The notes beneath the pieces were generated by a model. That model did no database searches. It was given only the letters and a program-made list of their open reading frames with translations, and was not told the origin of the DNA. Both the position numbers and the translations under genes were made by a program. A stretch of 64,000 bases of DNA from Candidatus Hermodarchaeota archaeon (GTDB lineage Archaea; Asgardarchaeota; Thorarchaeia; Thorarchaeales; Thorarchaeaceae), in NCBI GenBank assembly GCA_048885865.1, contig JBHLLF010000006.1, positions 63,306-127,305 of the forward strand, in the 5' to 3' direction. Positions 1 to 64,000 of the stretch are shown here, piece after piece (within the stretch, counting starts at the first letter, position 1; each line of letters begins with the position of its first letter).

Positions 1-247
1 TGGCTGGTTCCTCCCCCTCATCAAGAGAGTGAACTTTGAATGTTGTACCATGCTCTGACCGCATTCGATTTGCAGTCTGAGCCCCGATGAACTTCTTTCT
101 GACTCCCGAACGACGCCCTTTCCAGATGAATATGCTCTTGCTAACGTCATCGATGATGCAGTACACATTCTCGGATTCAAGTGAGTCTTTTGTAACTTCG
201 ACTTCAATGGATGTGCCATCATCCTGCACTTGAAACCCATTGACCAT
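1..247 (-). CDS. Gelsolin-domain protein (Asgard ProGel/1DGel-like), 3'-truncated by the window edge
   Basis: Not in the ORF track. Hand translation from ATG at 247 (GAGG upstream) gives MVNGFQVQDDGTSIEVEVTKDSLESENVYCIIDDVSKSIFIWKGRRSGVRKKFIGAQTANRMRSEHGTTFKVHSLDEGEEPA, which matches the gelsolin core pattern (L.S..vyiiD....ifiW.G..S....K..a....EG.EP). Confidence 0.8.
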   Translation of the reverse strand, partial: MVNGFQVQDDGTSIEVEVTKDSLESENVYCIIDDVSKSIFIWKGRRSGVRKKFIGAQTANRMRSEHGTTFKVHSLDEGEEPA

Positions 248-299
248 AGTTGCATGCCTCATTGTATACACGTTCGATGATTCAATACTTAAGAAAAGC

Positions 300-668
300 T
301 CAGACGCTTTCGAAGTTGGCTCGGACCGTCTCGCCGCAGTAGTTGCACCTTGCTTCTAGAGGGCCCGTCCAATCGATGTCCTCATGAGATAGTGATGCAT
401 TGCAGGAAGGACACCTCTCAGGCAAGCGTACTGTTCGAATCTCAGTACCGTCGCTTCTTCTCCTGCCCCTGTGTCTATCAGGAATTACAAATGATGGCGC
501 CTCTGTTGTCCAACCTCTTGTTATCTGCGAGCTTGTTCTGCATGCATTTCTCATAACAGACACCATAACTATGCAGAATATGACTGGAACAAGAATGAAG
601 ACTAGGGTGAGGGCACCGAAGACTTCCCAAAACACTCCGAAGATTGAATCAAAGATTCCAAATTGCAA
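300..668 (-). CDS. Membrane-anchored zinc-ribbon protein
   Basis: N-terminal hydrophobic helix and a C-terminal CPSC...CNYC zinc ribbon. Confidence 0.65.
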   Translation of the reverse strand: MQFGIFDSIFGVFWEVFGALTLVFILVPVIFCIVMVSVMRNACRTSSQITRGWTTEAPSFVIPDRHRGRRRSDGTEIRTVRLPERCPSCNASLSHEDIDWTGPLEARCNYCGETVRANFESV

Positions 669-778
669 TATACTTCTCCTCTGATAGAGATTGGTTCATG
701 CTAGGTCGAGATGAGCCCGCTTATTATCTTTGTCGAGAGGAATTGGTGAGTAGGTCACTAAGCGGAACCCATTAGTCC

Positions 779-1756
779 TTATCCAGCTACTTCCTCTTCC
801 GCATCAAGTGTAAACGCCGTCCTTAGAAAGCGGAGTGCAAATCCAAGCATTCCTAGACCAAACACAATTCCTATTGCAGTGGGGAAAACTCCATCGAACT
901 GAGTCAGACCCAGGTAAACGAGAAGCAATCCAAGGCCCCCTCCAACACCAAGATGAAGTAGCCCTCCCATGAAGGTCATCGCTCTAAAGGCCATCTTTCT
1001 GGGGAATTTCAATGAGATCACCCGGCCAGAAGCCCCATCCACCATGGCATTGTATTTCCTGATTGAGAAGTCATACTTGATATGCCAAACAGGAACATAG
1101 ACCAGGAAGACTGCCGGAACATTGAGGGTTGTTTCCATCCTATTGACGTGATCAACCTCTTTCATTGCCTCTTCGTGGAGAACTCGACTCATTCCTTTCT
1201 TTGCAGAATCGATTGCAGCCTCACGATCTACTTGAACAGGTCTTAGCTTCCCAGCAACATCATCAATCAAATCTTTGCTGAAGAACTCCTTTCTCTTTGT
1301 CGGGATGATGTAATCAATAAGAGCCTTGGGAACATCCATTGTAGCAGGAATAAAGATGTCCTTCTCCAAGTCAAGATGTCCTGTTTCTTCTACCGACTCC
1401 CAACTCAAACTTGAGAAGCGACCTCCACCTCCCCAATTTGGCTTCTTCTGTGTCCCTACAAAATTGCCATCAGCCTCAACCTCAACGACCCAGAACGGAT
1501 AGTATACCAGTTCACTCTCGACAACTTTGGATTTCTTCTCCAGGTCTTGCGGAGCACCAAGCTGCTTCGTAGCCCAATTCAGCAGCTTGCCCCATGCGTC
1601 ATCAAGACTATACTGCACTCTCATGACATAACTCTCTTTGAGAATCTCACCTGTCTTCACTTGAACAGTTGTGCTACAGTATGGACAGACGACTGTGCTA
1701 GCATGAGGCGGAATTTGGATTGGACCATCACAGTTCGGGCATTGGATTCTGCTCAT
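779..1756 (-). CDS. Zinc-ribbon membrane protein, YdjG-like (paralog B)
   Basis: N-terminal CPNC..CPYC, YYPFW and YVPVW motifs, VDGASG, two C-terminal TM helices; its start overlaps the stop of paralog A (ATGA). Confidence 0.65.
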   Translation of the reverse strand: MSRIQCPNCDGPIQIPPHASTVVCPYCSTTVQVKTGEILKESYVMRVQYSLDDAWGKLLNWATKQLGAPQDLEKKSKVVESELVYYPFWVVEVEADGNFVGTQKKPNWGGGGRFSSLSWESVEETGHLDLEKDIFIPATMDVPKALIDYIIPTKRKEFFSKDLIDDVAGKLRPVQVDREAAIDSAKKGMSRVLHEEAMKEVDHVNRMETTLNVPAVFLVYVPVWHIKYDFSIRKYNAMVDGASGRVISLKFPRKMAFRAMTFMGGLLHLGVGGGLGLLLVYLGLTQFDGVFPTAIGIVFGLGMLGFALRFLRTAFTLDAEEEVAG

Positions 1757-2823
1757 GAGAACCTACCTCCCAGATTCTTAATGGAATCACCAAAGGAGAA
1801 TCCTTCCTCGCGTTCCTCTCCTTCTGCAGTCAGCTCTATCTCATACTTCAAAACACCGCCAACAATCTGGATAGATCCGGCCCATAGGACAAGCCCCAAG
1901 ATGAACATCGCAATTGGAATAAGAAAGATATCTCCATCTGATGAGTCGGCCATTAAAATCCCGTAGGTGATGTATGGGGTCCCCTGAATGAGAAGTGACG
2001 CTGCAACTAGCATGAATACGCTTGTGAACCATTTCTTCACTCGATAGGTCTTCGTGACTGGCAACTCTCCAAGAACGACCTTCCCAGTGGCTCCAGACAC
2101 CGCAACTCGGAAGGTGCCCCCTCGATACTCATATCTGATTAGCCAATATGGAGCATGTATGTAGGTGCAATCCTCAAGCTCCATATCTAGTCTATAATCG
2201 AAGAGCTTGTCCATTCTCTCTTTCAGTTCAGCACGGTCTCTTTCCGACTTTTGATATTTTGCGCGAACTGGTGCATCAGTATCAGCAATCTCGGCATTGA
2301 GTACTGGCGCCTTGTCAGTGAGTTTGATATCGAAATTCGTTGACTCTGTGTCTACTAGACTATCTATGAACTCCTGGATGCCAAATGTGGCAGCATATCG
2401 CCTTGCCAACACCCATTCAGTGATTCTGGCTGAGTCACGCCCCTCGACTTTGACCCAACGCTTCTTGTCGCCGGATCCTTCTTGCTCTGCGCCAAAATGG
2501 TATGTTTCAGTCGATGCATTTACTCGGAACATAGGAATCCACTGAAGAGTTGGCTCACCAAGCTCTATGTCCTTGGTGACACCTTTTCCTACTGACCTTG
2601 ATGCTGCAAATTGCAACCAATCTGAAACCGTCTTATTCACTCTTTCTTTATCGAGCTTATTGCTTAGAAGCAAGTGTGTCTTTAACTCTCCTCCATCAAC
2701 TATGAACGTATGTCCACAATACGGACAAGTTGAGATGACATCATCAGCTCCTAGCGGATAGGGTGCATTACAGACCTCGCAACGATATTGGACCAAACTC
2801 TGAGAATTTTCTGCAGTCGTCAT
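1753..2823 (-). CDS. Zinc-ribbon membrane protein, YdjG-like (paralog A)
   Basis: CEVC..CPYC, WIPMF and HAPYW motifs, VSGATG, two C-terminal TMs. ORF track starts at 2877; ATG 2823 is more likely. Confidence 0.65.
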   Translation of the reverse strand: MTTAENSQSLVQYRCEVCNAPYPLGADDVISTCPYCGHTFIVDGGELKTHLLLSNKLDKERVNKTVSDWLQFAASRSVGKGVTKDIELGEPTLQWIPMFRVNASTETYHFGAEQEGSGDKKRWVKVEGRDSARITEWVLARRYAATFGIQEFIDSLVDTESTNFDIKLTDKAPVLNAEIADTDAPVRAKYQKSERDRAELKERMDKLFDYRLDMELEDCTYIHAPYWLIRYEYRGGTFRVAVSGATGKVVLGELPVTKTYRVKKWFTSVFMLVAASLLIQGTPYITYGILMADSSDGDIFLIPIAMFILGLVLWAGSIQIVGGVLKYEIELTAEGEEREEGFSFGDSIKNLGGRFS

Positions 2824-3027
2824 AACCACAACAATCCTTTGGCATGCTTTTCTCCCGCAGAGTCGAGGAGGTGGCATGTGGAATCACTTTCTTAAACGAA
2901 ACGAATGTCCCACAGAAAGTCAAGTTACATTTACCGCGGGTTTTGTCGATTTAGATACGGTTCGGAACCTATAAAAGATTGAGCCAAGAGCCAGTCCCAA
3001 GAACCTCAGTGGAGGCACGAAGAAAAA

Positions 3028-3387
3028 ATGAAGATACCTGCAAGTATCCTGAAGAGATTATACGTAAAGAATAGCCTCGCTAACCAAGATGATGGCTTCA
3101 GCTTCAAGATTAAGAACTCATTATCGAATGGGACTGCGACCTCATTGTCACCTGTCACCGTTGATGGCAATGAATATCCACTTGATGCGATGCTAATCAA
3201 GACCCCCGATGGAGAAGTTGCAGCAGCAGAAGTCACAGAAGCGAACACCTTCCTAATCAAGGTCGGTGTTGAAGTCGAGATTCATGTGAAGGGAGATCCA
3301 CTCTCAGAAGGGTCACACACGATCGGGATTGGTTTCGAAACAAAGGAAATAGGCGGAATCGCCTTCGAAGTAGACGACGAGATATAG
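3028..3387 (+). CDS. Small beta-sandwich hypothetical protein (DUF6379-like / domain seen fused to some HMG-CoA reductases)
   Basis: GGAGG RBS, TATAAAA near 2970, pattern LKRLYVKNSL.N...GF.F.IKN; all-beta composition. Family is tentative. Confidence 0.5.
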   Translation: MKIPASILKRLYVKNSLANQDDGFSFKIKNSLSNGTATSLSPVTVDGNEYPLDAMLIKTPDGEVAAAEVTEANTFLIKVGVEVEIHVKGDPLSEGSHTIGIGFETKEIGGIAFEVDDEI

Positions 3388-3396
3388 GATAGGGAA

Positions 3397-3432
3397 GCAG
3401 AAGGATGAGTACCTTCTGCGTTTCTGTTCTTT
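3397..3432 (+). terminator. Hairpin plus T-rich tract after the 3028-3387 gene
   Basis: GCAGAAGG-atgagta-CCTTCTGC perfect 8-bp stem followed by GTTTCTGTTCTTT. Confidence 0.5.
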
Positions 3433-3482
3433 CTAGTTCTTAGCAGTCATTATGTTAGAAACCACTCCAATCAGTAGTCAAA

Positions 3483-3650
3483 TCATCCAATTGAAAGGAG
3501 TGCGAGTAATAGAAGCAAGACTGGTGCCAACAGAATAAATTGAAGGATTTTGCCTCTTCTTGTCCCCTGATTACTGCAAAAGGGGCATAGATAAGCCGAC
3601 TCCGGAAGTTCACGGTTTAATTGCGCATTCTCTTGGTCCATGACAACCAT
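3483..3650 (-). CDS. Possible 55-aa zinc-knuckle/TM microprotein or pseudogene remnant
   Basis: Hand translation: MVVMDQENAQLNRELPESAYLCPFCSNQGTRRGKILQFILLAPVLLLLLALLSIG. One CPFC and one TM helix; below the ORF-track cutoff. Confidence 0.35.
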   Translation of the reverse strand: MVVMDQENAQLNRELPESAYLCPFCSNQGTRRGKILQFILLAPVLLLLLALLSIG

Positions 3651-3766
3651 ATCTCACTAACATTGATAGATTATTACATTTGAGTTATAGTCATGGCCTC
3701 TAGAGGAGTATAATGCCGGAATAGTTTTCTGCATTTCCGCTTCTAGAAGCATTGGTGGTCGGTGAG

Positions 3767-4675
3767 ATGTACGTCAAGATAAGAACCGATGGAGCCGTTG
3801 GAATTGGACGCGGCACTGATGGCGCTGCTGAAATCACCCTTGGATATGGAGAGGCTCATATGATTGCTGCTGCGCTCGAAAAACTTGCTCAGACAGCAAG
3901 GAGCTATAAGCAGACATATCATAAGACAACAGATGTTGGGGGAGGAAACAGAATAGACTTCGAGCGCTCAGAGGATGGTACAATAACTGTCGCTGGTGAC
4001 AGACAGAAATACGTTTGCACTGAAACCGAAATCCGGGAACTGGCTGAGAAGCTAAAACGTCTTCCTCCCGTGGAGGTTGCTCCTGCTTCGGACTATGTTA
4101 AGAAGACAACACCAAAGCAGGGGTACTGCATTGCTGTAATGAACGGAGGTCAAACGATTAGCCTAAGGCTAGCAGAAGCCGCCCTCATGAAGACTGCTGT
4201 TCAGGGTAGTCTAGACAGCAGATTCTATGATGAGAAGATAGTCATTGGAGATAGAGAACTGACTGTCAACAGAAGTAGCGATCTCAAGTGGAAGCTCAGT
4301 GATGAGTCTACAGATGTCAAGTTTACCGCCTACGAGGTAGAGGCGTTGATTGCTGGGCTCCATAATGGAATGCTCGATGTGATTATGGACATGGTCAAGG
4401 CTCTTGGAAGTGACGACCTTGCTGATATTCGCGTTAAGAGTCAAATCCAGAGAGTAGAGCAGGATTCTGCCAAGATTCTTGGCGAGTATAAGAAAGCAAG
4501 GTCAATAGTAAGAGAGATCACGAAGAGTGCCAGGAAGATTATTGGCACAAAAGAGGATGCAGATGCTAGAACGAATCGTTTCATTCAGATGTGCCGCTAT
4601 GTGCAGTCAAAGGTAGACCCCACATATCAAGAGCCGCTTTTGAACCTCATCTCTGATACCTTTACAGGTAAGTAG
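3767..4675 (+). CDS. Hypothetical protein with internal beta-strand/helix repeats (Whirly/PUR-like) and a helical C-terminus
   Basis: GGTGA RBS before ATG 3767; internal duplication visible. Fold assignment is inference. Confidence 0.55.
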   Translation: MYVKIRTDGAVGIGRGTDGAAEITLGYGEAHMIAAALEKLAQTARSYKQTYHKTTDVGGGNRIDFERSEDGTITVAGDRQKYVCTETEIRELAEKLKRLPPVEVAPASDYVKKTTPKQGYCIAVMNGGQTISLRLAEAALMKTAVQGSLDSRFYDEKIVIGDRELTVNRSSDLKWKLSDESTDVKFTAYEVEALIAGLHNGMLDVIMDMVKALGSDDLADIRVKSQIQRVEQDSAKILGEYKKARSIVREITKSARKIIGTKEDADARTNRFIQMCRYVQSKVDPTYQEPLLNLISDTFTGK

Positions 4676-6100
4676 TCACAGCGACTCATGTTCCATAACA
4701 GCAGTGGACCAAGGATAGCGTTCCAGCACGCGCTGCATCAGTCTTCTCACCTTTTGCTCTTCAGATGTGCCACTGTAGGCGAGGAGGACCACTAGACCGC
4801 CCCTTGTCCGTTTCATTTTCTGATACATTGTCTTCGAAGTGTTGATGGTGTCACAGATTATCATGACTTGAGCCTGAGGAATGTCAAGGTCACGTTCACC
4901 AACTGGAGACATTACAAGGGCATGTGTGTCAGGATTCTCTCTGAATTGGCGTAGGACCTCACCCTTGTCGCGGGTCTGTCCAGTTATTACAAGCACATTA
5001 AGGCCAGCTTTTTCAAGCACCTTCTGAATCTGAGACACCATTTCAAGATAGGAAGTGAGGACAAGCGTTTTCTTGTAGTTCAGAGCGATTTGAAGCACTC
5101 TTGTGACTTTTGCAGGCACAGTGGGAAGAGTTCTGCGGAGCTGACTCACATTGAAGTGATGCTTGATGAAGTCAGAGTGAAACATTCTGAGGAACTGCTT
5201 GGGAGGCATTGCGTAGACATATTTGCGCAGCATCAGGAGCGATGAATACTGCCCCTTCAACTCCTCTGTAACAGGCAGTCGTTCTAGAAGCATATGCACT
5301 CGCCTGGCGTCTCCCTCTACCAGGTCCAAGTTATTTCCTGCAGCAAGTTCTGCCATAATCTCGGCCCTTGTGTTCCGAATGAGCTCATCCAGAACAGACG
5401 AGATTGATCTGATCTTCACATCTGTCACGGTTCCTACTGTGAGGAATGTTGGTTCCAGATAGCTCTCAACATCAGTATCATACAGGTCCTCCATCGAGAT
5501 CAATTCGGCCTCAGGAATATGTTCCCTCAGCGTGTTCAATTCATCGCGAATCTCAAGCTGTTCCTTGGTGAAGACTGCATGATCATCGCGGAGAGTCCCA
5601 CTCATGCCGATGAGCCACTTGTCGCCCAGCAGTGAGAGAATTGATGGCCATGGGAAGACTAAGGCGGTATGTCCTCCGGATCTCCTGATTATTGTGTCAA
5701 CCTCGTTAATCAGTATTGCATCAAACGATTCAAACAGGCTCAGGTCTTTCTTCGCCATTCCTGCTAATACCTGAGGGGTTGCTACAACAATACGCTTCTC
5801 CTTGAGGATATAGGGTCGTTTTGGTGAAGGCACCCGAGAAGAGAGTTCACCGAGGTCCTCATCAAGTCCTCCATACTCACCACGTAGATAATCCATGGTT
5901 TCAGCAAGGGACGATGATGAATGCACGACAATGATAAACTTGAGTTCTGGGAATTGCTTTGCTACAAGCTGGTGCGTGACGAAACGTTTCCCTAGACCAC
6001 AGTCGAGCTCGAGGAGAAGATTGGATTCCCTGAGCTCACTGATTCTGTCAAGGATATACGTCTGGTAGCCTCTTGGGGTGTATTTTGGCCTCTCTTGCAT
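4676..6100 (-). CDS. SF2 helicase-like protein (Hef/FANCM-like helicase core), degenerate motifs
   Basis: Q-motif PRGYQ, motif I LDCGLGKR, VATPQ, motif II NEVD, GMSGT, ERDLDIP, QKMKRTRG; no nuclease domain. Confidence 0.75.
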   Translation of the reverse strand: MQERPKYTPRGYQTYILDRISELRESNLLLELDCGLGKRFVTHQLVAKQFPELKFIIVVHSSSSLAETMDYLRGEYGGLDEDLGELSSRVPSPKRPYILKEKRIVVATPQVLAGMAKKDLSLFESFDAILINEVDTIIRRSGGHTALVFPWPSILSLLGDKWLIGMSGTLRDDHAVFTKEQLEIRDELNTLREHIPEAELISMEDLYDTDVESYLEPTFLTVGTVTDVKIRSISSVLDELIRNTRAEIMAELAAGNNLDLVEGDARRVHMLLERLPVTEELKGQYSSLLMLRKYVYAMPPKQFLRMFHSDFIKHHFNVSQLRRTLPTVPAKVTRVLQIALNYKKTLVLTSYLEMVSQIQKVLEKAGLNVLVITGQTRDKGEVLRQFRENPDTHALVMSPVGERDLDIPQAQVMIICDTINTSKTMYQKMKRTRGGLVVLLAYSGTSEEQKVRRLMQRVLERYPWSTAVMEHESL

Positions 6101-6199
6101 CTTGCTTGCTCGTCCGTTTCAGTGGTTAAGTACTCATCTCAATTATGCGCGATACCACTTTTTTGGGTGTCTTATAATGTTTGACAAGTACAGTATTGT

Positions 6200-6457
6200 A
6201 TGAGAGCAACTCGAGTCCTTCGTACATGGGACAGATTCAAGGGAGACTATGTGGAGGTCGTGGTGGAAAATCCGCCTGATAGCACAATGCCCTGTATGGA
6301 CTGCAGGCATTACGATGCCAAGAATTCGAGATGTGAAGGTGTTGGTTCATGGTATTATAGAAGAAAGATCCCCTTCCCGGGGTTTATCCCAAATATCTCG
6401 GATTGCGAAGTCAGGATGCATCCGGACCTACTCTCTTTTGTTCAGGAAAAGCCCTAG
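6200..6457 (+). CDS. Small Cys-rich hypothetical protein
   Basis: 85 aa, CMDC..YDA....C...C; overlaps the convergent gene by 4 nt. Confidence 0.5.
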   Translation: MRATRVLRTWDRFKGDYVEVVVENPPDSTMPCMDCRHYDAKNSRCEGVGSWYYRRKIPFPGFIPNISDCEVRMHPDLLSFVQEKP

Positions 6458-6846
6458 AAACTCTTAAAGACCTTAGCCAAGGATGGCCCTTTCACGTGCA
6501 TTTTGAACTCATGGAAAGCACCGAAGGGAACGATGTCAATTACATATTCTCGATCCCTTAGACGGGACGCAGCCTCATCGATAAGAGCGTCTGCGAATTC
6601 TGGTTTGGACTTACTCTCGCCGAGATGTGCAAAAGAGTGAAGAATCACTTTGCGGGTTCCAACCTTTTGTGCTAACCAACGGATGTTCTTCACCATTTTT
6701 CGCAAAACTGCGGCCCTATCGGCTTCATCCTTTTCCTCAGACTGTATCCAGACAAGGAGTGCATCAATGAAATCATCTGAAGCTTCCTCTGAGGTTTCAT
6801 CAGGCCTGAACCAGAAATGCTCCACATGGAACATGAGCAGCCTCAT
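6454..6846 (-). CDS. Stand-alone archaeal-type threonyl-tRNA synthetase editing domain
   Basis: MRLLMFH, HSFAHL, PFG.F.EF..HVKG.SLAKV motifs. Confidence 0.85.
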   Translation of the reverse strand: MRLLMFHVEHFWFRPDETSEEASDDFIDALLVWIQSEEKDEADRAAVLRKMVKNIRWLAQKVGTRKVILHSFAHLGESKSKPEFADALIDEAASRLRDREYVIDIVPFGAFHEFKMHVKGPSLAKVFKSF

Positions 6847-6908
6847 TGTTGAATCTCTTCCATTACTGAGTCACTCGGTGATAAGTCCTCACACTGAGTC
6901 ATGAGTTA

Positions 6909-7850
6909 CTATTCTTCATTCTCTTGCTCATCGTCTTGCTCCGTTTCATCCTTATGCTTGCGCGTTTTCTTATGCCTTGTATCGGAGTTCTTGACATCAT
7001 TCGCTTTCTCGACAAGCTCTTCCTTGTGTAGCGAAACGGGTCCGCCTAATACAGGTTCATCCTTGATGTCCTCTTCTCTAACCCTACGTGGAACTGCCTT
7101 TCCACGGACCCATATGGTGTTTGAAGGGATTTTTCTATCCTTTGGGACCACAGAGTTAGCTGCGATGATGACATTGTCCCCAATCTCTGCGCCCGGAAAG
7201 ACAATGGCATAGCCTCCAATTGTCACATTATTGCCAACCTTCACGGTCTTGAGGTAGATTCCCTCGCCCTCATACATATGGCCAGTGAGTATTGAGCCGA
7301 ATCCTACAAGACTGTTGTTACCAACAATGATGCGATCGGGCGTCATTAGACGTCCATTGCCAACAATGGTCCCTCTGCCAAGCTTAGCTCCAAACCAGAC
7401 ATGTCTGCCTTTCACATCAAAGAAAACTGAGAAGAACCACGCAAAATATGGGAAAAGAAGATAGTAGACCTCGCGATATTCATAGAGTAGCCATGCGTCG
7501 GACTCTAGTGGATAGAAGCCGTCCTTTAGCTTAGGAATGAGCATCTGTGATAGCCGAAACATGACAGCAAGGATTGCCAAGAAGATTCCATAGCACATGA
7601 AGATCAAAGTGGGAAATAGCAGGATGAACCAGAATTTGTCAAAGACAATTTGTGGGAGAAACCACCCAAAGACATCAAGGACCCACTGCTCGTAGGCCGT
7701 AAAGATTCCACCCCATGATGTAATTATTCTATCCATATGCTCATATGCAACGAATACAGCGGCGATTGTTGGTACAATCGCCACCGTAATACTAAGGAGG
7801 ATGGAAAGGGCCATGTAGATGCCATATATGATGGTTCTTAGCTTCATCAC
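6909..7850 (-). CDS. Membrane-bound left-handed beta-helix acyltransferase (hexapeptide repeat)
   Basis: N-terminal TMs, repeats VKVGNNVTIGGYAIVFPGAEIGDNVIIAANSVV, W.G.PA-like end, acidic tail. Confidence 0.8.
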   Translation of the reverse strand: MMKLRTIIYGIYMALSILLSITVAIVPTIAAVFVAYEHMDRIITSWGGIFTAYEQWVLDVFGWFLPQIVFDKFWFILLFPTLIFMCYGIFLAILAVMFRLSQMLIPKLKDGFYPLESDAWLLYEYREVYYLLFPYFAWFFSVFFDVKGRHVWFGAKLGRGTIVGNGRLMTPDRIIVGNNSLVGFGSILTGHMYEGEGIYLKTVKVGNNVTIGGYAIVFPGAEIGDNVIIAANSVVPKDRKIPSNTIWVRGKAVPRRVREEDIKDEPVLGGPVSLHKEELVEKANDVKNSDTRHKKTRKHKDETEQDDEQENEE

Positions 7851-7997
7851 TCTATCTCATTGATTTTGACAGTCGAGTTGGATATTGCATCCTATTTTAA
7901 AGATAGCAATATAGACAATGGAGGAATATCCGCATGGGAAACAGATATAGAGGCTATGAAGACGAGGGCGGTAACCATCCAGCGCGGGTGTATATGA

Positions 7998-9227
7998 ATG
8001 CCTTACGACCTTATTATTGCGGGAACTGGCCCTGCAGGCTTGATGACAGCAGACAGAGCTGCGGCGAAAGGTCTCAATACTTTGGTTCTTGAAAAAAGAG
8101 AGAAGGTCACCGACTCTCTTATGGGGGAATTAGTGACCGACAACGCACTGAAGCTCCTTAGAGTGAAGCCCGACTCGGAGTATATCGGTAACAAGTACAC
8201 CCAGATCATTGGTGAGAGTCTTGACACTGGGGGAAAGATTGTCGTGGGGAAGGGACTCCTCGGCAACTCCTATCTTCTCGATGAAGACAAATGCCAGGAC
8301 CTCATGCGTGAACGAGCTGAGGCAGACGGGACTGAGTTCAGATATGGTGCTCGTGTGAAGTCGGTTGTTAAGGAAGGCGATCAAGTCGTTGGTGTGAAGT
8401 ACAATCAGGATGACGAGGAACGGGCAGGGCTCACTGTAGGTGCTGATGGCTCGTTCAGTAGGGTTTCTGAAACAGCAGGATTCACTCATCCCAAGTGGCT
8501 CCTCTCATATGGAATCCGATGGAAACTTGAAGGCTGCAAAGGTGTTGACCCAGAGACCGCATACTTCTACGTAGCTCGCGACGTCGGGCTTGGCTATTTG
8601 TGGTTGTACCCAAGGAGTGAGACCGAGGTCAATCTGGGTATTGGCAGAGTGCCATCCTCAAAGGAGAACTGGGAAAAGCTGCCTTCACTCTTAGATGTCT
8701 TGAAAAAGTATCGAAAGCACATCCCTGAGTTGCGAAACTCCAAGATAGCCATGCAGAATGGAGGAGTTGTGCCTTGTGCTGGTATCATTCCTCGATTCAC
8801 TGATGCGGGTGTTTCTCTCTGTGGTAACTCAGCAGGACAGGTTTCCAGCATCGTCGGAGGAGGGGTCACAACATGCTTCCATGCAGGTACACTCCTTGCG
8901 AAACACGCTAAGAGAGCTGTTGACGAGAATGACTTCTCAAAGAAGAGCATCCACCAATATGAGAAGGAATATCGAAAGACCAAACTCGCGTCAAACATCC
9001 AAAACACAGGGAAGGGAATGTGGGCTGTCAGCAAGTACTCAATGCACAACGATCCATTGGATGCTGCAGAGATAGTGTTGTCACAGCTTGACGCAAAGAC
9101 TCTCAATGCATTGATTCAGGGACATGCAGGGGTCTCTGACATAATGACACTTCTTTCAGACTTCCTGCCTATGGTGATGCGAATAGGGAAAGGGTATCTG
9201 AAGTCGATTGCCCTTAGTGGATTGTAG
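7998..9227 (+). CDS. Geranylgeranyl reductase family FAD oxidoreductase
   Basis: IIAGTGPAG Rossmann motif, GADG, GYLWLYP, NLGIG, G.SAGQV...GGG. Confidence 0.85.
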   Translation: MPYDLIIAGTGPAGLMTADRAAAKGLNTLVLEKREKVTDSLMGELVTDNALKLLRVKPDSEYIGNKYTQIIGESLDTGGKIVVGKGLLGNSYLLDEDKCQDLMRERAEADGTEFRYGARVKSVVKEGDQVVGVKYNQDDEERAGLTVGADGSFSRVSETAGFTHPKWLLSYGIRWKLEGCKGVDPETAYFYVARDVGLGYLWLYPRSETEVNLGIGRVPSSKENWEKLPSLLDVLKKYRKHIPELRNSKIAMQNGGVVPCAGIIPRFTDAGVSLCGNSAGQVSSIVGGGVTTCFHAGTLLAKHAKRAVDENDFSKKSIHQYEKEYRKTKLASNIQNTGKGMWAVSKYSMHNDPLDAAEIVLSQLDAKTLNALIQGHAGVSDIMTLLSDFLPMVMRIGKGYLKSIALSGL

Positions 9228-9265
9228 GAAATGAGAGAGGGGGCGTACGGAGAAGAGAACATGTT

Positions 9266-9303
9266 GAAGCAGGGTCCGCCCCCCCGTACCCTGCTTCGTT
9301 TTC
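9266..9303 (+). terminator. GC-rich hairpin plus T tract downstream of the GGR gene
   Basis: GAAGCAGGGT ... ACCCTGCTTC 10-bp inverted repeat followed by GTTTTC. Confidence 0.5.
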
Positions 9304-9481
9304 ACTTGCAACATGCCCGTGGATAACCGTTCGCATCCACGCGGAGTTCCTGCATATTACCGCAACAGTAGAGTATCCGCGTACATTATAAGGCAATTGT
9401 GGTTGTAAACATTCATCAAGTAAGTATGTTGTGAGTTTAAGCATAGATTTGAGGATACTCAGAATTGGGTTGGTCAGGATC

Positions 9482-10525
9482 ATGATTGAAGATGAAACTC
9501 TTAGAGAGGCTCTAGAAATTCTTGGCCTCAATGTGGGTACTGCTGAAGAGGAGTCGAGAACGATAGGAATACTTCGTGCGATCTTGAAGATTCGAGGAAC
9601 CCCTCCTGCACCGCGCACATTCGCTGAAGTCTATGACTCTGTCCTGCAGGAAAATCCTGAGGGAAAGCTCTCGAAGGCTTGGGTGCATAGAGTGTTAAAG
9701 CCCTTAGTTGAGAACCAACTTGTGCGGGTTGAGGGTCAGTCTCGTAAGAGCTACGTTGTTGATGTTAACACAATAATGACTGGATTAGAACAGCTCAAGA
9801 CTAGCAGAATAAACCAGATTCGTGATGAGTTAGAAACGCTGAAGGCGAACCAAGACCAGATCTCGAAGCTGGATTGCGGAGTATTAGCTCAGCGTTTGGT
9901 GAAATCTTTGACCGGTCAAGATGAAGCTCCAACAACTCGAATCGTTCGCGGAGTTGATGAACTAGACAGAGTCCTGAAGTACAATATAACTGATGTAGCA
10001 AAGAAAGGCGACGTGATACGAGCTACTGTGCTTTGGCTAACCCCTCTTCTAAAGGGAGGTGAAGACCGCATGATGAAGTTCATCGATGCAGCCCAGAGAG
10101 GAGCAGACGTCCGTTATCTCGTGACTCTGGATATCCTCTCAGCGGGTGAGTTGGTTGAGCGAGATATGGACCCTCAAAGGATAGACGGTATAGCTCAAGG
10201 TATAATCAAAATGCGAGAAGCTGGAATCAAGTTTGACGTGCGTGTGTTCCCAGCAGGAAGGACGTATAGTCAAGTAAGTCTGAATGACCAGAGCACCGCA
10301 TTCGTAATCACTGAGAACCCACTTACTGCAACATGGCTGACGAGAGAGTTCAATCCTGATTGGATTGATAACGCAATATCATCTTTTGACGAGAATTGGG
10401 AAAATGCAAAGTCATTGTTCGAACTCACTGCTGATGACTTCGAAAAGATGGGAGCAAGTGACAGCCCTCTTGCGAGAATGCTAGTTGGCGGGACAGACTT
10501 AAGTAATGGGAGCAAGAAGAAGTAG
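9482..10525 (+). CDS. TrmB-like transcriptional regulator (wHTH, coiled coil, PLD-fold domain), copy 1
   Basis: wHTH LSKAWVHRVLKPLVENQLV, coiled coil, IVRG..., AAQRGADVRYLV, F.ENWENAK. ORF track start 9431. Confidence 0.7.
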   Translation: MIEDETLREALEILGLNVGTAEEESRTIGILRAILKIRGTPPAPRTFAEVYDSVLQENPEGKLSKAWVHRVLKPLVENQLVRVEGQSRKSYVVDVNTIMTGLEQLKTSRINQIRDELETLKANQDQISKLDCGVLAQRLVKSLTGQDEAPTTRIVRGVDELDRVLKYNITDVAKKGDVIRATVLWLTPLLKGGEDRMMKFIDAAQRGADVRYLVTLDILSAGELVERDMDPQRIDGIAQGIIKMREAGIKFDVRVFPAGRTYSQVSLNDQSTAFVITENPLTATWLTREFNPDWIDNAISSFDENWENAKSLFELTADDFEKMGASDSPLARMLVGGTDLSNGSKKK

Positions 10526-10542
10526 ACATTGAGGCGGGGGCA

Positions 10543-11454
10543 GTGACACGCCAGACGGAAGAAGCGGCACTGGAATTGGTTGGTTTTGACCCAGATGAAA
10601 GAAGAATGGTGGTCTTGAGAGCCTTGATGAAAGCCCAGAGAAACCATGAAGCATTTGTTACTTTTGAAGACATTAAGGATGCGTTCATGATAGAGGAGGG
10701 AGAGAAAGGCGTGTCGGATCCACTTCTTTATCGAAGCCTAGCCTCATTGGAAAAGGACAGATTCATTATTGTTGACCGTACCGGGTACCGTCACAAATAC
10801 GGTTCGAGTCACAAAGTGATGCGAGTCGGTCTGAAGAGGGCAAAGGAAACAGCTGTGAAGGAGCTAGAGAGAAGGGTAAGTCAGCTCGAATCTGAAATCG
10901 AGGAGCTAAGATATCTTGATTCTGGAACTCTAGCAAGCCAATTCTTGTCAATAATGACAGGTCGTCGCGTTAGACCAAAGCCCATATTTGTGGAGGGCTT
11001 AGGACCATGTTTTGGCTTAATCGAGCGAGAGATATGTAAGCAGGCAAATCGTGGTGATATTATTCGAATTACAACTGACTGGATGAGGGCAGAAAAGGAT
11101 CATGAAGGCGGGATTGCTGCCCTCTTCGACTGCCTAGGAAGGAGTGGCGCAGAAACTCGAGTATTGTGTCGCTCAGAGGACAAAGATGGTTTCACAGCGG
11201 AGCTGGCTGCAGTTATTCAGAAACTGCAAGATCAGGGTCACAATATTGAGCTGAGGAGATGCATCCGACAAGATGCCACATACCAGTTTGCGTCAAAAAG
11301 CGGAGAGGGGATGGTGTTAATCGTAGCTGAAGAACCACTAGCTGGCACTTGGATTTCCAGAGAAGCAAATACAATGCTTATGGAGGATGCGATTGAGAGC
11401 TTCTCAGAGGACTATGGAAAAGCTGAGATTCTGACGGAGTCGAGAAACCAATGA
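10543..11454 (+). CDS. TrmB-like transcriptional regulator, copy 2
   Basis: VSDPLLYRSLASLEKDRFI wHTH, coiled coil, RGDIIR, GAETRVL; colinear with copies 1 and 3. Confidence 0.7.
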   Translation: MTRQTEEAALELVGFDPDERRMVVLRALMKAQRNHEAFVTFEDIKDAFMIEEGEKGVSDPLLYRSLASLEKDRFIIVDRTGYRHKYGSSHKVMRVGLKRAKETAVKELERRVSQLESEIEELRYLDSGTLASQFLSIMTGRRVRPKPIFVEGLGPCFGLIEREICKQANRGDIIRITTDWMRAEKDHEGGIAALFDCLGRSGAETRVLCRSEDKDGFTAELAAVIQKLQDQGHNIELRRCIRQDATYQFASKSGEGMVLIVAEEPLAGTWISREANTMLMEDAIESFSEDYGKAEILTESRNQ

Positions 11455-12422
11455 GCGGAATAGGCGGCAGGGATATCTTTGAGAGAATCGGTGTGGATAT
11501 GTCTTCTCGCGACATGCAGGTTCTTAAATTGCTAATTGGCATGGAGAAGAGCTCAGTTGGAGTTACTTTTGCTGAGCTCTTTGATCATCTGCAGGAGAAG
11601 GGCATGAATCTTTCAAAAGTCTGGATATACAGATGTTTGGCCCGTTTGGAGGATGAGGGTTTCGTCAGCACTGAACGAATTGAGAGCCCACGTCGATATA
11701 AGACGTCTGAAGGAATCATCGCGGAGGCTCTGAAGACGAAGCTGTCCTCACGTGTGAATGAATTGAAGTCCGATCAAGCCGAGGTAGAAGCGGACTTGAA
11801 GACAGTAAAAGACACAACAGTAAGAGACCTAACAATGATGGCATATGACACGATTGTGGGGAGTGTACCTATCGATACGTCGACTGTAATAGAAGGAGTC
11901 GAAAATGTGAGAAGCACACTCATAAGAGAAATTTTCCAGAAAGCAAAGCCTGGCGACGTAATAAGGCAAATCTCTTCCATACAGGTTATGGACAGAGATA
12001 ATGAAACCAGTGGCGTCACCGAAATGCAACTCTTGATGAAGGCGGCAGAGGGCATCAGAGTCTGGAGCATTCTAGTACCTACAGAAGATGCATCACGTGA
12101 CCCAAGTTTAATCTCTAGATACATCGGTGGATTGGGGAAGCTCCTGCAGGAAGTCATGAAAACTGGAAACCTGGTGGTTCGAAGTCCTAAGACTCCTCTC
12201 AAGACCTATAGAATGGTTGCTCTGAACACTGACGTGATGCTTCTCTACCTCACGCACTCTCCTGCATCCGACATGGCGGCGCTTGTTCGAAGGGAAGACA
12301 ATCCGGGATTGGTCGATGATGCATTGAACACATTCGAAAAGATCTGGGAAGAGGGAGTGGATATTATGGAAACAGTAGCAAGGCTGGCAAAATTAAAGGA
12401 CGAGGAGGATTCGAACTCATAG
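11451..12422 (+). CDS. TrmB-like transcriptional regulator, copy 3
   Basis: LSKVWIYRCLARLEDEGFV..PRRYK wHTH, VIEG, PGDVIR, FEKIWEEG; ATGA overlap with copy 2. Confidence 0.75.
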   Translation: MSGIGGRDIFERIGVDMSSRDMQVLKLLIGMEKSSVGVTFAELFDHLQEKGMNLSKVWIYRCLARLEDEGFVSTERIESPRRYKTSEGIIAEALKTKLSSRVNELKSDQAEVEADLKTVKDTTVRDLTMMAYDTIVGSVPIDTSTVIEGVENVRSTLIREIFQKAKPGDVIRQISSIQVMDRDNETSGVTEMQLLMKAAEGIRVWSILVPTEDASRDPSLISRYIGGLGKLLQEVMKTGNLVVRSPKTPLKTYRMVALNTDVMLLYLTHSPASDMAALVRREDNPGLVDDALNTFEKIWEEGVDIMETVARLAKLKDEEDSNS

Positions 12423-12425
12423 GAC

Positions 12426-13490
12426 CTATGACGGAATGACCCAGTCTGGGCCCTTGGAGAGCGTCAAGAAGATATCATCGCAGACAGCTTGAAAATCATC
12501 ATACATCCCATATTCACCACCTGCGGCATAGGGATGTCCACCTCCATTGAACAGCCCCGCTGCTACATCGCATAGGGTGGACTCATTGCCTCTTCTGAAT
12601 CCGAGGAGGCCGCCTTGACTTACAGTTATCAGCAAGTCAGCCACCTTCAATCTCTGCCCCTCAATCTCAAGGTTACTCTCATCAGCGAGAAATGTCCCGA
12701 GATCAGTAGTGGTGACTCCTGTAGGTATCTCAACAATGCGAACGAGCCGGTCATGAATAAGCTGGTCACAATGGCCAGCAAGTGACTTCTTCATCTTTTT
12801 GAGGCGCTCTTTCCGATATTCGCGGACCTGTTTCTCCATTGTTGCGTCCTTGAATTTCTTCGTTTTATCGTCCCATATTCCGGCTATACCATTCTCAGCT
12901 AAGCCAGTGACTATTGGCAGCACTGCGGCACTCATGTCCTCTTTCTTATTTATAGCAGCAAATCGACTGACTGAAACCAAATCTGCGAGAGCAACAGCTG
13001 CCTCCATTTCCCTTAGATTGAAATCAGTGTCATGTGCAATGCGTGCGAGATCAGCACAGATCTCATCCCTTGGCATGAGACTCTTGTGGGCAATCTCAGC
13101 TGCACAAAAGTCAGGGTTCACCCTAAGAACAGGATTGTTCCCTAGAGAAAGAACTGCGTCAATTGCCTGCTTACTCCATGAGTGATGGTCAAGCCAGACA
13201 ACTCTGCACCCTTGTGCGACTGCCTTTGACAGGCCATCCATGGCGAAATTCATCGAGTTCTCATCAATACCAAGATCAGTAATCACTATGAGCGTATGCC
13301 TTCGCTTAGCAACTTTCGAAAAGGCCTGATCGAAGGAGCCATAATCAGTCAGTATCATGTCAAACTTAAGACCCTTTGACTCGGCGTAGCGCCATACTAT
13401 CGCCGCTGCATTCAGACCATCTACGTCCTTGTCATGGGAGATTGATAGTAGTCCTGTGAGTTTACTCTTGGTACCTGGGTCATTGCTCAT
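12426..13490 (-). CDS. DHH family phosphoesterase (DHH + DHHA1)
   Basis: SH.DVDG, ITDLG, WLDHH, GGGHPYAAG. Confidence 0.85.
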   Translation of the reverse strand: MSNDPGTKSKLTGLLSISHDKDVDGLNAAAIVWRYAESKGLKFDMILTDYGSFDQAFSKVAKRRHTLIVITDLGIDENSMNFAMDGLSKAVAQGCRVVWLDHHSWSKQAIDAVLSLGNNPVLRVNPDFCAAEIAHKSLMPRDEICADLARIAHDTDFNLREMEAAVALADLVSVSRFAAINKKEDMSAAVLPIVTGLAENGIAGIWDDKTKKFKDATMEKQVREYRKERLKKMKKSLAGHCDQLIHDRLVRIVEIPTGVTTTDLGTFLADESNLEIEGQRLKVADLLITVSQGGLLGFRRGNESTLCDVAAGLFNGGGHPYAAGGEYGMYDDFQAVCDDIFLTLSKGPDWVIPS

Positions 13491-13611
13491 AGTGTATTCA
13501 GAAGGAAAATCGAAAGGGGCCTTTTCTTTCTTTCTTTAATGTACAATTAACTTGATGAAAGAATTCGGAAGTGTTTTCTATCACCGCTTACGACAACTCC
13601 GATGGTCCAAG

Positions 13612-15483
13612 ATGGATGATGAAACTTCTGCTCGATTGATGAGCGGCAATGAAGCACTGGCTAGAGGTGCGCTTGAAGCGGGAGTGGGCTTCTGTACATC
13701 CTACCCAGGAACACCTGCAACACAGATAACAGAATACATCATGAGAAAAGCTGAGAGTATTGGAATCCATGCAGAATGGAGTGTCAATGAAAAAGTCGCG
13801 CTTGAGGCAGCTGCGGCTGCGAGTTGGGCAGGCATACCTGCTCTCTGCTCAATGAAGTCTCTTGGCCTTAATGTCGCGTCCGATTCTCTTCTGACTATGA
13901 ATTTATCAGAATGTGGAGACGGGGGACTTGTCATTATTTTTGGTGATGATCCTGAAGGCCACTCCACTAGTACTGAGCAAGACTCTCGATTCTATGCAAA
14001 GGCAGCACTACTACCTCTGCTAGAGCCATCGGGATACCAAGAAGCAAAGGATGTGGTGCCCTATGCCTTTGACCTCTCAAGAAAATACAAGGTACCAGTC
14101 ATTATTCGAAGCACAACTCGACTCGGTCACTCTCGCGGACTGGTTAATCCCAGCCCAATTGATAGTTATGATTACCCCAAACCCCTAAAGATGAAAGAGA
14201 AGCTCTACAATGTCCCGAATCCTCATCTAGCAAAACGGGAACTTCAGAACAAGATTCAGCGCATCTCAGAGGAATTTGACACTAGCTCATTCAACAAGTT
14301 ACGTTTGAAGAAGAATGTAGACCTTCTGACGATTGCATCTGGAATATGCCAAAGGTATGCAGAAGAGGCGAAGGAATTGGCAGGTGCAGAAAGCAGTGGA
14401 ACTTTGGGACTTGTTACAACACATCCCCTACCAAGGAAGTTGATATACAAGGCAATCAATAAGGCACCTGATGTGCTCTTTCTGGAAGAATCAGATCCAT
14501 TTGTAGAGGATGCAGTGCGAGCGTTATCAACTGATTTGCCTTCCGTCAGCTGTAAGTTCCATGGTAAATGGAATGGTGCAGTACCGGCATACGGAGAAAT
14601 GAATACTGACCTTGCAATCGAAGCACTGCAGAAAGCACTAGGCCTCAAATTGAAGAGGCATGATAAAAAGGAGGAAGGCCTAAGGGAAGCTGCACGCTCG
14701 CTCCTTATTCGACGAGCCTTGACGTTCTGTGCTGGATGTACACACAGGAATGTGTACTGGGCCGTTCGCAAGGTGAAGCAGAGGTTGGGCGGAAAGCTCT
14801 CGGTGACAGGGGATATTGGTTGCTATTCCCTCGGAGTCTTCTATGATGAAGCTATAGGTACACTATTCTCAATGGGGTCAGGAATAGGGATTGCTAGCGG
14901 TCTAGGCCAACTTCATGAACTTGGGTTCGAATCTAGAGTCGCAGCAGTGGCAGGAGACTCGACTTTTCTGCATGCCTGCATACCTGCTCTGATTAATGCG
15001 AGGCACAAGAATGCGAATGTCACATTCATGATTCTTGACAATTCCACCACAGCTATGACCGGGTTCCAGAAACATCCAGGTGCGGAAGACCAGCCCGAGG
15101 GACAAAGGATGGTGAGTGTTGAGAAGATAGTCCAAGCTATCGAACCAGACTTCTATGCTGTTGGCGATGCTGTGGACTTGTCTAGCACAATAGACCTCAT
15201 TCATGACACCATCCGTAAAGATGGCCTCAATGTTCTACTGTTCAAGAGCATTTGTAGACTTGAGGAACAGAGGATGGGAGAATCCTATTCTGAACTAGAA
15301 CCAATTTACATTGACTCAGATGCATGCCGTGGCGACAGCTGCAAGATTTGTGCTGCACAGTTTGGATGTGTAGCTCTTGGATGGCACGATGAAACAGCGA
15401 AACCAATCGTCTATGACCATGTCTGTGTGAGATGCGGCGCCTGTGTAATGGTATGCCCACACGATGCGATCAAGCGGGGATGA
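13612..15483 (+). CDS. iorA: Indolepyruvate ferredoxin oxidoreductase alpha subunit
   Basis: GNEALARG, YPGTP, NEKVALE, FCAGCTHR, GDIGC, GDSTF, TAMTG, C-terminal ferredoxin Cys motifs. Confidence 0.92.
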   Translation: MDDETSARLMSGNEALARGALEAGVGFCTSYPGTPATQITEYIMRKAESIGIHAEWSVNEKVALEAAAAASWAGIPALCSMKSLGLNVASDSLLTMNLSECGDGGLVIIFGDDPEGHSTSTEQDSRFYAKAALLPLLEPSGYQEAKDVVPYAFDLSRKYKVPVIIRSTTRLGHSRGLVNPSPIDSYDYPKPLKMKEKLYNVPNPHLAKRELQNKIQRISEEFDTSSFNKLRLKKNVDLLTIASGICQRYAEEAKELAGAESSGTLGLVTTHPLPRKLIYKAINKAPDVLFLEESDPFVEDAVRALSTDLPSVSCKFHGKWNGAVPAYGEMNTDLAIEALQKALGLKLKRHDKKEEGLREAARSLLIRRALTFCAGCTHRNVYWAVRKVKQRLGGKLSVTGDIGCYSLGVFYDEAIGTLFSMGSGIGIASGLGQLHELGFESRVAAVAGDSTFLHACIPALINARHKNANVTFMILDNSTTAMTGFQKHPGAEDQPEGQRMVSVEKIVQAIEPDFYAVGDAVDLSSTIDLIHDTIRKDGLNVLLFKSICRLEEQRMGESYSELEPIYIDSDACRGDSCKICAAQFGCVALGWHDETAKPIVYDHVCVRCGACVMVCPHDAIKRG

Positions 15484-15486
15484 CCA

Positions 15487-16083
15487 ATGAAAGGTGACTA
15501 CAACATCTTAATTGCCGGTGTGGGAGGCCAGGGCAATCTTGTGTGTGGCAGAATTCTCTCCGAAGCTGCACTTCAGCAAGGGCTTCGTTCAGTGGTAGGG
15601 GAGACCTTTGGAGCTTCAAGAAGAGGCGGCACAGTTCTGACCCATCTTCGAATCAGTAAACAGGACAGAGGGCCTCTGATACCAAGAGGGAAAGCAGACC
15701 TCATATTGGGAATGGAGCCGCTTGAAACCTTGAGAGCAGCCATCGAGTACGCGAGTCAACAGACCGTTGTAGTTGTCAGTACCGCGATAGTTGAAACACC
15801 AAGCTCCCTATCTGATACTGAGGAATATCCGCCAATGGAAAAGATCATCGAATCACTCCGGACTCTTTGTGGAGATGTCATTGCACTTGACCCAGAAGAG
15901 GCGTTGGAGAATGCAGGAGGCTTGCGGTCGCTGAACTCCTACATGATTGGTGCCGTGTCAGTTTTGAAAGAGATTCCTTTGAGCAAGGACGAAATTCGCA
16001 AAGCGATAATCGCTACACTTCGGAATCCAGAACTGAATCTTGCAGCGTACGATGCAGGGACTGCTGATGTCCTCAAGTCGTGA
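15487..16083 (+). CDS. iorB: Indolepyruvate ferredoxin oxidoreductase beta subunit
   Basis: GVGGQG, GASRRGG.V, MEPLE.LR; directly follows iorA. Confidence 0.9.
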   Translation: MKGDYNILIAGVGGQGNLVCGRILSEAALQQGLRSVVGETFGASRRGGTVLTHLRISKQDRGPLIPRGKADLILGMEPLETLRAAIEYASQQTVVVVSTAIVETPSSLSDTEEYPPMEKIIESLRTLCGDVIALDPEEALENAGGLRSLNSYMIGAVSVLKEIPLSKDEIRKAIIATLRNPELNLAAYDAGTADVLKS

Positions 16084-16091
16084 CGGTGGTC

Positions 16092-18395
16092 CTACCTGTT
16101 TTTCTTTGCCTCAGTGGCCTTCTTTGCATCGCGCCACATCTGTTCGGCCAAGACAGTGAACATATCAGCTACACCTTCACCAGTCTTTGCAGAAGATTCC
16201 ATGTAGAGAAAGCCTTGGTCCTCAGCCCAGCGCTTGGCCTCAGCTGCTGGAACGGCCCTGTCTGGGAGGTCCGTCTTGTTACCTACGAGAACAATTGGCA
16301 CTCGCAAGCCAATTGACTCATCCGCCTCCTTGACCCATTTGGAGAGCTCGGTGAATGACCGTCTTCTAGTCACGTCATATACGAGGATGATGCCTGCTGC
16401 ACCACTGTAGTACATCTTCCGCACAGCCTTGAATCTGGCCTGCCCGGCCACGTCCCAACACTGAAGCTTGATCCCGACAGCGTATTCCGGTTCTGGGGGC
16501 GAAATGTGAGTGAGCTTGACGGCGAACTGAGATCCAATCGTCGTCTTGTAATCGCGTTCGAAAACACCAGTTACGTAGCGATTCACGAGGGTCGTCTTCC
16601 CCACTGCTCCTTCTCCCGTGACCATCACTTTGAAAAGATACGTGTAGCTGTCGCTGGGAGCTCCAGGACGAGGTGGCTTTGGAGTTCGTGCACGCATCTC
16701 TGTTACTAGAGCGCTCTCATCTGCGACCTCTTCGACTACTACCTGTGCGGTAGCAGGGGCTGCAGGGGCCGCCGCTTCCATCACTGCAGAAACTTCTTCA
16801 ACCTCAGAGATGACTGTGCCGGTCTCTTCTACTCCAAACAGCTTGTCGAGTAGCTCTTCAGCCTCTCTCAAGGACTCATCCGAACCCTCGGATGCGGTCA
16901 TTTTGAGAATCTCTGCTGCTTTTGCTTTCTCTACTTCAGCAAAACCAGTGCCTTCAGCAGGAGCATAGTCTGTCAAATCTTCAACGATGGCTGCCGAAGG
17001 TTCGGGCAATGTTACAGATGGCATGGCGGCAGGCGCAGCTACAGCAGCGCCTTTCTCTACAAGAATTGCGGTCTCAGGTGTTGTGATCTGTTTCACTTGG
17101 CCGGAAGCGTCTGTCCACATCAATACTATCGGTCGAATGATGACTGTTCCTTCAGTTGTAGGTACTAGGTCTAACTCAATTGTCTTGGTCTCACCAGGAT
17201 TCAAATCGAATCTGAGCTGGTTGTCTGACACCTGGAGGTTGTCCTTGGGGAACCAGTAGACCTTGCCAGTGACTCCAGTGATTGGCTGACTTGTGATATT
17301 CGCAACAGTAACTTTGCCAATGAGATTAGTGCCGGTCTTTGCTTGCGTATCAATCTCAAATTTGGGAATCAGCTGATAGAGGCCCTGGAGAACCCTCAGC
17401 GGACCGTTCGCTATGCCAACTAGGACTTCTTTTCGGTCATCTCCTCCTGCGTCTCCAACACTGATTGAGAGGATCTTCTCACCAATGTTCACGCTGGCCA
17501 GTTCCTGAAGTTCTGCCATATGCAGATTGTAGAATTTGACCTTGTAATCAGAAGTAGCAACTATCATCTCGTCCATGTGGTCTGCATTGATCTCTTCCAT
17601 CACAACAGAGAGTGCATTCACTCCTTCAAGCTTGGTGAAGAGGTCCAGCCTGCTCTCCTCGTTTCGATAGACTCTGACAGTACCATCTCGAGTGACAACA
17701 CCCAGTTCCATCTTCCTGTCACCCAAGATATCTCCGGCCTTTACTGATATGATTGGGCTCGGGAGCTGGAGTACCTCAATCTCCTCAATGGTGTGGTCTC
17801 TCACCTTGAATACTCTGAGTGACCCATCAATATTGCCTGTGACAAACTCGTCGATTTCATCTCCAATAACATCACAGATTCCTATCGATATTGGCATGTT
17901 CTCAAGCTGATGCTTGGCATATTCCGTAATCTTGTCATCAGCATCCATTTGGAATACTCGAAGAGACGAGTCACTCGCTGCAACAATTATCTCGTTCTTC
18001 TCATCCCCTGTGACATCAGTCACCATGACGGTTGTGATGAACTTGTCAATTGGATACTCTGCTAGAAGTTGAAACTGGCCGCTTGGGGCGAATCTATAGA
18101 CTTGAAGAGTGCCGGATTCGCCTGGAATCTCTCCTGGGTCGAGACTGCGTCCTACAACAATCTCCATTCGACCATCATTATTCGCATCTGCAATTTTGAG
18201 TGACAGGATACTACCTTCTAGATCCTTCTGAGCGAGAAACCTAATTTCTGCAGTACTTCCATCATATAATCTAAGGACACCATCCCGGTCTCCTGTGCAC
18301 AGCTCTGATGTTCCAGATCCAGTGACGTCTCCCATGGCTATTGCGGTGGTGCTTTTGTCGTCCTCGATCTCGAAGAGAATTCTGGGCGTGGTCAA
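16092..18395 (-). CDS. FG-GAP-like 7-blade beta-propeller + Ig-like domain + acidic linker + Rab-like small GTPase fusion
   Basis: Seven D.xgD...E.vvg repeats; beta-sandwich at about aa 340-447; GTPase motifs GEGAVGKT, TTIG, WDVAGQ, GNKTD, ESSAK. Confidence 0.85.
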   Translation of the reverse strand: MTTPRILFEIEDDKSTTAIAMGDVTGSGTSELCTGDRDGVLRLYDGSTAEIRFLAQKDLEGSILSLKIADANNDGRMEIVVGRSLDPGEIPGESGTLQVYRFAPSGQFQLLAEYPIDKFITTVMVTDVTGDEKNEIIVAASDSSLRVFQMDADDKITEYAKHQLENMPISIGICDVIGDEIDEFVTGNIDGSLRVFKVRDHTIEEIEVLQLPSPIISVKAGDILGDRKMELGVVTRDGTVRVYRNEESRLDLFTKLEGVNALSVVMEEINADHMDEMIVATSDYKVKFYNLHMAELQELASVNIGEKILSISVGDAGGDDRKEVLVGIANGPLRVLQGLYQLIPKFEIDTQAKTGTNLIGKVTVANITSQPITGVTGKVYWFPKDNLQVSDNQLRFDLNPGETKTIELDLVPTTEGTVIIRPIVLMWTDASGQVKQITTPETAILVEKGAAVAAPAAMPSVTLPEPSAAIVEDLTDYAPAEGTGFAEVEKAKAAEILKMTASEGSDESLREAEELLDKLFGVEETGTVISEVEEVSAVMEAAAPAAPATAQVVVEEVADESALVTEMRARTPKPPRPGAPSDSYTYLFKVMVTGEGAVGKTTLVNRYVTGVFERDYKTTIGSQFAVKLTHISPPEPEYAVGIKLQCWDVAGQARFKAVRKMYYSGAAGIILVYDVTRRRSFTELSKWVKEADESIGLRVPIVLVGNKTDLPDRAVPAAEAKRWAEDQGFLYMESSAKTGEGVADMFTVLAEQMWRDAKKATEAKKNR

Positions 18396-18589
18396 TTTGA
18401 GATACCATCCGGTGCGAAAACAACGCCATTCAGACCTTCAACTACGTGTCTAGTGGGTTGTTCTAATAGTTCCATGAGGGCGAACGGCCTTTTTGTACTT
18501 TGTTGGGTCAGTCTCAACTATCATATATGGAATGCACAAAATAGCACATTATTTAACACGAAGCCGTCGTGATGTAGCTTGGTGACACC

Positions 18590-19390
18590 TTGCCTACACT
18601 CTCAGTTCGGAACATTGTGAAGGCCTATCCCAATGGCGAAGGCGGAGAAACTAGAGTACTCGATGGAATTTCGTTTGAAGTGAAAGATGGGGAATTTCTG
18701 AGTATCCTAGGCCCTTCAGGTTGTGGAAAAACAACACTCCTGAAGATTATCGCAGGGCTCCTCGAACCAGACGAGGGAGATATTTCGATAGACGGGGTTC
18801 AAGTGGGTCCAGGTCACAATCGTGTGGGCTTTATATTCCAGCAGGAGTCGCTTTTTCCTTGGAGGACAATACGCGAGAATATCGAATTTGGATTAGAAAT
18901 TGCTGGTTCCGATATGCCCAGCAGACGTAAACTCGCTGATGAGATAATCAGAATAGTAGGAATGGAAGGGCTGGAAGATAGCTTTCCACATGAAGTTTCT
19001 GGCGGGCAAGCACGACGGGCTGAGATGGCAAGGAGTCTGATAATCAAGCCTGATATCCTGGTAGCTGACGAGGCTCTCTCAAATCTAGACCTACAGACCA
19101 GAAATTACATTCAATCAGAATTTCTAAGGATTACTGAAGAAACTGGTTCAACTGTTCTTTTTGTGTCACATAATGTGGATGAAGCAGTCTTCATGTCTGA
19201 CCGAATTCTTGTAATGAGCAACATGCCATCCAAAATGATCGCGGCTTATGAGGTTGATCTTCCCAGGCCACGAAATAGGACATCTCATGAGAGTCTTGAA
19301 TATCGAGCTAGGATATTGGAAGTGCTTGAGGTTGAACAAGAAAAGGCAATGGCTCGAAAGGCTACACAGAAACCTCCTGCCGCCACTTGA
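18590..19390 (+). CDS. NitT/TauT family ABC transporter ATP-binding protein
   Basis: GPSGCGKT, FQQESLFPW, SGGQ, SHNVDEAV, DLPRPR. Confidence 0.9.
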   Translation: MPTLSVRNIVKAYPNGEGGETRVLDGISFEVKDGEFLSILGPSGCGKTTLLKIIAGLLEPDEGDISIDGVQVGPGHNRVGFIFQQESLFPWRTIRENIEFGLEIAGSDMPSRRKLADEIIRIVGMEGLEDSFPHEVSGGQARRAEMARSLIIKPDILVADEALSNLDLQTRNYIQSEFLRITEETGSTVLFVSHNVDEAVFMSDRILVMSNMPSKMIAAYEVDLPRPRNRTSHESLEYRARILEVLEVEQEKAMARKATQKPPAAT

Positions 19391-20210
19391 GGAGTCTTCG
19401 TTCAATCATTAGTATTAGGAAGCTCACTGCAAATCCGATGAGACCTATTACTAGCATGCTTGAGATTACTGCTCCAGTCCAACCGACCTGCTGCATTGTC
19501 CAGATTAGATATCCCAAACCCTTGTTGCTGCCAATCATCTCCGCAGCTACTAGACACATCCATCCAATTCCAAAACCGATTCGCATTCCTGCAAACACCT
19601 CAGGTGCAGCTGACGGGATGACAACCGAGCTGAGTATCTTCGATTCTGATGCCCCGAAAGTCTTGGCAACATCAACATGGACAGGTTCCGTACGTTTGAC
19701 TCCGGTAGTGGTATTGATGAGAATTGGGAAGAAGGCACCCACCCAGATTATGAAGACCTGTGAATACAAAAGACTAGCAAAGATAAGGAGTGACAGCGGA
19801 ATCCATGCAATTGGTGGAATTGGTCGCATTGCCTCGACGACTGGTCCGAGGATGGAATCCACTACCTTATAGCGGCCAATTGCGATCCCAAGCGGTATCG
19901 CAGTGATTGCAGCCACGAAAAATCCTACAGTGACAATGAAGACACTCTGGGCAACATGATCTATGAGAAGAAAGCCCTGACTATCACCTTCAGTTGCCAG
20001 CCTAATGAAAGCGTCAACTACCTCCATGATGGTGCTTCTAGAGATGAACGCAATGATGGCCCAGAGTAGAATCAGGATAATTGCAGCCAGCAGCCATCTA
20101 ATGATGGATGAGCCAGTAAACCTTGAGTAGACTGATTGACCACTCTCATCCGGGTTTGGCAAGTCTGAAGTCTGAGCGACTGATGTCATTGTCTGAGAAG
20201 AGTCAGCCAC
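19362..20210 (-). CDS. NitT/TauT family ABC transporter permease
   Basis: RPIPPIAWIP, EAA-like loop (DVAKTFGAS), LVAAEM. Confidence 0.9.
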   Translation of the reverse strand: MADSSQTMTSVAQTSDLPNPDESGQSVYSRFTGSSIIRWLLAAIILILLWAIIAFISRSTIMEVVDAFIRLATEGDSQGFLLIDHVAQSVFIVTVGFFVAAITAIPLGIAIGRYKVVDSILGPVVEAMRPIPPIAWIPLSLLIFASLLYSQVFIIWVGAFFPILINTTTGVKRTEPVHVDVAKTFGASESKILSSVVIPSAAPEVFAGMRIGFGIGWMCLVAAEMIGSNKGLGYLIWTMQQVGWTGAVISSMLVIGLIGFAVSFLILMIERRLLKWRQEVSV

Positions 20211-20237
20211 CTGGCTTTCTTTTGATTCTACCGCTTT

Positions 20238-21236
20238 CTAACTCAAGGCGTTGTCTAGGAACGAAGTGTCAATGAAGCTGTCCAAGAAGCCACCTATGTC
20301 AGTCGGAATTCTATCAGGAAGCAGCTGTTCTTGATCTATCAGATAATCCAGATAAATCTGGATTCCTGTTCGATTAACATTGTAGTCATAGATTATCCTA
20401 CTAAATGCCGTTTCAACTGCAGTTACAGCATCTTCCATCTCTAACCAAGTGGCTGCTATCGAAATGGCTTGAGTCGGATTGTTCACAATCCACTCCTCAG
20501 CACGAACATGAATGTCAACGATAGTCTGAACAATGTCTGGCTTGACATTGAGAAATGTATTGGATGATGCCAACACACAGCATGGATGACGAGGCCAGAT
20601 ATCTCCAGACAGGATAAGTGGAACTGCCAAATTATCGTATTCCGCCCTAGCATTGAATGGCTCCCAAGCAATAAACGCAGGCTCATTTTCGGACAGGGAG
20701 TCTGCCATTAGTGCAGGTGAAGTTGATAGTGTCGTAATATCGGATGAGCTGAGTCCGGACTGGTTTAATGCCAATCGGAGGAGAAATGCTTGAACAGTTG
20801 AGGGGCCTGGTATGTAAACAGACTTGCCAGTAAGATTGGCCACCTGGGTAATAGCACCAGAGTCGTAGTCAGCCTTTCGAACCATTATTGCTGAACCCTC
20901 AAGGTTTGCTGATGCTAGAATGGTTATCATAATCTCTTGGTTTATCCTCTTTGTCAAAGCTGGAGCAGCTCCTAAATAGCCCATGTCAATCTCGTTCCCG
21001 AGAAACGCATCCATTTCTAAAGCCCCATTCCCGTACGCCTTCAGCTCGACTTTGAGGCCGGCTTCTTCATACCATCCATTGACAAGTGCCACACGAAATG
21101 CCAATTGATGAAGGTCCTTCTCGAGGTACCCAATTCTCACATCTGGCAATGTGGTTGGATACCATAAAGCGATCAATGCCGCTGAAGAAATCACAATGAC
21201 AACTACTGTTGCTGCTATAGCTTTATTTCTGTCCAT
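20238..21236 (-). CDS. NitT/TauT family ABC substrate-binding protein, N-terminally anchored
   Basis: N-terminal TM, RIGYL, IDMGYLG.AP, AWEPF, HPCC. ORF track start 21266. Confidence 0.88.
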   Translation of the reverse strand: MDRNKAIAATVVVIVISSAALIALWYPTTLPDVRIGYLEKDLHQLAFRVALVNGWYEEAGLKVELKAYGNGALEMDAFLGNEIDMGYLGAAPALTKRINQEIMITILASANLEGSAIMVRKADYDSGAITQVANLTGKSVYIPGPSTVQAFLLRLALNQSGLSSSDITTLSTSPALMADSLSENEPAFIAWEPFNARAEYDNLAVPLILSGDIWPRHPCCVLASSNTFLNVKPDIVQTIVDIHVRAEEWIVNNPTQAISIAATWLEMEDAVTAVETAFSRIIYDYNVNRTGIQIYLDYLIDQEQLLPDRIPTDIGGFLDSFIDTSFLDNALS

Positions 21237-21356
21237 CTTGAGTTGTCTCCTCTTTTGAGAGGTCATGCGGTAAATTGTCTATAGTTTACATATGAGGGTT
21301 GAGTTATGCCCTCTATCCTCAGAATGTTGATTAAAGAGTCTGGAGATAAATCAGCT

Positions 21357-21731
21357 ATGTCGCTCCGAGATCGGATTCCTGAACAACTCAGACTAAGAGA
21401 TGAGATAGTTGCCATCACCGTCAAGGAGGATGTTGAGGTCTTTCCAACAACGGATTATATCCTTCTGGAGATCTCGCCCAACGCTGGAAGAGTAGATATT
21501 CCAAAGATATCCAACACCATTCGAGACTTAGTAAAAAGTGACAAGAGAATGGTGGCAATCCGGGGATACGGCTTCAAGGGAGTTGGACTCTCCGTTAGGA
21601 TTGCTCATGAACTGAAGAAGAGAGAGAATAGATTCGTTTACGAGATGACCTTCGATACCTTTGAAGCCTCAGACCCTGAAACAGATAGACCACTAACAAG
21701 CGTGCAGATCATCATAATGCCGCCAGTATGA
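21357..21731 (+). CDS. Divergent Alba-superfamily (Alba/Rpp25/SpoVS-like) protein
   Basis: VAIRGYG..VGLSVRIAHELKKR and TFDTFE..PETDRPLTSVQIII parallel the Alba motifs IKARG.AISKAVD.E..R and VS.IEI. Confidence 0.55.
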   Translation: MSLRDRIPEQLRLRDEIVAITVKEDVEVFPTTDYILLEISPNAGRVDIPKISNTIRDLVKSDKRMVAIRGYGFKGVGLSVRIAHELKKRENRFVYEMTFDTFEASDPETDRPLTSVQIIIMPPV

Positions 21732-21739
21732 GAGGATGA

Positions 21740-23011
21740 GTGCAAACAAAACACAAGGAAACGGTTTTCTGCATTATGCAAGTACTGAAAGGTGGTGGTT
21801 TCGTGATAGGTGTTGGAAGGAAGAAACATTGGGGCCTTCTTACACTTGTGTTGCTTTTGCTCACCCCGGTTCTGGCATCGTCCACACAGGCATTTCACCT
21901 CGAAGGGAAATTACTGATTTCCGAGGCAGTGACTAACCTCAAGCCTGCGCAGTTCGAGGTTTGGGAACCGATATTTATCCAGAATGCCGAGGAATTTGCG
22001 AGCTATGGATTTCCCGGTAATGGGACAGAGTCGAATCCATACATCATTGAAAGGCTCAACATTTCAACCGTAGGAGAAACATGCATTTGGATTCAAGATG
22101 TTGATGTCAGCTTTGTCATTAGAAACTGCAGAATTCATAATCAACGCACATCGTTCCCGACAATCCGGCTCACAAATGTGCAGAATGCCACTATTGAAGA
22201 AAACAGCATAATTGGGGGATTCGAAGGAATTCATGGATCGCAGACAAGAAATCTTCAGATTCTTGACAATACTATATGCGATGGTGCCAGTGGGCTGAGT
22301 TTCAGCAATTCACTCAATATCACGGCTGAAGGCAATTCTGTATATCGACATACAATAGGAGTTGCCTTGAGCAATACATCACAATGTCTTTTCTCTACTA
22401 ACAGAATCTATGGGAACACTCATGCTGGATTCATGGTAGATCATACCTCTTCCAACAACTCAATCTTGTCAAACATCTTTGGTTGGAATGATATTCGCAC
22501 GTTTTCCTCTATCAATGCTGAAGACAATGGCAATAACAATACGTGGCTTGCCAACGCATGGTCCGATTATGCATCCCCCGGTCCTTACGGCGTTAGTGGA
22601 GTGGCCAACTCCCAAGACGCGCTTCCAACACTAGTGCTTGATCGAGAAGCGCCCATTATCAATTCACCAGATGATATTGTGATGGGAGAAGGCAACGACG
22701 TAAATGTCACTTGGTATCCAAGAGACGCATTTCCGCTGGAATACACTATCCGTATGAACGCAGTGACTCTCAGTACAGGCGCATGGTTTGAAAATGAATA
22801 CACGGTCAATCTGCGTAACTTGGAACCTGGGGATTACACTCTAACGTTATCTGTCGCGGACGGATCGGGAAACACTTCAGATGATATTGTGGAAATATCA
22901 GTCCTTTATGTCATCTTTTTGGATATTGCTACTGAGTTAGTTGCCTACGCATCGGCATTGAGTGTAGTTCTCTTCTTAGTTATTCTGTGCCTACTGAAGA
23001 AACGAACATGA
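21740..23011 (+). CDS. Cell-surface right-handed beta-helix (NosD/CASH) protein with Ig domain and C-terminal anchor, paralog 1
   Basis: Signal peptide, GNGT.SNPYIIE, Asn-rich PbH1 repeats, N.WSDY, C-terminal TM + KKRT. True start is possibly GTG 21803. Confidence 0.8.
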   Translation: MQTKHKETVFCIMQVLKGGGFVIGVGRKKHWGLLTLVLLLLTPVLASSTQAFHLEGKLLISEAVTNLKPAQFEVWEPIFIQNAEEFASYGFPGNGTESNPYIIERLNISTVGETCIWIQDVDVSFVIRNCRIHNQRTSFPTIRLTNVQNATIEENSIIGGFEGIHGSQTRNLQILDNTICDGASGLSFSNSLNITAEGNSVYRHTIGVALSNTSQCLFSTNRIYGNTHAGFMVDHTSSNNSILSNIFGWNDIRTFSSINAEDNGNNNTWLANAWSDYASPGPYGVSGVANSQDALPTLVLDREAPIINSPDDIVMGEGNDVNVTWYPRDAFPLEYTIRMNAVTLSTGAWFENEYTVNLRNLEPGDYTLTLSVADGSGNTSDDIVEISVLYVIFLDIATELVAYASALSVVLFLVILCLLKKRT

Positions 23012-23091
23012 AACTCAATTCATGCTTGGTTCTTAAAGCATAAGTAAGCTGGACGCAACGCTCTGACTACCAAGGGAGGCCGGATGACCTA

Positions 23092-24315
23092 TTGAGCCCT
23101 AGGCCGATTATAGCTTTATGCATGCTGATGCTCTTAGCTGTCTTTCCAACTGCGGGCATCACTGCAAACAAATCGAATATCAGCACGGCAAAGGGAGGAA
23201 TAATCGAACGTTCTATCACATCATCCAATATTGAACATCCGCAAATAGTCATCCGAAATGACAGGGATTTTCTTCAGCAAGGCTGGGAAGGAAACGGGTC
23301 TGCTTCAGATCCCTACATCATTGAGAACCTGAATATCTCTCTTGGTTCAGAAACATGCATCTTGATTTACAATGTGACTGCACACTTTGTGATTCGCAAC
23401 TCGTATCTCTCCACCAGTGATGATTTTGCATATAACATTCAAGTCATTACTTCCCGAAATGGGAGGATTGACAACTGCACTATCACAGGAGGGGGATATG
23501 GCATATCGATTTCATCTTCAAGTGGTATTGAAGTGACCAGCTCCACAATCTGTTCCACAGATATGGGCATATCAATCTCCAACTCAGAATTATGCTTCAT
23601 TGAATCAAACAAGATTTACGGAACGAAAACAGGAATCAGAGTCTACGACTCGATGAATAACACCGTGACAGCCAACAAAGTCTATCGTGCCGAGGAATGG
23701 GGCATAGCGATGGATTATTTCACAGGGAGTAATCGTATCTTCCATAATCATGTAGGCTGGAACGGTCCAGATGGGCAGCCTAATCGTGCATTCAATGCAT
23801 TGGATCATGGTCAAAACAACATCTGGGATGACAACATTAGCCAAGGTAATTTCTGGTCGGAATATGATGGCAGCGGCATTTATGCCATTGAGGGCACGGG
23901 GGAATCTTTCGATCGCTATCCCACCTACTTCAATGACACACAGGCACCCTTTTTCATGAACAGAGCAGAAGACTTAGTCTACGAGGTTGGCGACAGTAAG
24001 CGTCACCTCATCAACTGGACAGCTCACGACATGTTCCCATACAGATACGAAGTTGCCAGGGAAAATAGAATCTTTCAGTCAGGCATATGGCATCGTCAGA
24101 GTATCAGAGTAGATGTGGGAGGGCTTGATGAAGGCGTACACAATATTACAATCAGTTTCATTGATGGCTGTGGCAATTCAATCAGTGACTCCGCAATTGT
24201 TTATGTAATTCTCTACGTCTTAGGTGACATCGGTACTGACCTGGTAGGATACGCATCGATCATAGCTGTCTTTGTTGTCATGTCGATGGTCATCCTCATG
24301 CGGAAGAGGAGATGA
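23092..24315 (+). CDS. Cell-surface right-handed beta-helix (NosD/CASH) protein, paralog 2
   Basis: GNGS.SDPYIIE, GNFWSEY, D.YP, C-terminal TM + RKRR; colinear with paralog 1. Confidence 0.8.
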   Translation: MSPRPIIALCMLMLLAVFPTAGITANKSNISTAKGGIIERSITSSNIEHPQIVIRNDRDFLQQGWEGNGSASDPYIIENLNISLGSETCILIYNVTAHFVIRNSYLSTSDDFAYNIQVITSRNGRIDNCTITGGGYGISISSSSGIEVTSSTICSTDMGISISNSELCFIESNKIYGTKTGIRVYDSMNNTVTANKVYRAEEWGIAMDYFTGSNRIFHNHVGWNGPDGQPNRAFNALDHGQNNIWDDNISQGNFWSEYDGSGIYAIEGTGESFDRYPTYFNDTQAPFFMNRAEDLVYEVGDSKRHLINWTAHDMFPYRYEVARENRIFQSGIWHRQSIRVDVGGLDEGVHNITISFIDGCGNSISDSAIVYVILYVLGDIGTDLVGYASIIAVFVVMSMVILMRKRR

Positions 24316-24640
24316 ATATACATCCTGTTGCAGGGATTTAGCTGGCAAGCTGATAGAAACAGTTGGCCTAATTGAATAAGTAGACTAAAGTTCACATCGA
24401 GTAATATACAAATCAAATGACTTATCCAGCCCCTCCATTGCATCCCGCCATATTTCTTGGTTTCATCATTCCAATGGCCGTTGTAGCAGATATCTGTTAT
24501 TACATTGCAAAAAGGGAGTATGAAAAGACAAGAGAATACAGTGAAAGCATCTGAGACTAATTTATGGGAGCCGATAAGAAAAGCCTGGTTTAATTTTGAA
24601 ACTACTTAAATAGTAGTTCAACAATCCCGGACGGTTAAGT

Positions 24641-25372
24641 GTGGAGGTTGTTAATGTGCAATTTGAACTACTAGTAAACAGCATGGGAATTATAGGGATG
24701 ATTCCAATCTTCCTGCTGGTTCTCCTTATGCTGTGGGGTTTCATTGGGGGTTCAGGTCGAACCAGAACTCTCTCACTTCTAGCCTTTCTGGGATACCTTT
24801 TCGTGGCAATAGGATGGCTTGTAGTAACAATGGAACGAATGAATATGCCGCTAATGGATTGGGCTCTTGCTCGATATATCGACTTCGGGGTGAGGGGCAT
24901 CTGGCTTTTCCTACTAGCGGTGTACTGCTTCATCTGGGCTTTGCCAGACTTAATCAATGACCGCAAATGGCTAGTCATCGTACTCCTAATCTTGCCAATT
25001 ATCTATGAGGTGTTCATGATCGGCACCTTTGCAATTGCCCCTGGATTATATCAAGGTGCTTGGCTAGCCACAGAAGTAGTCCTCGTCACTATTTACATGG
25101 CCTTGATTCCACTCTACACCACTTTTCGATATGTTGGCCAAGACAGGGTCAAGGGTACTGCCAGAGTGATGTGGATATGGCTAACCTTGATCGGTGTCTT
25201 GATCTGGTTCTTCGGAGAGTTCCTACTAGGCATTAGTCAGCTGCTGAGTATGCCAGGTTGGGACTCGTTCTTCAGTAGCATTGGTCTAGCGATAGTGAGT
25301 ACACACGCAATCGGGTGGTGGATTATACTCCTAGGCAATTTCTTCCAGAGACGAGCACTCCAAACAGGTTAA
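24641..25372 (+). CDS. Stand-alone 7-TM membrane protein
   Basis: Seven hydrophobic segments in 243 aa and no soluble domain. Confidence 0.65.
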   Translation: MEVVNVQFELLVNSMGIIGMIPIFLLVLLMLWGFIGGSGRTRTLSLLAFLGYLFVAIGWLVVTMERMNMPLMDWALARYIDFGVRGIWLFLLAVYCFIWALPDLINDRKWLVIVLLILPIIYEVFMIGTFAIAPGLYQGAWLATEVVLVTIYMALIPLYTTFRYVGQDRVKGTARVMWIWLTLIGVLIWFFGEFLLGISQLLSMPGWDSFFSSIGLAIVSTHAIGWWIILLGNFFQRRALQTG

Positions 25373-25525
25373 TCCTGAATTAAGTCGACATGCTGCTCCA
25401 TCTTGGCCCATCAGCAAAGGGTCACGCAATTAGTGGAGGGCAGATTCAGGGGTCAGGCCATCAAATACTTAAGCAGGGCGAAGTGAGGCTCCCTCGTACC
25501 TTCCCCACGTAGGTGAAGATGAACA

Positions 25526-26101
25526 ATGGCGCTTGACTTTGCAAAAGGAATCACCGAGTTCCGCTGGCACGGCAGAGGTGGACAGGGTGTAGTCACCTCA
25601 AACCAGATGCTTGGAAAAGCAGCTCTCGCGGAAGGCAACTATATACAGGCGTTCCCCGAGTTTGGGCCAGAGCGGACCGGAGCCCCAGTGCGGGCGTTTC
25701 TGAGAATCAGCAAGAAGCCCATCCAGGTCTACGCGCAGGTCTATGCTCCAGACATAGTTGTGTGTATTGACCCGACGCTGCTAGATGTCGTGAACCCATC
25801 AGAGGGACTGAAGGAGGATGGAACTCTTGTTCTTAACACAACTTTGAGCCCTGATGAGGTGCGTGACAAGTATGGCTTCAAGGGCGGCAAGGTGGTCACG
25901 GTTGATGCGACATCCATTGCAATGGAGATTCTCGGCAGACCATTCTACAACATGCCGACGATGGCTGCGGCTGTGAAAGCCTCAGGAGTCGTCAAGATTG
26001 AAACGGTCATCGGCGAGGTTCTAGAGAGATACCCAGGGAAGATAGGGGATCTGAACAAGGCTGCGATGGAGAGAGCAATGGAGGAGGCAAAGATAGGATG
26101 A
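25526..26101 (+). CDS. porG: Pyruvate/2-oxoacid:ferredoxin oxidoreductase gamma subunit
   Basis: RWHGRGGQG, FPEFGPERTGAPV. Confidence 0.92.
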   Translation: MALDFAKGITEFRWHGRGGQGVVTSNQMLGKAALAEGNYIQAFPEFGPERTGAPVRAFLRISKKPIQVYAQVYAPDIVVCIDPTLLDVVNPSEGLKEDGTLVLNTTLSPDEVRDKYGFKGGKVVTVDATSIAMEILGRPFYNMPTMAAAVKASGVVKIETVIGEVLERYPGKIGDLNKAAMERAMEEAKIG

Positions 26102-26397
26102 GTGAAAAGTTCGACGAGATACCAATGGCTGGAAACATCATTGAGCCAGGAAACTCAAAGAAATATCTGACAGGTGGATGGAGAGCTGAGCGTCCCATAC
26201 ATGATTCTACGAATTGTCTCTGGATGAAGAATGGAACTTGTGGTCGCTGTTGGATATTCTGCCCTGATATGGCAGTCAGACTGATTGAGAATGTAGATGG
26301 CACTCGTTCCTACGAGTACAATTATGACTACTGCAAGGGATGCGGCATCTGTGCCAATGAATGCCCGACTGACAGCATCCACATGGAAGGTGAGTAG
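26098..26397 (+). CDS. porD: Pyruvate/2-oxoacid:ferredoxin oxidoreductase delta subunit
   Basis: TGGWR..RP, C..CWIFCPD, YDYCKGCGICANECP. Confidence 0.92.
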   Translation: MSEKFDEIPMAGNIIEPGNSKKYLTGGWRAERPIHDSTNCLWMKNGTCGRCWIFCPDMAVRLIENVDGTRSYEYNYDYCKGCGICANECPTDSIHMEGE

Positions 26398-26398
26398 A

Positions 26399-27592
26399 GT
26401 GACAGTATCACAAGATAAAATCACAGTTGAGGGTCTGACTGGTGACGCCGCCATCGCACATGCTCTAAAGCAATGCGATGTCGATGTTCTCGCGGCCTAT
26501 CCAATCACCCCGCAGACAATCATTGTTGAGGACTTTCAGAAGTTTGCTGCAGATGGAGAGGTCCATACAAGAGTGATTCCTGTTGAGTCAGAGCATAGCG
26601 CAATGTCAGCCTGTGTGGGAGCATCTGCAGTGGGAGCCAGAGTAGCAACAGCTTCCGCATCTGCAGGGCTAGCTTTGATGTGGGAGATTCTGTACTGTGC
26701 CGCATCAATGCGAATGCCAATTGTGTTCACCGTGGCAAACCGTGCGCTCTCAGCACCTATCAACATTCACAATGACCACTCAGATGGCATGGGGATGCGT
26801 GACAGCGGATTCATCCAGCTCTACTGTCAGAGCTCTCAGGAGGCCTATGACACCACTATCATGGCGTTCAAACTGGCTGAGGACCATGATGTTCTCCTTC
26901 CTGTGATGGTGGGAATTGATGGATTCATCGTTAGTCACAATGTTGAGAGAGTAGAGATGCTTCCAGATGATGAGATCAAGGAGTTTCTCGGTGTGAGAGT
27001 GCCCGTGCAGCCTCTGGATCCAAAGAATCCCATCACAATGGGGCCACTAGCCCTCACTGACTACTACTTCGAGTTCAAGGAACAGCAGGATAGAGCTATG
27101 GGGAGAGTCATTAAGAACTACAAGAAGGTAGAGGCGGAATTCAAGAAACTGACAGGCCGCTCCTACGGAATGTTCGAAACCTACAAGACCAAGGATGCGG
27201 ATATCATCATTCTCGCAATGAGCTCCATGGGAGGGACTGCCAAGGCTGTGGCAGACGTCCTACGGGATCAGGACGAAAAGATCGGGGTAGTTCGACTTAA
27301 GATGTTCCGCCCCTTCCCTGCGATGGAGATCGCAAAGGCAGTGAGCGGCGCAGAAGCGGTCATGGTATTCGAGAAAGCAATGTCATTTGGTGCAGTCACA
27401 CATCCCCTAGCGATGGAGGTCAGGAGTGCGCTCTACGACCATGAGAAGAGACCACTCGTCACTGACTTTGTCGTCGGTCTGGGAGGAAGAGATGTTCCTC
27501 CTGAAACATTCGTGGAGGGCATAGAGATGACAAAGAAGTACATCGAGAAAGGAAAGGCTCCATTGTACGAAACGTTGGGGGTGCGTAAGTAA
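26399..27592 (+). CDS. porA: Pyruvate/2-oxoacid:ferredoxin oxidoreductase alpha subunit
   Basis: AYPITPQT, ESEHSAMS, NRALSAP, GLGGRD; GTG 26399 preferred over the track start 26297. Confidence 0.92.
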   Translation: MTVSQDKITVEGLTGDAAIAHALKQCDVDVLAAYPITPQTIIVEDFQKFAADGEVHTRVIPVESEHSAMSACVGASAVGARVATASASAGLALMWEILYCAASMRMPIVFTVANRALSAPINIHNDHSDGMGMRDSGFIQLYCQSSQEAYDTTIMAFKLAEDHDVLLPVMVGIDGFIVSHNVERVEMLPDDEIKEFLGVRVPVQPLDPKNPITMGPLALTDYYFEFKEQQDRAMGRVIKNYKKVEAEFKKLTGRSYGMFETYKTKDADIIILAMSSMGGTAKAVADVLRDQDEKIGVVRLKMFRPFPAMEIAKAVSGAEAVMVFEKAMSFGAVTHPLAMEVRSALYDHEKRPLVTDFVVGLGGRDVPPETFVEGIEMTKKYIEKGKAPLYETLGVRK

Positions 27593-28545
27593 TGGCAGAA
27601 CCAGCAGCAGTTAGTATCAAAGACATGCTAAAGAAGAGCCCAATTCTGTCCTCTGGTCATAGGATGTGTGCCGGGTGTGCTGCGCCGACGGTGGTGAAGC
27701 TCATGGGTATGGCATTCAGGGGACCAACCATTGTGTGTGAGGCTACTGGATGTCTTGAGGTCGCCACGACAATCTATCCATATACTGCATGGGAGATTCC
27801 ATGGATTCATGTGGCCTTTGAGAACGCCCCAGCAGTCGCGTCGGGCGTCGTCGAAGCTATGGATGTGATGCGCGAAAAAGGTCGCTCTGAGTACGAGCAT
27901 GTCGATGTCATTGCTATAGGCGGAGATGGAGGAACCTTCGATATTGGGTTTGGCAGCCTCAGCGGAATGCTTGAGCGTGGACATGACATAGTCTATATGG
28001 TCTACGACAACGGTGCCTATCAGAACACAGGTATCCAGCGTTCCGGTGCCACTCTGCCTGGCCAGGAAACCACCACATCATGGGCTGGTAAGGTCGAACC
28101 TGGTAAGCGAGAGCGGAAGAAACCAATCGCTGATATAGTGGCCGCCCATAAGATTCCCTATGTGGCAACAGTCGACCCCTATCACTATCGTGACTTTGTT
28201 ACGAAGTTCAGGAAGGCAATTGAGGTCGATGGTCCTGCATTCATTCATGCATTCTCCCCATGTCCTCGAGGTTGGAGGTCTCCAAGTGGAAGAAGCATCG
28301 AGTTAGCAAAGATGGCTGTTGAAACCGGTATTCATCCACTCTATGAAGTGATCGATGGTGAAGAGTGGGTGATGTCGTCCCCCAGTAAAAACCTGAAGGA
28401 GCTAAAGCCGCTTGAAGAGTACTGGGAAACGCAAGGCCAGTTCAGACACTTGAAAGACTCGAAGTGGGACGGCTTCAAGAAGCAGATTCAGGACCAAGTC
28501 AATCATGATTGGGAGCTTCTGAAGAAACGATGTGGTCTTGAGTAG
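27592..28545 (+). CDS. porB: Pyruvate/2-oxoacid:ferredoxin oxidoreductase beta subunit
   Basis: GHRMCAGC, TGCLEV, GGDGGT.DIG, YDN.AY.NTG.QRS, SPCP.GW. Confidence 0.92.
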   Translation: MAEPAAVSIKDMLKKSPILSSGHRMCAGCAAPTVVKLMGMAFRGPTIVCEATGCLEVATTIYPYTAWEIPWIHVAFENAPAVASGVVEAMDVMREKGRSEYEHVDVIAIGGDGGTFDIGFGSLSGMLERGHDIVYMVYDNGAYQNTGIQRSGATLPGQETTTSWAGKVEPGKRERKKPIADIVAAHKIPYVATVDPYHYRDFVTKFRKAIEVDGPAFIHAFSPCPRGWRSPSGRSIELAKMAVETGIHPLYEVIDGEEWVMSSPSKNLKELKPLEEYWETQGQFRHLKDSKWDGFKKQIQDQVNHDWELLKKRCGLE

Positions 28546-28558
28546 GACCGCATTGATT

Positions 28559-29665
28559 CTACCCCAAATCAGACGGGTCTATTCCGCGTGAGAAGGCTTT
28601 GAGAATCCCCCAGTCCATCAGAGACTCCGGAGGAGTGTCCTTCTCCTCAGAATCGCGAGGCACTAATTGCAGCGCGTTCTCTGGGCAGCTGATAGTACAG
28701 ACACCACATCCTATGCATCGTTCTGCATTGACTTGAACGACATCTTCAGGAATGCTCAATGCATCAAAGGAACATCGGTTTATGCATGAGCCACACCCCG
28801 GACAAAGCTCGGCTTTGACAGCTGCTTGAAAGTTAGACCGAACGAATGCATGGGGCTGTTCCCACTTAGTCAGTCCCCTCAATGGCAAGCAGCAGCATGT
28901 GCAGCAGTTGCAGATGTAGAAATGATCTGTCTGTGTATTCATAGAACAATGGACTAGCCCTGACTCCTCGGCTTCACGTAGTATTTTGAGAGCCTCTTCC
29001 TTTGTAATAGCCTCAGTCATAGTAGTTTCATCAAATGCGTATTCTTTTCGGGGATGAAGTTGGATACATTTCGTCATGCCATGCTTGCAGGGATTTCCTA
29101 GGAGATTCTGCTGCTTCTTGCAGATGCAGTCGCGAACCCCCCACGACTTTGAATTCTCAATGATCTGTTCAGCCATTTCGTATGGATGGATTTCCAAATC
29201 AGTACTAATTGTCCGATGAATAGGAATCACCTTAAACAATGCAGGTGTATTGCCCCATAGTCCCTCAAACCTGCTACTATCCAAGTAGTCCTCTATAAGC
29301 TGGGCATATTCACCATCCATGCGGTCGACCTGTTCGTCATGAATACCTACAACGACAGGCAAAAGGGCATACCTTCGGCCTGTGCTAGAATTCCAGGCTC
29401 GTATCTGACCTTTATCAGCCATCTCTTCAAGTCGTTCCTCTAGACCTTCTGCATAAATCCCGAGTCTGTCAGCCATCTCATCAACTGTTTCACCACGCAG
29501 TTTCATATTGCTGGCTAAAATTGCTTCTTCGGGAGTGAAAATCCATTCTAGCAATCTCAGATGGCTGCCGTCTTCAGTAGGAGTGAAGCTATTGGGAATC
29601 TTATCTAGTGTTTCTGCAAGTCGCTCGTAAGGGTCCTTTGACATTCTAGGCACTTTCCGGTACAT
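28559..29665 (-). CDS. 4Fe-4S cluster-binding protein with N-terminal HTH-like region
   Basis: CIC..C..C, ICNCCTCCC, two C-terminal CxxCxxCxxxC ferredoxin motifs. Confidence 0.85.
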   Translation of the reverse strand: MYRKVPRMSKDPYERLAETLDKIPNSFTPTEDGSHLRLLEWIFTPEEAILASNMKLRGETVDEMADRLGIYAEGLEERLEEMADKGQIRAWNSSTGRRYALLPVVVGIHDEQVDRMDGEYAQLIEDYLDSSRFEGLWGNTPALFKVIPIHRTISTDLEIHPYEMAEQIIENSKSWGVRDCICKKQQNLLGNPCKHGMTKCIQLHPRKEYAFDETTMTEAITKEEALKILREAEESGLVHCSMNTQTDHFYICNCCTCCCLPLRGLTKWEQPHAFVRSNFQAAVKAELCPGCGSCINRCSFDALSIPEDVVQVNAERCIGCGVCTISCPENALQLVPRDSEEKDTPPESLMDWGILKAFSRGIDPSDLG

Positions 29666-29820
29666 AGTTGTTCAACTGCGGTCTGGTATCATATCGCTTT
29701 CCCAATATATGAGATTTGCCAACTCGCAATCGATATATCTTGAATAATCCCACTCGGAATGGATAAATCCAGCCGCTCATGCTAGATAGAAGAGGTCTCC
29801 ATCTGGAGAGGAGAGAGAAA

Positions 29821-31545
29821 ATGACTATGTTGACAGGTGGCGAGGTCCTCGCCAGGTGTCTCATCGAGGAAGGAGTGAAGTATGTCTTCGGTGTTCCCGG
29901 AGACCAGCTGTATCCATTGCTTGACTCGTTTCATGCCTCAGATGCGATTGAATTCGTAACATTTCGACATGAACAAGCTGCTGCTCATGCTGCAGATGCA
30001 TGGGCTAGAACAACTGGTGAGCCAGGCGTTTGTTTGGGGACGGTTGGACCGGGAGCAGCTGATCTTGTGCCAGGGGTGTATCCCGCCTTTGCAGATAGTA
30101 TTCCAATGATTGTGCTATGCGCCCAGAACCAGTCTTGGAGAATTCATCCTGACCATGGTAGCACTCAAGGGCTAGACCAGCTGAATCTCTTCAAGCCAAT
30201 CACAAAATGGGGTGCAACCATATCTCATTGGCAAAGAATTCCGCATCTGGTGCACTGGGCCTTCAGAGAAGCACTCGCAGGTAGACCCGGACCTGTGTTT
30301 CTAGATGTTCCATCTGATGTCCTCTATCTCAAGTGCGATGAGGCTACGCTAGAAGATGGGATAGTTCCCAAGAATCAATACAGAGTGACACATCGCCCCG
30401 TGGGTGCTCCCGATCTTATCACAAAGGCAGCGGACATGCTTCTCAATGCTCAGTTTCCGATAATTCACGCAGGAGGCGGGATCCTGGCGTCAGAAGCCTC
30501 TGAGGAGCTAATTGCAATTGCAGAACATCTCCAGGCTCCAGTTACAACATCCGTCGGTGCTAGAGGCTCAATCCCTGAAGACCATCCATTGTCACTTGTC
30601 CCTGCTAGCTTCGGTGCAATAGGCGCTCAATGTCAGTCAGACATGGTGCTACTTGTGGGAGGAAAGCTTGGAGACCTTGATTTCTGGGGTCGGGCGCCTG
30701 GTTGGGGTGATTGTGCCGACCAGAAGCTGATTCAAATCGATATTGCTCCGGAAATGATTGCTTTGAACCGAGTGGTTGATTTAGGCATTGTCGGAGATGC
30801 AAAAAGCACACTCGCTGAGCTTCTGAAGATAATCAAAAAGAAGCCAAAGGCGAAACCAAGACCAGAGATGGCTGATTGCAGGGAAGCACAAGACAACTGG
30901 CTTGAAGACTTTGTGGAACAGGGAAAATCTGACAACACACCTATCCATCCACTTAGACTTGTGCAAGAGGTGCGTGACTTCTTCCCACGTGATGCAATCT
31001 CAGTTGTTGATGGCGGAAACATAGCTGTTTGGGCAATCTACCTCAACAGAATCTACGAGCCTAGAACATTCCTCTGGCCATCAGACTCCGGTCATCTTGG
31101 TGTTGGCACAGGATATGCCATTGCCTCGAAACTCGCACATCCAGAAAAGGAGGTGTATGTCATCTCGGGAGACGGGGCGTTCATGTTCAATGCTCAGGAG
31201 CTTGAAACTGCAAGACGACTGAAGGTGCCATTCACCATCGTTGTTGCTAATGATAGGGCATATGGCATGATCAAAGCAGGTCAGAAGGGTCTCTATGAAG
31301 AGAGGTATGTTGGTGTGGACTTTGTAGATGTGAGATATGACAAGATTGCAGAAGCTATGGGTTGCTTTGGCGTAAGGGTTGAGAAACCTAAAGACATAGC
31401 ACCTGCACTTGAGAAGGCAAAAGAATCAGGTCTACCATCAGTTATTGACGTGGTAATCGATCCAGACGTCAATCTAGTGCCACCTGACTTTGATTCTGTT
31501 GCCTCTGTATGGCTTGAAGGTTGTCAGTTACCAGGTGATGAGTAA
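29821..31545 (+). CDS. Thiamine-diphosphate-dependent enzyme (acetolactate synthase / 2-hydroxyacyl-CoA lyase-like)
   Basis: FGVPG, RHEQAA, GPG, GRPGPV, GDGAF...ND TPP-binding motif. Confidence 0.88.
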   Translation: MTMLTGGEVLARCLIEEGVKYVFGVPGDQLYPLLDSFHASDAIEFVTFRHEQAAAHAADAWARTTGEPGVCLGTVGPGAADLVPGVYPAFADSIPMIVLCAQNQSWRIHPDHGSTQGLDQLNLFKPITKWGATISHWQRIPHLVHWAFREALAGRPGPVFLDVPSDVLYLKCDEATLEDGIVPKNQYRVTHRPVGAPDLITKAADMLLNAQFPIIHAGGGILASEASEELIAIAEHLQAPVTTSVGARGSIPEDHPLSLVPASFGAIGAQCQSDMVLLVGGKLGDLDFWGRAPGWGDCADQKLIQIDIAPEMIALNRVVDLGIVGDAKSTLAELLKIIKKKPKAKPRPEMADCREAQDNWLEDFVEQGKSDNTPIHPLRLVQEVRDFFPRDAISVVDGGNIAVWAIYLNRIYEPRTFLWPSDSGHLGVGTGYAIASKLAHPEKEVYVISGDGAFMFNAQELETARRLKVPFTIVVANDRAYGMIKAGQKGLYEERYVGVDFVDVRYDKIAEAMGCFGVRVEKPKDIAPALEKAKESGLPSVIDVVIDPDVNLVPPDFDSVASVWLEGCQLPGDE

Positions 31546-32559
31546 TTGAAAGCTGCTGTGTATGAGGGTGCAGACGATATTCAAGTGAAAGAGGTTCCAG
31601 AGCCAGAAATTGGGCCTAGTGATGTCCTTGTCAGACCCAAATATGTTGGCATCTGCGGAACAGACCTGAGTGCATGGGAATATGGTATGTACGAGGGCGG
31701 ACTAATCATGGGTCACGAGTTCTCGGGTGAAGTCGTTGATGTGGGAGAGAATGTAAGCAAATGGAAAAAGGGAGATAGAGTAGTTCCGAATTCATTGATT
31801 CCTTGTGGTAAATGCTCATTCTGTTCCAAGAGCAGGCATTCACTGTGTGAAGATATGCAGATGGTCGGCATATCCATGGACGGGGGACTAGCTGAGCTAG
31901 TAGGGTTGCCTGAAGTTGTGCTGCACCGACTCCCTGACTCAATGGACTACAAGACTGGTGTCTTTGTAGAGCCACTCTCAATTGCCATTAGAGGATTCAA
32001 GAGAACCAGTTTCGAAACTGGTGAGACCGTTCTTATCCTAGGCACGGGTCCAATCGGGTTGCTTAGTATCCAGCTTGCCCAGCTGAAGGGTGCATCAGCC
32101 ATCTACGCATCAGAAGTGAAGCCTGCCAGACTTGAGATGGCAGAAAGATGCGGCATAAAGGCAGCTATCAATGCCGAGAAGGAATCAGTTGCTCTGAGAA
32201 TCGAGAGCTTCACTGAGGGCTCAGGTGTAGATTTAGTAGTAGAATGTACGGGGGCTCCTGGACCCACCGCTGAATCTTTTCAGCTTGTCAAAAGAGGTGG
32301 TACTATTCTGGTCCTTGGAATAAGTGAAGAGCCGGTGGAGGTTGACTTCATGACTGGAGTCCTCAACGAATTGAATGTTCAGTTCAGTTACCTGGGCTAT
32401 GCAGAGTTCCCTGAGGCAATAGAACTACTTGAGAATAGGAAAATTGATCCAACACCCTTTGTCACAAAGATTGTGCCATTGGAGCGTGTTGTTGAGGAGG
32501 GGTTTGAGGCACTGACCCATCCTGAAAGCAATGAAGTGAAAGTGCTTGTAGAGATATGA
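31546..32559 (+). CDS. Zn-dependent medium-chain alcohol dehydrogenase
   Basis: GICGTD, GHEFSG, C..C..C......C, G.GPIG. Confidence 0.9.
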   Translation: MKAAVYEGADDIQVKEVPEPEIGPSDVLVRPKYVGICGTDLSAWEYGMYEGGLIMGHEFSGEVVDVGENVSKWKKGDRVVPNSLIPCGKCSFCSKSRHSLCEDMQMVGISMDGGLAELVGLPEVVLHRLPDSMDYKTGVFVEPLSIAIRGFKRTSFETGETVLILGTGPIGLLSIQLAQLKGASAIYASEVKPARLEMAERCGIKAAINAEKESVALRIESFTEGSGVDLVVECTGAPGPTAESFQLVKRGGTILVLGISEEPVEVDFMTGVLNELNVQFSYLGYAEFPEAIELLENRKIDPTPFVTKIVPLERVVEEGFEALTHPESNEVKVLVEI

Positions 32560-32573
32560 AAGGAGGAAATGAA

Positions 32574-33008
32574 ATGGCAGACAGAATGGAGCTTGGAAAT
32601 GACAATTACCTGAAGTTGTTCAAGGAGAATCTCAATAAAGATGAGGAGTACATGAATCTAGCATCTAGTGTGATTGACTCCTATACTCTTGTTCTGCAGG
32701 CAGAACCAGATAAGGGTATAGAGGACACCATGGTTGTGGGATTCGAAATAAAGGAAGGCAAGATGACAGACATTTGGACCGGTGAGCGTGAAACTTCCTT
32801 TATTCTGAGTGCACCCTATCGTGTTTGGGTGGATATCCTGCTTGGGAAAATCAGTGCAAATAGGGCGTTCATCACTCGAAAGCTCAAGATCAAGGGCAAT
32901 ATGCCTAGACTACTAAAGACTGCAAAGGCAACTGATCGTCTTGTGGCGATTCTGCGTGAGATGCCCACTGAGTTCCATGGAGAATATAGTCAGTATTCCT
33001 TTGGCTGA
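32574..33008 (+). CDS. SCP2 sterol/lipid-binding domain protein
   Basis: A.Y.VW..IL.GK.....AFITRKLKIKGNM..LLK motif; GGAGG RBS before ATG 32574. Confidence 0.8.
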   Translation: MADRMELGNDNYLKLFKENLNKDEEYMNLASSVIDSYTLVLQAEPDKGIEDTMVVGFEIKEGKMTDIWTGERETSFILSAPYRVWVDILLGKISANRAFITRKLKIKGNMPRLLKTAKATDRLVAILREMPTEFHGEYSQYSFG

Positions 33009-33014
33009 GAACAG

Positions 33015-33839
33015 ATGGCTGGTTCAAGTATGGGAAGTGTGAGAATCTTCGATATAGGGCGTCCCCTCATCATGGCACACAGGGGCGACCCCAGTGCAGC
33101 ACCAGAGAACTCCCGATCGTCTATGGAATCAGCGATAAAGGTGGGTGTTGATTTCCTCGAAACCGATGTGAGAATGACAAAGGATGAACACCTTATTCTA
33201 TTCCATGATGCTAATCTGCTGAGGACAACAGGTAGAGCTGGAAGAGTACAGGACTACAGCTTAGAGGAATTGAGAGAGCTAGACATTGGATACAACTACA
33301 CCGTTGACGGAACCTCCTACCCATTCCGTGGAAAGGGCCATCATGTAGTCACCATTGAGGAGGCCTTTGAGGCCTATCCCGATACCAAGTTTACAGTTGA
33401 CATCAAAGACTCAGCCCCTAGAGCACCAGCCCTATTAGCTAAAGCAATTGCGGATAGCAACCGACTGGATTCGGTGATTGTGGCATCTTTCAAACCTCCA
33501 CAGATGAAGAGATTTCGCGATTTAGTTCCAAATGCTTTAACGTCAGCTCATCCTGGAGAGGTGAGAAACTTCGTATTGGGAGTGCGACTCAGGGCTGTTG
33601 GTAAACTTGTGAAAAGAATTCAATATCGCGCCTTTCATGTCCCAGTCAAGTATGGACCACTTAGGGTTGTGAATAGCAGATTCGTGGAAGAAGCACATAA
33701 GCGGGATATAGCTGTACAGGTCTGGACCATCAATGACAGAGAAGAGATGGAGTGGCTAATTGATCTGGGTGTCGATGGAATTTTCACGGATGAGCCTATG
33801 CTGATGCGAGATGTACTCACTGACCGGGGATTGCTATAG
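33015..33839 (+). CDS. Glycerophosphodiester phosphodiesterase
   Basis: AHRG, PENS, ETDV..TKD..L.HD, WTIND, GVDGIFTD. Confidence 0.92.
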   Translation: MAGSSMGSVRIFDIGRPLIMAHRGDPSAAPENSRSSMESAIKVGVDFLETDVRMTKDEHLILFHDANLLRTTGRAGRVQDYSLEELRELDIGYNYTVDGTSYPFRGKGHHVVTIEEAFEAYPDTKFTVDIKDSAPRAPALLAKAIADSNRLDSVIVASFKPPQMKRFRDLVPNALTSAHPGEVRNFVLGVRLRAVGKLVKRIQYRAFHVPVKYGPLRVVNSRFVEEAHKRDIAVQVWTINDREEMEWLIDLGVDGIFTDEPMLMRDVLTDRGLL

Positions 33840-33909
33840 GCTAACGAGTGTTAACCCTCGAATGCGTATAGAATCACTAGGATTAGGGAGAGGCAGAATA
33901 GCTTAATAT

Positions 33910-34131
33910 GTGCCCTCAGAGGGATTACACTTCGAAGTCACTCGGATCTCACTAGGGGACCGAGATTTGACGAAGACCGTGTTGGTGAATAGACTAATGA
34001 CCTGTCCGGAATACGATGCAGCTGAAGGCAAATGCGGGGTAGATGGCTTCAAGTTCTATACGGGGATGCAAAAGCCCTGTGAAACACCGGGAATCAGCAA
34101 GGAAAAATGTCCTAGATTCGCGATGTCCTAG
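33910..34131 (+). CDS. Small Cys-rich hypothetical protein
   Basis: 73 aa with four Cys; shares a C..YDA....C...G..FY pattern with the 6200-6457 protein. Confidence 0.5.
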   Translation: MPSEGLHFEVTRISLGDRDLTKTVLVNRLMTCPEYDAAEGKCGVDGFKFYTGMQKPCETPGISKEKCPRFAMS

Positions 34132-34270
34132 TAGAACACATCCTTCAAAGCCCCCAATCGGGGCTGAACCCGACCAGGGCGTCAGGCTTCAGTCCTACCA
34201 TATTATTTCTGCAGTTTCTGTATGATTCTGGAGTGGTATCCACATCTAATGGACTGTTAGCTGTAGAGTG

Positions 34271-34326
34271 AAAATGAAAAAAGAAGGAAAGGAGGGGTGA
34301 AGGGTGAGGGCCCCAGAGCCCGCAAA
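34271..34326 (-). terminator. Pyrimidine/U-rich terminator tract after the GTPase operon
   Basis: Minus strand reads ...CCCTTCACCCCTCCTTTCCTTCTTTTTTCATTTT just after the Rab gene stop. Confidence 0.45.
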
Positions 34327-34845
34327 TCAATTTTCACTCGCCAGAGAGCGAGCGACGACCTCAAACAACTCTGAGATACCCTCTCCAGTTTTTGCAGATA
34401 CTTCTACACAGGCGGCTCCGTATCTCGCGGCGAACTCTCGCCCCTCTTCCAAAGGCACGCCTTGCCCATTTTGCCTCTCATCGATTTTGTTTCCAACAAA
34501 GATGAGCTGGCAGTCAGGAGCGTTCTCTTTCACGCGACTAATCCAATCAATGAGACGTTCAAGAGAGAAGTACCTGTTTGCATCGTAGACGGCAAGAGCT
34601 ACTCTTGCCCCTTTGAAGTATCCAGAAACTACATCCCTGAATCTGGGTTGACCCCCAAGATCCCAGAGCATCAGCCGGACACTATCTTCCTCCAGAAAGA
34701 CCTCCTTAGAAGCGAAATTGACGCCTATTGTCATCTTCATCTCTTCATCGAATCGGTTCTCAGTGTAACGAACGGTGATGCTGGTCTTGCCAACACCTCC
34801 TTCGCCAACTAGAACCATCTTGTAGATTGGGCTCCGAAGTGCCAT
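34327..34845 (-). CDS. Rab-like small GTPase (Ras superfamily)
   Basis: GEGGVGKT, TIGVNF, WDLGGQ.RF, GNKID, EVSAKTG; no C-terminal Cys. Confidence 0.92.
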   Translation of the reverse strand: MALRSPIYKMVLVGEGGVGKTSITVRYTENRFDEEMKMTIGVNFASKEVFLEEDSVRLMLWDLGGQPRFRDVVSGYFKGARVALAVYDANRYFSLERLIDWISRVKENAPDCQLIFVGNKIDERQNGQGVPLEEGREFAARYGAACVEVSAKTGEGISELFEVVARSLASEN

Positions 34846-34846
34846 T

Positions 34847-36232
34847 CTATAGTACCTCCGGACGAACTGTGCCTAGGAGCTGGTCAGCTCGGCCGGTGAC
34901 ACCTAGCCAGAACATAATGTACGCGAGGAGCAGCGTTGAGCTTGGAACGAGGCCAACAGATGTGAACTCGCCTTGAGTGAACATTCCAATTACGCTACCA
35001 ACGGCCAACAGGATAAGTCCAAGACCAAGAAACAAGGGTCTGCTTCTTCCCATAGCATCTACTTTTCTCATCCTGTACCAGAGCAAGAAATACAGTCCGA
35101 GCGGGACCATGTTCTGGATCATGTTTGTCATTCCATAGAAGGCTCCATAGCCAACAATGTTGTCTACTGGGGTAGGATAGCTCATCAGCATAAAGACCAT
35201 AGCTGGCGCTGCGATTAGAATTGGAAGCAATAGTATTCTTCGCCAATCAAGGGCAACAAAAGCGCTGAGATTGACGAACATCATAGCCATGAGGCCAAGG
35301 ATAGAGCTTGTGTAGTCATTCATCGTGCCAGTCAGTGCGCCGAGATAAGTCAGTGCCACGATGATGTAGCTCACAGACCCTACAATGAAGTAGACAGCCA
35401 ACAGACCAGTCGCAGGATTTCGTCTCTCACGGAATCTCGTAAATGTGAATGTGCTTGTCGCGAATCCTACAACCGCCAACAACGCCAGAAGACTCACTGA
35501 AACAGAGAGCATTGCATCTCCGGTCCCAATCGCTACAACGTAGGAGAGGAAGAACGCGACGACATTGATGGACAAAGCATAGCCAAAGAGCTCAATTGAA
35601 ACGCCGAGTTCAGGCTTGAGAAATGCCCAGATGGTCAGAGCTGGACCCAATAGCCGAATTCCTAGAAGGGCCGCGATCATTGAAGGATCAGTCGACGTAC
35701 TTGCCATTGGATATATGATATAAGAAACGATAAGGAATAGTAGAGCAATGGCTGTGATTCTCCCGGTTTTTCGTGCCAAATAGGCAAAGAGCACGATTGG
35801 CACTAGGTTGAGAATAAGGGATATTGGGCCTACCACCATACCGAAGCTTACTGTCAGCTCCATGAATACGATGGCGTACGTGTAGACTGTTCCAAGGGCT
35901 AGCATCACGATTGGAATGAATATAGCTCGCCTCCACTCCAATATCATGAGGGCCGCAATTGCGAATAATGCAGCTGCTAGCATTGTTGTGGCGTAATATG
36001 TTGCAGTCAACACTGAAGCAGCAGCATCAAGTGGAAGCTGATAGTTCAAGAACGAAGCCACTGCCAGTGTTAAGATTCCTATTGCTGACAGATACAAAGG
36101 CTGACCTGCACCTCTCTCTTCAGGAGAAAGGTCCGCGGTCCGCAGCCTTGTATATCGAGTTAAAATGATGGCTGCAAGAATCAATGTAACTGCCATCAGA
36201 AGTTCTGATGCATCTTGTACGAGTATTTGCAT
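34847..36232 (-). CDS. 15-TM membrane protein (duplicated 7-TM unit plus linker helix)
   Basis: About 15 hydrophobic segments; internal repeat LEWRRAIFIP / LDWRRILLLP; GGGGTGA RBS before ATG 36232 (track start 36265). Confidence 0.75.
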   Translation of the reverse strand: MQILVQDASELLMAVTLILAAIILTRYTRLRTADLSPEERGAGQPLYLSAIGILTLAVASFLNYQLPLDAAASVLTATYYATTMLAAALFAIAALMILEWRRAIFIPIVMLALGTVYTYAIVFMELTVSFGMVVGPISLILNLVPIVLFAYLARKTGRITAIALLFLIVSYIIYPMASTSTDPSMIAALLGIRLLGPALTIWAFLKPELGVSIELFGYALSINVVAFFLSYVVAIGTGDAMLSVSVSLLALLAVVGFATSTFTFTRFRERRNPATGLLAVYFIVGSVSYIIVALTYLGALTGTMNDYTSSILGLMAMMFVNLSAFVALDWRRILLLPILIAAPAMVFMLMSYPTPVDNIVGYGAFYGMTNMIQNMVPLGLYFLLWYRMRKVDAMGRSRPLFLGLGLILLAVGSVIGMFTQGEFTSVGLVPSSTLLLAYIMFWLGVTGRADQLLGTVRPEVL

Positions 36233-36243
36233 TTCTTTCACCC

Positions 36244-36633
36244 CTATAGCATCTTCGAAGCCCAATCTCCTGCGCGCTCACCAGCACCTGCGGCCTTGTG
36301 GGCGACTTCACGAATCAACTCTATGGTGTCCTCTGTGATTATGCCGTCCATGCCGTTATCGAGAATGGCTTTGACCTTTCGATTCAGATCAGCTGCATCT
36401 TTGTCATCCCGGTCATGAACGCTAACCACGAAGGAATTCTCTGTTCGTGACATAAGCATCCGAAACTTGTCCAGAGAGAGCTCCTCAAGGTCAGTTCCTG
36501 ACATCTGTTGAGTGTACATCTGAATTGCAGAGAGAAATCCTCCGAAGAGGACTTCATCTACCGTGAATTCTCCGATGTTTATTGCAGCCTGGGTTTCCCC
36601 GGCGTGATTCACTATGTAAACTCCCTGTAACAT
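36244..36633 (-). CDS. Longin-like domain protein
   Basis: GVYIVNHAGE, LFGGFLSAIQMY..QM....LEELSL, FVVSVHD..D fit the longin beta-beta-alpha-beta-beta-beta-alpha pattern of Asgard proteins. Confidence 0.75.
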   Translation of the reverse strand: MLQGVYIVNHAGETQAAINIGEFTVDEVLFGGFLSAIQMYTQQMSGTDLEELSLDKFRMLMSRTENSFVVSVHDRDDKDAADLNRKVKAILDNGMDGIITEDTIELIREVAHKAAGAGERAGDWASKML

Positions 36634-36645
36634 TACTGCTCTCAC

Positions 36646-36903
36646 CTAGAAGTTATCCATCCAGCCCTGTGCTTTATCTACAGCATCTTTTTCGTCTTGT
36701 ATTGCCTCAGCAGCGGCCTCAACATCTCTTACGGTAATGTTTCTGTCCACAAACAATACAACTGCATGGCCCTTGCCACATTTTGCGGGAACGATTACAG
36801 GAACTCGGTCTGCGTTCTTAATCGATTCCACATCTACCGTGACGCCGTCCACGACTGCTCCACACACTGGGCAGGGAACGGGTGAAAGTGTACGTTTGGT
36901 CAC
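36646..36903 (-). CDS. Small Asgard-type zinc-binding protein (CxxC...C..GH..LFVD.N..VR)
   Basis: CPVC, C.KGHAVVLFVDRNITVRDVE. GTG 36903 is the likely start because the track start 36981 lies within the operator. Confidence 0.65.
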   Translation of the reverse strand: MTKRTLSPVPCPVCGAVVDGVTVDVESIKNADRVPVIVPAKCGKGHAVVLFVDRNITVRDVEAAAEAIQDEKDAVDKAQGWMDNF

Positions 36904-36948
36904 GTCTTGCACCCATTTGGTTCGCGTTTTTGGTCCCCACCATTCCGC

Positions 36949-37000
36949 TCCCATTATGGGAAGAATGGGCAAGTTTCCCATAATGGGAACTCTATATAAA
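36949..37000 (-). promoter_or_regulatory. TATA box (TTTATATA) with twin palindromic operators TCCCAT[A/T]ATGGGA
   Basis: TCCCATTATGGGA at 36949-36961 and TTCCCATAATGGGAA at 36975-36989; minus-strand TTTATATA at 36993-37000. Confidence 0.65.
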
Positions 37001-37223
37001 CTAGTCTCGAATGTATTCCTAATAGGAAATATGATGAGATACTAAGAGGTTCTTGGTGCGACAGGGCATGATAAGTCAGGGAAATTCAGGAAAAGGAGTC
37101 AGAACAGTGAGATAGGAGTCTGTCCGAGGATTTGTTAAAAGCGAGTGTAGGAAGGGCTGTTTGGGACCAACATTATAGGAGGTTACCGGGATTCCGAAGA
37201 AACCCCTTTCAAGAAAACCATTC

Positions 37224-37988
37224 ATGTTGATGCTTCAAGATGATTCTGGTGAAGTAACGCCTGTCAAGCTTGATGCATCACTAGTCAATAGCGACTCTGC
37301 CGTCATTGTGCTTGACGAGATTAATGATACATGCTGGGTATTTGTAGGGCGTAATGTAAACATGCCCACACGAATGCACGCACTTCGAATTGGGAAGAGT
37401 GTTGCGAAGTCAGGACACAAGATAGGGATCACCAACATTGGAATGGCATCCACGCACTATGTCGAGATGCTAGAGAAAGATGCTGGCGATCCTGAGGTCG
37501 CCGGAGCCATTGAACGATTCAGAGAAGCTATCACTAGGAGATGGCAATTTGAAGACAAATTCTTGGCATTTGATGCTGGACCGGGCCCTCCGATAGCAGG
37601 TGAAACAAGACCAGCTAAACCAGAACCTGAGCCAGAACGTCAGCCAGAACCTGAGCCACCCCCGCCTGTTCCTGAAACACCCACTATCACAGCTACAACA
37701 GTCACAGAAGAACCTGAGCCATCGCCAGTCGTCGCCCCTCCTTCAGGTGCGGCTGAGCAAAAGACTGCATACCTGATATACTCAGCAGTTCGAAACGCAG
37801 ACTTAGTCTATACAGAACGCTTCGAGCGCGATGGAAAGATGGGTGTCAAAATAGAGGCCCCAGGAATTATGGTAATCGAAGCAGTACAGGATGGAGACGA
37901 CCTTCATATCGACCCAGCCGACTTTGGTGACTCTGACGAAGCATCACAAATCAAAGCTGACTATGAATCATGGGTTGGCAAGCTCTAG
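37224..37988 (+). CDS. Gelsolin-like domain + Pro-rich linker + C-terminal domain (1DGelX-like)
   Basis: LVNSDSAVIVLDE..DTCWVFVG......R..A matches the gelsolin core; PEPEPERQPEPEPPPPVPETP linker. Confidence 0.6.
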   Translation: MLMLQDDSGEVTPVKLDASLVNSDSAVIVLDEINDTCWVFVGRNVNMPTRMHALRIGKSVAKSGHKIGITNIGMASTHYVEMLEKDAGDPEVAGAIERFREAITRRWQFEDKFLAFDAGPGPPIAGETRPAKPEPEPERQPEPEPPPPVPETPTITATTVTEEPEPSPVVAPPSGAAEQKTAYLIYSAVRNADLVYTERFERDGKMGVKIEAPGIMVIEAVQDGDDLHIDPADFGDSDEASQIKADYESWVGKL

Positions 37989-38074
37989 CTCCTCCATTCT
38001 CCAGCGGCAGACCTGGTAGGATACAAGATTCGGTGGGACCTCTTTGGAGGTCCCTCCTACAAGGTATGTTTGTT

Positions 38075-38839
38075 CTATTCTATTAGCTGGCGGTACCAAT
38101 ACTCAAACTTCTTTTTGAAGCCTAGACTCTCATAGAGCTGAATGGCCGATTTGTTATCTGCTTCAACTTGGAGATAGGCCTCTTGTGCCCCCTTATCCTG
38201 AGCCCATGATATCAATGCGCGATTGATTGATTTGGCCACTCCCTTTCGCATGTGCTCCTCATCTGTACGCACACCGAATATCCCAAGATACCCTCGATGG
38301 ATAACACCAATAGAGATACCTATCACTGCGCCTCTTTCTCGAACCGAGGCAAACCTCTTCTCTACAGGCATTCGTTCAAAGATTCCTTTCCGAACTCTCA
38401 GGACTTCTGCTGAATGGCCGCTAATTCGGGAATACGAGGAGAACCATTCATCATCTGGCTCCGATGACATCTCCACGTTGTAACCACCGCTCACTTTTAG
38501 GACGTCCTCGATCTTGCTGGTGTGGAAGTATGTCTTCATCTCATAGGCGAACCCATACTTAGCAAGAGCATCATCCAATCCTCTGGGCACGCTAGCTTTG
38601 GTGACCTGGAATCTTGGAATTAAATCTCGACTTCTATAGAAGTTCGCTACATACTCAATGGCCTGATTCAAGGGCAAACCCGGATCCCCATAGGGAAACA
38701 CGCTATTGGCCCTTCTAGTCACACCAGCATCAGCCCGCATTATCCAGTCCCCAAGCGGAACAATCTCCCTGGCGGGCCATGAATGAAATGCAATCACTTC
38801 GAGTTTCTTGATTTCTTCGAGTTCTTCAGAAACGGTCAT
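38075..38839 (-). CDS. GNAT family N-acetyltransferase
   Basis: GVTRRANSV, RKGVA, AYLQV..DN.SA.QLYE.LGF; ATG 38839 preferred over the track start. Confidence 0.85.
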   Translation of the reverse strand: MTVSEELEEIKKLEVIAFHSWPAREIVPLGDWIMRADAGVTRRANSVFPYGDPGLPLNQAIEYVANFYRSRDLIPRFQVTKASVPRGLDDALAKYGFAYEMKTYFHTSKIEDVLKVSGGYNVEMSSEPDDEWFSSYSRISGHSAEVLRVRKGIFERMPVEKRFASVRERGAVIGISIGVIHRGYLGIFGVRTDEEHMRKGVAKSINRALISWAQDKGAQEAYLQVEADNKSAIQLYESLGFKKKFEYWYRQLIE

Positions 38840-38938
38840 TATCAGCCACGCTCCCTGCGCGCCTGTGTGAAGCGCCCGTCCACTACATTGATTTGATGGC
38901 TTACCTTCGAACGTATTGCAAAGGATGTTGATAAAATA

Positions 38939-39880
38939 ATGGGAAGACTCAGGTGGAATCCATTTCTGGGAGAATGGGTCATAGTCACGCCCAAGAGAGC
39001 GACAAGACCATTTCAAGAAAGAGACCAAGTATGCCCATTCTGTCCAGGGGGCCCTGAAACACAAGGTGACTGGCAAGTTCTTACACTTGATAATCTATAT
39101 CCTTCTTTAAGCCCCGACTCTGGACCAATTCCCATAGACGAGAATGTCGTGATGGACGCACCTGCCTACGGGTATTGCAGGATAATCCTCCTCTCCCGAA
39201 ACCACGATGAGCAGATCGAAGTGATGGATGATGCAAAGCTTGAGCTGGTCTTTAGGGAGTACTTGGAGGCCTTCAAAGAACTCAGCAACAAAAAAGGGAT
39301 TGAATACGTGGTGCAGTTTGAGAATAGGGGGAGGGCAATCGGGGTGAGTCTGAATCATCCTCATGCTCAGGTCTATGCGCTACCTTTCGTGCCTCCAAGA
39401 TTGATTAAAGAGCTAGAACAGTCCAAGAAGTTCTGGGACAAAGAAGACACCTGCCTCGTGTGTAAAATGCTTGAGAACGAATTGAAGTCCTTTGAGTCAA
39501 GAGTAATCAATGAAACAGACAACTTTGTTTCGTTGGTTCCGTTTTCAGCTAGACTACCATATGAGGTTCATCTCTATCCAAGAAAACATGTGTCAAGTCT
39601 GGAGGAACTGGAGAACAACCTTCTTGAGTTTGGCCAAGCCATTCAGGATATTGTGCGGCGATATTCCAGGATTTTTGAGGAATTGGCATATGTGATGGTC
39701 TTTCATCCTCGCCCTGCAGTTGGAGACCACCCTCATTGGCACTTCCATGTGGAGTTCTATCCACCCTGGAGGGATCGAACAAGACTGAAGTATTTGGCAG
39801 GCATTGAGCTAGGAGCAGGCACCTACACAAATGACTCGATTCCAGAAGAGATTGCAGAGGAACTGAGAGAGGCGCTTTAG
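38939..39880 (+). CDS. galT: Galactose-1-phosphate uridylyltransferase
   Basis: RWNP..GEWV, CPFCPG, FENRG..G.SL.HPHAQ, KYLAG.E. Confidence 0.93.
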   Translation: MGRLRWNPFLGEWVIVTPKRATRPFQERDQVCPFCPGGPETQGDWQVLTLDNLYPSLSPDSGPIPIDENVVMDAPAYGYCRIILLSRNHDEQIEVMDDAKLELVFREYLEAFKELSNKKGIEYVVQFENRGRAIGVSLNHPHAQVYALPFVPPRLIKELEQSKKFWDKEDTCLVCKMLENELKSFESRVINETDNFVSLVPFSARLPYEVHLYPRKHVSSLEELENNLLEFGQAIQDIVRRYSRIFEELAYVMVFHPRPAVGDHPHWHFHVEFYPPWRDRTRLKYLAGIELGAGTYTNDSIPEEIAEELREAL

Positions 39881-41038
39881 ATGGATATTCCAGACAAGAT
39901 GCATGAGGGTGTGAAAGAACTCAAGGAGATGGACAATGAAGTTTGGGTCGCCAGGGCTCCTGGAAGAGTCGAGGTGTTGGGGAATCATACTGATTACAAT
40001 AGTGGATTGGTGATGGCTGCTACAATTGACCGATTTGTTTGGGCGGCGGGGATTGCTTCCGATGAGGTTGAAATTCATTCTTTGGACTTTAACGAAAGCA
40101 CCTCCTTTTCACCAAGAGGCCTTCGGTCGAACAATGAGATTCTGTGGGACAGCTACGCAAGAGGGGTCTATTGGGCTTTTGAAAGGAGAAAGCATGCCGT
40201 GAAAGGGCTGACTGGCATAATTCATGGAAACATCCCAATAGGCGCTGGTCTCAGCTCCTCAGCGGCACTGGAGGTCGCTCTGGTGAATGAGATTGCCGCT
40301 GCCAGTGGACTGACGTTAAACCCAAAGGCTGCAGCCATGATAGCATTTGAGGCGGAACGACTCTTTTGCGGCATATCATGCGGTGTCATGGACCAATTCA
40401 CTTCGCAACTCGGACAGCAAGATTCTGTATTGGCAATCAAATGCGGGAATCTTCAGACGAAGAGCATTCTCATGAGCTCGAATCTCAAGATGGTCATCAC
40501 TGACTCAAAGGTGTCAAGACCAGCTGGAGATGTGCTGAATGAGCGACGAGCTGAATGCTTGTCTGCGTTGAAACAGCTCAATGAGAGCGGGATGAATTTG
40601 CAGAGTCTAAGCGATATTGGATCAGACCAGTTGGATGCGGTAGATGATATTCTAGAGGATAAACTAGCTCGTCGCGTTCGTCATGTTGTGTCTGAGAATG
40701 TACGCGTCAGAGAGGGAATCGACGCACTCGAGAAGGCAGACCTACGCCGATTCGGAGTCCTCCTCTATGAGTCGCACACTAGCTCAAAGGAACTCTATGA
40801 GGTTTCACATCCCAGACTCGACCTCTTGGTTGACATAGCTCGGAGCCATAAGGGCGTGTATGGAAGTAGGATGACTGGAGCGGGACTTGGGGGGGCAACT
40901 CTGAGTCTTGTAGCTAATAAATATGCACAGGATTTCAAAGAGGAAATTTCCGAGGCATATGAATCTCAGACTAATGAAACTCCAGATGTTTACGTGTCGG
41001 AAATTCCCGGCGGCGTGATGGTTGAAAGATTGGAGTAG
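39881..41038 (+). CDS. galK: Galactokinase
   Basis: APGRV..LG.HTDYN, PIGAGLSSSAA, CGVMDQ, GSRMTGAG.GG. Confidence 0.93.
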   Translation: MDIPDKMHEGVKELKEMDNEVWVARAPGRVEVLGNHTDYNSGLVMAATIDRFVWAAGIASDEVEIHSLDFNESTSFSPRGLRSNNEILWDSYARGVYWAFERRKHAVKGLTGIIHGNIPIGAGLSSSAALEVALVNEIAAASGLTLNPKAAAMIAFEAERLFCGISCGVMDQFTSQLGQQDSVLAIKCGNLQTKSILMSSNLKMVITDSKVSRPAGDVLNERRAECLSALKQLNESGMNLQSLSDIGSDQLDAVDDILEDKLARRVRHVVSENVRVREGIDALEKADLRRFGVLLYESHTSSKELYEVSHPRLDLLVDIARSHKGVYGSRMTGAGLGGATLSLVANKYAQDFKEEISEAYESQTNETPDVYVSEIPGGVMVERLE

Positions 41039-41109
41039 GCAGACCTCATTCGAGTCATTCATATTGGGGATGAAAATGAATCGGAGCATTTGACTGACGG
41101 TGATTAATC

Positions 41110-44034
41110 ATGGAGCCGGACAACGTTGAAGCGATTCTGATCAGCGAAACACACTGGGATCGGGCTTGGTATAGGACCTTTCAACAATTCAGACTTAGAC
41201 TTGTGAATCTTGTTAACGACCTCTTGGACATCTTGGATAGAGACCTTGAGTTTAAGACCTTCACATTTGATGGTCAGACGGTTGTGATAGAAGACTATCT
41301 CGAGATGGTGCCTCATCAGCGAGAGAGGTTCACAAGACATGTGAAAGATGGCCGCATCGATATTGGACCGTGGTATGTCCTGCCTGACGTGTTTCTTGTT
41401 TCTGGAGAAGCTCTAATCCGCAATCTTCTGATGGGAATCAGAATTGGCAAGGAGTTCGGCGGAGTCATAGATGTTGGGTATATACCAGACCCATTTGGTC
41501 ATGTAAGTCAGATTCCTATGATATTGTCGCAGTTCAACTATGATTCTGCGATTTTCGCTCGTGGAACGGGCAATGAGATAGATAATCTCGGTGCGGAGTT
41601 CATCTGGGAGGCTTCAGACGGCAGCGAAGTCTTGACACACTGGCTGCCCTATTCATATGGAAATGCAGCCAGACTACCAGAGGATATTGGCGACGCACTA
41701 GGCACCCTTGATGATGTCGTCCAGAAGCTCAAACCGTGGTCACGAATAGGCACCGTTCTCTTGATGAATGGCTCAGATCACGTGTTGCCACAACCGCAGG
41801 TACCCGAAGTAATTCGAATCTACAACGAGAAGTACGATGACAAGATTGTCTTCGGTTCGCTTCCCATGTTTATTGATAGGATAAGGAAAAAGAAAGATGA
41901 CCTCAAACGTTTTCGCGGCGAGTTTAGAAGATCTAAATATGAAAACCTGCTCTCAGGAGTCTATTCCACCAGGATATACCTCAAACAGATGAACGAGTAT
42001 ATTCAGAGATTGCTTGAGAGAACCGTTGAACCTTGGTGTTCAGTTGCCTATGCACTAGGTTCACCATATCCTAGAGATCAGATCATACTGGCGTGGAAAT
42101 ATCTTCTGAAAAATCATCCCCATGACGATATCTGTGGCTGTAGCATCGACGAGGTCCATGATGACATGGTGCAGAGATTCAGATGGGCAGATGAGATTGC
42201 CGGGGCATTGGTAGATGATGCATACGATACTATCGTGAAAGCGCATGAAACAGAGTCTACAGGAATAGTGGTGGTCAATCCTTCTCCAAGAGCACGAAAT
42301 GACATTGTCATAATGGAGATGCCAGCATCAGACTTTAGATACACTCGATTGGCTGACATTCAGCTTATCGACAATGATCTTGAGCCTGAAACTGCACTGG
42401 AAGCAGCAAAGAATGAGGCTCATATCAACTTCGTAAAGCTCTATGGTTTCGATCCATCACCAACTCAAACAAGAGAGATCAAGATTGGGGAAGAAGTGAT
42501 CACTGAGTTCGAGTTTGACTTCAGTGCATTGGCCTTCATGTTCCCTCAGTTTCTTGAGTTCCTAACACATCTTTCGACAGCTTATCGAATCAGAGTCAAT
42601 TCTGCGAACAAGATAGTTGAGGTCTGGGCTAGGAAAGCGTATGCAGGGAATGAGATGAAAGGAATTCCTGTACTCAGGACAGAAGAAGGAGAGGCAATTC
42701 CAGTTCAGCTCCTCAGCCATGAAACTCGAAAGGATGATGATGCCAGACTCATTGCAGATAGAGAAGAGTTCCTGACAATTGCCATGCAGGTTCCTGTAGT
42801 TGATGGCCTAGGTACGCTTCGTCTGGATTTGACGAACGATCTTGAAGAGGCTGCCTCAAATGTTGAGGGAGCGGTGAAGAGCTCCGATAGCACTTTGGAA
42901 AACAATCTCATAAAGGTGAAAGCTTCATCAAATGGCACAATCAAGCTGACTGACAAGAGGAATGGAGAGGAGTATGAGGGCCTCCTAGAATGGGAAGACT
43001 CTGGAGATGTTGGCGATGAATACGACTATAATCCCATAAAGTCAGATACATCCATTCGGTCCTGCAGCTTGAATTTCGATATTGAGGTTATTCAGACTGG
43101 CCCATTGGTGGGCTCCTTGTTAATATCAGGAGCTCTTGAGTTGCCGATAAATGCGGTGCTGGGAAATGAAGGACGTGCTGAAGAAACTGTTCTCTGTGAC
43201 TTTGCTACGGAAATTACAGTGCATGCCAACAGTCCTACTCTGCATGTAGTCACTGAGTTCGTAAATCAGGCTGAAGACCATAGACTGAGGGTTCTCTTCC
43301 CCAGCGGTACGAATGCGAAGACAGTGCTTGCTGACAGCGCCTTTGACCTTATGGAGAGGCCTGTCCGACCATTAGATGATGACTCTGATTGGAAGCAGCC
43401 TGTAGCACCGACCTATCCAATGCGAAGATTTGTGTCCTTGAGCTCTGATACTCGAGGGATCGTAATTACGACCAGAGGCTTGCCTGAATTTGAGATTCTA
43501 GAGGAGCAAGGAGGCACGATCGCTCTTACCACTCTCAGGTCCGTTGGGTGGCTGTCAAAAGGAAATCTTATGACACGAAGGGATGCTGCAGGACCAATCT
43601 TGGAGACCCCAGGAGGACAGTGCCTTGGTCTTCAGATATTCGAGTATGCAATAACTCCACATGAAGGTGATCGGCCCGAGGACATCTTATCCAATTCAGA
43701 AGCGTTCCTTCTTCCTATGACCGCTATACTCACTCCCGGGAGAGAAGGTGCAAGAGGAGTTCGCAGTGCCAGCTACCTTAGCATAGAACCAGAGTGCATT
43801 GAGTTGTCAGCATTCAAGCAGTGTGAAGAGGGGGAAGAGCTTGCTGTCAGACTGTGGAACTCTTCTGATGTGGAGCAGGAATGCAAGCTGGACTTTGGTT
43901 TTGACATCAAGAAAGTGACACCAGCGAGAGCAGATGAAACGCCAATCGAGGAGCAGGTCAAATTGGAAAAGAACAGGATTATCACCGCTAAGATCAAACC
44001 TCGGGGTCTCTTGACTCTCCTTCTTGACATCTGA
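41110..44034 (+). CDS. Alpha-mannosidase, glycoside hydrolase family 38
   Basis: THWDRAW, DGQT, GPWY..PD, PDPFGH, NG.DH, HDDICGCS. Confidence 0.9.
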   Translation: MEPDNVEAILISETHWDRAWYRTFQQFRLRLVNLVNDLLDILDRDLEFKTFTFDGQTVVIEDYLEMVPHQRERFTRHVKDGRIDIGPWYVLPDVFLVSGEALIRNLLMGIRIGKEFGGVIDVGYIPDPFGHVSQIPMILSQFNYDSAIFARGTGNEIDNLGAEFIWEASDGSEVLTHWLPYSYGNAARLPEDIGDALGTLDDVVQKLKPWSRIGTVLLMNGSDHVLPQPQVPEVIRIYNEKYDDKIVFGSLPMFIDRIRKKKDDLKRFRGEFRRSKYENLLSGVYSTRIYLKQMNEYIQRLLERTVEPWCSVAYALGSPYPRDQIILAWKYLLKNHPHDDICGCSIDEVHDDMVQRFRWADEIAGALVDDAYDTIVKAHETESTGIVVVNPSPRARNDIVIMEMPASDFRYTRLADIQLIDNDLEPETALEAAKNEAHINFVKLYGFDPSPTQTREIKIGEEVITEFEFDFSALAFMFPQFLEFLTHLSTAYRIRVNSANKIVEVWARKAYAGNEMKGIPVLRTEEGEAIPVQLLSHETRKDDDARLIADREEFLTIAMQVPVVDGLGTLRLDLTNDLEEAASNVEGAVKSSDSTLENNLIKVKASSNGTIKLTDKRNGEEYEGLLEWEDSGDVGDEYDYNPIKSDTSIRSCSLNFDIEVIQTGPLVGSLLISGALELPINAVLGNEGRAEETVLCDFATEITVHANSPTLHVVTEFVNQAEDHRLRVLFPSGTNAKTVLADSAFDLMERPVRPLDDDSDWKQPVAPTYPMRRFVSLSSDTRGIVITTRGLPEFEILEEQGGTIALTTLRSVGWLSKGNLMTRRDAAGPILETPGGQCLGLQIFEYAITPHEGDRPEDILSNSEAFLLPMTAILTPGREGARGVRSASYLSIEPECIELSAFKQCEEGEELAVRLWNSSDVEQECKLDFGFDIKKVTPARADETPIEEQVKLEKNRIITAKIKPRGLLTLLLDI

Positions 44035-44155
44035 AAGCGAAGGATTTCACCAACAGTTTATATGCAAGTCAAAGTTCCTACATCATACCCTTAAATATAC
44101 TCAGATAGCTGTTATTAGTATTCTTTTACCAGCCGCACGCCACGGGGTATAGGGA

Positions 44156-45085
44156 ATGGTTACGACCCACAGGACCGCGCATGACAGCCGCATTGAAAAT
44201 TTGTTCATGTCAGTCAATGTTGGGTCTGTAGTTGCAATCGCTCTTTATGGAGTGTTCTTCTTTGGATATCTCCTCACTCATAATGAACTCATGCAGCAGA
44301 TAGAACAGGCATTAATTGACTGGGACTTTATCGCTCTTCAGAACGCACTGGAAGCAGTCGCCGATGGAGTCATGGGAGTTACAGGTTGGGTCCGAGTGGC
44401 TTTTGGCCTTGGCCTGCTTCTCATGGCGCTCATGTTCATCCTGAACACTGGAGGGATTATCTTCTCAGTGTTCATCCACAAGTCATTCAGTGCTGGAGGA
44501 ACTCCAACTGTCTCATGGTGGAGGTTGAGCCTCTCAAGACTATCTCTCACAGTCAGGTTGCTAGTCTTCATCGCCCTTTACAAGCTGAGCGGACTTGCTG
44601 GTTTCTCAATCCTTCAAGAGTTCTTCCCTGACAGCCCAGTCCTCAATATTGGCTTCTTCATAAGCAGCGCGTTGAGTTTCGGCACATTCGTTGTACTTGC
44701 CAGCGTGATCAAGGTAGTGGTCTATGAAGTTGGCCGTTATGAAACAATGGTCGAAGCCAATAGAATCCGAATCGCCGGCTCACTGACAGAGTACATGACC
44801 AGATGGAGAAACGAGATGATTCTGGTCGAAGAAGCGCTCCTATCAAGAGATGCTGGCTATGTGAGGGCGAAGCTTGAAGATGCCACAAGGGACATGAAAT
44901 CAGACATTCGTTTGCTTGAGAGGTCAAAGAGCGACCTCGCGCGGATCGCATCACCTAGGGGGATTATCAAGAAATTGCTCACAGCATTTCTCGGAGTTGT
45001 TGTAATTCAAATCATCACAGATGTCATCCTGTACATAGGATGGGGCACCGTACTTGAGTACATACTGGGGTGGATACTATCATGA
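44156..45085 (+). CDS. Multi-pass membrane protein with cytoplasmic coiled coil
   Basis: Four N-terminal TMs, charged helical segment, C-terminal TM; ATGA overlap with the next gene. Confidence 0.65.
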   Translation: MVTTHRTAHDSRIENLFMSVNVGSVVAIALYGVFFFGYLLTHNELMQQIEQALIDWDFIALQNALEAVADGVMGVTGWVRVAFGLGLLLMALMFILNTGGIIFSVFIHKSFSAGGTPTVSWWRLSLSRLSLTVRLLVFIALYKLSGLAGFSILQEFFPDSPVLNIGFFISSALSFGTFVVLASVIKVVVYEVGRYETMVEANRIRIAGSLTEYMTRWRNEMILVEEALLSRDAGYVRAKLEDATRDMKSDIRLLERSKSDLARIASPRGIIKKLLTAFLGVVVIQIITDVILYIGWGTVLEYILGWILS

Positions 45086-46140
45086 AGAAACCATTGACTA
45101 CGATTGTCACCAGTAACAAGGGCGGTAGCGGAAAGACTCCAATCTCGCTGAATCTTGCTGTTTGGGGACTATCACAAGACCCACCATTGAAGGTCCTCGT
45201 CATCGACATCAATCATACCAATCAAGACCTGTTCCAAGCCATGCAGCATCTCACTCTTGGAAACGGGGGCGGCTTTGAAACCGCCTTCTCCCTTGAGAAA
45301 ACAGGGACTGCATACTATCTTCCGCTCTCCGAAGAACTCCATCTTGTGCGTTCGCGAGCATTCCAGCCGCTGACACCTGCTCAGACTGTTGAGATGATAA
45401 CCGAGTCCACTACCCAGTTTGCCTCACAGAAAGGACAGGGAGTCTTCAATCCTGACCTGATAGTCTTGGATGGCAACTACTGCTTCCCAAGCTATCGCAT
45501 AAAACAGAAGATGGCTGTAGACTATCCGCCTTTTGTGTTCTTCAACATCTGGAGTATAACAAGTCCCCATGAGCTACGGATGCCTAAGGATTACCGTGCG
45601 ACCATCATGAACTACAAGGACTGGTTTGAGGCTGAGTCATGGGACAGCACGAATTTCATTCATGTGTTCACAGTTCTTGAGAAGGAGCGAAGACTAGTGT
45701 CGGAGATGTCCAGAATAATCAAGTTTCAACGGGCGATGTACTCTGTCCCCGGCTCTGACGACCTTGCAGACCTCTATCGGAGAATTGCTGAGGACAAGAC
45801 CTCCAAGGTCCAGGGCTTTTCCTTTGACCAAGTCCAGAGAGAGGTATTCTCGCCAATATTGTCTGAGCTTGACTCTCTGTTAGTAGAAGAACCAAGCAGC
45901 TATTCTGAGGACGTGATCAACGCCCGGTGGGTTGAACGCATCAACATATTCCTCACAAATCACAGAGTATTTCCAAAGAACGTGTTCCCCCTGCCGCACT
46001 TTTACCCATTCCTGAGGAAGGCCGTTGTCGACATGATACTTAGAGATCGGATTGAACTACCAAAGGTCATAGAAATGTTCGGCGATTTCTACCGGTGGAT
46101 TAAATTGTTCATGGACCGTTATGTCAGTGAACTTGATTGA
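45082..46140 (+). CDS. ParA/MinD-superfamily ATPase, divergent C-terminus
   Basis: Deviant Walker A SNKGGSGKT, VLVID, DLIVLD. Confidence 0.75.
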   Translation: MKKPLTTIVTSNKGGSGKTPISLNLAVWGLSQDPPLKVLVIDINHTNQDLFQAMQHLTLGNGGGFETAFSLEKTGTAYYLPLSEELHLVRSRAFQPLTPAQTVEMITESTTQFASQKGQGVFNPDLIVLDGNYCFPSYRIKQKMAVDYPPFVFFNIWSITSPHELRMPKDYRATIMNYKDWFEAESWDSTNFIHVFTVLEKERRLVSEMSRIIKFQRAMYSVPGSDDLADLYRRIAEDKTSKVQGFSFDQVQREVFSPILSELDSLLVEEPSSYSEDVINARWVERINIFLTNHRVFPKNVFPLPHFYPFLRKAVVDMILRDRIELPKVIEMFGDFYRWIKLFMDRYVSELD

Positions 46141-46184
46141 GTGACGACACAGCCATAAATAACCTCTGAGTCGTATAGTGCATC

Positions 46185-46916
46185 ATGCTCGACCCAACTT
46201 TAGATCCCAAATCTATCGTCAGAGCCTATGCACCGATACTCCATTTCCACCCGAGAGAGGGCGAGCACTGCTGCTATCCATCTGATGCTGAGGAGATTTT
46301 CTCCAAGTATGGTTCCGACTGGACACAGTTCATGGTTGACCCAAGCCCAAAGACATTCCAGCCGGATGCACCATGCTACTATGAGTACTGGCTGGATAAG
46401 GACATGTTCCAGATCAAGTACTGGTTCTGGTATCGATACAACGACTTTCCGAAAGCCCCCTTCAATCGAGGCAAGCATAAGGGAGACTGGGAACATGTGG
46501 AGGTCAGACACTATTTGCCATCGTCAAAAATCCCATGTGCTATCTGGTTCCTCTCATACCATCGTGAGGCGATACTTGTGTCGTTTCCTTCGTCCTATAC
46601 TATTCCAGAGTTCATTCCGGAACCTATCACTCTCACTGACAACCATATCCATGTGTGGGTGGCCCTGGGGTCTCATGCGAACTTTCCCTCGCCCCACGGA
46701 CCAAAGAGGAGAATAGCCCTATTCTGGAAGGACACCACTGATGACGGAGGAGAGATCTGGTACACAGAGCCGGTTCTGAAGCCTATCGATGACACGAACT
46801 TTGCGGACTATGAAGGAAGGTGGGGTGACAACAGGTCGCCTTTAGCACCAAGGAACCCCTATAATAATAGAACCAGGAATGCCCCCCTTGTTAAGCCAAT
46901 TCCTTTCAATCCATGA
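46185..46916 (+). CDS. Vps62/NPP1-like protein
   Basis: YAPILHFH..E, YWFWY.YND....H.GDWEHV, A.GSHANF, F..Y.GRWG. Confidence 0.7.
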   Translation: MLDPTLDPKSIVRAYAPILHFHPREGEHCCYPSDAEEIFSKYGSDWTQFMVDPSPKTFQPDAPCYYEYWLDKDMFQIKYWFWYRYNDFPKAPFNRGKHKGDWEHVEVRHYLPSSKIPCAIWFLSYHREAILVSFPSSYTIPEFIPEPITLTDNHIHVWVALGSHANFPSPHGPKRRIALFWKDTTDDGGEIWYTEPVLKPIDDTNFADYEGRWGDNRSPLAPRNPYNNRTRNAPLVKPIPFNP

Positions 46917-48003
46917 ACTCAATCCTCTCTCCGAACTCTTCAGCAAAGCCGGAGAGGCTTTCTACAGTCCTTGCATCGAGAGGAATTCCATTTCTCTCTC
47001 GTTGATCATGGATTTCGAACTCCTTCTCTCCATGAACATAGATTCTCGGGCAGTTCTCAGCCTTGTTTGAATTGTGAATAAGGTCAACATAGTCATCCAT
47101 CCTCTTCTTGAAAGCTCCAACATCCATGAAAAACGCAGGATCGAGGACCATGAAGAAATGGCTGACCCGAGGATGATTCACAGTGCCTTCCTTTCTGAAT
47201 ACGACGTCTGGTCCGTAGTTGGAACCAGACAGGACTCCGCTCAACACATCCACCATCATTGAGAGACCGTAACCCTTGTGGCCTCCGTGCAGCTCACCCT
47301 CACCGCCTAGAGGAAGAATGCCACCTCCATACCCATGCAGAACATTGTTCAGTACTCGTGCTGGATCATCGGTGCTGACACCATTCTCATCAGTGGCCCA
47401 TCCTAGAGGTGTCTTCTGCCCAAGACGGTTATAGACCTCGAGCTTTCCACGGGGCACTACGCTGGTAGCAAGGTCCATCACCCAGGGACTATTTCGAGAC
47501 CCCGGCACAGCAATGGAAATTGGGTTTGTTCCTAGTATTGCATCCTTGGCAAAGGTTGGAACAACGAGCGGCTCTGAATTCGTTAGTGATATTCCAATGA
47601 GGTCGTGTTCGAGAGCCTTCATGGCATAATAACCGGCGAAGCCATAGTGGTTGGAATTGAAGACGGTGACAAGCCCAATACCCTCCTTTTTCCCTTTGGC
47701 GATGGCGAGGTTCATCCCGAACATGCCAGCGTTCTGCCCTACGCCATTTCGAGCATCGACATTGGCGAGAACGCTGTTCTCCCTCACTATCTCTGGAACG
47801 ATATCAGGGATGATGTATCCATCCTTGATTCCGCCAACATATCGTTTCACTCGACCCACTCCATGGGAGTCGATGCCCCTCAGATTTGAAGTAACAAGAT
47901 TGTCCGCAACGTGATGCGCACTATCTTCAGGCACGCCACATTTCATCATAACTCTCTTCACAAAGCTGTACAGATTTTCCCAGTGTATCAGCCTCTCGCT
48001 CAT
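46906..48003 (-). CDS. Ldh_2 family (malate/L-lactate/sulfolactate) dehydrogenase
   Basis: RGIDSHG, NSNHYG, GTNPI, DLATS, GGHKGYGL. Confidence 0.9.
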   Translation of the reverse strand: MSERLIHWENLYSFVKRVMMKCGVPEDSAHHVADNLVTSNLRGIDSHGVGRVKRYVGGIKDGYIIPDIVPEIVRENSVLANVDARNGVGQNAGMFGMNLAIAKGKKEGIGLVTVFNSNHYGFAGYYAMKALEHDLIGISLTNSEPLVVPTFAKDAILGTNPISIAVPGSRNSPWVMDLATSVVPRGKLEVYNRLGQKTPLGWATDENGVSTDDPARVLNNVLHGYGGGILPLGGEGELHGGHKGYGLSMMVDVLSGVLSGSNYGPDVVFRKEGTVNHPRVSHFFMVLDPAFFMDVGAFKKRMDDYVDLIHNSNKAENCPRIYVHGEKEFEIHDQRERNGIPLDARTVESLSGFAEEFGERIEFMD

Positions 48004-48078
48004 CGTAGAACCGCCTTGCAGATGATAGACGAGAGCGTGTATTTCTGCGATAAAAGCATCAGGTTTTGCACACCAGAT

Positions 48079-48594
48079 TCAGATATCCTCCAAAGAGCTG
48101 TCCCATGGAGTCCTGCGTGGAATCCAACGCGGAACATTCTCAGCATATCGCAGATACTCATCACCGAATCGTTTCACCAGCCCTGGCTCTTCAGACTTGA
48201 TGAAATAGAAATGGTTTCCAATGAGGAAAAGAAGGAACCACAGGTATAACCAGATTGATCCAAAGAGGATTGACTCCCCCAGGAGAATCAAGAGAACCCC
48301 TTCTATCATAGGGTTCCTCATATGGAGATAGATTCCTTGAACAATCAGTTTCTGGGGAGGATTCCATGGTGCGAGTGTTCCCTGTCCAATTCTAGCAAAC
48401 ATCTTGATAGTGTAGGCAAGAAGATAGAAGCCTCCAATTATCAGAAGAATGGAGAGGGGAACTGCTAGGAAATTGAGTGGGAATAGCAATAGCCAGCTTG
48501 GAAGCCAACTGGTAGGAAACAGGACCGCGACAGGGACCATGATTGTCACTACAAAGGGTAGCATAAATGACTGCGCGTGTGCCATTCTGCTCAT
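48079..48594 (-). CDS. Isoprenylcysteine carboxylmethyltransferase / PEMT family protein
   Basis: G.GT.APW.PP..L...G.Y...RNPM, EE..L..RFG..Y..Y...VPRW. Confidence 0.88.
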   Translation of the reverse strand: MSRMAHAQSFMLPFVVTIMVPVAVLFPTSWLPSWLLLFPLNFLAVPLSILLIIGGFYLLAYTIKMFARIGQGTLAPWNPPQKLIVQGIYLHMRNPMIEGVLLILLGESILFGSIWLYLWFLLFLIGNHFYFIKSEEPGLVKRFGDEYLRYAENVPRWIPRRTPWDSSLEDI

Positions 48595-48607
48595 TCTCAG
48601 GACTCCC

Positions 48608-50209
48608 CTAATTGTCATCGATTGGGAGTAATCCCTTCTTCAACACGGTGTCAGTGGGGATATCCATCGTTTCTGGATAGTCGCGATTGAAGTGAGCCCC
48701 ACGACTCTCCTTACGCATGCGTGCCATCCTAATAATCAACTCAGCAACAGTAGCGATGTTACGCAACTCAACGAGGTCTGGATTGATAACAAAGTCCCAA
48801 TAGAACTCCTCAATCTCCTTGGCGATGAATTCGATTCGATTTCTGGCACGAATCAACCTCTTGTTCGTCCTTACAATACCTACGTAGTTGACCATTAGTC
48901 TCCTGACTTCATCCCAGAGATGGGAGATAACAACATGCTCGTCTGGATCAGTGGCTTCTCCCGGATCCCACGGAGGCATCTCAACTATCTCAATCGGTTG
49001 CTCAATCTCCTCCGCTGCCGCTATCGAGGCATTACGGGCCATTACTGCACCCTCTAAGAGAGAGTTAGATGCCAGTCTGTTCGCACCATGGAATCCTGTA
49101 CCAGCTGTTTCTCCGATAGCATAGAGACCTGCAACGTCGGTCCGACCGTTTACATCAGCCTTGACACCACCGCAGACATAATGCACGGCTGGCACAATAG
49201 GAATTGGTTCCTTTGTGATGTCTATGCCAGCCTGAAGACAGGTTTCATAGATAGCTGGGAATCTATCACGAATGAAATCCGCATCTTTGAAGGAGATGTC
49301 TAAGTAGGCGTGGTCAGCACCAGTCTGCTTCAATATATTATCGATTGCCCTTGCCACGATGTCACGGGGTGCCAGCTCAGCATCTTCATGATGCTTATCC
49401 ATGAATCGTTTGCCATCTGGACCAAGGAGCACGGCTCCCTCACCGCGCAACGCCTCTGAAATTAGGAATGAACGGATTTTCGGATGAAATAGGATGGTTG
49501 GATGAAACTGAATGAACTCCAGATTAGTGATAGAAGCACCAGCGCGATAAGCCATTGCGATCCCATCACCAGTCGAGATGTCAGGATTGCTTGTGTAGAG
49601 GAACACCCTGCCTGCCCCGCCTGTGGCTAGGATAGTGATCTTGGCGATGAACCTGTCAACCATTCCTGTGTTGATATCGAGTACATAGGCTCCCATGACC
49701 CTTGCGTTGCTCGTGAATAGGTTGACAGCCATGTGGTGTTCAAAGACCTCGATATTGGGCTCCTTTCTGACCTTGGCAATGAGGACTCTCTCAATGTCCG
49801 CACCGGTGTGATCTTTCACATGCAAGACCCTTCGATGACTGTGCCCACCCTCCATCCCTAGGTCGAGCTCATCACATTCTTCATTCTCACAGAAATCTAC
49901 TCCAAGGTCCATCAGTTCCTGCACAGCTACAGGGCCTTGACGAACTATGTTCTGCACCACATCTCGATGGCAGAGGCCCGCACCTACTCTTATGGTGTCT
50001 TCTATGTGAGATTCAACCGAATCTTCTTGGGACATGACGGCTGCAATTCCACCTTGAGCTTTGCTCGTCGCACTATCAGCTAGAACTGCTTTAGTCAGCA
50101 GATGGACTCTGCCATGCTTTGCTATCTTTAGGGAGAACAATAGACCAGAGATACCTGTGCCAATCACAAGGAAGTCACACTTGCGAATATCGCTCAAGGT
50201 GGCTGTCAC
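48608..50209 (-). CDS. nadB: L-aspartate oxidase
   Basis: AQGGIAA, EGGHS.RR, QFHPT, SEALRGEG, HY.CGG, HGANRLASNSLLE, ESRG.H. Confidence 0.94.
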   Translation of the reverse strand: MTATLSDIRKCDFLVIGTGISGLLFSLKIAKHGRVHLLTKAVLADSATSKAQGGIAAVMSQEDSVESHIEDTIRVGAGLCHRDVVQNIVRQGPVAVQELMDLGVDFCENEECDELDLGMEGGHSHRRVLHVKDHTGADIERVLIAKVRKEPNIEVFEHHMAVNLFTSNARVMGAYVLDINTGMVDRFIAKITILATGGAGRVFLYTSNPDISTGDGIAMAYRAGASITNLEFIQFHPTILFHPKIRSFLISEALRGEGAVLLGPDGKRFMDKHHEDAELAPRDIVARAIDNILKQTGADHAYLDISFKDADFIRDRFPAIYETCLQAGIDITKEPIPIVPAVHYVCGGVKADVNGRTDVAGLYAIGETAGTGFHGANRLASNSLLEGAVMARNASIAAAEEIEQPIEIVEMPPWDPGEATDPDEHVVISHLWDEVRRLMVNYVGIVRTNKRLIRARNRIEFIAKEIEEFYWDFVINPDLVELRNIATVAELIIRMARMRKESRGAHFNRDYPETMDIPTDTVLKKGLLPIDDN

Positions 50210-50256
50210 CTCTATGTTTGCAGCTTCCTCAAGCAGTTAAGTCATTTCCCCTGAGG

Positions 50257-50916
50257 CTATCCCACTGATGTGCCGCAATACTCGCATGTGACGAGCTTGC
50301 CTTTCTTCAGTTGGTCAGCTTGTTCCACTTTGAACTTGCTACCACACATTGGACAAAGCCAGACCTTCACTTCCTCTGAGACCACTTCCCCACGAATTGC
50401 GTTCAGTACTCGGTCCACCCAAGCAACATATGTGACCTGGTCTAACGCACGAAATCCTTCAATGGCCTCATCCAGAAGTGGCTTTGCTTCATCTAGGCGT
50501 GCCATTCCGCGAAGAGCATTCGCAAGTCCAAATGCATTCCATGCGGAATACCACTTGTCTGAGATGCCCCGTGCGATTTCCAGACCGGATTGAAAGTAGG
50601 TTGCGGCTGTGGAATAGTCCATCTTGTGAAGAGCGACTTCACCGAGGCCCCAATTCGCAGCTGACTGATACCAAAGATTAGACATCTCAGCACCCTCCTC
50701 AAGGAGGTTCTTATACAGTTTCTCAGCTTTCTTGAGATTGCGGGCATTGACCGTACAGTCGGCCATCACTCGTAGTGCCTCTATTGCCTGGTCCACCCTT
50801 CCTTCTTTCTGAAACTTCTTTCTCGCTTTCTCTGCGGCTTTGATGCATTTGTCAAACTTGGAGGCCTGATGATTCTGAACGGCCTCGTGGAGCAATTCTT
50901 CAGGACTTGGTGACAT
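50257..50916 (-). CDS. TPR protein with C-terminal zinc ribbon
   Basis: TPR-type helices (A..GLG.....A..YF..GL.IA) and CPMC...CEYC. Confidence 0.75.
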   Translation of the reverse strand: MSPSPEELLHEAVQNHQASKFDKCIKAAEKARKKFQKEGRVDQAIEALRVMADCTVNARNLKKAEKLYKNLLEEGAEMSNLWYQSAANWGLGEVALHKMDYSTAATYFQSGLEIARGISDKWYSAWNAFGLANALRGMARLDEAKPLLDEAIEGFRALDQVTYVAWVDRVLNAIRGEVVSEEVKVWLCPMCGSKFKVEQADQLKKGKLVTCEYCGTSVG

Positions 50917-50966
50917 GAAACTTCCAGAGGAGAGAAACGATATAAAGCAAATGTAACGAGCTGCTG

Positions 50967-53324
50967 TTATCTATGGACAGTTACAACTATATTGGTGGAG
51001 AGGGGCAGAATTCTAACGAAGGGCGAAACGGGATCTTTTGCTCTGTCAATAATGACCCCGCCGAAAGCTTTGACCATAGGGAGGGCAAAGTGAGTAGGAA
51101 CCTGTATGACTAGCTCGCGTGGAAGATTCCTCATGCCCACCTCAATCTGATGTTGATTGGTCGAAACGCCAACTTCGATATCCACTTCGCCATGACTCGT
51201 TGGGAGCGATTTCGCCGTGAGAGGTGTCGAGGACATATACCATTCATCTGAGATAGCCGGAAGAATAACCAGGTCCTCACCATCTTCGAACAACATCATC
51301 TCTCGAACGAGCAGTAGAAGATCAACAGCTGCCATTAGACTACATCCATCGCCGTCGCCGCCTCCGGATGTTCGTATGTTCACGAATTCCGGAAGAGTGT
51401 AAAACTCGGAAGTGAAGTCTGCCACTTTCTCCAACATCTGAAGAGTTGCAAACTCATCCTTCCGAAGGACATGGTAATGAGCGAGTCTGAGTCCCAAATG
51501 ACCAGACACTCTGCCATCGGGCGCGGGGAGCCGAATGAGATGCTTTGAGACCAGGCTATGCACTGAGGCGATTACTGTTTCGACAAAATCAGTTGATACT
51601 AGATCGCCTCCCAGAAGTACAATTGCATCGAGCAGGTTCAACGCATCCACTTGCCCGGCTGCAGTTGTAAACACATCCCCATAAGCCAGTCGATCTACAT
51701 TCTCAGACACAAGTGACATGTATCGCACCACAGCTTCACTGATAGATTCGAACCTCTCCTTGTCACCTAGAGCGTCGTAAGCGTTGCTAACGAGTACAAG
51801 TGCAGACAATCTCCAGAGGGCATCAGATAGATCGATGAGTTGCCAAGGCTCTTGGGATTTGGGAGGTTCAGGTTCTGGCTCCAGAGTCTCTTCAGATGTC
51901 TCTTGGGAAGCCTCAAGTAACTCAGTCACTCCAAGAAACTCTCTGTCTTCAGTTGTGAGAATCTCCGTAAAATCTTCAGCCATGTGGGGCGTTTCTGTGG
52001 CAGCTTGTTGCGCTTCAATTGTTTCCAGGATTCTTTTCGTCAAGTCATCCATGAAGGGTGAGATACTTCCAAGGAATTCAACATCGTTGCTGTGAATATA
52101 GTACTGCAAAACTCCCCAAAGATACGGTCCGAAAACGGACGAGGCAGCATCTGACGGAACCTTGCTTGGTTTGCCGATGGCTAATGAGATCTCTTTTGCC
52201 TCTGGGAGGCTTCCAGTTCGTGAGAGAGCGAGGAGAATGCGGGCTTTCTCACGCCAGCTCACATCAGGTGCATCCATTATGGCAGTTGCCGCCCGGATAG
52301 CTAATGTGGCCTTTGCTTGGACAACTAGCAGGTCCAGGGCTCTGTTTGGAAACGCAAAACTTGTCGTGCAGCCCATAAATTCAAACCAGTTGCCTACAGT
52401 GACGTCTCGCATCTTTGTGCTAGCCGGAAAATCGACCATCTCATCTGACTTTCTGATAGGCTTTAATGGACTAATGAAATAGAAGCGCTTTGAAGCAGCT
52501 GGTGCCAATGTCACCTCATAGCGTAGAATGGCTGTGGCTAGACCCTTGGCTGCGCTGAATTCGTTGTCCATTCGCTTCTTCTGTGCCATTATTGTTTCGG
52601 ATAGATTCGGATTATCACCCGTCGACAGTACTACTGATTTTGGTTGAACATCTACGCTGAATGCAAGAAAGGCATTGGCATAGAGCTTGCGTTTCTCATT
52701 GTCAAACTCTAGGGTTTCTATTGGCTCAACGCCTCTAACGGACATTGGCCGGAGGACTGCATAGAAGGTGAAACTCGCTTCAGTAAGTGAATGGTTTTTC
52801 ACTAGAACCTCATTATAGACGGCTTCCTCTCCATTGTAACTGACATGATAGATGTGCCTGGAAAACTCGATAGGCCCCCTGATTGTCTTCCACTCGAAGA
52901 TCTGATCTTCAGGAGAAACTAGACAAAGTCTTGGTCCGTCGCGGTCCACCGTCGATGGATAAATCAACTCTCCGCTGACTTCAAGCCAGAAGTCCAAAGA
53001 GCCACATTGAGGGACGGCAGTGACTAGGCCACTCTCATCAGTCACTGCATAACACCTAGCACCAGGATTTCCCACAATAGTCCAGTTTCTGAGATGGTCA
53101 TTCGAAACTCCAGCTTCATCAAACGGAGTCTTCTGCTTTTGTAGGCGGGCCCAGCGCGGCAACATCCAAGGCTCGGCATTTGTGTATATGCGACCATTCA
53201 GACCAATGCGCAATTGCTCAGCTTCGTATTCGCGACTGAGTTCTTTAGATTCGATGGTCAGACGATTGTTTCTGGCGACTCGCCGCAATCGGTCCAGACT
53301 GCCATCATCAATCTTGTTGAACAT
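50967..53324 (-). CDS. Six-hairpin glycosidase-like protein (beta-sandwich + alpha/alpha toroid), family uncertain
   Basis: RNWT.VG, beta-rich N-half, helical C-half, GDGDG, L.ILPA...W, LPT.HG typical of GH15/63/65-like clans. Confidence 0.55.
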   Translation of the reverse strand: MFNKIDDGSLDRLRRVARNNRLTIESKELSREYEAEQLRIGLNGRIYTNAEPWMLPRWARLQKQKTPFDEAGVSNDHLRNWTIVGNPGARCYAVTDESGLVTAVPQCGSLDFWLEVSGELIYPSTVDRDGPRLCLVSPEDQIFEWKTIRGPIEFSRHIYHVSYNGEEAVYNEVLVKNHSLTEASFTFYAVLRPMSVRGVEPIETLEFDNEKRKLYANAFLAFSVDVQPKSVVLSTGDNPNLSETIMAQKKRMDNEFSAAKGLATAILRYEVTLAPAASKRFYFISPLKPIRKSDEMVDFPASTKMRDVTVGNWFEFMGCTTSFAFPNRALDLLVVQAKATLAIRAATAIMDAPDVSWREKARILLALSRTGSLPEAKEISLAIGKPSKVPSDAASSVFGPYLWGVLQYYIHSNDVEFLGSISPFMDDLTKRILETIEAQQAATETPHMAEDFTEILTTEDREFLGVTELLEASQETSEETLEPEPEPPKSQEPWQLIDLSDALWRLSALVLVSNAYDALGDKERFESISEAVVRYMSLVSENVDRLAYGDVFTTAAGQVDALNLLDAIVLLGGDLVSTDFVETVIASVHSLVSKHLIRLPAPDGRVSGHLGLRLAHYHVLRKDEFATLQMLEKVADFTSEFYTLPEFVNIRTSGGGDGDGCSLMAAVDLLLLVREMMLFEDGEDLVILPAISDEWYMSSTPLTAKSLPTSHGEVDIEVGVSTNQHQIEVGMRNLPRELVIQVPTHFALPMVKAFGGVIIDRAKDPVSPFVRILPLSTNIVVTVHR

Positions 53325-53520
53325 CAGCTCTGCCTCTAACCCAATCAGATACTATTCTGTTTGCTCGCATCTACTGGCTATTAATGTATCAGGTAGATGC
53401 CCCCTTACAAGGAGATAGAGACTATAGATACCTAAGCCTTAATAGCGAAAATCTGGGGGTTGAACAGCAGACAGGCAAAATCACTGGGGTATAGATGAAT
53501 CTTCTTAGAGGGAATCTGAA

Positions 53521-54714
53521 ATGGCGGAAACACTCACCAAACCATCTCGTCGCATACGAAACATGGTGGCGAAGGAACTCCGCCTCATAGTCAAAGACAA
53601 GGTGGCACTCTTTCTCATTTTCCTGCTGCCCGCAGCACTCATTGGTATGCTCTGGTGGGTGAGTGATATGAGTGAAATTGGAGGCACATCCCTGGGAGGG
53701 GGAGGTGGTGCAATGGGAGGAGGCTCTGGAGATGGCGGAGAGAATGAAACATTAGAGGGCACCGGAATTGTCCTTGGTATAATAGATCAGGACACGACAC
53801 GTACCTACAGCGGAGAGGATTTGTCTGAGAACTTCACAGCATTTGTAGAATTAATAGTCGATGAGCTTGTGGTGTTCAACGATACTGAGGTCGCGTTCGA
53901 TGCCTTATACAATCAGGAGATAGACGGTTTTATTGTCATACCGGATGGTTTTGAGAGAAACCTAACAATAAACGAGCCGACCTACATAGAGATGCATGTG
54001 GACTCCACGGACCTTATTGGTCAAAGCATGGTTCAGGGTGTCGTTCAAGGTTCGGTTATCGCGTTTAGGGCATCTAAATTATGGATTATATCAGAAGTGT
54101 TCCCCAACGTGGTGACTGAGTTCGTTCCTGAGGGTTCAACCTTGATGGCTTCATTTGGAGGCTTTATTGTTGTCTTCTCATCTTACCTTGGAATTGCGAT
54201 GACAGCAGCACAGAGCATTGTTGGAGACATTCCACTCAGGAGAATGCTTTTGACACCCACGAATAGACTGGAAGTAATTGTCGCCAAAGTATTGGGCTAT
54301 GTAGTTATTGGATTCTTTCAATCCCTTCTACTGATTTCTCTGTGGGTCATTGTCTTTGACCTCAATCTGAATACAGGATTCGAGTCCCTTGTAATAATAA
54401 TGAGTCTCACGTCACTGACCGGCTCGACCACTGGAATCCTCATATCCGCAGTGGCAGGCACTAGATTGCAGGCCAACCAGATGTTCCTATTCGTGATGTT
54501 CGCAACTGTGATTCTCTCGGGCTTCTTTATCGATGTTGGGTTCCTAAATGAGATACTTCCGATGAATCTGGGACTGAATGTGTTAATAGCTACAGCATTC
54601 AAGGGGCTAACACTATTGGATGTCTGGCCATCCATCGTGACTCTATTGGGATTCTCAGTCTTCGCTGTCTTAGCTGCATCGTTCATATTCTCCAAGAAGC
54701 CAACTCTTGATTAG
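53521..54714 (+). CDS. ABC-2 type exporter permease
   Basis: KE.R...D, extracellular domain with IPDGF, RRMLLTP, K.LGY, LSGFF, six TMs. Confidence 0.88.
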   Translation: MAETLTKPSRRIRNMVAKELRLIVKDKVALFLIFLLPAALIGMLWWVSDMSEIGGTSLGGGGGAMGGGSGDGGENETLEGTGIVLGIIDQDTTRTYSGEDLSENFTAFVELIVDELVVFNDTEVAFDALYNQEIDGFIVIPDGFERNLTINEPTYIEMHVDSTDLIGQSMVQGVVQGSVIAFRASKLWIISEVFPNVVTEFVPEGSTLMASFGGFIVVFSSYLGIAMTAAQSIVGDIPLRRMLLTPTNRLEVIVAKVLGYVVIGFFQSLLLISLWVIVFDLNLNTGFESLVIIMSLTSLTGSTTGILISAVAGTRLQANQMFLFVMFATVILSGFFIDVGFLNEILPMNLGLNVLIATAFKGLTLLDVWPSIVTLLGFSVFAVLAASFIFSKKPTLD

Positions 54715-54723
54715 GTGAGCAAA

Positions 54724-56418
54724 ATGGTAGAGAGATCAGAACTTGAATCAACCCGTGCCGAGGGAACTCCTGCATTTGTGGAAGAGGCCTACTTCTCAGG
54801 AGCCAGACTGGCAGAGGCCATTGATTGGTGCCTAGCTCGAAACGACCGTGAGCTGCATATTGATGTCCAAGGCACACTAACATCCAATGGAAGAGATGTC
54901 AAGTTCAAAGGTCGAATCCTCAAGGTCAAGAAAGGAGTTCTCACCAGGAGAATTGCAGTCTATGTTGAGGAAGATTTGAGACGGAGGAGGAGAGGTGATC
55001 TCGACCTTGTTCTGACAGTGGGTGGAGATGGTGCAACGCAAGAGGACGTTGCAGCCACTGAAATAACCCTGCAGAACTACCTGAAGAGAGACCTGTCAGA
55101 AGAGCTATACTACGACGGAAGAGATCTACAGCAAGCTGTGAAAGAGCTAATTCGGATTAAGAGCGAACAGAGCTTATGTACTGTATGGGGTAAGAGAGCC
55201 TCCGATCAACTTCCAATTATGATTACAGGAAATGTGATAGGGTTCTCCACTGATGCGCTCCACCCAAGGAGAGGCACAATCCTTCCTGAGGGCTTTCTTG
55301 AGGTACGAGTTGAGCCGGAGGGTGTGATTGGAGACCCGAAGATTTACCTAGTTGCACAGCCTCAGCTGCTTCTTGGCCCTAGATCGAATCCTAACCTCAC
55401 GATTATCGCAGAAAAAGTATACATTCAACCCTTTGCATGGAAGGAGGCTCCCGCCTATAGAGATGTGTTAGAGGCACGAAACCTCACTGTGAAACTGAAA
55501 AGCGGTCAGAGGCTAATCGAGAATGTATCCTTTGCATTGCAGGAGGGGCAGATGCTGGCCATAATTGGAGAGAGCGGAGCAGGCAAATCAACGACTGTCA
55601 AAGCACTCATAGGAGACATACCTAGCACCGGGGTTTCTAGGATTGCTGGTATAGACTCACGGCAGACCTCAAAAGTGCGTCACTTCTTTGGGTACTGTCC
55701 GCAAGACCTATCGTACATGTATGAGACCTTCACACCACTTGAGAATATCATCGCCTTCGGAAAGCAATACGACATTCCCGAATGGCAGCTGATTCAGAGG
55801 GGGAAGGCGCTCCTCAGAGACTTTGGCATCCTCGACAAGGGGAACAACGCTACGAAGGAACTGAGCGGCGGTGAGCAGCGCAGAGTTTCAATTTCAGTTG
55901 CAATGGGTCATATGCCAAAAGTGCTGCTCATGGATGAACCTACCAGCGGTCTTGATCCGGACAATAGAACCGAACTATGGCAATATCTCAACTACATCAA
56001 CCAGGAGTACGGCACCTCCATCATAGTGATTACTCACTATCCAATCGAGTCTGAGTTCTGTGATAAGGTAGCAGTCTTCATGAGAGGCAAAAGTCTGGTC
56101 TCATACGGTAGTCCTAGAAGCCTAAAGGAGTCTATGCCAAACAATGGATTCTCAGTAGGAGTTGTGTTGGAAGAAGTCGATCCTCGGGCAAGAAAGACCC
56201 TCGAAGCCATCAAGGGCGTTCGGTTTGTGCTGCAACGTGGAGAGTTGCTAAAGGTGTTTACTGACGAACCACTGGAAGTCATTGCAGAGAGGTGTGTCAC
56301 TGCATTGAAGGAGAAAGAGATTGCAGTCAAGATTGTCAAGACGAAGGCTGTCGCAGATATGGTTGATTATTACATTGCAATTACCCGGGGCCTCATTCAA
56401 GGCTCTTTAGAGAAGTGA
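54724..56418 (+). CDS. ABC exporter ATPase with N-terminal tandem TrmB C-terminal (sugar-binding)-like domains
   Basis: GESGAGKST, LSGGE, LLMDEPTSGLD, THY; N-terminal about 250 aa contains TVGGDGATQED. Confidence 0.85.
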   Translation: MVERSELESTRAEGTPAFVEEAYFSGARLAEAIDWCLARNDRELHIDVQGTLTSNGRDVKFKGRILKVKKGVLTRRIAVYVEEDLRRRRRGDLDLVLTVGGDGATQEDVAATEITLQNYLKRDLSEELYYDGRDLQQAVKELIRIKSEQSLCTVWGKRASDQLPIMITGNVIGFSTDALHPRRGTILPEGFLEVRVEPEGVIGDPKIYLVAQPQLLLGPRSNPNLTIIAEKVYIQPFAWKEAPAYRDVLEARNLTVKLKSGQRLIENVSFALQEGQMLAIIGESGAGKSTTVKALIGDIPSTGVSRIAGIDSRQTSKVRHFFGYCPQDLSYMYETFTPLENIIAFGKQYDIPEWQLIQRGKALLRDFGILDKGNNATKELSGGEQRRVSISVAMGHMPKVLLMDEPTSGLDPDNRTELWQYLNYINQEYGTSIIVITHYPIESEFCDKVAVFMRGKSLVSYGSPRSLKESMPNNGFSVGVVLEEVDPRARKTLEAIKGVRFVLQRGELLKVFTDEPLEVIAERCVTALKEKEIAVKIVKTKAVADMVDYYIAITRGLIQGSLEK

Positions 56419-56422
56419 TACA

Positions 56423-59400
56423 ATGACCAGGGTCCATCAGAAGAGAGCATTGGTATGGAGCAGACTCCTCGCCTGTTCAATGATGGCGCTAATGTTAGTC
56501 AGTGGCATTGCTGGCATAACACCAGTTGGACCTCAAGCCGCTATTAGGGACCCTATGAGCAAGATCGATAGTCTACTCCTAAATGAAACGGACTCAGAAG
56601 ATTCGCTGGACCTTCTTGTTACTTATGACACTGCAGCAGGTGAAACCAAGGCTCGCAATGCATTGGCATTTTTAGACAAGACAGCAGAGGTCCTTGACAC
56701 CTTTGATGAACTGAACATGATTCGGGTGAAGCTAGTCGGAAGGGCCATTTCGCAGCTTGCTGAAGAGGACTTCATCACAGGCATCTGGTCTAATGAAGTA
56801 CAGGCAATTTCTAAGCCCAGGTCCTTCTCTGCGTCAAGTGCATCTTCGGATGAGTATGCATCCCCGGTCAACACGACCGGAGCCAGACAATTATGGGACC
56901 AAGGCTACAATGGCACAGGGGTGGTCATAGCTGTCTTGGACACGGGTGTCGATACGAGCCATGAAGATGTGAACAAAGTCAACGCCTTCGCTTCTTTTGT
57001 CGAAGCGGACACTCTGCCTACTGACATAATCGGCCATGGAACCTATGCAGCATCCGTAGCAGCAGGCACTGGCAATATGTCCAATGGTGTCTATGCTGGA
57101 ATAGCTCCTGGTGCCACATTGCTTTCAGCAAAGGTAACACTGGGAGGCCTCTTTGCTGCCCCGAGTTGGATAGTATCAGGAATCGAGTGGGCAAGTAGCA
57201 GGGGAGCAGACATCATTCTCCTTCCATTCAACACATTTGGCGCTCCGGGAGATGCTGTGACGCTTGCGGTGAAGGAGGCCACTGAGAAGGGCATTCTCGT
57301 TGTTGCAGCTTCAGGAGACGATGGACCTGACTACTTGACAATAATGTCGCCTGGTGGCTCAGCAGAAGCGTTGACTGTCGGAGCATATGATACTGCGAAG
57401 CAAGAGATCCCTGATTTCTCAGGAAGAGGACCATCCCTATCATTTTTGACCAAGCCTGACCTCGTTGCACCGGGTGTCGGCATTGTTGGTGCTAGGATGG
57501 GTGCAGGTCTAGGAGGCTTGGGATTTGGCGGTCTGGACATGGGAGGGCTTGGAGACATCTCTGGACTCCTAGGAGGAGGATTCCTTGGGGAAACAATTGA
57601 TGAGAATTATACAATCGCTGACACCACAACAGCATCTGCATCTATTGTTGCAGGCGCCGCAGCGATTCTCATGCAGGCTTTCGATAGAGCGACTCCTCTT
57701 GTACTCTCCAATGTCCTTCGGGACACTGCCACTTCTATTGGATATGGGGCAAATGATGGCGGTGCAGGTTTACTAAACCTGCCAGCAGCTTTTGAGTACC
57801 TTGCTGCACGACAGACTCCAATTGAACCTCATAACAGGACCACAGGAACTCCTTTGCTCGCCTTGGGAATTGTGACGGCATCAGGAACAGACGCTTCGAC
57901 CATTCTTTTGATGAGTAGTTTTGGCACCACAGTTGCAGGCTTGGACACACGAGCTGGACAGGACACCAGCATACACATCATGATGGGCATGTTCGCGCTA
58001 AGATGGGGAAACAGAGATCCAACTAATCTCATGGAGTTCGCTGTAAAGAGTGAGATGCATCAAGTTTCACTTGGTTCTGGGGACTATGGCTACTCGCGCT
58101 ATGTTGGTGTACTATCATACGACGATGAGATCTACACTGCGCTAGTCGTCGAGTCCTATAATCTCACAGACTATTCAGACCAGCCACTCACGGCTTTTAG
58201 AGTCACACCGTATATTCTCAATCTAGGACTAGCTCCGGTTGATAATGTCAGTTTGTACCTCTCATACAGTCTTGACATATTTGGTGATGGTGAAGACGAC
58301 CATGGTAAATATGACCTAAATGATGAAGAGCTCTTTGTCTATGGTGTCAATGAGAACCTTGACAATTTCTACTTTGGATTGAACTCGAGCATTCCATTGG
58401 ATGGATTTGAGGTAGGAAACTCCTCGGAGATCTCTTCCAGTGTGTCAAATGATAATCTAACGAGCTCAACCACCTTCGATGGCTCAGTAGGACTTGCAAT
58501 GAAATGGGACTTTGGTGTCTTGCCAATCAATCAACCGGTTAATGTGACAATCGCAATGGGTTTTGGGGAGAACAGGACTGTGATGGATGCCTCCATAGAG
58601 GCAATGTGGGACCTTGACCCTATTACTACAGGAGCCCCAGCGGACGACCTCATCGTTGTGGAAGCTGAAATACCTCGAATCGCGCAGTTGGGAGAAACCT
58701 ACGAGTCAAAAGCAATCGTGATGAATATTGGATGGAATGTCAGCGATGTGACTGCCGCGATGGTCATACTCCATCCTGAGGATGATGGATCATCTTTGTA
58801 CGGACGAATCTTCTCATTTGACGGAGTAAATCCCTTCCAGGCTGTGAAGATGACAGCTGACTGGAGTCCGGAGAAGATGGGAATGAACACGGTATACTGG
58901 GTCACAGCAGGCAATATCGATGATGCACTCTCATTATCCACTGGCTCACTTCTTGCAGGTGGACTTGATTTAACAGCAATAATTGGACTCCTCGACAACT
59001 TCATGATGCGCGATTTGTTTGTTGTCACTCCACTGTCATCTTCATCGGTCTTTCCGAAAGACATCCCATTTGCACCGTTTGACATTCACTTTCCCGCCGA
59101 CTTCGGACTCTACACATTTGTTGTTTCTACCAATGTGCCCTTGGGCAACCTCACAGTGCAGAAGCATGGCAATGCGAGTGACTGGGGCAACACCACCCTG
59201 AACAGCATGGATAATGTCGTAGGATACTACAACTTCTCATTGTTTCTTCTTGCTCCTCCAATCACAATAGACGGCTATCATCGATGCGACTATGTAATTG
59301 AAACCGACCAAGGGTGGACCTCCAATATCACTCTTGAGAGAGTACTTGAGTACCCGAGAGCTATGATGCTGCTCGACACATCTCATGGAGGTGGCTTATC

Positions 59401-60793
59401 CTTTGGAGGGCTTGGTGACGGATTTGACCTAGGAGGCGATGTTGGTGGAGGTTTCGGAAGCTTCCCTGCTTCAATGCAGGATGATGATTCCAACGACGAC
59501 GATTTATTGGGCGGCGGCTTCAGCCTTGGAGACCTCAGCGATCTCGGATCACTAACAGGATTGCTGGACTCTTTCCGAATGACAACATTTTCCGGTCTAT
59601 CGAATATCAAGAAGGAAATGGGTGCCAGAGGACTTGATCTAGTTGAAACTCCTGGGATGCCCATTGATGAAGCCCTCTTAACTCAGTTCTCAGCTGTATT
59701 CATGTTCAGTCCTACTGAGGAGTTCAACAGCACCGAAGTCAGCATACTTCGCAATTATACTGCTGATGGGGGCAAGTTACTTATTTTTGGAGATGTGGAC
59801 GGCAACGCCAATTTGACCGCCATAAACCAACTTCTTGCACCATTCGGCTATTCAATGCAAGGAGAGCATTCGCACGAGAACACAACGGATATTGTCCAAA
59901 GCTCATTCCTTGGTGCGGGGGTGGACTCCATCTGGCTCGGAGAAGGAACCTTCATCATGCAAAACCAATCACTAGCGTGTGCAAGGGTGATGGACAAATC
60001 AGTCGTACTGATTGACAGAACTAGACCAGAATTAGTACTCTTTGGTTCATCGAAAATCTTCATGAACAAGAATTTGGTCAAGAACAATAACAGCATCCTA
60101 TTAGACAACCTGAATGACTACTTGCTTCTTAACACATTGACTGGGGTGGCCAGCCTTTCAGAAGACACGACACGATATCCTGCGGGTCAGAGTGTGTATC
60201 TCAACCTCGATGTCACAGACTATTATGGAAATCCAGTGAATGACCTATTTGTTGCCATTGTATTCGAGCTCCCCAATGGCACTCTTGCTTTCTTTATCGC
60301 GGGCTTTGTTGGAAACGGTCTGTATTCATCACAATTCATTCCAACATACTGGAATGGTCCAGGTGTTGTCCACGGGATATTCATCATGCTAGGTGAGGAA
60401 GACTATGCCAACACCTATGCGGGGATAACCTTTGAATTGTATGAACCTGATGCAACCACACCTCCACCCGGCCCAGACGTACCTTTGACACTAGCACAAA
60501 TAGCTGCGATAGCATCAGTCAGCATTTTCCTTGCATTGATTGTGGGCCTCATCTACAATCGACGACGACAGAGCAAGAGGATGCGTATTGTTGAGATTGA
60601 CATGGAGCTTGTCCGAGAGATAGACACCTCTTTGAACACCCTTCTGGCTGCTTTCACTCAAATTGAGCTTCTGATTCAGAGAGAGGACTTAGACCGCCTC
60701 CAAAAGATAGAGGCATTAAGAGGCTTGATGGTCACAGTGGAAGAGGGACGCAGGCTGTTCGAAAAGGTCAGCGACAAGGTGGGAGGTGTGTAA
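56423..60793 (+). CDS. Large membrane-anchored S8 subtilase-like protein with CARDB/Ig and GIFT (GldG/IFT52-like) domains; catalytic Ser degenerate
   Basis: Signal peptide, prodomain, VLDTG, GHGT, FSGRGP, KPDLVAPG, DTTTASAS.VAG; LLDTSHG..FSPTEEF..EV..L..Y..DGGKLLI.GD..N..IN.LL.PFG; C-terminal TM and cytoplasmic tail. Confidence 0.8.
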   Translation: MTRVHQKRALVWSRLLACSMMALMLVSGIAGITPVGPQAAIRDPMSKIDSLLLNETDSEDSLDLLVTYDTAAGETKARNALAFLDKTAEVLDTFDELNMIRVKLVGRAISQLAEEDFITGIWSNEVQAISKPRSFSASSASSDEYASPVNTTGARQLWDQGYNGTGVVIAVLDTGVDTSHEDVNKVNAFASFVEADTLPTDIIGHGTYAASVAAGTGNMSNGVYAGIAPGATLLSAKVTLGGLFAAPSWIVSGIEWASSRGADIILLPFNTFGAPGDAVTLAVKEATEKGILVVAASGDDGPDYLTIMSPGGSAEALTVGAYDTAKQEIPDFSGRGPSLSFLTKPDLVAPGVGIVGARMGAGLGGLGFGGLDMGGLGDISGLLGGGFLGETIDENYTIADTTTASASIVAGAAAILMQAFDRATPLVLSNVLRDTATSIGYGANDGGAGLLNLPAAFEYLAARQTPIEPHNRTTGTPLLALGIVTASGTDASTILLMSSFGTTVAGLDTRAGQDTSIHIMMGMFALRWGNRDPTNLMEFAVKSEMHQVSLGSGDYGYSRYVGVLSYDDEIYTALVVESYNLTDYSDQPLTAFRVTPYILNLGLAPVDNVSLYLSYSLDIFGDGEDDHGKYDLNDEELFVYGVNENLDNFYFGLNSSIPLDGFEVGNSSEISSSVSNDNLTSSTTFDGSVGLAMKWDFGVLPINQPVNVTIAMGFGENRTVMDASIEAMWDLDPITTGAPADDLIVVEAEIPRIAQLGETYESKAIVMNIGWNVSDVTAAMVILHPEDDGSSLYGRIFSFDGVNPFQAVKMTADWSPEKMGMNTVYWVTAGNIDDALSLSTGSLLAGGLDLTAIIGLLDNFMMRDLFVVTPLSSSSVFPKDIPFAPFDIHFPADFGLYTFVVSTNVPLGNLTVQKHGNASDWGNTTLNSMDNVVGYYNFSLFLLAPPITIDGYHRCDYVIETDQGWTSNITLERVLEYPRAMMLLDTSHGGGLSFGGLGDGFDLGGDVGGGFGSFPASMQDDDSNDDDLLGGGFSLGDLSDLGSLTGLLDSFRMTTFSGLSNIKKEMGARGLDLVETPGMPIDEALLTQFSAVFMFSPTEEFNSTEVSILRNYTADGGKLLIFGDVDGNANLTAINQLLAPFGYSMQGEHSHENTTDIVQSSFLGAGVDSIWLGEGTFIMQNQSLACARVMDKSVVLIDRTRPELVLFGSSKIFMNKNLVKNNNSILLDNLNDYLLLNTLTGVASLSEDTTRYPAGQSVYLNLDVTDYYGNPVNDLFVAIVFELPNGTLAFFIAGFVGNGLYSSQFIPTYWNGPGVVHGIFIMLGEEDYANTYAGITFELYEPDATTPPPGPDVPLTLAQIAAIASVSIFLALIVGLIYNRRRQSKRMRIVEIDMELVREIDTSLNTLLAAFTQIELLIQREDLDRLQKIEALRGLMVTVEEGRRLFEKVSDKVGGV

Positions 60794-60794
60794 G

Positions 60795-61781
60795 ATGTCA
60801 GAAGAAGCTCCACATCCAGAGAGGGAAATTGACATCCAAGACCTAAAGGTGGCCTTTGGAGATTTCTACGCACTCAAGGGCGTATCATTCTATGCAAACA
60901 AGAAAGAGTTTCTCGGCATCATTGGAGCCTCAGGAGCCGGGAAGACAACTGTCCTTCGAGTGCTGACTGGCCAGATTAGCCCGACAGATGGAATGGCATA
61001 CGTGGGAGGATATGATGTCACAAGACAGGAGAAACTCATCAGCCTCCTAGTAGGATATGTGCCACAGTTGGAGCATCTGAGCCTCTATTATGATTTCACA
61101 GCAATACAGAATGCCGAGTTCTTTGGCCGATGCTTTGGCATGAGACCGAAGGAGATTGAGGCACGTGCTCGAAATATACTGGAAATCCTCGGATTTGACG
61201 AGGAGTTAATGACCAAGGCAGTAAAGCGTCTGTCAGGTGGCGAAAGAAAGAGGGTTTCAATCTGCCTTGGCATGATTCACGATCCGCCTGTGCTTTTGCT
61301 CGATGAGCCCACAACAGGCTTGGACGCGCACCTAAGACATGAAACCCTGAACTACCTGAAGGAGCTCAACTTTGAGCTTGGGACAACTATGGTGATTATA
61401 TCACACGACCTTGAAATTGTCGACTACTGCACTCGGGTGTGTCTGCTTGAACATGGACTTGTAAGCCAGTTTGGCACACCTGAGGAGCTCATCTCTACCC
61501 TCCCAGGAAGGGGAGAGAGCATCAGAGTTGTATTGCCATCGCTATCGCAGACAATTGTAGATCGATTGGCGACTGCGCCAGGTGTACAATTCACAGCCAT
61601 GGCAGGTAGAAACGCCATGAAGCTGTTCATCGACAATCCAAGCGATCAGATACTTCCGCTCATCAAAGTGATGAATCAGAGGAAGGTTCCCTTTGAAGAG
61701 ATATCCGTCGTAGAGGCGGACTTCTTTGACTATTTCCAAGTCAAACCTTGGAAGACAAAAACAGGAGAGAGTGCAACATGA
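60795..61781 (+). CDS. ABC exporter ATP-binding protein
   Basis: GASGAGKT, LSGGE, LLLDEPTTGLD, ISHD. Confidence 0.9.
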   Translation: MSEEAPHPEREIDIQDLKVAFGDFYALKGVSFYANKKEFLGIIGASGAGKTTVLRVLTGQISPTDGMAYVGGYDVTRQEKLISLLVGYVPQLEHLSLYYDFTAIQNAEFFGRCFGMRPKEIEARARNILEILGFDEELMTKAVKRLSGGERKRVSICLGMIHDPPVLLLDEPTTGLDAHLRHETLNYLKELNFELGTTMVIISHDLEIVDYCTRVCLLEHGLVSQFGTPEELISTLPGRGESIRVVLPSLSQTIVDRLATAPGVQFTAMAGRNAMKLFIDNPSDQILPLIKVMNQRKVPFEEISVVEADFFDYFQVKPWKTKTGESAT

Positions 61782-64000
61782 GACACAGAGATATTCTCTT
61801 GGCACTGGCATTTGTGTTGATTCTGGCTGGGCTATCGACGGTAGCAGAAGACCCGTCGGTACAACCTACAGCGATGTTACAACGAGGAGGCTCGGCTGCG
61901 CTCTCAGACCTTACGCCGTTTGACGTCGCGGAGGTATGGACTGAAGCAACAGCTTCCCAGGTCGTCGCTGTCGTCGTTGACAACTTCGATGCAGACGCTC
62001 TTGATGAGGTTGCGGTGGTCACACAGAATGCAACACTATACCTCTTTGATTCTGACAGTACACTGCTCTGGCGGCTTAATATCACTGACACTCCTTATGC
62101 GATGGTTTCTCTGGCCATCAATGCTGGCGGCGTGATGGAGTTGCTCATCGGCACAAGTAACGGCTTTCTTGTCATAGATTCAGGACAGAATATTCTCACT
62201 GATGTCACCTTGCCCAATGCGGCACGCGCAGTAGTGGGTGCTGATGTAGATGGAGACACTCTTGATGAAATCGTGGTAGGTTGTGACAACAATAGAGTCT
62301 TCGCATATGATGTGTCTGGCACCGAACTCTGGAGTCACCCTAGCAATGGGCAAGTTCGGGTTGTTGCTGCGGCGGACATCGACGCTGATGTGAACGATGA
62401 GATCCTAGCTGGTTCGGAGCTGGGCAGATTTTCCCTTCTGGACAACGGCGGAGGAGTCATCTTTGAGGTCACAGGACTATCACCAATTAGGAAGGTAGAC
62501 ACAGGCAACATCGATGGTGCTGGCGAGGATGAGGTCCTCTTTGGTGCTGCCAATGGAACTCTCTGGGTCTATACTGCAACCGGGGTATTCCAGTACTCAC
62601 GGGAAGTCGCCGGTGGGATAACTGCTCTTCAGGTAGCAGACATCATTGGTGGAGCAACAGCTGAGATAGCAATTGGCACCTCTGCAAATGAACTACGAGT
62701 GCTGGATAACACAGGCAGTCTTCTTTGGAACAGGAGCTTGGGAGGACGGGTTTCGGACATTGAGTTCTTGAACGTCGGTGGTTTGACTAATGACCAGGTT
62801 CTTGCTGGCAGTAATGATGGCGCTCTCACGTTATACAACGCCACTGGGAAGCTCATCTCTGAGACCGCTGTACCCGCATTCTCTGGAGCCATGCATTATG
62901 GTGACCTTGACAACAACGGGAAGGACGAGTTTGCTGCTGGCAGCAACGTCGGTCAGGTGGCATGCTATGGTCAAGACCAGGACAAGGACCGCCTGGCTGA
63001 CGCTCGAGAGACCCTCATAGAAGGCACTCAGTTCAACAATCCAGACTCTGACCTCGATAATTTGGACGATGGCGAAGAGGTTCTAGACTATGGAACAAAT
63101 CCCCTCGCACCAGATTCCGATTTTGACAAACTCAGCGACTTTGCTGAGGTCATCACCTATGGGACAGATCCCAATGAGCCGGATTCGGATCTTGATCTAC
63201 TGACGGATTGGCAAGAGATCTATCTCGGGACCGATCCCAATGCTGTGGACAGTGATCTCGACCAATTGGACGATTACGAGGAGAACAATATCACCCTGAC
63301 CGACCCCAACGAGGCGGACTCGAATGATAATGGCATTAACGACGCACAGGACGATAACGACGGGGATGGCCTCACCAATCTGCAGGAAGTACGACTCACC
63401 GAGACCGACCCCAATGATGTTGACTCATCTGTTCCTAAAAATGGCATATCCGATTATTATGATGACGAGGACTCCGATAACCTGGCTAACTGGAAGGAGA
63501 TTCAAGTTGGGTCAGATCCTCTTGATCCTGATTCCGACGATGATGGCCTTCTAGATGGCGCAGAAGTCAAGATACACAAATCGTCGCCAACTGATACAGA
63601 TACTGACAACGACGGCCTCAGCGATTGGGATGAGGTCAAAATCGTTGGCTCCAAGCCATATGACGCAGATTCCGACGATGATACACTGGACGATTACGAA
63701 GAGTACGTTGTCTACGGGACAAATGTCAATTTGGCAGATTCAGACTCTGATAATCTTGACGATGCTGAGGAAATTAACACCTACAACACAGATCCGTTGA
63801 ATCCAGACTCTGACTCGGACACTCTTTCCGACGGCGACGAAGTTCTGATCTATGATACTGACCCCAACTCCGCAGATTCTGATTTAGACTCGCTTGATGA
63901 TGCCGCAGAGATACTGACATACAACACGGATCCAAACCATAGAGATACTGATCGAGATACGGTTGACGACGGCAAGGAAATCCTGCAATATGGCACAAAT
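61778..64000 (+). CDS. Secreted FG-GAP/PQQ-like beta-propeller + thrombospondin type-3 (TSP3_bac) repeat protein, 3'-truncated
   Basis: Not in the ORF track. Open frame from ATG 61778 (ATGA overlap) to the window end: MRHRDILLALAFVLILAGLS..., about 8 D.D.D..DE blades, then DSD.D.L.D.EE...GTDP repeats. Confidence 0.85.
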   Translation, partial: MRHRDILLALAFVLILAGLSTVAEDPSVQPTAMLQRGGSAALSDLTPFDVAEVWTEATASQVVAVVVDNFDADALDEVAVVTQNATLYLFDSDSTLLWRLNITDTPYAMVSLAINAGGVMELLIGTSNGFLVIDSGQNILTDVTLPNAARAVVGADVDGDTLDEIVVGCDNNRVFAYDVSGTELWSHPSNGQVRVVAAADIDADVNDEILAGSELGRFSLLDNGGGVIFEVTGLSPIRKVDTGNIDGAGEDEVLFGAANGTLWVYTATGVFQYSREVAGGITALQVADIIGGATAEIAIGTSANELRVLDNTGSLLWNRSLGGRVSDIEFLNVGGLTNDQVLAGSNDGALTLYNATGKLISETAVPAFSGAMHYGDLDNNGKDEFAAGSNVGQVACYGQDQDKDRLADARETLIEGTQFNNPDSDLDNLDDGEEVLDYGTNPLAPDSDFDKLSDFAEVITYGTDPNEPDSDLDLLTDWQEIYLGTDPNAVDSDLDQLDDYEENNITLTDPNEADSNDNGINDAQDDNDGDGLTNLQEVRLTETDPNDVDSSVPKNGISDYYDDEDSDNLANWKEIQVGSDPLDPDSDDDGLLDGAEVKIHKSSPTDTDTDNDGLSDWDEVKIVGSKPYDADSDDDTLDDYEEYVVYGTNVNLADSDSDNLDDAEEINTYNTDPLNPDSDSDTLSDGDEVLIYDTDPNSADSDLDSLDDAAEILTYNTDPNHRDTDRDTVDDGKEILQYGTN
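62975..64000 (+). repeat. Coding tandem TSP3-like Ca-binding repeats (about 23 aa / 69 nt unit)
   Basis: Successive units such as DSDLDNLDDGEEVLDYGTNPLAP, DSDFDKLSDFAEVITYGTDPNEP and DSDSDTLSDGDEVLIYDTDPNSA. Confidence 0.85.

Follow-up and report, generated by a model that had tools for sequence, protein, structure and literature searches.

A conserved four-gene module of Asgard archaea that genetically ties a double seven-helix membrane protein to a longin-fold protein, a Zn-ribbon-like protein and a Rab-like GTPase: a candidate membrane-associated switch

The locus and its soluble products

Four co-directional open reading frames occupy positions 34327-36981 of the minus strand of the window (the whole stretch of 64,000 nucleotides of thorarchaeal DNA that was analysed) and encode a Zn-ribbon-like protein, a longin-fold protein, a membrane protein with 15 transmembrane (TM) helices and a Rab-like small GTPase (Table 1). 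With ATG starts for the last three genes, the intergenic gaps were 12, 11 and 1 nt, reproducing the tight packing described in an earlier, sequence-only reading of this DNA. The product identities proposed there also held: the first product has a Zn motif and the second a longin fold, the third is a membrane protein of 7+1+7 helices devoid of catalytic domains, and the fourth is an intact Rab-like GTPase lacking a prenylation site. Orthologues of the Zn protein begin at the position of V27 of its longest reading frame, and the part upstream of V27 showed no protein-level conservation in locus L002; the true start of this gene is therefore probably the GTG codon, which would leave a leader of about 65 nt. 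The TATA-like element was found at the same place in the four orthologous loci aligned (L001, L002, L003 and L005). The palindrome downstream of it, TCCCATNATGGGA, had two matches in the 64-kb window as against 0.15 expected, and was conserved in no loci other than those of the closest relatives (L001/L020 and L002/L018). This pair of palindromes may represent an operator or a leader hairpin.

Table 1. Features of the module and its flanks, in coordinates of the window.
Feature	Position	Strand	Remarks
TATA-like box TTTATATA	36993..37000	-	Upstream of the operon; candidate sequence feature
Palindrome TCCCATNATGGGA, 2 copies	36949-36961, 36976-36988 (span 36949..36988)	.	Downstream of the TATA box, ahead of the probable start codon
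Zn-ribbon-like protein gene	36646..36981	-	Longest ORF 111 aa; probable start GTG 36903, giving 85 aa
Longin-fold protein gene	36244..36633	-	129 aa; ATG 36633, stop 36244
15-TM membrane protein gene	34847..36232	-	461 aa; ATG 36232, stop 34847; 7TM + linker TM8 + 7TM
Rab-like small GTPase gene	34327..34845	-	172 aa; ATG 34845, stop 34327
T-rich tract, 16 T in 20	34271..34290	-	37 nt past the GTPase stop; candidate archaeal terminator, from sequence only
Divergent neighbour	37224..37988	+	254 aa; weakly gelsolin-like N-domain, Pro-rich linker, C-domain of no assigned kind

The GTPase matched the Pfam Ras family with 143 bits (E 8e-42; cut-off 21.6) and carries intact G1-G5 motifs (GEGGVGKT, T39, WDLGGQ, NKID and SAK), with residues G14-S22, T39, D62, G65, Q66, N119, K120, D122 and S150-K152 invariant in 18 homologues. 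Its best 60 solved relatives were all Rab/Ypt proteins, the closest being Ypt6/Rab6, Rab11 and the Thorarchaeota Rab 7EZB (E 3e-33 to 9e-32). In the Pfam search, Arf scored E 4e-12 and Gtr1/RagA 6e-7. It lacks long N- or C-terminal extensions and ends in ...RSLASEN, devoid of a C-terminal cysteine for geranylgeranylation, and no such cysteine was conserved in the 18 homologues.

The AF2 model of the 129-aa protein (pLDDT 84.6) showed the beta-beta-alpha-beta-beta-beta-alpha-alpha order of longin domains (E2-9, E14-19, H27-45, E51-54, E57-63, E67-74, H80-93 and H101-116). Foldseek matched it to AP2 sigma (E 9e-6), to TRAPP Bet5/Trs23 (TMq 0.67-0.71) and to Mon1-Ccz1. VIA gave matches at Z 10-12, in which longin proteins spanned residues 1-118/125 (COPI, CPLANE, TRAPP, Mon1-Ccz1, VAMP7, Sec22 and BLOC-3, Z 10-11.8 over 107-122 residues), whereas roadblock proteins spanned residues 1-98 only. 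The window's own protein had no Pfam match; 8 of 19 members of its family matched Fuz_longin_1, the first longin domain of FUZ/MON1/HPS1, below threshold (best E 0.0015). The longin identity is supported by the fold of the model. The protein is a single domain, unlike tri-longin Rab exchange factors of the Mon1-Ccz1 type, which have three longin domains per subunit and act as heterodimers, and no second longin gene was found in the operon.

The Zn protein contains the motif CPxC...Cx3H, in which C37, P38, C40, C68 and H72, together with W107, are invariant among 20 homologues. The two knuckles and four ligands of a zinc ribbon are thus present as a motif only; Pfam gave weak, sub-threshold matches to several Zn-ribbon families (best E 0.012), and no relative was found among solved structures.

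The divergent neighbour had been called a gelsolin in the sequence-only reading and taken as a hint of actin as an output. It had no match in Pfam, whose gelsolin model found four other gelsolin domains in the genome; three of 12 orthologues reached E 0.048. Alignment by hhalign with the genome's own gelsolin domains was weak (probability 66%, E 5.7e-5, residues 6-60), and no match to the solved Thor gelsolins was obtained. Orthologues stand divergently beside window-type modules in genera g1, g12, g8 and part of g9, and are absent beside modules of g15, g10 and g2 and beside paralogous modules. An actin output would rest on this neighbour, which is weakly gelsolin-like and accompanies a single module lineage.

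Conservation of the gene set

Synteny was assessed in 51 distinct copies of the membrane gene with enough flanking sequence. All four genes occurred together in 49 of them. The Zn and longin genes lay directly upstream of the membrane gene in 50 copies, and a module GTPase gene lay within 1.5 kb in 50, being downstream in 28, upstream in 20 and convergent in two; copy L069 had no GTPase within 4 kb. The membrane gene is thus kept beside GTPase and longin genes. Co-occurrence at this frequency in permuted orders excludes chance and, since the GTPase gene may be downstream, upstream or convergent, the linkage has been kept through rearrangements and was not merely inherited. The module is present across at least three Asgard families; among more distant ones, it was found in all three genomes of family f4 (one labelled Atabeyarchaeia) and in 2 of 19 of family f14.

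The genome under study carries three paralogous modules (C6, C22 and C11), each complete with a separate set of the four genes, and all four components are nearer to their orthologues than to their same-genome paralogues. Its small GTPases number 34, of which about 31 lie outside the modules; the three module GTPases scored 286-299 bits against a module profile, and the next of the 34 scored 153. All 28 module GTPases sampled fell into one clade (support 100/99), apart from the other small GTPases of the genome. The clade contained only two further members, one of which flanks a module, the other being a long branch.

The reading that we favour, with a probability of about 0.6, is that the four genes specify one membrane-associated small-GTPase switch module. 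Tight operons may also result from co-regulation of proteins that never touch. The operon could be shared for timing without formation of a complex, or the membrane protein could be a passenger of the three soluble ones. This would agree with the fixed Zn-longin-membrane order from which the GTPase gene departs, a mobility that also leaves the sub-groupings within the module unclear. By contrast, the conservation of the four genes together in nearly all copies and across families, their duplication as whole sets and the restriction of the GTPase clade to the module compose a pattern typical of physically interacting products, which makes co-regulation alone very improbable. Many prokaryotic cassettes of an NTPase and a membrane protein are defence systems, and the multi-copy character of the module would suit a conflict system in which a GTPase switch is combined with a membrane protein as abortive-infection effector. 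This is, however, barely credible for the present locus: PADLOC returned no match for any of the five proteins, the module is vertically inherited and occupies orthologous positions in different genera, housekeeping genes surround it (acetolactate-synthase-like, alcohol-dehydrogenase-like and others for galactose metabolism), and no signs of mobile elements were observed.

The double seven-helix protein and the proposed switch

The AF2 model of the membrane protein (pLDDT 85.2, pTM 0.80) comprises 15 TM helices, with no soluble domain and loops of at most 12 residues. An internal repeat relates TM1-7 to TM9-15 (BLASTP E 4e-8; hhalign probability 90%, E 1.8e-6). The best 50 VIA matches covered residues 233-459 only, in the C-terminal 7TM unit. 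Residues 238-451 superimposed on 7TM domains of GPCRs (Z 17.1, rmsd 3.4 Å, 204 aligned residues), and class C GPCRs matched the unit at Z 13-16; Z values of 13-17 between helical bundles denote a shared arrangement, neither homology nor function. Of the best 50 VIA matches to this unit, 48 were GPCRs or designed GPCR-like folds, and none was a transporter or channel. By virtue of the internal repeat, the N-terminal 7TM unit would share the GPCR-like fold. Foldseek gave LYCHOS as its top match, below significance (E 0.036, TM 0.29), and weak matches to MATE, MurJ and NOR (E over 0.06, TM 0.13-0.22). No Pfam or NCBIfam family, including any 7tm family, was matched at E up to 1. The nearest named cluster in the Atlas was HisKA_7TM (10% of cluster members, score 0.84) and serves as no more than a lead.

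These data bear on the possibility that the membrane protein is the effector rather than the sensor, its membrane activity being switched on or positioned by the GTPase, longin and Zn proteins. Candidate activities would include the handling of lipids, a channel function and the shaping of membranes. Co-conservation speaks for such an arrangement as much as for the switch module that we favour. R193 and N321, both polar and located within the membrane, are invariant, the 7+1+7 layout recalls the 3+1+3 layout of SWEET proteins, in which two units make one transport path, and LYCHOS, among the non-significant top Foldseek matches, has a transporter-like second part. An effector role is nevertheless decidedly unlikely given the lack of transporters and channels among the best 50 matches to the C-terminal unit, the lack of any assigned sequence family, and the parallel orientation of the repeats, which in secondary transporters are typically inverted.

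Lysine plus arginine averaged 18.9 in inside loops versus 0.7 outside among 21 homologues, and an N-out, C-in topology is predicted. Conservation was 0.69 on the cytoplasmic side versus 0.46 in the outer loops, which are 3-12 residues long and the least conserved part of the protein. The second unit has a conserved motif of acidic, aromatic and basic residues, LDW[RK]R, at the end of its TM3 that faces the cytoplasm, and in the model TM15 is followed by a short helix.

The sequence-only reading had proposed a receptor-GTPase module linking an extracellular signal to a Ras-family switch, with a hint of actin as the output. The gene set, the folds and the synteny stood, and two of the conditions under which that reading would have failed turned out in its favour: the membrane gene is conserved beside GTPase and longin genes, and the C-terminal 7TM unit matched GPCR folds and no transporter among the best 50 matches. 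Nothing indicated an extracellular signal, the outer loops being short and poorly conserved, and the actin output would depend on the weakly gelsolin-like neighbour. In such a scheme the double-7TM protein would sense an extracellular or intramembrane ligand and drive nucleotide exchange on the GTPase, with actin as the output. Exchange could be driven in a GPCR-like manner, either directly or via the longin and Zn proteins. The GPCR-like fold, the predicted topology, the LDW[RK]R motif, the helix after TM15 and the invariant intramembrane residues would fit a receptor, as would the weakly gelsolin-like gene that adjoins one module lineage. The scheme is unlikely, though worth weighing, in that the outer loops are short and variable, the protein has no ectodomain and is unrelated in sequence to the 7TM receptor families, the neighbour is missing from paralogous modules and from three genera, and nothing indicates a direction of signalling.

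A specific archaeal receptor-to-GTPase pathway built on GPCR-shaped units can be formulated, in which we place little confidence. The cytoplasmic cavity of each bundle would receive one soluble partner by its C-terminal tail, and a change in the bundle (caused by ligand, lipid or membrane state) would be passed on to a longin-based exchange factor and from it to the Rab-like GTPase. The cytoplasmic cavity of GPCRs takes in the C-terminal helix of G-alpha, and the longin and Zn proteins have conserved C-terminal tails (...[KR]AxxW[AG]xx[LF] and ...KAxxWxxx[LF], respectively). If this were true, coupling of 7TM proteins to G proteins via longin-type regulators, in the logic of LYCHOS/GATOR1/Rag, would predate eukaryotes and would have been present in Asgard archaea.

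In the favoured reading of a membrane-associated switch, the 15-TM protein would be a covalent, parallel pair of GPCR-shaped bundles with its conserved surface toward the cytoplasm, and would be the membrane partner of the module, as a candidate anchor or platform and possibly a sensor. Longin and roadblock proteins are GTPase regulators or platforms in Mon1-Ccz1, TRAPP, MglB and Ragulator; the longin-fold protein would play such a part here, probably with the Zn-ribbon protein. The dedicated GTPase itself carries neither a lipid anchor nor an amphipathic helix, and this platform would be where it alternates between its GDP and GTP states. Binding of the products to one another, the direction of information flow and the nature of the output are elements of the model that we infer. 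The longin protein may be an exchange factor rather than a GAP, but any such assignment is a guess because its family contains no invariant arginine or other recognisable catalytic residue.

Significance and comparison with known systems

Eukaryote-like small GTPases number in the dozens in Asgard archaea, and almost none of them has been assigned its regulator, membrane or output (PMC10933270; 10.1101/2020.10.19.343400), because they have no lipid anchors and rarely lie in informative operons. Operon context rarely identifies their regulators (Tran et al. 2024, PMC10933270), and the premise of the sequence-only reading that Asgard GTPases often cluster with longin/roadblock genes was overstated, since most do not (PMC10933270; 10.1101/2020.10.19.343400). 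For one dedicated Rab-like clade, the present module puts forward the longin protein as candidate regulator, the Zn protein as candidate co-factor and the double-7TM protein as candidate membrane partner, and the three paralogous modules of the genome can serve as mutual specificity controls. The question of how Asgard Rab-like GTPases reach or read the membrane is thereby opened to direct reconstitution. No published description of the four-gene module was found in the literature searched and, to our knowledge, within the searchable literature, a receptor-shaped double-7TM protein genetically tied to a small GTPase is undescribed in any prokaryote.

The membrane protein resembles GPCRs, above all class C and adhesion receptors, in its seven-helix bundle of the same connectivity and its predicted N-out, C-in topology (Z 13-17, rmsd 3.3-4.2 Å over about 200 residues, a likeness of arrangement). 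It differs from them in sequence (5-14% identity, no Pfam 7tm match) and in the lack of an ectodomain, and the fold may be shared by convergence. The partner of GPCRs is a heterotrimeric G protein, whereas the candidate partner here is a monomeric Rab-like GTPase. A further likeness is that class C receptors work as 7TM dimers and that the module protein has two 7TM units, covalently joined. In the LYCHOS (GPR155)-GATOR1-Rag and SLC38A9-Ragulator-Rag systems, lysosomal multi-pass proteins, one of which has a GPCR-like domain, act with longin/roadblock complexes that control small GTPases; the analogy is one of logic only, the GTPases being Rags there and Rab-like in the module.

With the eukaryotic longin exchange factors for Rabs (Mon1-Ccz1, Fuzzy-Inturned/CPLANE, BLOC-3 and TRAPP Bet5/Trs23), the module shares the longin fold and a Rab-like partner; the model matched CPLANE, Mon1-Ccz1, BLOC-3 and TRAPP at Z 10-11.6 over 112-122 residues. 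However, the module protein is a single domain, neither a tri-longin subunit nor a multi-subunit complex, and all its sequence matches were sub-threshold. The bacterial pair MglA-MglB, a Ras-like GTPase and its roadblock GAP, likewise sets a small GTPase gene beside that of a small alpha/beta regulator of the longin/roadblock superfamily, and MglB was among the best structural matches (Z 12.1), but it has the roadblock order and spans model residues 1-98, the system has no membrane or Zn protein, and the module GTPase keeps the Ras/Rab-type DxxGQ motif of switch II, with Rabs as its best matches.

An operon described from Asgard archaea (Liu et al., 10.1101/2020.10.19.343400) sets a Rab-like GTPase gene beside genes for a LAMTOR1-like roadblock protein and for a protein with a DENN domain. 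It exemplifies, as does the module, a conserved Asgard pairing of a Rab-like GTPase with exchange-factor candidates of the longin/roadblock superfamily, but has a DENN domain where the module has the double-7TM and Zn proteins, and the four-gene module is absent from the description in that work. Thor-Rab (PDB 7EZB/7EZD/7EZE; PMC10933270) is, like the window GTPase that it matched at E 9e-32, a Rab-like protein of Thorarchaeota lacking a prenylation cysteine; it is a separate paralogue with no known partner, whereas operon context identifies candidate regulators for the module GTPase.

The closest analogue of the module is the actinobacterial conservon, or actinobacterial G protein system (CvnA-CvnB-CvnC-CvnD), whose operon has four genes, encoding a membrane protein, a roadblock protein, a small DUF protein and a Ras-like GTPase; it occurs in several to many paralogous copies per genome, and its components co-evolve (PMC4316618, PMC13343842). 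The title of Komatsu et al. 2006, as cited in PMC4316618, speaks of a membrane-associated heterocomplex resembling G-protein-coupled regulation. The module is conservon-like in its four-gene architecture and its paralogous copies; the likeness is of architecture only, the components not being homologous family by family. Conservons are bacterial and the module is from an Asgard archaeon, and no sequence relation between them was found. CvnB has the roadblock order and its counterpart the longin order, CvnC is a DUF protein as opposed to the CPxC...Cx3H zinc protein, and CvnD is of MglA type as opposed to Rab-like. Where CvnA is histidine-kinase-like with an ATPase domain, the membrane protein of the module is a pure 15-TM protein devoid of kinase, ATPase or any soluble domain, so that this nearest analogue uses a histidine kinase in place of the double-7TM protein.

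Conservation of the four-gene module

The compact arrangement described in the sequence-only reading was borne out: with ATG starts read from the sequence, the four minus-strand genes are co-directional and separated by gaps of 12, 11 and 1 nt. Orthologues of the Zn gene begin at the position equivalent to V27, and the stretch upstream of it is not conserved as protein in a close relative (locus L002) and contains two palindromes, pointing to GTG 36903 as the probable true start, with a product of 85 aa. The palindrome was found in 2 copies in 64 kb against 0.15 expected, and its conservation beyond the closest relatives was not found, as it was kept only in loci L001/L020 and L002/L018. With such a distribution, the copies may form an operator specific to the genus or a hairpin in the leader; because conservation ends with the closest relatives, no regulatory role is claimed for the palindromes.

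Features of the module in the window
Feature	Position	Strand	Basis or location
Zn-motif protein gene	36646-36981 (as longest ORF)	minus	ORF listing, sequence reading
Longin-fold protein gene, 129 aa	36244-36633	minus	ATG start from sequence, translation
Membrane protein gene, 461 aa	34847-36232	minus	ATG start from sequence, translation
GTPase gene, 172 aa	34327-34845	minus	ATG start from sequence, translation
TATA-like box TTTATATA	37000-36993	minus	sequence feature; aligned element upstream of four orthologous operons
T-rich tract 3' of the last stop codon	34290-34271	minus	sequence feature
Palindrome TCCCATNATGGGA, two copies	36949-36961, 36976-36988		between TATA-like box and probable GTG start of Zn gene

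The membrane protein family comprises 45 clusters at 90% identity, with 51 representatives among 1.84 billion proteins, and all its named members are from Asgard archaea. A match to the membrane gene was found in 52 of 400 Asgard genomes, including 44 of 85 in family f1 (Thorarchaeota), all three in f4 and 2 of 19 in f14; among the f4 genomes is one with an Atabeyarchaeia label, and a longin homologue labelled Njordarchaeum was also found. Loci, including weaker and paralogous matches, were scanned with profiles of five proteins. Of 57 distinct copies of the membrane gene, 6 were left out as contig-end cuts or fragments, and 51 were scored. The Zn and longin genes lay directly upstream of the membrane gene in 50 copies, a module GTPase lay within 1.5 kb in 50, and 49 had the complete four-gene set, so that the predicted conservation of the membrane gene beside GTPase and longin genes held. 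The Zn-longin-membrane order was fixed; the GTPase gene was downstream in 28 copies, upstream in 20 and convergent in 2. Two copies departed from the four-gene pattern: L069, with no GTPase within 4 kb, and the tandem second copy of genome G334, where (L054, contig C3) a complete Zn-longin-membrane-GTPase set comes first and the longin-membrane pair after it has no Zn or GTPase gene besides those of that set. In a species-level genome collection, neighbours were unchanged at 17 of 17 loci. Another tandem duplication was observed at L076 (G332:C36), its second copy having an intact longin gene and a membrane gene decayed to fragments.

The window's own genome contains three complete modules, on contigs C6 (the window), C22 and C11. 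Every component resembles its orthologues from other genera more closely than the paralogues within its own genome, which indicates that the modules were duplicated as units. Genomic evidence for a four-gene functional unit is about as strong as such evidence gets; that the genes share nothing beyond co-regulation is very improbable, and a defence system, for which there was no PADLOC match, is the least credible explanation considered.

Variants of the module were also recorded. Beside the C22 paralogue (L048 4793-5599), a gene for a 268-aa protein reaches 4 nt into the region of the GTPase start codon, which suggests a fifth, co-transcribed gene. The N-terminal region of its product is common to an adjacent 904-aa protein with repeated sensor-like segments, and the gene is absent beside the window's module. 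An apparent GTPase-Zn fusion in the same paralogue was discarded as an artefact of ORF extension, a stop codon separating the two genes. At C27:31598-33103 of this genome, the gene for a 171-aa small GTPase precedes one for a 286-aa protein. The N-terminus of the latter is similar to the Zn domain of the module, has lost ligands (CPIC ... H-GKPSH) and is fused to an uncharacterised C-terminal part; this pair is possibly related to the module in a degenerate or variant form that lacks a 7TM protein. A 73-aa relative of the Zn domain is encoded at C20:23497-23715.

Fold and topology of the membrane protein

The membrane protein matched nothing in Pfam or NCBIfam. Its AF2 model (pLDDT 85.2, pTM 0.80) contains 15 TM helices joined by loops of at most 12 residues, and an internal repeat relates residues 84-178 to 314-413 (BLASTP E 4e-8; hhalign probability 90%), both confirming a 15-TM protein built from two 7TM units. 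The repeat pairs TM1-7 (unit 1) with TM9-15 (unit 2) and leaves TM8 as a linker, which indicates a parallel 7+1+7 pseudo-dimer. In 21 homologues, K+R amounted to 18.9 on one side of the membrane versus 0.7 on the other, and from this asymmetry both units are predicted to be N-out, C-in. Single-unit relatives of about 230 aa were recovered only as fragments, and Atlas clusters of 215-240 aa scored 0.93 with no sequence link to the 7TM unit.

When the whole model was searched with Foldseek, no match had an E of 0.001 or better; the top non-significant rows were LYCHOS/GPR155, and these are suggestive only. When the model was compared by VIA-align with 48,161 chains, residues 238-451 matched GPCR transmembrane domains with Z up to 17.1 (rmsd 3.4 Å over 204 residues), and class C receptors in a further ranking reached Z 13-16, it being understood that for helical bundles Z under about 13 may be a mere common arrangement and that fold likeness shows no function. 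Among the best 50 matches to these residues, 48 were GPCRs or designed GPCR-like folds and none was a transporter. A GPCR-like fold was thereby found directly for residues 238-451; for unit 1 it is predicted by way of the internal repeat.

Conservation was greatest toward the predicted cytoplasm (0.69) and minimal outside (0.46). Two invariant motifs lie on the cytoplasmic side: LDW[RK]R follows TM3 of unit 2, and GRADxLLGT follows TM15. An invariant Arg, R193 (codon 35654-35656), lies mid-TM7 of unit 1, and N321 (TM11), Y171 and E214 are further invariant residues. Buried polar residues such as R193 and N321 could mark a binding pocket or a contact between units.

The GTPase and its putative partners

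The description of the last gene product as an intact, unprenylated Rab-like GTPase was confirmed. It matched Pfam Ras with E 8e-42, the best 60 solved relatives listed were all Rab/Ypt, including the Thorarchaeota Rab 7EZB, motifs G1-G5 and the switch II Gln were invariant in 18 homologues, and a C-terminal Cys was absent. When the 34 small GTPases of the window's genome were scored with the module profile, the three from modules reached 286-299 bits and the next highest 153. In an IQ-TREE phylogeny, all 28 sampled module GTPases fell in one clade (100/99), together with two other members, a second GTPase flanking the module of genome G002 and one long branch. One locus appears to preserve traces of a duplication in place: at L008 8439-8642 (= L032), the intact GTPase gene is separated from the membrane gene by what remains (68 aa) of a GTPase N-terminus, its P-loop disrupted.

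The 129-aa protein of the window itself had no Pfam match, and nothing significant came up when solved structures were searched with its sequence or profile; 8 of 19 members of its family matched Fuz_longin_1 (the first longin domain of FUZ/MON1/HPS1) below threshold. Its AF2 model (pLDDT 84.6) shows the longin order beta-beta-alpha-beta-beta-beta-alpha-alpha. Foldseek matched the model to AP2 sigma (E 9e-6), TRAPP Bet5/Trs23 and Mon1-Ccz1, and also to roadblock proteins. VIA-align matched COPI, CPLANE, TRAPP, Mon1-Ccz1, VAMP7 and BLOC-3 over 107-122 residues (Z 10-11.8), whereas roadblock proteins spanned just residues 1-98. Given this order and the extent of the longin matches, the longin assignment of the sequence-only reading holds at the level of the fold, Pfam evidence being sub-threshold. 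No invariant Arg was found in the family, and on this sequence criterion we would guess that the protein is an exchange factor or scaffold rather than an Arg-finger GAP. Long longin forms (P0198 and a 201-aa ORF in L048), considered as Zn-longin fusions, proved to be artefacts of upstream ORF extension.

In the Zn protein, CPxC and Cx3H were invariant in 20 homologues. It matched several zinc-ribbon Pfam families, all below threshold, and solved structures, searched by sequence and by profile, yielded no significant relative; an Mss4-type Rab chaperone, considered as an analogue, was absent from these searches. The Zn and longin proteins have similar conserved C-terminal tails, which consist of [KR]AxxW, three or four further residues and then a final L or F (longin, ...ERAGDWASKML, codons 36247-36270; Zn, ...DKAQGWMDNF, codons 36649-36675). 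The tail is preceded by a variable linker and its Trp was invariant in 19 longin and 20 Zn homologues. The product of the divergent plus-strand neighbour (37224-37988) likewise ends in ...YESWVGKL, and the three tails may represent a common docking motif. Similar tails on two proteins and two homologous units in the membrane protein suggest that one tail would dock on each unit.

We put at roughly 60% the probability that the four genes encode a membrane-associated GTPase switch module. The double-7TM protein would be the membrane partner, its conserved face toward the cytoplasm, the longin protein would serve as regulator or platform of the GTPase, probably with the Zn protein alongside, and the anchor-less Rab-like GTPase would cycle on this longin/Zn/membrane platform. 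The analysis shows the folds, the topology, the duplication, the linkage and the dedicated GTPase clade; from these we infer binding among the products, how the GTPase is regulated and which way the signal runs. When the four chains were predicted in one run with the membrane protein as the partner, ipSAE values were 0.36, 0.32 and 0.32, the chains not being separable; the values fell to 0.00 and 0.00 with the partner replaced and were 0.20 with the GTPase replaced, and the run counts neither for nor against binding. That the membrane protein acts as an effector appears distinctly improbable.

The neighbour had been called a gelsolin gene hinting at actin. It is indeed divergent, and its likeness to gelsolin is weak: it had no match in Pfam or PDB, the Pfam gelsolin model found four other gelsolin domains in the genome and not this one, and hhalign against the genome's own gelsolin domains gave 66% over residues 6-60. 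Three of 12 orthologues reached E 0.048 against gelsolin, and the Atlas lead was 0.87. The gene is restricted to window-type modules, and there to some genera, and is distinct from characterised Thor gelsolins (PMC7444086). The link to actin through this gene is weak, which counts against the double-7TM protein being a ligand-sensing receptor with actin output, an explanation that we consider unlikely, though the most probable of the alternatives. Gelsolin genes do occur in this genome: one with a gelsolin repeat, cut by the window start (1-205, minus strand; C6:63301-63510), scored 25.8 bits with Pfam Gelsolin, above the cut-off, and others encode two domains (C4:81777-82298) and a single domain (C1:147428-147640).

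Comparison with known systems

No published description of this module was found in the literature searched. As stated by Tran et al. 2024 (PMC10933270), GTPase genes of MK-D1 are generally outside operons with roadblock, longin or TRAPPC3 genes, so that regulators are hard to assign. Liu et al. (10.1101/2020.10.19.343400) report that conserved neighbourhoods are missing for most Asgard eukaryote-like genes, and describe an operon, different from this module, of LAMTOR1-like, Rab-like and DENN genes. Among the Asgard-eukaryote structural clusters of a 2026 preprint, "7TM proteins" as well as "a class C GPCR" are named without detail.

Judged by architecture, the closest known system is the actinobacterial conservon, described in PMC13343842 and PMC4316618 as an operon of four genes, present in many copies, in which a membrane histidine-kinase-like protein and a Ras-like GTPase are encoded together with an MglB-type roadblock protein and a DUF protein; the title of Komatsu et al. 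2006, cited in PMC4316618, presents it as a membrane-associated heterocomplex. The module has the same operon logic, whereas none of the four families match: its membrane component is a double 7TM bundle with no catalytic domain rather than histidine-kinase-like, its regulator has the longin instead of the roadblock order, its small protein is a zinc protein where the conservon has a DUF protein, and its GTPase is Rab-like. By this analogy, it can be counted as a variant among prokaryotic small-GTPase modules that combine a longin/roadblock regulator with a membrane component.
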